From Hydrurus foetidus (lineage: Eukaryota), in NCBI GenBank assembly GCA_900617105.1, contig UYFQ01000413.1, positions 1-39,639 on the forward strand: a DNA stretch of 39,639 bases. Reading direction: 5' to 3'. The position numbers and the translations under genes were made by a program. Below, piece after piece: positions 1 through 39,639 of the stretch. Within the stretch, counting starts at the first letter, position 1, and each line of letters opens with the position of its first letter. The notes below the pieces were generated by a model. The model saw only the letters and a program-made list of their open reading frames with translations, ran no database searches and had not been told where the DNA came from.

Positions 1-1566
1 TGGTTTGGAGGGTGGTGGTGAGATCATGGATAGCGGCAATAAGTAGATCATGAACAGAGGGATCCGGGAGCTGTAGATTGTCGAGGAACCAGGCGAGTGT
101 GTCAGTGATGCGCACTGCATTTGTTGATGATGACCACACTGTGAAGCATCTGTAGTGTTTGAGAGCAGGACCAAGATAAAAACCAGCAACTCCATGCGGG
201 GCCCACGATCCACGACTGCTGGGTTGTCGTGTATGAGAATTCTGGCACCAGCTGGTCCGATTGGGTTGGCTCTAAAGTCATGAGCTCCGCCGTGCAAACC
301 GGCGTAAGCGGAAATTGTAGGATTAGGTTTGTACGGGTGTAGGTGATTTAGGCATAGTTCGATTTGAGGTAGTAGACGATCCCATAGCGCGAGGGGAAAG
401 TCTTTTGAGGTCGTACAAAGTGTTGCTATTGCATGATTTTTGAATGTTTGTATGCTCCTTTCTGCTCTATTTGATCGATGCATGCCTGGCGGACAGTATT
501 GTATTTTGATACTCTGCCGCTTCATGAATGCATCGAGTGGTGCAGAAGTTTCGTTATCTAGTCGTAGGAAGAAGGGGATACGTCCTAGGGCGGTGAAGAA
601 AGCAATTGTACGGGTGAAGCTTGAGATGTAAGCTGTGTGATGGCGAGACGCTAACGGTTCGGCATGAATATATCCGTCCATTTCCGAAATGAGAATGTAC
701 TGTGCGCCACTGTCAGCCTGAACAGGAAACTTTCCAGTTAAATCGGAGCTGACGGTGTGTGGGAGGCGGACCAGTTTGACGTACGCATGATTAGCAGACT
801 CAGCTGTAAGAGGTAACTCGGGACTATCATCTTCATCAATTGTTGAAGAGACTGAGTTTGTTTTGGTAGAGTCCAAACCTTGCCGCAATTGGTTAAGGTG
901 GCCTTTGGCTGTGGCGATAGTGTGTGGGGGATGGGCTAAAACAATTGAGGTGGTGAGTCGAGGCCATGATGATAAGTATCCTGCTCGAATGGCGCGCAAA
1001 AAGGTAGAGTAAACAGGACTGCCTAGAGAAGCGTGCACGAACAATACAAACTCAGCGTCTGCAGTAAGGCGCGCCGCGTGAGATGAAGCGACGTGCGTAG
1101 AAACAGCTGCGACATGTGTTGGTAATTGAGCCGTCCATAGTGTGTCGGTCGTTGCTTTAACGCCGTGTAAAACTGTTGAGTTGTTGTATGTAACGTGAAA
1201 CGTCGTGTCGGTGAAAGTGGCAAGGCATCCGACTTTACAAAGTTCACTGACACTTAATAGCGAAGTATGGAGGACTCTGTCGGGGAGAATGTATGCTTTT
1301 ATAGGGTACGGAAGATTTGGAAAAAGTAACGTCCCACTGCAGCTTGAGCTAATGGTGGAGCCGTTCGGAAGCGTTACTGAAATAGGTTGTAGGTGTGAAT
1401 CAATGATGACAGCCGAGGCATCAGATTGTCGTACTAAGAGATTTGTGGATCCTGTGTCGCTGCATGCGAGCTTGGGTGCTGAGGAGGCGAAAGAAAGATG
1501 TGGGGGATTGCAATCGACTGTGTTAGTTACAGTAGCATAAGGCACATCACTTCTCAAGCCTAGCTG
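1..1566 (-). CDS. pol: Copia pol (aspartic protease + integrase), partial; absent from the ORF track because the frame runs off the window
   Basis: Manual translation is open from 1566 downward. It contains the protease motif ACSDTGSTNLL and integrase DDE motifs SSDLTGKFPV, LRLDNETS and HRSNRAERSIQTFKNH. One single-base frameshift near 215 precedes RGSWAPHGVAGFYLGPALKHYRC. Confidence 0.9.
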
Positions 1567-1569
1567 TCA
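1561..1569 (-). promoter_or_regulatory. Stop-codon readthrough signal TGA-CAG-CTA (CARYYA type) at the gag/pol junction
   Basis: The minus strand reads TTG TGA CAG CTA GGC. The hexamer matches CARYYA, and pol continues in the same frame with no ATG before the protease motif. Confidence 0.8.
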
Positions 1570-1903
1570 CAAGCGCAAAGTTGATCCGCCAGAGACTGAG
1601 GTGTGATTGGTCGCCAAACGTGCATCGTCGGAGTAGTTTTTGGCGAGAGAGCCATAGCGCATTTTGTAACAAGCCGCACTTGAGTGACCATCGTATCCAT
1701 GGGCGTAACAGTAGGAACGTGGTGAGTCTGTTGTTGGTGGGTTCGATGCTTTGTGTTGACCTCCGCGGTTTGCCCGGGGCGGTCGTGGAGACCGAGGTGG
1801 AGGAGAGATGGCTGCCGCTGCGGCAGCTGTTGCCAGCGCAGTAAGGTAAGTAGGCGACAGTAGAAGTGTTGCAACCGTAGAAGAGATTTCAGATGATGAA
1901 CTT
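1567..1903 (-). CDS. gag: Copia gag, C-terminal part (downstream of the Gypsy insertion)
   Basis: Zinc knuckle CYAHGYDGHSSAAC (C-x2-H-x4-H-x4-C); ends at TGA 1569-1567. It joins the 7649-8442 part in frame when the Gypsy element and one TSD copy are removed. Confidence 0.88.
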
Positions 1904-1908
1904 GGAGT

Positions 1909-2169
1909 GTGGTCTTGGGCGGGGCCTAGGACGTTGGAGCTAAAAGTGGTGGTCGGTTGATGCAAGCGGTGGGCAAGGGAAGAAAGGGTAGGTGGAGTAA
2001 ACTTGTGTTAGTATTTTACAGTTGAGTATCTACAAGTGATGTGTACGCTAAAGTGCATTCACGTCATATGTGGAACTAAGACCTAAAAGTGGAATCTGGG
2101 CGTAATATACCTATTGTACCTAGTTAACCTAGACACATTGTATCCCCTTAGGAATGCAATAAGGCTACA
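1909..2169 (-). repeat. Gypsy 3' LTR
   Basis: Matches 7388-7648 except one substitution seen (2161 A vs 7640 G); begins TGTAG on the minus strand. Confidence 0.95.
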
Positions 2170-2172
2170 CTA

Positions 2173-2189
2173 CCCCTTCTTCCTTTTTT
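2173..2189 (-). other. Polypurine tract of the Gypsy element
   Basis: Minus strand AAAAAAGGAAGAAGGGG lies 3 nt before the 3' LTR start. Confidence 0.85.
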
Positions 2190-2369
2190 GAAGATCTTTG
2201 ATATGATATACAAAAAAAAATGAAAAAAAGAAAAGATATGTAAAACATATATATGAGATATAGATGAAACGATGATGTCAGACTTTTACTGACTAAACTC
2301 TCCAAAAAAGACCCGTAGGTAAAAAAAATAGGAGAGAATCCTCATGGATAAAGTTTCAAATATATTAAG

Positions 2370-5300
2370 TCATCGATGTTGCTTATTGATTAATTTAGTC
2401 ATGTTATTATGACGTAAATAATCATGAAGTTTATCAACATCACGAAGACTTGAATAAGGTTCCCAAGTGTTTTTGTCTGAAGGGTAATTTAACCATTTGA
2501 CTAAAAACTCTATGTGGGTACGTTGGTGTTTGCCACGATGATCAAGAATGTCTTCAACAAAGTATTCCATGTGATCACGTCGTGCAACATCCAACGGATT
2601 TGTGATTGAAGGGTCAAATAGAAAAGGTTTCATTGCAGAAACATGAAACTCTGAAGTTTTCTGAGTGACTAAATCATAAAGTGTGTAACGCGAATTTTCG
2701 CCACTAACGACTTTTAATGGGCCTCTCCAATGCGTGTGAAGACGTGAAGGAGGAGATCCATCGCGATAGTGCACTAAGACATAAGAGTCTTTTGGATACT
2801 CTACATGCTGAAAAATTTGAGACTGACTTTGATGAAGCAAATCTGTGCGAAGAAGTTCTTTAGCAGAAGCTTTAAGAAGACTGTCTTGCGTTTTGAGTAG
2901 ATTGCTCATACGCTTTGACAAAGGTTTGTCATCAGTAACATTTCGCTCAGCAGGAGGTAAAAGATACCTCTATCGAGTTTTAGTACATTTCCGAAAAGAA
3001 GTTGAGAGATGATATTTTTAAACGATCACTGTGATTAGAATTTAAAATTCGTTGCACAAATGGAAGTGACGTTTTATAATCTTCTAATGTGACATTATCG
3101 AATGTTAATGCACGAAGATGTCTATTAACTTCTTTATTCATGCGCTCAACAATAGCATTTTCTTCTTTAGAGTATGCTAAAGTAAGACAATGTTGAGTGC
3201 CAATAAGAGTTAGAAACTCTCTAATAACTTCGGAAATGAAGTGTGGCCCATTATCAGAACGGAGTTGGAGAGGTGCGCCGAAACGACCGAAGTGTTGCAA
3301 GAGGCATTTAGCTGTTGAAAGTGCTGTAGCATCTTCTGTATGAAACAGTTCAACCCATCTTGTGAACGTATCGATAATTACGAGTACGTACCCGCCGTCT
3401 GGAAACGGTCCTATGAAGTCTATGTTAAGGCATTCCATAGGTGTGTAAGTAGAAGTCGAGAAACCATGAGCATGTATTGGTATCTTTAACATACTCATTT
3501 TCTGACAACACGAACAGTGATCTATGAACCACCTGACATGCTGACGCATATATTGCCATACTATCTTTTTGTCAATGAGACGCTTTAAAGTGCGCTCAAG
3601 GCCAAAATGCCAACTTGTGAATTGTGTACTTTACTGATTGTATTGTACTGATCACGTGTTAGTTTGAATTTTTCAATAGTATTAGCAGACATGATTGCAT
3701 CAGGAGTATATTCCTGAGGGAAATCAACCATGTTATTGCGACAGAGTCGAGACATCGAATCAGCTATATCATTGTTAGCACCAGGTATATATTCAATTTT
3801 AAATGAATATTCGGATAAGGCCATAAACCACCGAACAATCATTGGATTTGAATTATCCTTGATGTATAACAAGTTACGATGATCTGTACGCAATGTGAAC
3901 GTACGATCACGTAATAGCGATTTTAAATACGTGCACGAATAAAAGATAGCATATGCTTCTTTTTGTATAACAGCCCAACGAAGCTGAGCTTTGTTAAGTG
4001 ATTTACTGACAAATGCTATGGGCGTTTCTTGACCGTCAACTAGCTGGAAAAGATAGGCACCTACACCATAGTCCGATGCATCAGTGTGCAAGTAAATCGG
4101 ATCGGTGTCACTTAAAAAGTGCATAGTCGTGCATTTTGAAATCTCGGATTTGATCAAATTGAATGCTCTGAGAGCTTCTATTGTCCAAGTTATTTTCTTA
4201 TACTTATTATAGTTAAGAAGCAACTGATGTAACGGGTATACAACAGTAGAAGCGTTTCTAACAAAGTCGTGAAAATAATTAACCAATCCTAAAAAACTTT
4301 TGAGTTGTTTAGATAGTACTGGTTTAGGAAAATCTAAGACAGTCCGTATTTTTCTTGTGACATTCTAAGTCCATCTGCAGATAGAACTTTGCCAACATAA
4401 TCTATTTCGGCATAGCCTAGATAACACTTATTCGGTTTAAGGAATATTTTGTGTTTTCTAAAGCGATCAAAAACAAGACGAAGTCTAGAAATAAGTTCGT
4501 CAATGTCTTTACCGAAAACATTGCAATCATCTATGTACATTTCGCATATAGAGTATATCAACCCTGCTAACACAACAGTCGTCATAATCTGTTGGAAATA
4601 GGAGGGTGCTTGTTTTGGCCCAAAGGGTAAACGAGTGAATTGATATACTCCGCAGAAAAGTATGAATGCAGTATAAGCACGTGCAGCGAGTGTAAGTGGT
4701 GCTTGATGGTAACCTTGAGTGAGGTCAAGTACAGCAAACACTTTTGCTTTATGTGCACCTATTCTACGCAACATCTCACCGATGTGTGGAATAGGATGTG
4801 ATTTATCTTCGGTACAATTGTTGAGATTCCGAAAATCAATACACATGCGCTTAGTTCCATCAGATTTAGGAACTAGTAAAACTTGGCTATAATAAGCCGC
4901 GTTTGATTTTTCAACAATATTTTGTTTTTCAAGTTTTTAATTTGACTAAGAATGTCAGCTTGATCAACTGTTGATTTAGCCCATGGAGGTTGTCTATTTT
5001 TAGAGACTCTCCATTGGTCGTCATTGACATGAAAGTCAAACGGTGGAATATCAGCAGGAGTGGCCGAAAGTTCACTGCTAAATATATCCTTGAATTCGTG
5101 TACTAGTAACGAAGTTTATTTTTCTGATCTTCATCACCTGCTAAGTTTATTAGCGAGAGTGGGTCAGTATCAGGAAATTCATCTATCCAAGGTGAAAACG
5201 AGTCCTTGATCGAGTCGTCGATTTCGTCCTCATCAGGGGGCACAGCCTCAAAAGTCTTTCAGACTCTTGTATTAGTGAAGCTAGAATAACGTGTGTTTGG

Positions 5301-5814
5301 GTTACTGCCGGTTTCACCTTTTGGGTTAAAGGATCGACCTTTGGGGAGCCATCAGAGGGTTGCAACTTCTCCTTAGGCTGACAGCCACACGTTATATCCA
5401 CTTGTTCAGAAGATAAAACTTCCGCTAATGAGGTAGTGCTTGATGAAGCATTGGCAGATATTTGATCGGGGAAACGTGAAAATAAATTCAATTCGCGAAT
5501 TGTTTTTCGTCCCACTATAGATCAAATTTCGAATCGTCTAAAACATAAGCCGTGATTTGAAAAGTATAATAATTATTTAAATCAGGGCAAAAATAAGAAA
5601 GAGTTAAGTCTATAGTGTCAGAAATATCATAACAATGATTATCTAATCCACTACAAACTTTACACAATTTCTTTGAAGAGTTAGATACGAATTGTGTGAA
5701 ATTATGATTAATTATGATGCGGCGATGTATAAAGTTGCCAGCAAAAGAGCCGCCAGGAGAGTAAAGAGCTGTCCAGGAGAGTAAAGACTCTATTACTTTT
5801 TCCAGCATAACCTC
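2370..5814 (-). pseudogene. pol: Gypsy pol (protease, RT, RNase H, integrase, chromodomain), broken by several frameshifts
   Basis: ORF fragments carry RT motifs MCIDFRNLN, LDLTQGYHQ, LPFG and YIDD; RNase H motifs HTDASDYGVG and TDH; integrase motifs IDFIGP, SDNG and ENAIVER; a GPY-like WRGPLKV; and the chromodomain EYFVEDILDHR...FLVKWLNY...TWEP. Several breaks are single-base losses in short homopolymers. Confidence 0.93.
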
Positions 5815-5879
5815 CTGTGAGAGGGGAGATACGAAGAAAGGAATAAGTTCTGGATCATCGGAAAGAATAGATGATGAAT

Positions 5880-7286
5880 TTAGGTTGCATAGTTGCTCAC
5901 CTTTGTGTTTCTTCGCAGCGTTTGTCGAGTCTGCTGTTGAAGTAGCAGGTTTGATTGAAGAAGAGAAGAAGAGGAAGACGATGAAGAAGAGGTCGATGTC
6001 TTAGGTAAAGTTGGAATAAACTTAGCCTTTGAATCGACTTTCAACAACTGCTTATGACCCTCAGAGTTGATATAGGGTGCGTCTGTACTGTTATAGTACG
6101 GAGACGTAGTGTAGAAACACGTGGCGACGAAATGGCCGAGTCTCCCACAACCTGTGCACAGAGGTCTTTCGAATTTGTCAGACTTGTCTGATTGCACAGA
6201 TTGTTCGCTCTCTCGTGGACGTTTTTTGATTTTGTCCTGAGAGGAACGAGGAGGAGCTTTGATTTGGCGAGAGTGATCACCATACAAAGGAGAGACATCA
6301 ATGAACCGTAAGGCATCAATTGATTCTCGTAGCTTAGCAAGCTGCGCAAGCCATACGAATCGAAAGTCTTCGATTGTAATGAGTCTTGGCGTTGTATTGT
6401 TAAGACTACGCTGTAACACTGCTCTCCAATTGATAGGTTCGACAGGCAACTTATCGATTAGAATTTTGGTTGCCTGAAGTTGGAGAGCGGGTGTTGCATC
6501 AGGGAATCCATCAACAATATCAGCTAAAAGCTGATCTGTCTTGTCTTCCACTGATTTATCCTTCAGGTCGAATTGAAGTGCGACCTGAGAGACAGTTTCA
6601 ATGAAACTCAGCTTGTCAGTTCGATTGACAGCTGATGTAGGAACTGTGAGATTGAGTTCTCTACAGAACAATTGATTCGACCAATGTTTCCAATTGTTAC
6701 AGGAGTCGCGACGATCGGGATCAGTTGCAAACTTACGCTTGAGAAGCGTTGTAAACGATTGATGGTTGGAAACATGGATTACATCAACTGGTTTAAATGG
6801 AGTTCCATTTGAAAGGAGGACCTCCATTACCCGTAGTACTTCCTGACGAGAGGGCACGGCGCTCAACTTAGGAGCTCTCTCACCCGTTTGCACATAGTGC
6901 TGAGGTGGTGCCATCGAACGAGGAATCTCAGCCGAAGCTGGTGTCGCAGACGAATCTGGTGTCGCAGCCGAAGCTGGTATCTCAGCCGAAGCTGGTGTCG
7001 CAGTCGAAACTGGTGATAACGTTAGAGCGGATAAAGCAGATAAAACAGGAGCATCAATAACAGACGAGACCGCAGGCTCCGAATTCCGCTGAGGAATCGG
7101 TGCAGACAGGTCGCCGGCGGGGTCCTGAGCCGCAGGTGGCCCAGGAGACTCGATGCTATCTCCTCCACGATTGTGGTGCTCCTCGTAACGTTGTCGGAAG
7201 GCGACGGCGACAGCTCTAGGAGGCTGTCGTTGTCGGCGAAGGGAGTTGATGGTGCTAATCCTCTTGTCCTGGCGTCGGAGAGCCAT
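5880..7286 (-). CDS. gag: Gypsy gag
   Basis: 468-aa ORF just inside the 5' LTR with a CCHC knuckle CTGCGRLGHFVATC and internal ATPASAEI-type repeats (about 6925-7015). The C-terminus is probably shifted by a 1-nt loss in the Ser run near 5964. Confidence 0.88.
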   Translation of the reverse strand: MALRRQDKRISTINSLRRQRQPPRAVAVAFRQRYEEHHNRGGDSIESPGPPAAQDPAGDLSAPIPQRNSEPAVSSVIDAPVLSALSALTLSPVSTATPASAEIPASAATPDSSATPASAEIPRSMAPPQHYVQTGERAPKLSAVPSRQEVLRVMEVLLSNGTPFKPVDVIHVSNHQSFTTLLKRKFATDPDRRDSCNNWKHWSNQLFCRELNLTVPTSAVNRTDKLSFIETVSQVALQFDLKDKSVEDKTDQLLADIVDGFPDATPALQLQATKILIDKLPVEPINWRAVLQRSLNNTTPRLITIEDFRFVWLAQLAKLRESIDALRFIDVSPLYGDHSRQIKAPPRSSQDKIKKRPRESEQSVQSDKSDKFERPLCTGCGRLGHFVATCFYTTSPYYNSTDAPYINSEGHKQLLKVDSKAKFIPTLPKTSTSSSSSSSSSLLQSNLLLQQQTRQTLRRNTKVSNYAT

Positions 7287-7387
7287 TGTCTTCGACTGTC
7301 GGATATTAGTGATGGATTTGAAATTGATGGAGTGGAGAAATGAATTTCTCGCAAAAAAACTTTGGTATCGACCAAATATCGATATTG

Positions 7388-7648
7388 GTGGTCTTGGGCG
7401 GGGCCTAGGACGTTGGAGCTAAAAGTGGTGGTCGGTTGATGCAAGCGGTGGGCAAGGGAAGAAAGGGTAGGTGGAGTAAACTTGTGTTAGTATTTTACAG
7501 TTGAGTATCTACAAGTGATGTGTACGCTAAAGTGCATTCACGTCATATGTGGAACTAAGACCTAAAAGTGGAATCTGGGCGTAATATACCTATTGTACCT
7601 AGTTAACCTAGACACATTGTATCCCCTTAGGAATGCAATGAGGCTACA
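7388..7648 (-). repeat. Gypsy 5' LTR
   Basis: Direct repeat of 1909-2169. Confidence 0.95.
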
Positions 7649-8442
7649 GGAGTAATGTGGGTTGCTGCAGCAGTGTATCCCATGTCTCCAGCGGACTGGG
7701 AGAAGTTCGGGGAATGAAGGGTAATGTGGGTAACCAAATTGTGGAAAGTTTTGTTAGCCGTGTGCGGATGAGCGGTAAGGTAAGATTCGATAGCTTTTTG
7801 CACCGGGAATAGATGGCAGGTTCCACTGCGTACAAAATCGCATTTCTGAAGTTCAGGGATTGGCTGCCCGTAAGCAGCTAATTGTTCGAAAATGAATCGT
7901 TGGTCGGCAGCAAAGCCAGTGAAATTGGTTGCAGAGTCCAGCTTGTGTGTCAGCTGTGCGTGCAGGGCTTTGTAGTCTTCAGATGTTAATGTACCGTATT
8001 GTGTGCGTAAATGGGTCATAAGTTGTAATGCGGTTAATTGGCCCATACCCAATATTGGATCCGAAAGCTCATTGCGATCAGATGCTGGTAAAGCGTCCTT
8101 TAGGCGTCTTGTAAGCAGGAGGACTGCGACTGCTACTTTGTCAAATTCCTTTGTTCTGTAATCAAAAACTCGCCAAGCATTGGCATTTTCGGCAGGAATT
8201 TCAGGAGGAGTGAGAATGTCTCGTGGGCGAAAAACAGTATTGGGCGGCACTGCGTCATCTGGAACTCCGTTTCCAGGCAAATTTTGCCATATTTCGGTTG
8301 TGACTACGAAGGAGAGCAGCCCATGCCGATGAGTTAGAAAACCGTTGTCTAGACAAATGCTTGACGCATAGTCATAGACTTGCCGTTGGAATTCGGCAAA
8401 GTTTTCTTTCGTGAGTGTAATGAACGGGACTGTGTCTGTCAT
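7649..8442 (-). CDS. gag: Copia gag, N-terminal part (upstream of the Gypsy insertion)
   Basis: ATG at 8442 (MTDTVPF...); open to the TSD (...AATHITP). Together with 1903-1567 it gives 1131 nt, i.e. 376 aa plus stop. Confidence 0.85.
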
Positions 8443-8474
8443 TAATCTAAACTGTTGATCCAGTGGAAGCAACC

Positions 8475-8625
8475 TGAAGAACGTTCAGTAAACCGATGGA
8501 CAAGTTCACGTTGGTTTAGATTAACTTATGAAGAAAGCGAGGATGAAAGCACAGAGACAGATTGAGGTGCTCAAGATCGAGATCGAGATCAAGATCGGAT
8601 GCTTGTATGTACATACATGAACACA
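8475..8625 (-). repeat. Candidate 5' LTR of the Copia element (about 150 bp)
   Basis: On the minus strand it starts TG (8623-8627, exact base uncertain) and ends ...TTCA at 8475, directly followed by GGTT. The partner LTR is outside the window, so this is unconfirmed. Confidence 0.55.
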
Positions 8626-9232
8626 CATACCCCCCTCCCCCCTCTCGTCAAACCGCAAAACTTTTTACAATACACGAATTTTACGGAAATTAGATGAAAT
8701 CCGTTGATTTAAACCGGTTTCACCCACTGTAAATACGGAAACAGTCTAACGAAAACAAATTTCGGTATCATATTCCAAATTGTTTTAACGATTTGTTGCA
8801 TCACGGATTTTCTGATTTGCGGATTTTTTTATTTACCGATTTTTAGATTTTCCGTTTCACCGAAAAGTTTCTGGCGGTCGATTTAACCGATTTAATTCAC
8901 GGAAATTGAATGAAAACCGTAATTTGCAGAGCTTTTAAGTTTCGTGACAACTATAAAAAGTTTCGTGAAATCCCCCCCCCCATATCGGGTTTTGACCATG
9001 ACGTGATTATTTTAGACAATACTCCACCGCCCTGGGCCGCACACTTTTTTCCTTTTTCATGGTCGAAGCAAGGGGGTATAAAAGGAGAGGGGGCAGTACC
9101 AACCCAAAGTCCCAGTCAAGCTTTTCTCATCAACCTCTCACTGTAATCTCAAAAAACTGAACTACCATACCCAACAGCCAACATTGCAGTCATTCTCAAG
9201 TTCGCTCCGATATCGTCTCTGCTAGTCTTCCA

Positions 9233-10048
9233 ATGAGGAAACTGAGTTTTGAAATCTTCATGCAAGACTCTGGAATTTTGAAAAGTTCCATCGATCTGTT
9301 TTATCATTGTGACTACTTCTTGCTGAAGCGCAAAGATGTCTACATGAAGTTCTTGACGAAAATCATGACGAATGCTGAATCTAGTTCTGAGGTTATCAAT
9401 CTCCTCTTTGGCTTGGCTTGTGAATACGAAAATCTCTACGATACTTCTGTGTCGTCTGTGACAGGATGTATAGAAAAACGCCAGAAGGCTGGAAAAATAA
9501 TGATACAAAGCTTTGAGATGAAAAGGATCAGTGTAAAGGATAAACATCGTGTCTAGTTCGCATCTTTGAAGTCGGTTGCTACCCATTTGGGTGATATTAC
9601 AAACGAGTAATTTGGCCGTAGTGCCAATGAGGAATCTGATATTGTCTTCGGTTTCTTAGACAAATTTATTTATGATAGCTTTGGGAAGTGGTTACACATT
9701 GAAAAAGGTGTTCATATTAGTAACCACATAAAGGAGAGGGATTCTGATATTGACTATCCTTACTCAGATATTATGCTGGATAAAGTTTATGACATTACGG
9801 GTTATCTCTGCGGTGCTCGACTTTACAACATGATTCATCTCAATCGCTTAAAAAGCGAATATAGATACGTATTCACAGAGTACTACAAGATGTCAAAATA
9901 TCCTAATGGGTCAATGGTTGTGGAGGATGAGTTACCAGCGAAATACAGTTCCCCAACTCCAATGATAGTGAGCTGTGTCGGGCCTATCGGACATTCATCC
10001 TCAATGTTCACGTCGAACCCGAATATTCGATGCTGTGTTGTGTCATGA
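9233..10048 (+). pseudogene. Degenerate reading frame of unknown origin
   Basis: ORFs 9233-9556 and 9773-10048 are in the same frame, joined by protein-like sequence with two in-frame stops; no family recognised. Confidence 0.35.
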
Positions 10049-10701
10049 TGTGGCATTCTGCCTTGTACGAACATCCTGTTCTACCATTCCGCTACAGAAG
10101 CCACGGGAAAACTTTTTATCGTACATCATCCCGCCATCAAAGCTAACCGAGATTGATAGTTTCGCAAGATTTAGATTCAGGTCTGCGATTAGAGTGTTTC
10201 TGTCTCGGGTCCTCTGTTTGGACAGTTGGATCGCAGAAGGTTCCATTTTGTTTCTGTCGAGATATCGACGATGAAGAGTAGAGAAATTTGATCTGAGGCA
10301 TCTTCATGTACTTGATAGATGACAGAACTTTCACGTCGTCTGCCGTTTTTCAAAAGTTCGGTCACCCAAATTGTGCTGCGTCGATATTATTCAAGTGAGT
10401 AACGACATGACGTCTGACCAGATGACATTTTGAAACGATCAATCTTTCGAGGGAGAGAAAATTTCGTTGGGGAGAGAAAACCTTTGAGGAGGACAGAATT
10501 CACCGATCTGACGTTTCGTTATGACTTTAAAACAATACCGTCGAGTGCCTATTTTTTTGCACTCGACGGTATGCAAACGACAATAGTTATACGGTCATCG
10601 ACAACACAAAATGCAACCGGTTACTTTGTTTCGTCCTTTGGGACATGGCGGTTTTATTCTCTTGGGGTCGAAAGTACTCAAGCTCATCACTCATCACTGA
10701 T

Positions 10702-10953
10702 TTCTATTCCACTACCTGAGTTAGGTCCCTTTAGGGGAAGGAGTCCCATAAGGTTAACCCTGCTTCCCCCTACGCTCTCCGTTGCTCGTTGGGTGCAAAG
10801 TAAAGAGACGCGTGAGGAAGATAAAGTAATGTTATCTTACGATATGGGTGCGCTTGCGCCCCTGAGCTCGCCCTTCCACCCTCCCCTGCTGTTCTGACTC
10901 TCGAACTAAGCTAGGGTACTGGGGGCGGACCTTGGGTCAGAGTTCCCTTCACC
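10702..10953 (-). repeat. Split direct repeat B2
   Basis: Copy of 11367-11617 with one substitution and one G indel seen. Confidence 0.95.
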
Positions 10954-11036
10954 AACTGGGCACGCAAGTGGTCAGATAACATTAAACAACAACTTATTCT
11001 GTAAATAAATACAACGTAGGATTGGTTGGCCACGGG

Positions 11037-11366
11037 ATAATGAAACGCGTTAGACTCCAAAGGCTAATATTAATCAAAAGATTATAAGACGATACTGTTA
11101 GTCGGTCGCGTTGAGTCGCACACGACGCTCCGTCTGCGACACGGATTGCACTCCACAGATTCGAAAACAATTCAAAAAACACAAAGCATAGCGCTGCAGT
11201 GACGAAGGGGACCGGTCTGCCACAGTATCTCGACCCAAGGTCTTCGTCGTCATCGCTCCCTTAACACCTTCCCCTCCGCAGCCGTCCCTATGGGAACCGG
11301 CGACGGTCAGCGGCCCTTGCTCATAGCCGCTCCAGAGAACCCGTGCTACCGAACGGTATCCATTAA
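11037..11366 (-). repeat. Split direct repeat A2
   Basis: Copy of 17257-17588 with a few clustered differences; abuts B1 at CATTAA|TTCT, the expected circle-junction sequence. Confidence 0.95.
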
Positions 11367-11617
11367 TTCTATTCCACTACCTGAGTTAGGTCCCTTTAGG
11401 GGAAGGAGTCCCATAAGGTTAACCCTGCTTCCCCCTACGCTCTCCGTTGCTCGTTGGGTGCAAAGTAAAGAGACGCGTGAGGAAGATAAAGTAATGTTAT
11501 CTTACGATATGGGTGCGCTTGCGCCCCTGAGCTCGCCCGTCCACCCTCCCCTGCTGTTCTGACTCTCGAACTAAGCTAGGGTACTGGGGCGGACCTTGGG
11601 TCAGAGTTCCCTTCACC
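11367..11617 (-). repeat. Split direct repeat B1 (contains the recombinase stop codon)
   Basis: Copy of 10702-10953. Confidence 0.95.
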
Positions 11618-12844
11618 CGCTACCACACCAAGGCTCTGACTCGGACCGGACTTATCAGTGCGTCCGCCCCTCCTTCCCTCGACTTCCCTCGCCGGGGGTA
11701 TCAGCCTCCTCAGGTCCTCAATTGTCGGTTTGTGTCCGCCGACCAAACTGTTGGACGCGAGCGGGCCGATTCCTGTCCCATAATCGTAGGTGATGTTCAT
11801 CACCTGGGAGTTCGGGGCATAATTACCTCTGTCCCTCCGGTCATCCTCCGAGGCTCCGAGGGAGCGCATTTCCGTGATCGCCCCTTTCCTCAGAGAATGG
11901 GAGCTGAAGTAGTTGCGGTCCAGACCGTTCCTCTCGCACGTGTCTTTGAGCGCCTCCCTAATGTCCCTTGACCGCAGCTTCACACAGGGGGTCGATCCGA
12001 CCCGAACGCTGAAGAGCTCATCCTTTCCCGTGCTGCCGCTGCGCAGCATGAAGTCTACGAGGTCGTCGAGGAAGGCGCCTTCCTCTGCCGACCGGCGACC
12101 GATAATATTCGGCTTGACCAGCTTCTTGCCCTTGGCGGTCACCGCAGTGGCCCTACACTCCACGACGGTCGGTCTACGGGTGCCGTCCGCTGGCTCGACC
12201 TCTGCAAGCCTGCTGCCGTAAAAGCTCCTGCTGCCATTGGGCGAGACGGCCACAAAGATCAAGTCGTCCACACGGACACAATGATCGACCCCCCCCGGCT
12301 CGGCGGTGGTGTACTCCGACACCCGCGCCCCCATCTCGAATGCCCACATACACCCAATGTACTTCGTCCGGTCCCGCAGGTCGGCCCCGGTCCAACCCCG
12401 TCCTGTCCACATCCTCGTCTTCATCTCGACCAGGACACTCTCACAAATCGGTAGCTTGACGCTGGCCGCTGCCCCGCGGTTCTTCCTCTCCCGGAGCTCC
12501 TCCGGTTTGAGCTGGCAGGCCGCCCTCGCAGTCTCTACAACTGTCGACTTCAAAAAATCCGTTGAGAGACCCTCCTGCGAGAATCGTAGGCGAATGGCGG
12601 CCGTGAAGGAGGTCGCCTGCTTTCCTCGCTGGCCCTGCTCGTGCTTCCTCAGCATCATGATCCCGACCAGGGACGCCTTCTCCTCTTCGCCCGCACCCCC
12701 CACAAATGGGTCGTTCTCGTCCACCTCACTCTTGAGGAAGGCTACCCACTGCTCCCAGTACTTGTCGTAAGCACGGTGCGTGTTGGGTAGCACGGACTTT
12801 CCTATGAAGCGAGAAAGCTCCAGTCGACTCTGGGTCGACACCAT
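11576..12844 (-). CDS. Tyrosine recombinase
   Basis: 422-aa ORF with N-terminal NTHRAYDKYWEQW, catalytic Arg box MGARVSEY, HxxR box SSHSLRKG, and RGNYAPNSQVMNITY carrying the likely catalytic Tyr. Confidence 0.93.
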   Translation of the reverse strand: MVSTQSRLELSRFIGKSVLPNTHRAYDKYWEQWVAFLKSEVDENDPFVGGAGEEEKASLVGIMMLRKHEQGQRGKQATSFTAAIRLRFSQEGLSTDFLKSTVVETARAACQLKPEELRERKNRGAAASVKLPICESVLVEMKTRMWTGRGWTGADLRDRTKYIGCMWAFEMGARVSEYTTAEPGGVDHCVRVDDLIFVAVSPNGSRSFYGSRLAEVEPADGTRRPTVVECRATAVTAKGKKLVKPNIIGRRSAEEGAFLDDLVDFMLRSGSTGKDELFSVRVGSTPCVKLRSRDIREALKDTCERNGLDRNYFSSHSLRKGAITEMRSLGASEDDRRDRGNYAPNSQVMNITYDYGTGIGPLASNSLVGGHKPTIEDLRRLIPPAREVEGRRGGRTDKSGPSQSLGVVAGEGNSDPRSAPVP

Positions 12845-12994
12845 TCCAGCGACTCCTGTAGTGATGACATTCGATGGGTGAAGTGGTTACTGAGCCAAAC
12901 TTCAGGTAGTGAGTCAAGAGGGGGAGCGACGGTCGACTCCTGCGGATCTAAGGTCTGCTGGCCCCGGTGCGAAGGCGCTCCTCAATGTCTCGTA

Positions 12995-15292
12995 TCAGTG
13001 TCGCGAGTATCGGAGCAAGAACGAATCAATAGCGCTCCTGGCTGAGGACCAGAACCCTATGAACTCCTCCTCGGAGTGCAGCTCGGACCTGGGGTCGCAT
13101 AGATTGAGTAGGTTGACGATGTCTTTGTCACCATCGATCTCGACTACGTCTACCCCCCGCACACCCATCGCCTCTGCCTCATCGAGGATTGACGTCGCTG
13201 GGGTGCGACCTCTCCTCGACAGCTGGTCGCACCTCTTGTTGTCCGTGCCAGCGATGTGCGTGACCTCCTTCACGTCAACGCCGGCTGCGATGCAGAGCAG
13301 GGAGAAAACCATTGCGGCTTTAGTTACCCTCTCGCCTCTTGGCCTCTCCGTTATGGCCCATGTCAAGGCCGTCACACTATCGCCCCGTAGGGCCACACTC
13401 CTCCCCCCACATCCGAGAGCGATATGTCCTAGAACGGCTAAGATCGCTCCAAGGAACTCCGAGAGGTTCTGGAACGACGAATCTTCGCCGAACCCGAGGA
13501 ACAGGAGATCCGCGGCGCCGACACCCACTGCCACCTCTGCGTCGCCTTCTCTGCTGTACCATATAAGGCCGGCTCCACTCAGCGATGAGTCGAACTCGGC
13601 CACAACTGTCGGGGTCTCCGGCGCGAAGGACGCGATGGCCCGGGTAAACTCCACTTCCCTGTGCCGTACCAGGCACAGCATGGCCCTCCAGCACTGGATG
13701 GCTACAACAGCCTCGGCTGACAGGGCGAATAGCGCATGGGGGTCCGTCCGACCCCATGTCAAGCGGTAGAGGGCGCTGCAAAATGGGCGCATAACCCGGC
13801 AGATCTTGCCGTAGCGGGTGCTCCACGATGCGAGTCGCTGCGCCGTCCTCAAGTTGACTCGCGCCGAGGTATCCGCGGTAAGAAAACCGTGTAAGGCAGT
13901 TAAGAAATTTTTCTTACTTATCAGTACACGTCCGGTATCAAGGTCTATGATGTACCCGATTACGTCGAGTCGCCGGCTGACCTCAGTCTTGTCGTCCGCG
14001 ACTGCGCCGGAACCGAGCAGTCCAGTGCAGATGTCTCTTGTCAGGGCGAGGTCAGCGGCGATGTTCTCTTCGAAGCCGATCCCGATGATGTCGTCGACAT
14101 ACATCACGGTGCTGCTGTGCAGTCTTGACCGAAGCTCCCACGCGATGGCTCGAGTGACCACTTGGAAAGCAGCTGGGGTACCTGACCAACCGAAGATGCC
14201 GGCAAGCTGCAAGTACACCAGGTCGTCCGTAAGCAGCATGCCGAAAAGGCCGACGTACTCAGCTCGAAAGGAGAGAAGAGTGTACGCCCCCTTTAAGTCC
14301 ATCTTCCACAAGCGGAGGTCTTCATACCGAAGAGACGAGTCGCGGGCCGCAGCGTCCTTCCAAAACTGATGGACCATGATGGCGATGTCCTCTATCGTTG
14401 GGTGTGTAATGGCTCCGTAGTAAGCTGTGGCAGCGTCGGCGGTGGCGACCGTGTTGAGCGGGGTGCCGTCCACGTTGCTCAAGTCCCCCAAAGGGCGTCC
14501 CGACGGCTTCCCCCTCTTTGTCGTCCAATGCGCTTTACTCAGGTGAAGATTGGGGACGTGTTCTTGGGCTAATTTCAGTGGCAATAAAAACGCCAGCCGC
14601 TGCTCCATCACGGCGCCTAGCATCTTGTTTACGGCGCACGACACCGCCTCGTAGGAGACCCGCAGCGGCGACCGAGGCTGGTTTCCGTTGGGCGTGAACC
14701 CCTCGGGTATCGCCACCCTCATCCCGTCCACTAAGTCGGTGATCAGTGCCATCTCCGGATTCTCCGGACTCAGTGATGCCACACTAGTATGGCTCAAGCG
14801 GTCCTTTGAGAGGATCTTGAACCGACGCTCCACCATCTTCCGAAAGTCCAGTTGGGCGGCCTGCAGACAGCGGACGTCACTTGCGATATACTCAAGTGGA
14901 AAGACGTAGCCGCCCGCCCACTCGTTCGCTGCATCAGCTCCGAAATCGTTGCGTGCCGCCTCCGCCGCCTCTGCTATCAGCTCCTCTATCCCTGCCCTGC
15001 TCGTGGGTGAGCCGCCCGGGAAGCACGCTTTTATCCAAGCCCCGATCACGGGCGCCGCCCCGCTGGGGTCGACTCTCCTGTCTTCCGTGCTGCCGGCTGA
15101 CGCTTCTGGTCTTGACTCTCGCTGGGTCAGACGCGGTGCCTCAGTTTGCGGTACGCTCTCGGCGACTACGTAAAGGAATGAAGCGGATAGGTGAGTATCA
15201 GGTACTACTGATAAACATTCAAGGCACCGCGAGGCACTCAAGTGCTTTCGCCGCGTGCCCGATGCTACGGTCGCATGATAAACACAGCCCAA
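12995..15292 (-). CDS. Reverse transcriptase / RNase H (DIRS-type); true 5' end may be a splice acceptor at 15166
   Basis: RT motifs WKMDLKGAY, GIFGWSGTP and MYVDD; RNase H motifs EFDSSLSGAG, NLSEFLG, LRGDSVTA and HIAGTDNKRCDQLSR. Confidence 0.94.
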   Translation of the reverse strand: MGCVYHATVASGTRRKHLSASRCLECLSVVPDTHLSASFLYVVAESVPQTEAPRLTQRESRPEASAGSTEDRRVDPSGAAPVIGAWIKACFPGGSPTSRAGIEELIAEAAEAARNDFGADAANEWAGGYVFPLEYIASDVRCLQAAQLDFRKMVERRFKILSKDRLSHTSVASLSPENPEMALITDLVDGMRVAIPEGFTPNGNQPRSPLRVSYEAVSCAVNKMLGAVMEQRLAFLLPLKLAQEHVPNLHLSKAHWTTKRGKPSGRPLGDLSNVDGTPLNTVATADAATAYYGAITHPTIEDIAIMVHQFWKDAAARDSSLRYEDLRLWKMDLKGAYTLLSFRAEYVGLFGMLLTDDLVYLQLAGIFGWSGTPAAFQVVTRAIAWELRSRLHSSTVMYVDDIIGIGFEENIAADLALTRDICTGLLGSGAVADDKTEVSRRLDVIGYIIDLDTGRVLISKKNFLTALHGFLTADTSARVNLRTAQRLASWSTRYGKICRVMRPFCSALYRLTWGRTDPHALFALSAEAVVAIQCWRAMLCLVRHREVEFTRAIASFAPETPTVVAEFDSSLSGAGLIWYSREGDAEVAVGVGAADLLFLGFGEDSSFQNLSEFLGAILAVLGHIALGCGGRSVALRGDSVTALTWAITERPRGERVTKAAMVFSLLCIAAGVDVKEVTHIAGTDNKRCDQLSRRGRTPATSILDEAEAMGVRGVDVVEIDGDKDIVNLLNLCDPRSELHSEEEFIGFWSSARSAIDSFLLRYSRH

Positions 15293-15632
15293 ACACGGGT
15301 ATCATACGACGATAAGCATCATCAATCCGCATGCGGAGGGTCCAGACACCCCTGGAGCCCCGTTTTCGCTGTATTCACACCGGCGACCGCACGCGTCAGT
15401 GTTAACTACATGACAGTACGCAACTTCGTCAACTGTCTACCTCTCGGCAGCGGTCTCCCTATATACCACTGGCATTCAGGGGAGACCGCTGAAACAGCAA
15501 TGTCACAGACGCTCATCATCAACACGCAAGTAGACGAGCACATGACAAGCTGCCGATCCTTGATCGACCCGAGTAACAGAATGACGTTACTCAATACACA
15601 CCTATGCAAACGGACGGCATCTCTTCCAGAAG

Positions 15633-17258
15633 TCACGATCGCTTGAGAACTGCCTTGGTCAAATCTCCTCGAGCCGTGGCGGTCAAGGAGCCGACAATGT
15701 CAAGCAGACGTTGCTTAGACTTGCCCGCTATCGCCACGTGCCTGAAAGCACAGTTGTCCCCGTATTTGCAGGAGTAGGCGCGGCCGTCCTTGTTGACGGC
15801 ACCCAAGACGTTTCCCAGATGCCCAACGCATGGCCTGGAGCTAACGTCCTTATTCTCATCCCCTGGCGTCACGAATGCAACAGCTGCCTTCTCGTTATTT
15901 TTCCCAGCAGCTTCCTTCTTCGTCGGGGTTTTCACCGCCGAAGCTGTATCCAAGCGTCGGATTTCCCGTATCCGAAAATGGGCCTCTCTCATCACCATAG
16001 ATGGGTGATCCGAGAGCTCCATCGCCAACTTCCTGAACAAATCTGTGAGGTGCGTTGCGCAGAGCTCTGGGGTCCGTAATGACAACTCCGCTGGCAGCGC
16101 CGAGCCCCGAACAGTAGCAACCTCACGGAAGAACCTCTTGAGTCCCAGTTGCACTGAGTGCTTCAAGAAATCAGAGGGAACCAGCTCCATAGGCCTGCAC
16201 ACGCCTTCCAACTTATCAATAAAGGACTCTAAAACCTTCTCAAAGACGTCTGAGAAGCAGACTTGCATGACCATTTGGACATTTTTGAGAGCCGTCACCA
16301 AGCCCGCGTTGTTGGATGGGCAAGGTGACGGCTTGCTCGAGATTTTTTCCCCAGATAAGAAGTCCTCCAAGCACAAGGTGGCTTCACTGGTGTCGGCGAG
16401 GACTGAGCCGATAAGTAAAAGCTTGAGTTTACCGTTCTCAGCTAGAACCGGTAGTTTTTGAATCCGGTTCATAAGGCCGCAGGACATGAAGGCAGGGTGC
16501 CTGTCAATGACCTGCGTGTCCCCCTGTTCGAACAGCATTCCCCTATAGTACTCCGGCTGTAGGGTGACGTCGGATCTGATACCATAGTTATGTCTGACGG
16601 GGTCCATGATACGATATGTGCACCATAACTCCCTCTCGCGTTGATGCAGGTCAGTCTTGTTCCTTGTCGAGTGCTCCCCCCCATCTAAATCTACGATGGA
16701 CATACCTTTCGTTTTCCCAGAAGTGTCTTCCGCCTGCTCACCCCCTACCTCCAGTGGGCGAAGACATGGACGCTTCGCGGGTTCTGCCCCGGGCGCACTG
16801 CCTGCCGCAGGCTCTAGAGAGGCGCGCAGAGCTTGCAACAGGCGAGGTTGGGCCACCAGATAGTGACCCATTGAGGGAAACTTCATAAGTGCACCGACCG
16901 GGAAAGGGCGGTCCAAGGTTCCCGCCGAGAAATTGGAGCAATGACCATAAGTCATCCGGGTCTGAGGTTTCTCATGGACCTGGAAGAACATGGACTTGCA
17001 CCTTGCAAGAAACGTAAAGTTGAGTGCTTCCTCTGCCTGTGGTGCATCCAATGGAATCACCACAACCGAGTTGGACGGAACCTCCGCAGCCGGAACCGAG
17101 AGGACCATCTGCATAGCATACTGCTCGCCGTCATCGTCCGAGTACCCCGCTACGATCGACGCTGCGTGCTCCAAAGCACGCATCAGAGGCCCAGTCACCT
17201 GCGCGTACGCTGGAAGGATCACACCGCTAGTTTCGACAGACGAAGCGGTAGCAGACAT
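15633..17258 (-). CDS. ORF1/gag-like protein of the YR retrotransposon (541 aa from ATG 17258)
   Basis: The first ATG coincides with the inner end of repeat A1. The C-terminal C...CKYGDNCAFRH is a CCCH-type zinc finger; the ORF occupies first position in the element. Confidence 0.85.
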   Translation of the reverse strand: MSATASSVETSGVILPAYAQVTGPLMRALEHAASIVAGYSDDDGEQYAMQMVLSVPAAEVPSNSVVVIPLDAPQAEEALNFTFLARCKSMFFQVHEKPQTRMTYGHCSNFSAGTLDRPFPVGALMKFPSMGHYLVAQPRLLQALRASLEPAAGSAPGAEPAKRPCLRPLEVGGEQAEDTSGKTKGMSIVDLDGGEHSTRNKTDLHQRERELWCTYRIMDPVRHNYGIRSDVTLQPEYYRGMLFEQGDTQVIDRHPAFMSCGLMNRIQKLPVLAENGKLKLLLIGSVLADTSEATLCLEDFLSGEKISSKPSPCPSNNAGLVTALKNVQMVMQVCFSDVFEKVLESFIDKLEGVCRPMELVPSDFLKHSVQLGLKRFFREVATVRGSALPAELSLRTPELCATHLTDLFRKLAMELSDHPSMVMREAHFRIREIRRLDTASAVKTPTKKEAAGKNNEKAAVAFVTPGDENKDVSSRPCVGHLGNVLGAVNKDGRAYSCKYGDNCAFRHVAIAGKSKQRLLDIVGSLTATARGDLTKAVLKRS

Positions 17259-17588
17259 AATGAAACGCGTTAGACTCCAAAGGCTAATATTAATCAAAAG
17301 ATTATAAGACGATACTGTTAATCGGTCGCGTTGAGTCGCACACGACGCCTTGTCTGCGACACGGATTGCACTCCACAGATTCGAAAACAATTCAAAAAAC
17401 ACAAAGCATAGCGCTGCAGTGACGAAGGGGACCGGTCTGCCACAGTATCTCGACCCAAGGTCTTCGTCGTCATCGCTCCCCCCCCCCACCTTCCCCTCCG
17501 CAGCCGTCCCTATGGGGACCGGCGACGGTCAGCGGCCCTTGCTCATAGCCGCTCCAGAGAACCCGTGCTACCGAACGGTATCCATTAA
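17257..17588 (-). repeat. Split direct repeat A1 (5' terminus)
   Basis: Copy of 11037-11366. Confidence 0.95.
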
Positions 17589-17847
17589 CACTCATCAGCA
17601 CGGCTGGATTTAACAATATATGGATACGTACACTCAACATGAAGAATGCTGTTCACTGTCCCAGATTTCGTTGCTGGATGTGATGCTTATTATGCCGGGA
17701 AGAAATTTTTCTCTGTCCCGTCAAGAAGAATTTGATTTGCTGAAAGCTTAAATACTGATATCAAACTGTAGTGACAATTGTCGCTGGAATAGACATCTTT
17801 CGCACCATACCAGTCGAAAGCATACTTATCTATATTCGATAAAATCC

Positions 17848-20800
17848 ATGATGATTCCTTCATCAGTCATGCTGCTGTTTGGGATCTTCTATCGAGGTTG
17901 TCTATCGACCAATGTTACATCTGAAAGTCCCACCAATTCACCATCAGCTGCGCTGAAAGTATTGCCGGTGGTTTCAATTCCCTCAATATCACCGAATGAA
18001 ACACAGTAAGTCTTAGCATACAGCACCATTACTGCTATTGATGGAATCTTCATCGGTATTGTGAAGTTTTATACTGAGCTACATAAGTGGAGCGCATCTA
18101 TTATATATAATTGAGATTCCTAATGGAGTTGCATGCGATCCAGAGAAGCATTGATGAAGAAGAATTTCACCTGTGATTTATTTGCGATGTCAGAAGAAGA
18201 TCAGTAATCAATCTCGCATATTTCCAAAAGTGTCGCATTTGTAGCGTGGAGCTGTGATGATGTCTTGTCTTTTCATTTCATTGCCCTTCATAGCTTGGTT
18301 AACTTGGATATTTCAGGCACATCTTAAGGGTGACAGCGAGAATATTCTGCGCGACAGAGGGATCCACGATATTCTATTCTATTGACGGCGCAGCGCCTCA
18401 AATCAAAGTAGTGCAAGGTGAGACAAATATGAACACTTTCTGACCACATATGCTCAATTCATTGATTTGTTACAGTGTCTAATCTTTTCTTGAATAATTT
18501 ACACTTTGTCCGAAATTTAACATACCAAAACACTTAGCTTCTCTGATATGTCGTCAAGTTTGTCTAAATAAGATTTCTTTATCTTCTCGTACTCATATCT
18601 TTTATTTGTTGTGCTGTATTGCGCATTGACTCTCTTTATTTTTATTTTTCTGGTAGAACCACCTTCGTTTTAAATCAGAAATTCGCTGACGAAGCCACCA
18701 TCGTCTTCGATTGCAGACATAGCAATTGACTTGAAACACACTCATTTAATTAAATCAACTCTTTTATCTCATGTGTAGGATCTCCTATTTTGATTGATAC
18801 CTTTGGACCTGTCGTTCTCCAATCCTACGCGTCACATCCAGGTACAAACGCACCTCCATTTTTTTTCTCTGTCTCTTTCTCTGTCTCTCCCTCTCTGTCT
18901 CTCTGTCTCTCTCTCTCTCTCTCTCTCACTGGTCACTTGTGTGTGTCTTGTTCTTGTTATGTTACTTCCCTGAATTAGCTGATTACGAAATGGCTACATG
19001 TAGATAATACGTGTGCCTTTTAGTCCACCCCTTGGTGATCGCAATGTACTGTAACCCAACATCTCACCATAAGATGTCATGCAGTGTACTACAGCATATA
19101 AGACGTTTCAACATATTATTAGATGATGTCGTTGGATGTGCATGTAAAGTCGAGTTGAAAAACTCTCACTGATATATCACAACACTACGCCCCTATAAAC
19201 TACAAATTGATTCTGACACTATGAATCAACATTAACGCCAATATCATGGTAGCATAGATATCAGCACTATTTCAGCAGGCATGACATAAAATTACACCCC
19301 TCAATCAAATTTACGTGATCATCATCTTAAACATTGATATTAACATTATTATTAACACTTACAGTAATGAAATCACATCTAATTACATCCATTAACAAAC
19401 ATTAACGTTATCATCTACATTAATAGATATGACGGATAGCGCAATTACGACTAAGAAGTTTCTGGTATTAGAGAGGTGCCAAAGACCCTCCTTCTCTCCC
19501 ATGGGGGGAACATTCGCAGGTACGTGATGTCAGTACGGCACAGCATAGCGTAGAATAGGGGAAGAAGCGGGGCGGAGGGGAGTGCAGCGTAGTAGAGCAG
19601 AGTGTAGTGTAGTGTAGTGTTGTATAGGAGAGTGGTACAGTACAGTGTAGTGTATTACAGCATACTTCATTATATTCAGCTGAAATAGATGAAATAGAAC
19701 AGAGTTTAGTGATAGGAGGGAGGGAGAAAGGAAAGGAGGAAAGGAAGGGATGGAGTGTAGTCGAAGGGTGAGATGGTATGGATAGGAAAGAAGAGGAAAG
19801 GAAAGGACAGGAAAGGAGAAGAAAAATAGGAAAGGAAAGGACAGGAAAGGAGAAGAAAAATAGGAAGGGAAAGGACAGGAAAGGAGAAGAAAAATAGGAA
19901 AGGAAAGGAAGCAGTTTCAGCAATCAAATTCTGTGAAGGGATCTCCTGTCAACCTCTCCCAATCTCTACACTGATGTACAACATGTCATCTTGTGATATA
20001 CCATGTGCTGAAATGAAATCACACGATGTGACGTGACTTTTTGTCACTGGAGATCATGACAGTGATACGATAGCACGCTGAAGAGCATCTAGATCCGATT
20101 TGATTCGGTTTTATTCTTCTTTGCCGATCATACTCCCCCCTGACTTTACTTACCTTTTTCCCTATCCCTTTTCTACCTCACTTCTCGACCTCTTTTCTCT
20201 ACCTCTCTTCTCGACCTCTTCTCTACCTTTTCCCCTTCCCCTCCCCCTCATCTTTTCTTATCCAATCATGACAGGAAGTGTGGTGGTAACATTGAGCAGC
20301 GGTACAGTGGGAAGCAGAATATATTATAACGTGCAAGCCGTGAAAGGGGCTGGGACCGGGACGGGTGCCGGATCGGGCCAGCCAATGGAACCCGACCCCC
20401 CTACCACTTCAAGCCCCTGGGTGCTAAGTGGGGGAACTATTGTGTTGGAACAACGAGGTATCATTTCCTGTAGTGCTACTCTCCGTCTGCGTCTTTGTGT
20501 GTCCGTCTGACTGACTGCTTGTCTGTCTACGTTTGTATGTTTGCCTGTCTGTCCTGGTCTGTTTGTTTGTTTATTTATTTATTTATCTGTTTGTTTGTAC
20601 GTCCAACCGCCCGTCAGTCTGTCTGTTTATTTCTGTATATGTCTGACTTACTTGTCTGTTTGTTTATTTCTTTATTTGTTTGTTTGTTTGTTTTTCGTTT
20701 GTTTTTTTATCTGTCTGAGTTCCGAAATCTTCTACATTTTCTCAGAACTCGACTTCTGCAAACTCCTTTTCCCTCCTCCTTGATTTCCCTCTTTCACTTC

Positions 20801-21880
20801 CCCCCTCCTTCCTCCACCTTCCCTCACCCCTCCCTCCCTCCCTCCCCCTCCCTCTCACTTCCCCTCACTCACTCACTCACCCTCCCCACTCCCTTTCCCC
20901 TGTCATCACATTAACTTCTCCTGATTAAGTCAGGAATCCATTCAAGCTGACTCAGTCTCCACCCTTCATTCACCCTCCTGCCAAAACAAGGATCGAAGAT
21001 CCGCCCGCCAACTTCATCTTCCATTCAGATCCACCCATGATTATCCATTGTCTAGTCCATTTGTCAATATTTCCATTTCTTCCTTTCCCATTTTCCCCTC
21101 TTTCATTTACTTTGTGTCCATTTTCTTTCTTTTCTCTTTTCTGATATTTTTTTATCAATCAGTCTTGATTTTTGATTTCACCTAGCTTTCCCTCACTACT
21201 CTCACTAATCGATCTCTGGTTATCTCCTCTCTCCTCCTCTATCTATTACTCTTCCTCTCCTCGGACCAACCATCACATTCTCATTATCTTCATCTCTTTT
21301 CCTCTTTTTCTTCCAAGATCGTCATCAGTCCATTGATCCATCCATCCTTCATCTGTCCACTGTTCCTCCATTCCTCCATCCTCCCTCTTTTATTTCATCC
21401 ATTCTTCTGACACTCTGTCCCTCCTTCCTTCCTATCCCCTCTATTCTTATTCATTCCTGCCTTTCTTTCCCTGCTAACAACTATCGATCCTACTTATTCA
21501 AATCACTTTCCACAGATTTTCATCAGTTTTTACAACCTCTACCATCCACTATTTCCACTTTTCCCTCTCCCTATTTATTTCTTTTTCCTCCTACCTTTTC
21601 CTATCAGTCTCTATTCCTTTTTATTACTTACACATTGCTTTTCCTTCCCATCTATTTTTATCTATCCCTATTAAATACATTTTATGCTTTTTATTTTTAA
21701 CTTTGCAGGCCTTTGCTGTGGAACCAGATATGTTGCCCAGCTCGGTCACCACTAAATCATTTTCAATCTTACAGGTGCATTCCAACTCCATATTCTCCCC
21801 ACCCCCCCACTTCTTTTCTTTCATTTTTTCTTTCATTTTTTCATTCGTTCTTTCTTTCTTTGTTTCTTTCTTTGTTTTTT

Positions 21881-21960
<80 letters not shown>

Positions 21961-24900
21961 CTACTTTTCCACTCTTCTTATCTTCCTCCTCCCATATCAC
22001 TCTCAACTTTGCTCTTTTTTGTTTTTTTCTGATCCTGTCTACCCGCCTAGTCCCACAGTACCCTTCTTAACCGCACATTATTCGCACAACCTCACTATGC
22101 TTTTCCAGCCCACAACACCCCACTATCTTGATTCTATTCAATTAACGAATTACTTCTAATATCCGTAGAGGGCATCTTCTCCGCACTTAGTGCCGCTGCC
22201 TGACCGTACGTACATCGGAGGTCTGTCTGTTACGCCTATTTGCGGGGTAAGCTAATGCTTAAAAACAAAAATGCGATGTAAAGGAGTGTGTGAGGATGGA
22301 GATGCGCAACAATTGGAGTTTTCGATGATATTGTGCGCTACTGCCTATCATCTCATTTGATGTAACATAATGTGATGTTATGTAACATAATGTGATGTCA
22401 TGTAATGTGATGTTATGTAATATAATGTGATGCGGTGAAGACTGATTCTGCTATCCCCCGTACTGCAATTCATCGAATCGAATTGCATGATCTTGATCCA
22501 TGCGCTACACTTCTCTTCCCTCTCTCCCACTTACCCCTACACTGTCTTATTTCAACTTTGTCCTCCCTCCTCTCTCTTTTATCCCCCCATCCTCCCTCCA
22601 TTACTCCCTTCCTCCCACTACCTACTCACCTCTCCATCTCTCACTCCCCCCTTCCTTTCTCTCAGGATCAGTCTACCACAGGCGGTATAGTGTACTTCAC
22701 CACTGACGGCAAGAGCACCCCTTCTGACAAATCCAGTCACGTGTTGTGCGGGGAGAGCATCTTGCTGAAAGCGCCAGGAAGGTACGGTACAATATGTTGG
22801 GGTGTCGTGTGGTGTAGAGTAGTGTGATCTGTTGTGTGCGGTGTAGTGTAGTGTATTGTGATGTGGTGAGTAGTCTTGTCTTGTTGTGTTGTAGTGCAGT
22901 GTGGTGTACTCTCTCCTCTCCCCTCCCATCTCCCTCCTCTCTCTTTTTCACAATCAATTACTCGCTCATTCCCTCCCTTCTTCCCCCCTCACTAACCGAT
23001 CAATCTTCCCTCTTTCCTGCAGGTACACCGTGCGAGCTTTCCTTCGACAAACAGGACTGAGCGACTCATCAGTATTCCAGGTACCAAGGACTACTAAATC
23101 CGACAATCTGACAACATTTGGGAACAATTCTGACCATCTACCCCGTTAAGGACTGTACTACACGGAGACGATTTCTGCTGAAGAAATTGGGCTCCTATAG
23201 AATGGCCCCGAGGGGATTGAAAGAATGTCGGATTCAAAACAAAGCAGCATTTTTCAGTATTTTCTTGAAGCACATTTGACGAATAGAGAATGATAACCGT
23301 TGTTTTCAGTGGTCATTTCACAAAAAATGGTATCGCTGTTTAGTTGTGACCTCGACTATAAAAGAATGGAGTTTAGAGAGGCAAATTGTGTGTGAGGGAG
23401 GGGTAAGGGAAGAGTTCTGAATCGAAATTATGCAAATATACACCGCTGTCATTCTGTTTGATCGTCGATAAACATTATCCAAGGAAATATTGCCTTCTCT
23501 TTGTTGTGCTGCTGTCAACTGATTGCATTGTAACTCATGTGCACGTACGATATTCACAGGGGATGTACGTACTTACCCGCCCTCCTTTCGAAGAAATCCG
23601 CATAGCACCTGACAGAACAGACAAAGGAGAAGAAGGTGTGGGAGGAGGAGGAGGAGGAGGAGGTACTTTACTTTAATATACTTCACTTTATTCCATTTCA
23701 CTTGACTTTTCTTTATTTTACTTTATTTCACTTAACTTTGTTTCACCATTCGTGTGTTTTTATCTATCCTAATATCTCATCTACATATCCAACACAGATT
23801 ATGTGGATCGATTTGCCAGAGTGGAAGTGCGGTCAATCGAAAAGGTGAGTACTTACGAACATACACACATGCGTCAGTACTTGCATACGTATTCTTGAAA
23901 ACAATATGCTTACATATCAAGAATCGTGGTTAACTGCTGATCCACATTTAATCTGGACTCACCCCGTATACACGACAATCCACACACATTATCTATACCG
24001 TACTTAAAACTGGAAACGTACGGTACAGATAGTGTGTGTGGATTGTCGTGTTCAGGGGGTGGTTCCAGATCAAAAGTGGATCAGCAATTAAAGACGATCG
24101 TTGAGATATGATTGAAATCATTTGAACACACACATACACGTACGAACAAAGATGACACGTGCATCCGTATCTCTGTACGTATGCACGTACTAGTTGTGAG
24201 TAGAATTGCGTGAAGTTTCATTCTGCAAACAGAGCACATATAGTGTGCATACGTGCAATCACACTATTCTGTACGCACATCACCCTTACTTTCATGCATG
24301 CCTCCATCCTTAAACACACATGTACGTACATGTGAACACATCCACCCACCCACCCATCTACCTTACATAGATGCAAAGGTGCATACGTACATAAATACGT
24401 GGCACAAACGTACAAATTTGCGTGTTCAAACATCCTATGTATGACAGAGCAGCAAACTTTTTAATTTGCACTGAACTCTCAACACTAACACTACATGTTT
24501 TCGCAATTGGACAGACAATAATCACCAAATCTAATGGAGTCACATCAAAATACGATAAACACGGAAATGATCTGGAATCCGTGGAATTTTTTGAAAGTGC
24601 TACGTGTGCTGTTGTGAGGGTTGTCAGAGGAAGATTTGTAGTGCTGCATAATCCTGCTGGAAGATTTGACTTGTTAGGGCCCGTTACAGGGGTTTTGGGG
24701 GGTAGAAATCATATTGAGAGGGAGTCTTTTTCTTTTTCTATTCCAGATAATGGCACAGATGGGATCGAAGAGAGTGGGGTGGGTGGGGTGATGGGTGGTG
24801 ATGTGGTGAAGGAGAGGGAGGGGGAGAGGGAGATGGGGAGAGAGGGGGAGAAGGAGGAAAAGAAGGGGAGAGAAGAGGGTGATATGCTGACCAGCAACAC

Positions 24901-27900
24901 TGACATCCCTCTCCGCTATAAAAATAACGGACGTGATGGTAGCCACGTTAAACTTAATAGTGACATTGAAAGAAGCACTACCTCGCCATCCTCCCCTCTC
25001 TGCGAGGTAGTGTCCAGTGTAGGCGCGCACGACAAACTCACTGGAACGTTCTTCGGCAATGTGGTTTCCCAGGGGAATGTTCTCCAGGAATCTTCTGTGC
25101 ACAATGTTCACTTCGGAGTACGTAACGGAACGTTCTTCACTGGGTACTTGGATCCGTCCATTCCGCTAATCTCACAAAGTAAGAATTAGAATATTTAAGA
25201 TTCACACGAATGAGAGTGACGCGAGTTAGATTGAGAGCGAGGATGACAGTTAGAGTGATATCGTTGCGTGCATTATATCACAATTTGGAATAAATCATGT
25301 TTGGTTGAATAGTCCGTTTTGTGCCTAACTACCCACATGCCCCTTTCTCAGTCAGTCCTCTCATCCCTCTCCCCTTTCTTTCCTCTCTTCCGTCCTTTTG
25401 CTCCACTCCTGCTTTTCTTTTTTCCCTAAGAATTCGAATCGTTGATGTCTGGTGTGGGATGGTTGGTCAGAGACGGGTCTTCCTACATCTCTGAAAACAT
25501 CTCGCCTTCAGGGGATAACGAAACAAAAACCGCCTTGTCTCTGTCCCTTCCTCTACCTCCTTCTCTTCCTTCTATCAGTTCCGATGATGACTGTTGGTTT
25601 ACATTTCTGCCATACTCGGATGCCGACACAGAGTCGCAATTTCGCTCTCCGTCTAACTCGGGATTCCTCACTCAGTCTGACCCACACTCAGCCTCTCATT
25701 CTGACCCATCCATCCTCTTCAATTCTCAGTCATATTCTGACTCATCCTCTCTGTCTAGCAGTGCGTCATCCGAATCGTCCCTCACCTCCATATCTGCCAG
25801 ATCCGTCATAGGGTGCGACGTTAAAGGTAAACTCCTGCTACTGCAAATAGACGGATCAACAGGGTCGGCCGGGGAGGGGAGCGGGATGACTTTGCTAGAA
25901 GTCGCAGATCTGGCGGTGGAACTTGGGTTTCATTCTGGAATAAACTTGATAGCTGGCGTGAGCATGAGTGTGAACGGGAGTGTGGTTTCCCTCGCAACAG
26001 ACGCCTGTCCGCCTAGGGATGAAGAGCAGAATGGGGGGACAGAGAATGGGGCTGAGTATTTCAAGTGTTCTGGAGTCATCACGGGCACATACGCATGCAT
26101 CCACTCCCTCCCGACTCCTTTTCCCTCCTCTTCCTTCCCTTCTGTCTCGCCTATTTCCCCTCCTTCTCCTTCATTTCCCTCCCCTCCCTCATTACCTTCT
26201 TCACCCTCTATATCTCCCCCCTCATCTCTTTCTTCTCCCTCTCTACCTGCCCCCGAATCTGCCAATCCCCCCGCAGCACACCCCACACACACACCCAACA
26301 ATTGGCCTCCTTGGGTGAATGGGGATGAAGGAGGAGCAGGGGGAGACGACTACTACTCCACCCCCCACCCCTCCTCTACCCGTGACTCCAATACGGGAGC
26401 AATGACTGACAATGACAATTTATCAGGCAATCTTACCCTCTCTACCGCATCCTTCCATTCCCTGCAAGATTCGGCTATTTTTTACCGTTTTTCCTCGGAA
26501 GTTTTGTTAGGATTGCTCGCAGCTTCCGTATTGGTGAATATATTCCTATTTGCAAGATCACGAAAAAACGGGAAAAATCGTCATTTCGCTGAGAAAGGTG
26601 AAGAACACTTTTTACTTTTTACTTACTTGCGATTATGTGGGGTGTTGTATTGTTCCTCACATACTACTCATTTTCATTGACTCGTTACGTAACACGTTAT
26701 CCTATACTATCCTCTGTATCCTATCCCACCCTCGTGTATCTAGTAGCCCACTCAGAAACTACCAGTCTATTTCAAGTAACTTCTCACTCATCTCATCTCA
26801 TCTTATCTTATCTCTCTCTACTTGCCTCATCCCATTCCCGTCTTTCCCTCTCTGTTATCATTCACTCCACCTCTCTCTCTCGTCACATTAATTCGCTCAT
26901 CTTCACTCCTCTTATTCCATAACACCTCTCTCCCTCCCTTTTTTACATCATATCTCATTTCATCTCTCTCATTCTCCGTCTATCTCTATTCTGATATTCA
27001 CCTCTCTTTCTTTCTCTCCTTTGTTAACTTCCTCTCCCTCTCTTCCTCACTAGGAATCGAAGGGAGGGCATCTAGTCTGGAATCTGGTCCACGATCCCAG
27101 CAAGCGCACTCACGACACAACGTGGAGCCCGAAGCTGAGCAATCCGATCACGGCTATCCCGACTCTTCACAAGGTACTTCACTGATTTCATGTTATACAA
27201 ATATTGTTCATCATGAAGTGCAGCGCGTTGCATCATGCTATATTTCAGTGAAGTCTGATGAAGTATGATATAGTAAAAACAGAAGGTGCTGTAGCGAGAC
27301 CGAACAGTACAGTGCGGATAAATATATATCATATTAACAATCCTATAAATCTATCACATGCCTTCTCTCTCCCACTTTTCTTCTTTCTTTTTCTCTCCCT
27401 CTCCCTATTCTTCTCTTCCCGCTCTCTGTCTCTGTCTCTCTCTCTTTCTTTCTATTTTTTTCTCTTCATCTCAATCTCTTTCACAGCCTTTAGTTTGAAG
27501 AGTGGAGAGGGCGAGAGGGGAGGAACGGGTTCAGGGACAGGGGTGGGTACCGACAGAGACTGGAGGAAACAACTCAGGTGATAATTATGTAACTGAAACG
27601 AACATTATTTGACGCTCACTCTCACTCTTAGTCTCACTCTTACTCTTTCTCATTGTATTCTTATTCTCATTATTCAAACTTATGTGCATGTAGTGAGATG
27701 AAGTTCTCTATTGATGATAGTAGTAGTGAGGAAGAGGGTGGGAGAAGAGAAAGAGAAAGAGGTAGTGAAAGCAGTAGAGCACCCACTGTATTCAGCACGT
27801 ACATGCCGCAGTCAGCCAATGAAAAAGGCTACAGAAACAACGCACAAGAGGGTGGACTGAAAAACAAAAATAAGGGTGGGGTTTTAGGGGGTCTGTTTGG

Positions 27901-28216
27901 TGCCCAGAATAACGGTTCCTCCAAGAAAACAAGATCTACTAAACACGGAAATGGATCAAGCAGTGAATACTGCCAAGTTGAAGTACGATCCGATGACAGT
28001 GACGACAACTACAACTTCAATGACGATAGAGGTAGTGCAAGAAGTAGTGGTGGTGGGAGGCATAGTGACAGTGACAGTAGAACTAATGGGAGTGGAGGAG
28101 GGGGAGGGAAGGGAGGTGGAGGGAGTGTTCGAGGTAGTGTGAGTAGGGAGGACGGGGGTAGGAGCGAAGAGAGGGAGAGGGACAGTGCTGTCAATCCCTT
28201 TCACAGAACGAGGTGA
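17848..28216 (+). CDS. Multi-exon type I membrane protein: signal peptide, three CHB_HEX_C/Fn3-associated modules, NAGPA (phosphodiester glycosidase)-like domain, Pro/Ser stalk, TM helix, cytosolic tail
   Basis: Manually phased GT-AG exons: 17848-18005, 18317-18417, 18779-18841, 19427-19519, 20275-20457, 21709-21774, 22169-22246, 22666-22781, 23023-23080, 23560-23662 (or -23634), 23798-23844, 24515-25178, 25431-26597, 27054-27173, 27487-27577, 27694-28216. Repeats: IFCATEGSTIFYSIDG, LSSGTVGSRIYYNV, GGIVYFTTDGKSTP. NAGPA-like segments: GNVVSQG, NVHFGVRNGTFFTGYL, LMSGVGWLVRDG, ISARSVIGCDVKGKLLLLQIDG, GMTLLEVA. TM: VLLGLLAASVLVNIFLFA. One junction (20457/21709) is out of phase. Confidence 0.8.
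19796..19910. repeat. Intronic purine-rich tandem repeat, about 34-bp unit, about 3 copies
   Basis: GGAAAGGAAAGGACAGGAAAGGAGAAGAAAAATA repeated. Confidence 0.8.
21845..21960. repeat. (TTTC)n microsatellite, intronic
   Basis: Directly visible. Confidence 0.9.
23913..24110. repeat. Long imperfect inverted repeat (foldback), intronic
   Basis: Arms of about 90 bp (23913-24003 and 24018-24110) are reverse complements, e.g. ACACGACAATCCACACACA / TGTGTGTGGATTGTCGTGT and TGCTGATCCAC / GTGGATCAGCA, around a 14-nt loop. Confidence 0.9.
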
Positions 28217-29268
28217 CATGACAACATATCAAATCACCTGTATCTCTCCCTCTTCCTCTACCTCTACTTTCCTATGCACACACCGTCCTGTCCAATTCAT
28301 ACAGTACCATGTTTATCTTACCGTGTCCGTTAATTTTTACGAGAAATACGGCTACGTGACCTCTTGCCCTCTATTCCCTGTTTGTCCCACCCACCCAACT
28401 TCACCTCACTTCGGTGCCTCACCTAACCTTACCTCACTATGGTTTCTCCTCTTCTCGGACATCACATTACCTTACCCTACATCATCTTTTCACAATGTAG
28501 TGTACCGTACTTTATTGCACCATACCATCTCGAGATAGGCCATGTCATCCCATTTTCGTGACTATTCGAGATATTTCTTTTAATTACTCCTCGATATTGC
28601 TCCATTTAAATTACTCCATCTCAATCCAAGCGCCAACACCCTCCCTTACATGTCTCGTCCTCTCCTGCACCGTACTGTACATTCCTCCTTTCCATCTTTT
28701 CAGTCCCTCAAGTTACTGTTTGTTCTTTCTAATTTACTTGTGTAAATTGTAAATAACAACTATCACTCCATCGTCTCTAATGCTTCCAACTTACCGTCGC
28801 ATCACCAGTAAGTCTGATCTCAATCCATTCTCATCGTCTCTTCTCTTTCTGAGTGAGAGATGACGAGGCGTCGCTTGTAACCGCATATAGATGATGAAGA
28901 TGACAGTGCTATGTGACGATTCGATGACATTATTATTACAGTATGTACTAGAAATAGAGGAGAGGACAGGGCAGGACTGTAGTGTGGGTACAGGGATAGA
29001 TAGAGGGGAGACGAGATGATATGTCCAGATGGTCCTACATGGAGTCACAAGCAAGCGATGTGGTGTATTGTGACAGCATCATACAGCATTATACCGCACT
29101 ATGCTGCGCTAGGCCCTGATGTGATGCGTTCAGTGAAGCTGCGATCGATTCATACTACACTTCACTCCACTGCGTCCCACTGCACTTCACTATGCTAAAC
29201 CACGTGAAGAGAAGAGGAAGGAGGTCGGGTGGACTGTGCTGAGGACATGAGAAAAAAAAACAGAACAA

Positions 29269-32200
29269 CTAGTTCTCGTCTGGGCTGTACTCTTCACTTC
29301 CTCCTCCTCCTCCACTACCACTACCACTACCACTCTTATGTAGCCCATCAGAAGAAGAAGAAGGCAAAGCAGCAGAAGAAGAGATTTTCTTGGCGGGGCT
29401 CTTCAGTCTGTCAGCAGGGAAGGAGGAGACCACTCTGCCCCAGAGGGGGTACACATCATTGTCCTTATCATCGAACAACAGACTCACAGGAGCAGTGACT
29501 GACAGCCATAACTTCTGATCGTATTCGAGAGGGAGCTGATTGGGCAGCCACACCTACAAGAAGGAAGAAAAAAGAAAGTAAGGAAAGGAGTAAGTGAGAG
29601 AGAGTACGGGGTAGGGGTAGGTTTGAGAGGAGGGAAGGATGAAGGGAGAGAGAAAGAGAAATGGGAGGAATGAAACAGAAAAATGAAAGAAGAAAGGGGG
29701 AAAACAGAAGGAAAAAGAGGGGAGAGAGGAATGAAAAAAAACAAAGAGAAGAACGAGTAGAGGGAGAGGAAGGAAGAAGTGAAGGGAGAAAGAGAGGGGA
29801 AGGATAGAAACTGTTTGATCGCGATCAACCACATTTCATTTCCTACAATAATTGACTTCACTAGTGTGCATTTTACTCCCACTTGCAATCATCGATTGGG
29901 TTAGCGTGAAGATATGCTATACATGATAAGATGAATTGGCCGATGGATGGAGGGGGAGTGTTGGGAGTTAGATAGATGGTTAAATGCATAGACTGACTCA
30001 CAGACAGACAGATAGATAGACAGACAGTAAGACTCACCGTTGCCCATTGAAAGAACTTGAAGTCGGTGGGTAACGCGTCCTTGGTCATACACAGCTCGTT
30101 CGCCATGGCGGTATTGGGACTGCCGTGCGTACGTACATGTATAAGTACAACGTGAAGTGCGCATAGAGCAGGACATAAAAAGTGGGGAATAGAGAGGGCG
30201 AAAAGGGATGAATCAAAAGGTGAAACATGTACAGATGGGAGATAGATGTGAGAAGAGAGAGGGAGAAAAAATTAAGGTACACAAGAGTGGGGGAGAGAAA
30301 AGGAGGTTGAAGTACTTGGAGCAGAGTAGAGTGGAGTAGAAGAGATGAGAAAAAGGGCTACTTGAGTGCCCTCGCAAACAGTGTAATATGTCCAGTGAAA
30401 TACTATCAGTCTCCATCTCATTCTTCATCTCATCTCGAGTGTTATCATATGACATGATATGACGTAACATTGCATGGCAAGGAGGCGTAGGGGCTTTTCA
30501 GTGTTAACACCGTGGGAGTAGGTGTCTTTCCTTCTCTTCTCATCACATTTCTTTTCTTTCGTACGTATGTCTGTCTATTTATACACACATCTTACTGTGT
30601 GTTATCTCTCTAATTTTCTGTCAGTCTGTCAGTCTGTCTGTCTGTCTGTCAGTCAGTCTGTCTGATTTACTGTTGGTCTGTCTATGTTTTGAGGTGAATG
30701 TGTTGGTATGAAGTCAGCTGAAGCTGTCTCGATAGCGAACAGTCTACGGACATACACATGACATGATCAAACTCATTGACTCGCTCTCAGCGATTGCACA
30801 GTAAGACGCACCTAGAGATAGGCAGAAAGGCAGACAGGTAGATATTCACGCAGATAGACAGGCACCCACTAACATATCCATTCATTCACACATATACACA
30901 CTCACATATACATTCAGTCACACATATACACACTCACATATACATTCAGTCACACATACACGCATACATACATATACATTCAGTCACACATACACCCACT
31001 CACATATACATTCAGTCACACATACACCCACTCACATATACATTCAGTCACACATACACCCACTCACATATACATTCAGTCACACATACACCCACTCACA
31101 TATACATTCAGTCACACATACACCCACTAACATATACATTCAGTCACACATACACGCATACATACATATACATTCAGTCACACATACACCCACTCACATA
31201 TACATTCAGTCACACATACACCCACTCACATATACATTCAGTCACACATACACCCACTCACATATACATTCAGTCACACATATACCCACTAACATATACA
31301 TTCATTCACGCATACACGCATACATAAATGTGGATTCACATTATCAAAACTTTCCTCCAGATACCTACCGTACCTATGTTCTCTCTCACACACTCACATC
31401 GCATCATATTAAACATAATAGTACCTGAAGAATAGCCGGAATTCGGTATTTCCCGGCAAGCCCCGCCATCCCCGGTTATCTGGAAACCCAACCTGATTAA
31501 ATTTTGAAATAGGAGATGATTAGGATTTTTTTTCGTAGCGTTCATAGTGAGTTTTTTAATTTAAGTAAATGTTGCGTTTAATTTCATTAATGTACCTTGA
31601 AAAAAGTCAGAATTACTTAATTGTTAGGAATATTGTTAAGAATATTCTCAGGAACGTTCTCGAGAATATCATTTTCAGTCATCATGCGATAAATTATTAT
31701 TGATGTGAGATTAACAGAGTAGGAAGATAAAAGTACCATGGATGTCGCTACGTAAGATTGATAAAAGATACAAAACAAAAGTAGAAGTGCAGCATTGCAG
31801 CATCACAGGATGGAGAGTTATGATCGGAATGCTCAGTTCTCACAGTACTGAATAGTCATGATAGAGATTCACTAATCTGGAATTGAAGTGAAATAAGGGC
31901 TGGTAGATTTTGTTTTACCATCATTTACTTATTAAATTCTGTCGATCTCTATCTGCCCCTCACCTTGTTGTGCACCATAGTGAAGGAAGACCCTTTGTTC
32001 TGCTGTCCTCCCAGATACACAGGAGTCTGTCTAAAACTGCGCAACTCTGGGCTGATATCGTTCATCGTGTTTGCGCTCTTGCTGTTCAGTTGATATCCTA
32101 ATGTGCCGTATTCCGTATGCACGTCAGCTACATATATTACTGGAAGGATTTTGGCCAGCTCAGTAAGAGGAGTCTTCAGATCGATGTTGTCAACATCCAC

Positions 32201-32633
32201 GCCATAAGCCTTCGCCATCCGAGGTTTCTCGAAGAATGCTTTCGGGTTAGCTATCACATACGTGCATACGGTTGGCGCCTTCTTTGCTATATCAGTGTTA
32301 TGAAACTTGTGTTTCTCCTCGAGATCTTTCATCGAACCGCATACGGCATTCAAAGCTTCTTTTACTGATAGAGATCGGAGATCTTTGACTAGTAGAGTTC
32401 CACGCGCAGTTACAGGATCACTACCAGTGTAAGGTGCTACATCAACCATTTGCAGAGCCTACATGGTCAAAACCAAAAATGGGGCTGTGAGCTTGAATAA
32501 ATCTCGTTCTTAAAAAGTGCGAATTGATTGTTGCTCTTACGCTTTGAGAAAAACGGCTAGAGAGTAAGCGAAAAGCCTCCGTAGAATGGCATGATGCGAC
32601 GATGGTCACGAGAAGCGCCAGAAAAGACGACAT
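29269..32633 (-). CDS. YqgE/AlgH (DUF179) family protein with bipartite plastid-targeting presequence
   Basis: Five phase-consistent exons: 32633-32541, 32458-31964, 31492-31425, 30119-30038, 29553-29269. Motifs HTEYGTLGYQLN, PVYLGG, DFKFFQWATVWLPNQLPLE and terminal LWGRVV follow the DUF179 pattern. The N-terminus is a hydrophobic signal followed by TEA-F and a Ser/Arg-rich segment. Confidence 0.8.
30863..31325. repeat. Intronic minisatellite, 32-bp unit, about 14 copies
   Basis: Unit CACATATACATTCAGTCACACATACACCCACT with minor variants. Confidence 0.93.
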
Positions 32634-33122
32634 TACTGCAGCAATCTCTCAAAAAGCTCTTGTTGAACACGACCTTTGTCGTGAGATACAGATAATTGAT
32701 TTCAAATGAAACCGAACTGGCGCACCCAAAATGGAATTTCACCTCCTGAACGCCTGTCAGGAATTCTGAGCAGGAGGAAAAGCAGACACCGAAATTTCTC
32801 GCACATAGCACACGGAGAGATCTAGGATTGAGAAGCGATGTGATGATGTAGACGTAGACCGTAGACTGTGAGACTGAGGCACGTACGGTATTGAACAATG
32901 ATCAGTACGGTACGTTCGGGTTAAAGGGTGCGGGATCGCTTATTCCGACAATACTTATGCTTCGGACTTAAGAGTCATTTCTGAAGAAGACGAAGTTCAA
33001 GGGATTTGAGATTTTGATTTTATTTGAAATCAAAGTAGTAGGAAAGGAGCCCAGCTGTGTCGTGACATTTTCTGTGCAAATTTTTCTGCAAGCATTTAGC
33101 ACCAAGCTACTAGCAATTAGCG
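32634..33122. promoter_or_regulatory. Probable bidirectional promoter region
   Basis: 489 bp between two divergent start codons; inferred from geometry only. Confidence 0.55.
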
Positions 33123-36360
<3,238 letters not shown>

Positions 36361-37309
36361 ATCGAAGCACTATCTAAACACATTATAAACACAGTGTAAA
36401 CATAACCTAGTCTAACAAGGGAAGGGAGGAGGAAAAAGGAGGAAAGAAAGGAAAGGGAAAAGGGAACTCAGAATACCTCATGACACGGTTGAACTGTGTG
36501 TCTCAATCCGTCCTGTCTGATTTTAATCAAATACATTTTACAATGGCGGCTGCACTGCACTCACTGCACTGCACTTACGCAATATTCAGCGATATTCAGC
36601 ATGAACTGGTATTTGCGAGCCCCATCCCACCTCTACCCTTTCCTTTTCTATCCTACTATGCAGTCTTCCTTCCCGTCTCTCAGCCCTACTTACCATTACT
36701 TTTTGAACTCCCTTTGTTATTTAGCACCTTCAATATCTCTAAGGCAGTCGGTAAAGACTTCTGTACTAAATGTAGGCTTCTCGCTAAGCATTCTCTCTCT
36801 ATTTCAGCAGGAGTCCACGCTCAAAAGGGAGCAATCAACTGTTTCCTTTTTCTTTCCTCCTCCCTTCTTTTCCGCCTCGCTATTTGGCGTTGCACTCTCC
36901 TCTCTCTTTGCTCCACACCTCTGCATGTGCGAGTGATCGCATTCACAATGAGACGGGAGATACTCCACCTCGCAGCTCAGATGGATTGAGGTTATCAGTA
37001 ACAGAACTGTGGCATTGCAAGTGCATGCCATTATCAGTTACGGAGCGACTACACTTAGATGGTGACTAATAATTAATAATGAAGTTACACGGCATGAGAT
37101 GACGCGGTCAACAGTCGACACGTACAGTACAGCACAGTGCAGTGACAAATCGTGCATGAGCATGAAGTGATCGTACGCTGAATTACACTGACGCTAATTT
37201 GATCCAATCCTATCAATCCGACCTTCTTCACTATCGCATCTGTGACTCAACTAGTGCGTCATCATTTAAATGGAGAAACCCTGGATCGAGTTCCGAATGT
37301 AGTGCGTCA

Positions 37310-39639: not shown

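Follow-up and report, generated by a model that had tools for sequence, protein, structure and literature searches.

A split-direct-repeat tyrosine recombinase (YR) retrotransposon of Hydrurus foetidus probably derives its three proteins from a single pre-mRNA through alternative spliceosomal splicing, in which one phase-1 donor within gag would be joined to either of two acceptors, as judged from its sequence and from comparison with relatives. The element, a 6.9-kb copy with all three frames intact, lies on the minus strand of the window, that is, the whole 39,639-nt stretch of DNA analysed (contig UYFQ01000413.1; Table 1). In the proposed scheme, the unspliced RNA would be translated into Gag and would double as the genome, and splicing from the donor that follows Gag K184 would place the folded N-terminal domain of Gag in front of the reverse transcriptase (RT)–RNase H or, from the same donor, in front of the recombinase. 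The efficiency of splicing would set the Gag-to-enzyme ratio, the common N-terminal domain may route both enzymes into the particle, and a single promoter may serve all three products. This one-donor, two-acceptor arrangement, put forward in an earlier note on this DNA, passed the comparative tests described below, although the note had not foreseen that most of the distant relatives appear to splice the recombinase only.

Table 1 Features of the element, given as positions in the window
Feature	Position	Strand	Basis or remark
A1, split direct repeat at 5' end	17257..17588	-	last bases extend into gag ATG
ORF1, Gag-like, 541 aa	15633..17258	-	weak CCCH zinc finger near C end; 47 homologues
Predicted common first coding exon, Gag 1-184	16706..17258	-	folded domain (about 14-148) and disordered linker (149-184)
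Candidate second phase-1 donor GTGAGC	16736..16741	-	context GGG/GTGAGC
Predicted phase-1 splice donor GTATGT after K184	16700..16705	-	donor score and homologue comparison
gag-RT spacer	15167..15632	-	at least 5 stops in every frame; predicted structured RNA; within both predicted introns
Predicted RT acceptor, phase 1	15166..15199	-	branch site ACTCAC (A ~15192), pyrimidine tract, TAG
RT-RNase H coding region	12995..15165	-	YVDD; RNase H motifs EFDSS, LSEF, GDS; no ATG before 14836
Predicted YR acceptor CAG, phase 1	12856..12890	-	weaker branch motif; ends ACTACAG at 12856
Tyrosine recombinase coding region	11576..12855	-	R186, HSLR 330-333, Y367/369 of open frame
B1 repeat	11367..11617	-	overlaps YR 3' end
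A2 repeat	11037..11366	-	repeat comparison
B2 repeat, element 3' end	10702..10953	-	repeat comparison

By its layout and domain content, the element is a Ngaro/PAT-type YR retrotransposon (order DIRS). The repeats are split and direct, as in PAT-like elements, and are ordered A1...B1 A2 B2, the internal repeats lying downstream of YR, as in Ngaro-like elements; A1 and A2 share 321 identical positions over 332/330 nt, and B1 and B2 share 250 of 251 (97–99.6% identity overall). Since the repeats are direct, the element lacks the inverted terminal repeats and internal complementary region of DIRS-like elements, and none of the longest 25 of 28 inverted pairs lies within it. No methyltransferase (MT) family was matched after RNase H, an absence that is Ngaro-like rather than PAT-like, and the RT frame stops ~75 residues beyond the last RNase H motif, leaving no room for such a domain. 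None of the three ORFs matched an integrase family of the DDE type, the tyrosine recombinase (Phage_integrase, E 0.0028, below the curated cut-off) standing in its place. The RT model matched the RTs of MMLV, CaMV, and Ty3 in Foldseek (E 6e-13 to 1e-9); by sequence, the RT had no match in the PDB, and Pfam RVT_1 was matched in 7 of 40 RT homologues and not in the element's own protein. A quick, midpoint-rooted RT tree with long branches, which gives no order of events and was built from relatives found in these searches only, placed the RT in a clade of 31 diverged sequences whose RT frames are open.

The donor at 16705, a second candidate at 16741, and the acceptors before RT (15166) and YR (12856) were all confirmed on the minus strand, and all four are in phase 1. 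Joining 16706 to 15165 excises 1540 nt and yields an open 907-aa Gag-N/RT product, and joining 16706 to 12855 excises 3850 nt and yields an open 610-aa Gag-N/YR product; thus, the suggested in-frame fusions of 184 Gag residues to either enzyme proved to be open, with matching phases. The predicted introns fit U2-type features (GT donor, branch site, YAG acceptor, and matching phase). Eight nearby host introns are likewise GT-AG, and most of their acceptors are preceded by ACTCAC, CTGAC, or CTAAC; at 224–522 nt these introns are shorter than the predicted introns of the element, and none of the eight starts with GTAYGT. No Gag-N/RT or Gag-N/YR fusion protein occurred among 16 longer-protein matches or 120 RT homologues, a negative that weighs little because the proteins searched were predicted from genes called on contigs. 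Likewise, none of the 15 joints listed, of 20, in three sequencing runs matches a predicted junction; the reads of these runs look like DNA, judging from contigs of up to 72–79 kb (X1, X2) and coverage that stays even across predicted introns and exons, and are silent on expression.

ORF1 is Gag-like in its position, size, and weak C-terminal fit to a CCCH zinc finger (zf-CCCH, E 0.0015, below the cut-off). Fold comparison gave no significant match, with nothing found by Foldseek and a best Z of 4.4 for the N-terminal domain in VIA, to small beta-barrels (EF-P, eIF5A, Tudor). In the AlphaFold2 model of the N-terminus, pLDDT is about 90 for the domain and <50 for residues 149–184, and the donor would sit where this predicted disordered linker ends, with the first strand of the Gag core following directly. 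The donor AAG/GTATGT (slash, predicted exon–intron boundary) ranks first among the 393 GT sites of the element on a generic score (7.5, against 5.5 for the candidate at 16741, where G-E is retained in 40 of 41 Gag homologues at the protein level only). Following an invariant K, G-[M/T/A]-[S/Y/F/L] occupies the donor position in all 41 Gag homologues (about 40–76% identity) as seven different tripeptides, as G/GTRYGT would encode, and this is the sole position among 533 that is fully compatible with G/GT RNG T (background, 20% after any G). The donors of these close relatives are known from protein only, since the metagenome scan returned distant relatives alone (67 loci).

Three more distant loci came from the scan of genome contigs, and 29 pattern matches in viral contigs included no relative. 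In these distant elements, with RT identities of mostly 30–45%, a phase-1 donor stands beside the D-x-D-G strand of Gag in 11 of 16 gags, compared with phase 0 in none and phase 2 in one (locus L047); the other five of the 16 have no good phase-1 donor at this anchor. When each 60% cluster was represented by one worst-case locus, 8 of 13 lineages had the phase-1 donor against 1.1 expected, and the clustered test gave P ≤2.4e-3 in all 12 settings of window and threshold. For this phase signal to emerge, donors must be scored and the anchor position applied, and the anchor window, like several of the scores, was chosen after the data were seen; a strict count of GTRNGT revealed no phase bias (13/10/12 in phases 0/1/2).

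The distant relatives also differ in how they appear to reach RT. In 20 of 31, gag is followed by one in-frame TGA or TAG, with G or C as the next base, and then by RT, which suggests that most of them likely reach RT by reading through the gag stop. Gammaretroviruses make Gag-Pol by stop-codon readthrough, and the layout of these 20 relatives is of that type, unlike the multi-stop spacer of the present element. Two loci are exceptional in having phase-2 acceptor-like sites before RT (L006 and L029). Before YR, 22 of 26 non-redundant distant loci have a phase-1 site as their best YAG on a pyrimidine score (15.2 expected, P 0.001); the test depends on the score, two other rules giving 19 of 26 (P 0.06), because roughly one in two open-frame YAG is in phase 1. 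With one common score, phases 1/0/2 were counted 18/2/6 before YR versus 8/7/6 before RT in loci of the readthrough layout, and acceptor strength differed weakly between the two positions (P 0.06). These counts provide a moderate signal for predicted phase-1 acceptors before YR in 18–22 of 26 distant loci. In most of the distant relatives, the same donor would likely serve YR only, and it looks from these comparisons as if spliced YR is widespread and spliced RT is a variant of one lineage.

For YR of the element itself, the acceptor is less distinct, ranking 36th of 180 YAG sites on the pyrimidine+branch score and second of 180 when scored for the absence of G from the preceding 30 nt, a score chosen after looking at the data. 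The frame has its own ATG at 12844, four codons past the acceptor, and in 21 of the 26 distant YRs, a Met precedes the domain or lies close to its start. These features would fit an arrangement in which RT alone is spliced to Gag and YR is translated unfused from ATG 12844 on a separate message, made from an internal promoter or as a leader-spliced RNA. We consider this unlikely, because the remaining 5 of the 26 have no Met before or at the domain start, their first Met lying 35–271 residues into the domain, and because readthrough-type relatives, which need no splice for RT, retain both the phase-1 gag donor and the phase-1 YR acceptor; furthermore, the 5' leader offers one moderate donor only. 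With regard to conservation, which the earlier note had named as one check of its proposal, the donor and phase are kept in relatives, as is the region from branch site to AG before RT without its flanks, and the YR acceptor is moderately supported.

Splicing of YR from the gag donor is thus favored, and for RT splicing is preferred because no other simple route is apparent: stops occur in all frames of the spacer, 48 ATGs lie upstream, and the open frame reaches its first in-frame ATG (14836) as late as residue 156. We rejected readthrough, and likewise a single frameshift, as routes into this RT in view of the at least five stops per frame. Conservation extends over residues 81–155, ahead of this ATG, with 15 columns at ≥90%, W88 being covered by 113 of 119 homologous ORFs, and no Met column indicating an upstream start exceeds 13 of the 119. 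The three ORFs do not overlap, as had been noted, and the described gap of 150 bp runs to the real YR ATG at 12844; that of 340 bp, however, had been measured to an ATG at 15292 that is actually TTG. This correction strengthens the case for splicing, since it leaves the RT frame without ATG across 75 conserved residues.

The predicted RT acceptor (ending TACGTAG) ranks first of 180 YAG sites on the pyrimidine+branch score, and the first 32 residues after it are predicted to be disordered. A second family in the same three sequencing runs matches the element at 15163–15199 only (37 nt with 5 differences, neither flank matching), and its downstream loose end translates, by eye, to the start of P0018 (82% RT identity). 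Of 61 long N-termini, 24 carry the branch-like signature T[HDN], versus 15 ± 2.9 in shuffles. RT and YR could instead arise without splicing, from internal initiation (IRES, shunt, or a non-AUG codon such as TTG 15292) or internal promoters, in support of which none of 100 shuffled versions folds as well as the spacer (z −4.5; no Rfam match), an open frame of 46 codons that includes the TTG precedes the RT acceptor, and the Met at 14836 is retained in 114 of 119 close homologues (L/M/A/Y/F in distant ones). Such a route appears very unlikely: the codons upstream of 15166, and with them TTG 15292 as a conserved start, are not maintained and the branch-to-AG island is, the opposite of the conserved N-terminal codons and lost AG sites that would have spoken for it, and the route leaves unexplained both the donor-shaped G-[M/T/A]-[S/Y/F/L] and the phase-1 donors in distant gags. 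That the splice-like motifs reflect chance or protein constraint in a non-autonomous copy with a decayed readthrough junction as spacer, as the ease with which GGT codons yield phase-1 donors, a possible constraint on K-G, and the readthrough layout of distant relatives might suggest, is scarcely credible given the intact frames, the near-identical repeats, the diverged RT clade with open frames, and the fact that every residue in M/T/A and S/Y/F/L fits a donor despite their dissimilar chemistry.

Collectively, we lean toward the view that a wide and old group of split-repeat YR retrotransposons in microbial eukaryotes keeps introns, the donor at the boundary of the Gag domain tagging the recombinase with a common N-terminal domain, and that the lineage of this element swapped Gag-RT readthrough for a second acceptor, so that three proteins with a common address tag would come from one RNA. 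In the literature covered, there is no explanation of how the second and third ORFs of YR retrotransposons are translated, and the conserved donor and acceptors define exact junctions. If the scheme is true, RT and YR carry an unrecognized N-terminal domain, annotations and expression attempts begin at the wrong place, and the unspliced RNA must evade splicing to act as the genome. Within the group, readthrough and splicing could then be compared as two naturally occurring routes to the same enzyme.

In the literature covered, we found no such splicing strategy for YR elements, and splicing of element ORFs is not mentioned in the main texts, as far as covered, of PMC8547959, PMC3783388, PMC6681497, PMC9210276, and PMC4157794. 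According to these papers, the Ngaro-like elements of Cafeteria resemble the present one in their order A1-[gag, RT-RH, YR]-B1 A2 B2, their size of about 6–7 kb, H-x-x-R and Tyr in YR, and the lack of a DDE integrase and methyltransferase (PMC8547959), MT absence being a mark of Ngaro and VIPER (PMC4157794). The ORFs of Xenopus Ngaros overlap (PMC9210276) and those of this element do not; its RT also differs from the Ngaro-like pattern in having no start codon of its own and a predicted expression via splicing. PAT elements, which group with DIRS, have the same split direct repeats (PMC6681497, PMC4157794) but usually an MT domain (PMC4157794), for which this element has no room. As described in PMC3705302, foamy virus Pol is, as predicted here for RT, made from a spliced mRNA and not by frameshift or readthrough, and the Gag:Pol ratio may depend on how much of the RNA is spliced; the foamy pol mRNA, however, is free of Gag sequence and Pol is translated from a start of its own, whereas the predicted products of the element retain Gag 1–184 and use two acceptors. 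In the plant Ty1/Copia element EVD, host splicing balances structural and catalytic proteins, as predicted here, with the logic reversed, the spliced RNA giving Gag and the unspliced RNA the enzymes (PMC5580714).

Within the YR retrotransposon, three intact frames, non-overlapping as the earlier note had claimed, lie between the split direct repeats (A1 and A2 identical at 321 positions, B1 and B2 at 250 of 251) and encode a Gag-like protein of 541 aa, an RT-RNase H (RT), whose model retrieved MMLV, CaMV, and Ty3 RT in Foldseek, and a tyrosine recombinase (YR). The order of repeats and ORFs is that given for Ngaro elements in an excerpt of PMC8547959. There is no room for a methyltransferase 3' of the RNase H, and since absence of this domain is a criterion separating Ngaro from PAT in an excerpt of PMC4157794, this favours Ngaro over PAT. 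The trinucleotide AAT occurs at both element junctions (17586–17588 and about 10699–10701), with no longer target duplication, and may mark the recombinase crossover. Depth over the A and B repeats (10702–11617 and 17257–17588) is 10–70x that of most coding bins, and some contigs connect about 16715 with A2, possibly reflecting many solo or non-autonomous derivatives.

Features of the window
Feature	Position	Strand	Remarks
YR retrotransposon, 6.9 kb	17588 to 10702	minus	split direct repeats and three intact frames
Repeat A1	17588-17257	minus	split direct repeat
Repeat B1	11617-11367	minus	split direct repeat
Repeat A2	11366-11037	minus	split direct repeat
Repeat B2	10953-10702	minus	split direct repeat
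Ty3/gypsy chromovirus-type LTR retrotransposon	1909-7648	minus	LTRs 1909-2169 and 7388-7648
NAGPA-domain host gene	25430-26680	plus	
Cysteine-synthase-like host gene	33340-36360	plus	
BMS1-like host gene	37310-39639	minus	

The host is a eukaryote with introns. Its genes next to the element contain GT-AG introns of 224–522 nt (six in the cysteine-synthase-like gene, with PALP matches, one weak, in three of four exons scanned, and two in the BMS1-like gene; ends set by eye); ahead of the acceptor, most of them show ACTCAC, CTGAC, or CTAAC, and microsatellites are frequent in introns of this region. The Ty3/gypsy element has identical 261-bp LTRs, and its RT, RNase H, integrase, and chromodomain are spread over four separate frames.

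How RT is initiated presents a problem. The ATG that the earlier note had placed at 15292 reads TTG, and the first in-frame ATG, preceded by 48 ATGs in the element, is at 14836, corresponding to residue 156 of the open frame. Because no in-frame ATG precedes this residue, the gag-RT spacer has at least five stops in each frame, and RT residues 81–155 are conserved (across 119 homologues, column identity averages 0.59 and reaches at least 90% in 15 columns), RT needs an unusual expression route. Residues 1–46, upstream of the acceptor, are not conserved in these homologues, where Met occupies any one upstream column in at most 13 of 119 sequences. As a counter-point, however, 114 of the 119 close homologues retain Met 156; among distant ones, this position shows L 12, M 11, A 6, Y 2, F 1, and 15 gaps, as might be seen at a site within a helix. 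The strongly structured fold predicted for the gag-RT spacer (z −4.5) keeps internal initiation of RT and YR in play as a rival, although such structure might just as well serve packaging or the control of splicing. The spacer gave no match in Rfam. A long predicted hairpin (15230–15330, minus strand), possibly conserved for packaging or for control of splicing, lies at a depth peak formed by many short related contigs.

The best explanation, and in our judgement a distinctly probable one from comparison of DNA and proteins, is that both enzymes are spliced onto Gag residues 1–184 through a phase-1 donor. The donors at 16705 and 16741 and the acceptors at 15166 (RT) and 12856 (YR), on which the earlier note had built this model, are all present and in phase 1, and the predicted joins keep the frame open, giving products of 907 aa (Gag-RT) and 610 aa (Gag-YR). 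The donor at 16705 ranks first among 393 GT sites of the element by a generic score based on the donor consensus. Among 47 Gag homologues retrieved (one near-identical and one chimeric protein left out), 41 rows including the query span this position, and all 41 read K-G, then M/T/A, then S/Y/F/L (GMS 16, GTS 14, GTY 4, GAY 3, GTF 2, GTL 1, GMY 1), the tripeptides all being translations of G/GT RYG T. Read from protein, the donor, whose conservation the earlier note had proposed to check, is thus compatible in 41/41 rows. Since the donor site is the only one of 533 Gag positions that fully fits, against a background of 280/1391 after any Gly, these residues answer, at the protein level, the caveat that GGT codons easily give phase-1 donors. 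In the AlphaFold2 model, a confident domain (about 14–148) is followed by a disordered linker (149–184) and a core from a strand at 186, which would place the donor at a domain boundary. The second donor, at 16741 (G173-E174; G-E kept in 40/41 homologues), is a candidate alternative site. For Gag 14–148 (16815–17217, minus strand), there was no significant fold match; the weak ones (best Z up to 4.4) were small beta-barrels, EF-P, eIF5A, and Tudor.

Distant relatives comprised 67 loci in metagenomes (RT identity 26–61%, mostly 30–45%) and three in genome contigs; the latter sit in three bacterial MAGs, probably as contaminating contigs. Of 18 upstream ORFs, 11 had their best-scoring donor in phase 1, 4 in phase 0, and 1 in phase 2; 2 gave a tie. 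Among 16 aligned gags (L037, with an upstream ORF not gag-like, and L056, with its 5' part absent, left out), donors scoring at least 5.5 within −25 to +6 residues of the D-x-D-G strand were in phase 1 in 11, in phase 0 in none, and in phase 2 in one, locus L047, an exception. When each 60% RT cluster was represented by its worst-case locus alone, 8 of 13 had a phase-1 donor versus 1.1 expected, and enrichment held in all 12 window/threshold settings (P ≤2.4e-3), these P values being descriptive as the anchor was picked after the best-donor phases were known. When the anchor was left aside and strict GTRNGT matches were counted, the distant gags gave no phase bias.

Of 180 YAG sites, the RT acceptor scores best, and it is similar to the host acceptor at 34707. 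When three sequencing runs carrying the element were compared with 15110–15250 at 80% likeness, one further contig per run matched only 15163–15199, the predicted branch site through AG, differing at 5 of its 37 nt and having a loose end on each side. A second family thus keeps the branch-to-AG stretch and not the flanks, in agreement with the acceptor conservation that the earlier note had proposed to check (one family, one study); its downstream loose end, translated by eye, gives the first residues of the RT homologue P0018 (82%). The N-termini of the closest RT homologues have T-H about ten codons upstream of Y-V-V, Y-A-V, or Y-T-V, a type of signature found in 24 of 61 long N-termini (of 119) versus 15 ± 2.9 in shuffled ones (3/1000 shuffles as high). 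In two distant loci, L006 and L029, acceptor-like sites ahead of RT are in phase 2, further exceptions to the pattern. L029 also has, at about 620–730, a short intron-like GTAAGT...CTCAC...TATAG within an open frame upstream of RT, its donor and acceptor phases differing.

The arrangement of gag and RT differs among relatives. By hand count, gag lay in the RT frame behind one stop in 20 of 31 non-redundant distant loci with a visible RT 5' stop, the contig ended too early in 3, and 8 had another layout. The 21 loci chosen for the readthrough layout (in L034, the contig runs out after just 14 codons) had TGA (15), TAG (6), or TAA (0) as the gag-RT stop, followed by G (13) or C (8); at the end of RT, by comparison, the stops of 26 loci were TAA 13, TGA 9, and TAG 4, with the next base evenly spread. 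A TGA or TAG with G or C as the next base is a readthrough-type context, and the junction at L009:2345–2352 reads TGA-CTAG, a known one. In a quick RT tree without a real root, the window element fell inside a well-supported clade of 31 rows, the others protein-only, sister to L002/L003/L006/L029/L039. Because of the 20/31 readthrough layouts and this placement, the common arrangement would be spliced YR with readthrough RT, spliced RT being a likely lineage variant; given a tree of this kind, the switch would only presumably have gone from readthrough to spliced RT. Very long third ORFs (964–1750 aa) occur at L026:6716–10252, L033:4519–9768, and L037:5039–7930, and L015:894–9045 holds two gag-RT-YR copies in tandem on one contig.

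The retention of a phase-1 donor by readthrough-type relatives, which need no RT splice, is the best argument for a putative Gag-YR fusion. Across 26 distant loci, a non-redundant set from which three broken or duplicate ones were dropped, the best YAG before the YR domain by pyrimidine content was in phase 1 in 22 (15.2 expected, P 0.001) and by two other rules in 19 (P 0.06), about half of all YAG sites in such frames being phase 1 by default; a fourth score gave phases 1/0/2 of 18/2/6 before YR versus 8/7/6 before RT in the 21 readthrough-layout loci. In just 5 of 26 distant YRs, the first Met lies beyond residue 20 of the domain. The window YR has its own ATG at 12844 and a weaker acceptor, ranking 36 of 180 on one score and 2 of 180 on another. 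No Gag-N/RT or Gag-N/YR fusion protein was found among 16 longer-protein matches or 120 RT homologues.

Such Gag-enzyme splicing would come as a surprise for specialists. Literature listings and excerpts of PMC7192593 (where the intron discussed is a reporter intron), PMC8547959, PMC3783388, PMC6681497, PMC9210276, PMC4157794, PMC12477816, and PMC8226300 describe no expression of YR retrotransposon ORFs by splicing; Ectocarpus family notes in PMC12477816 could bear on it. As working analogues, we may take foamy virus, in which Pol comes from a spliced mRNA that, unlike the predicted fusions, lacks Gag (PMC3705302, excerpt), and plant Copia, in which Gag comes from spliced RNA (PMC5580714, abstract).
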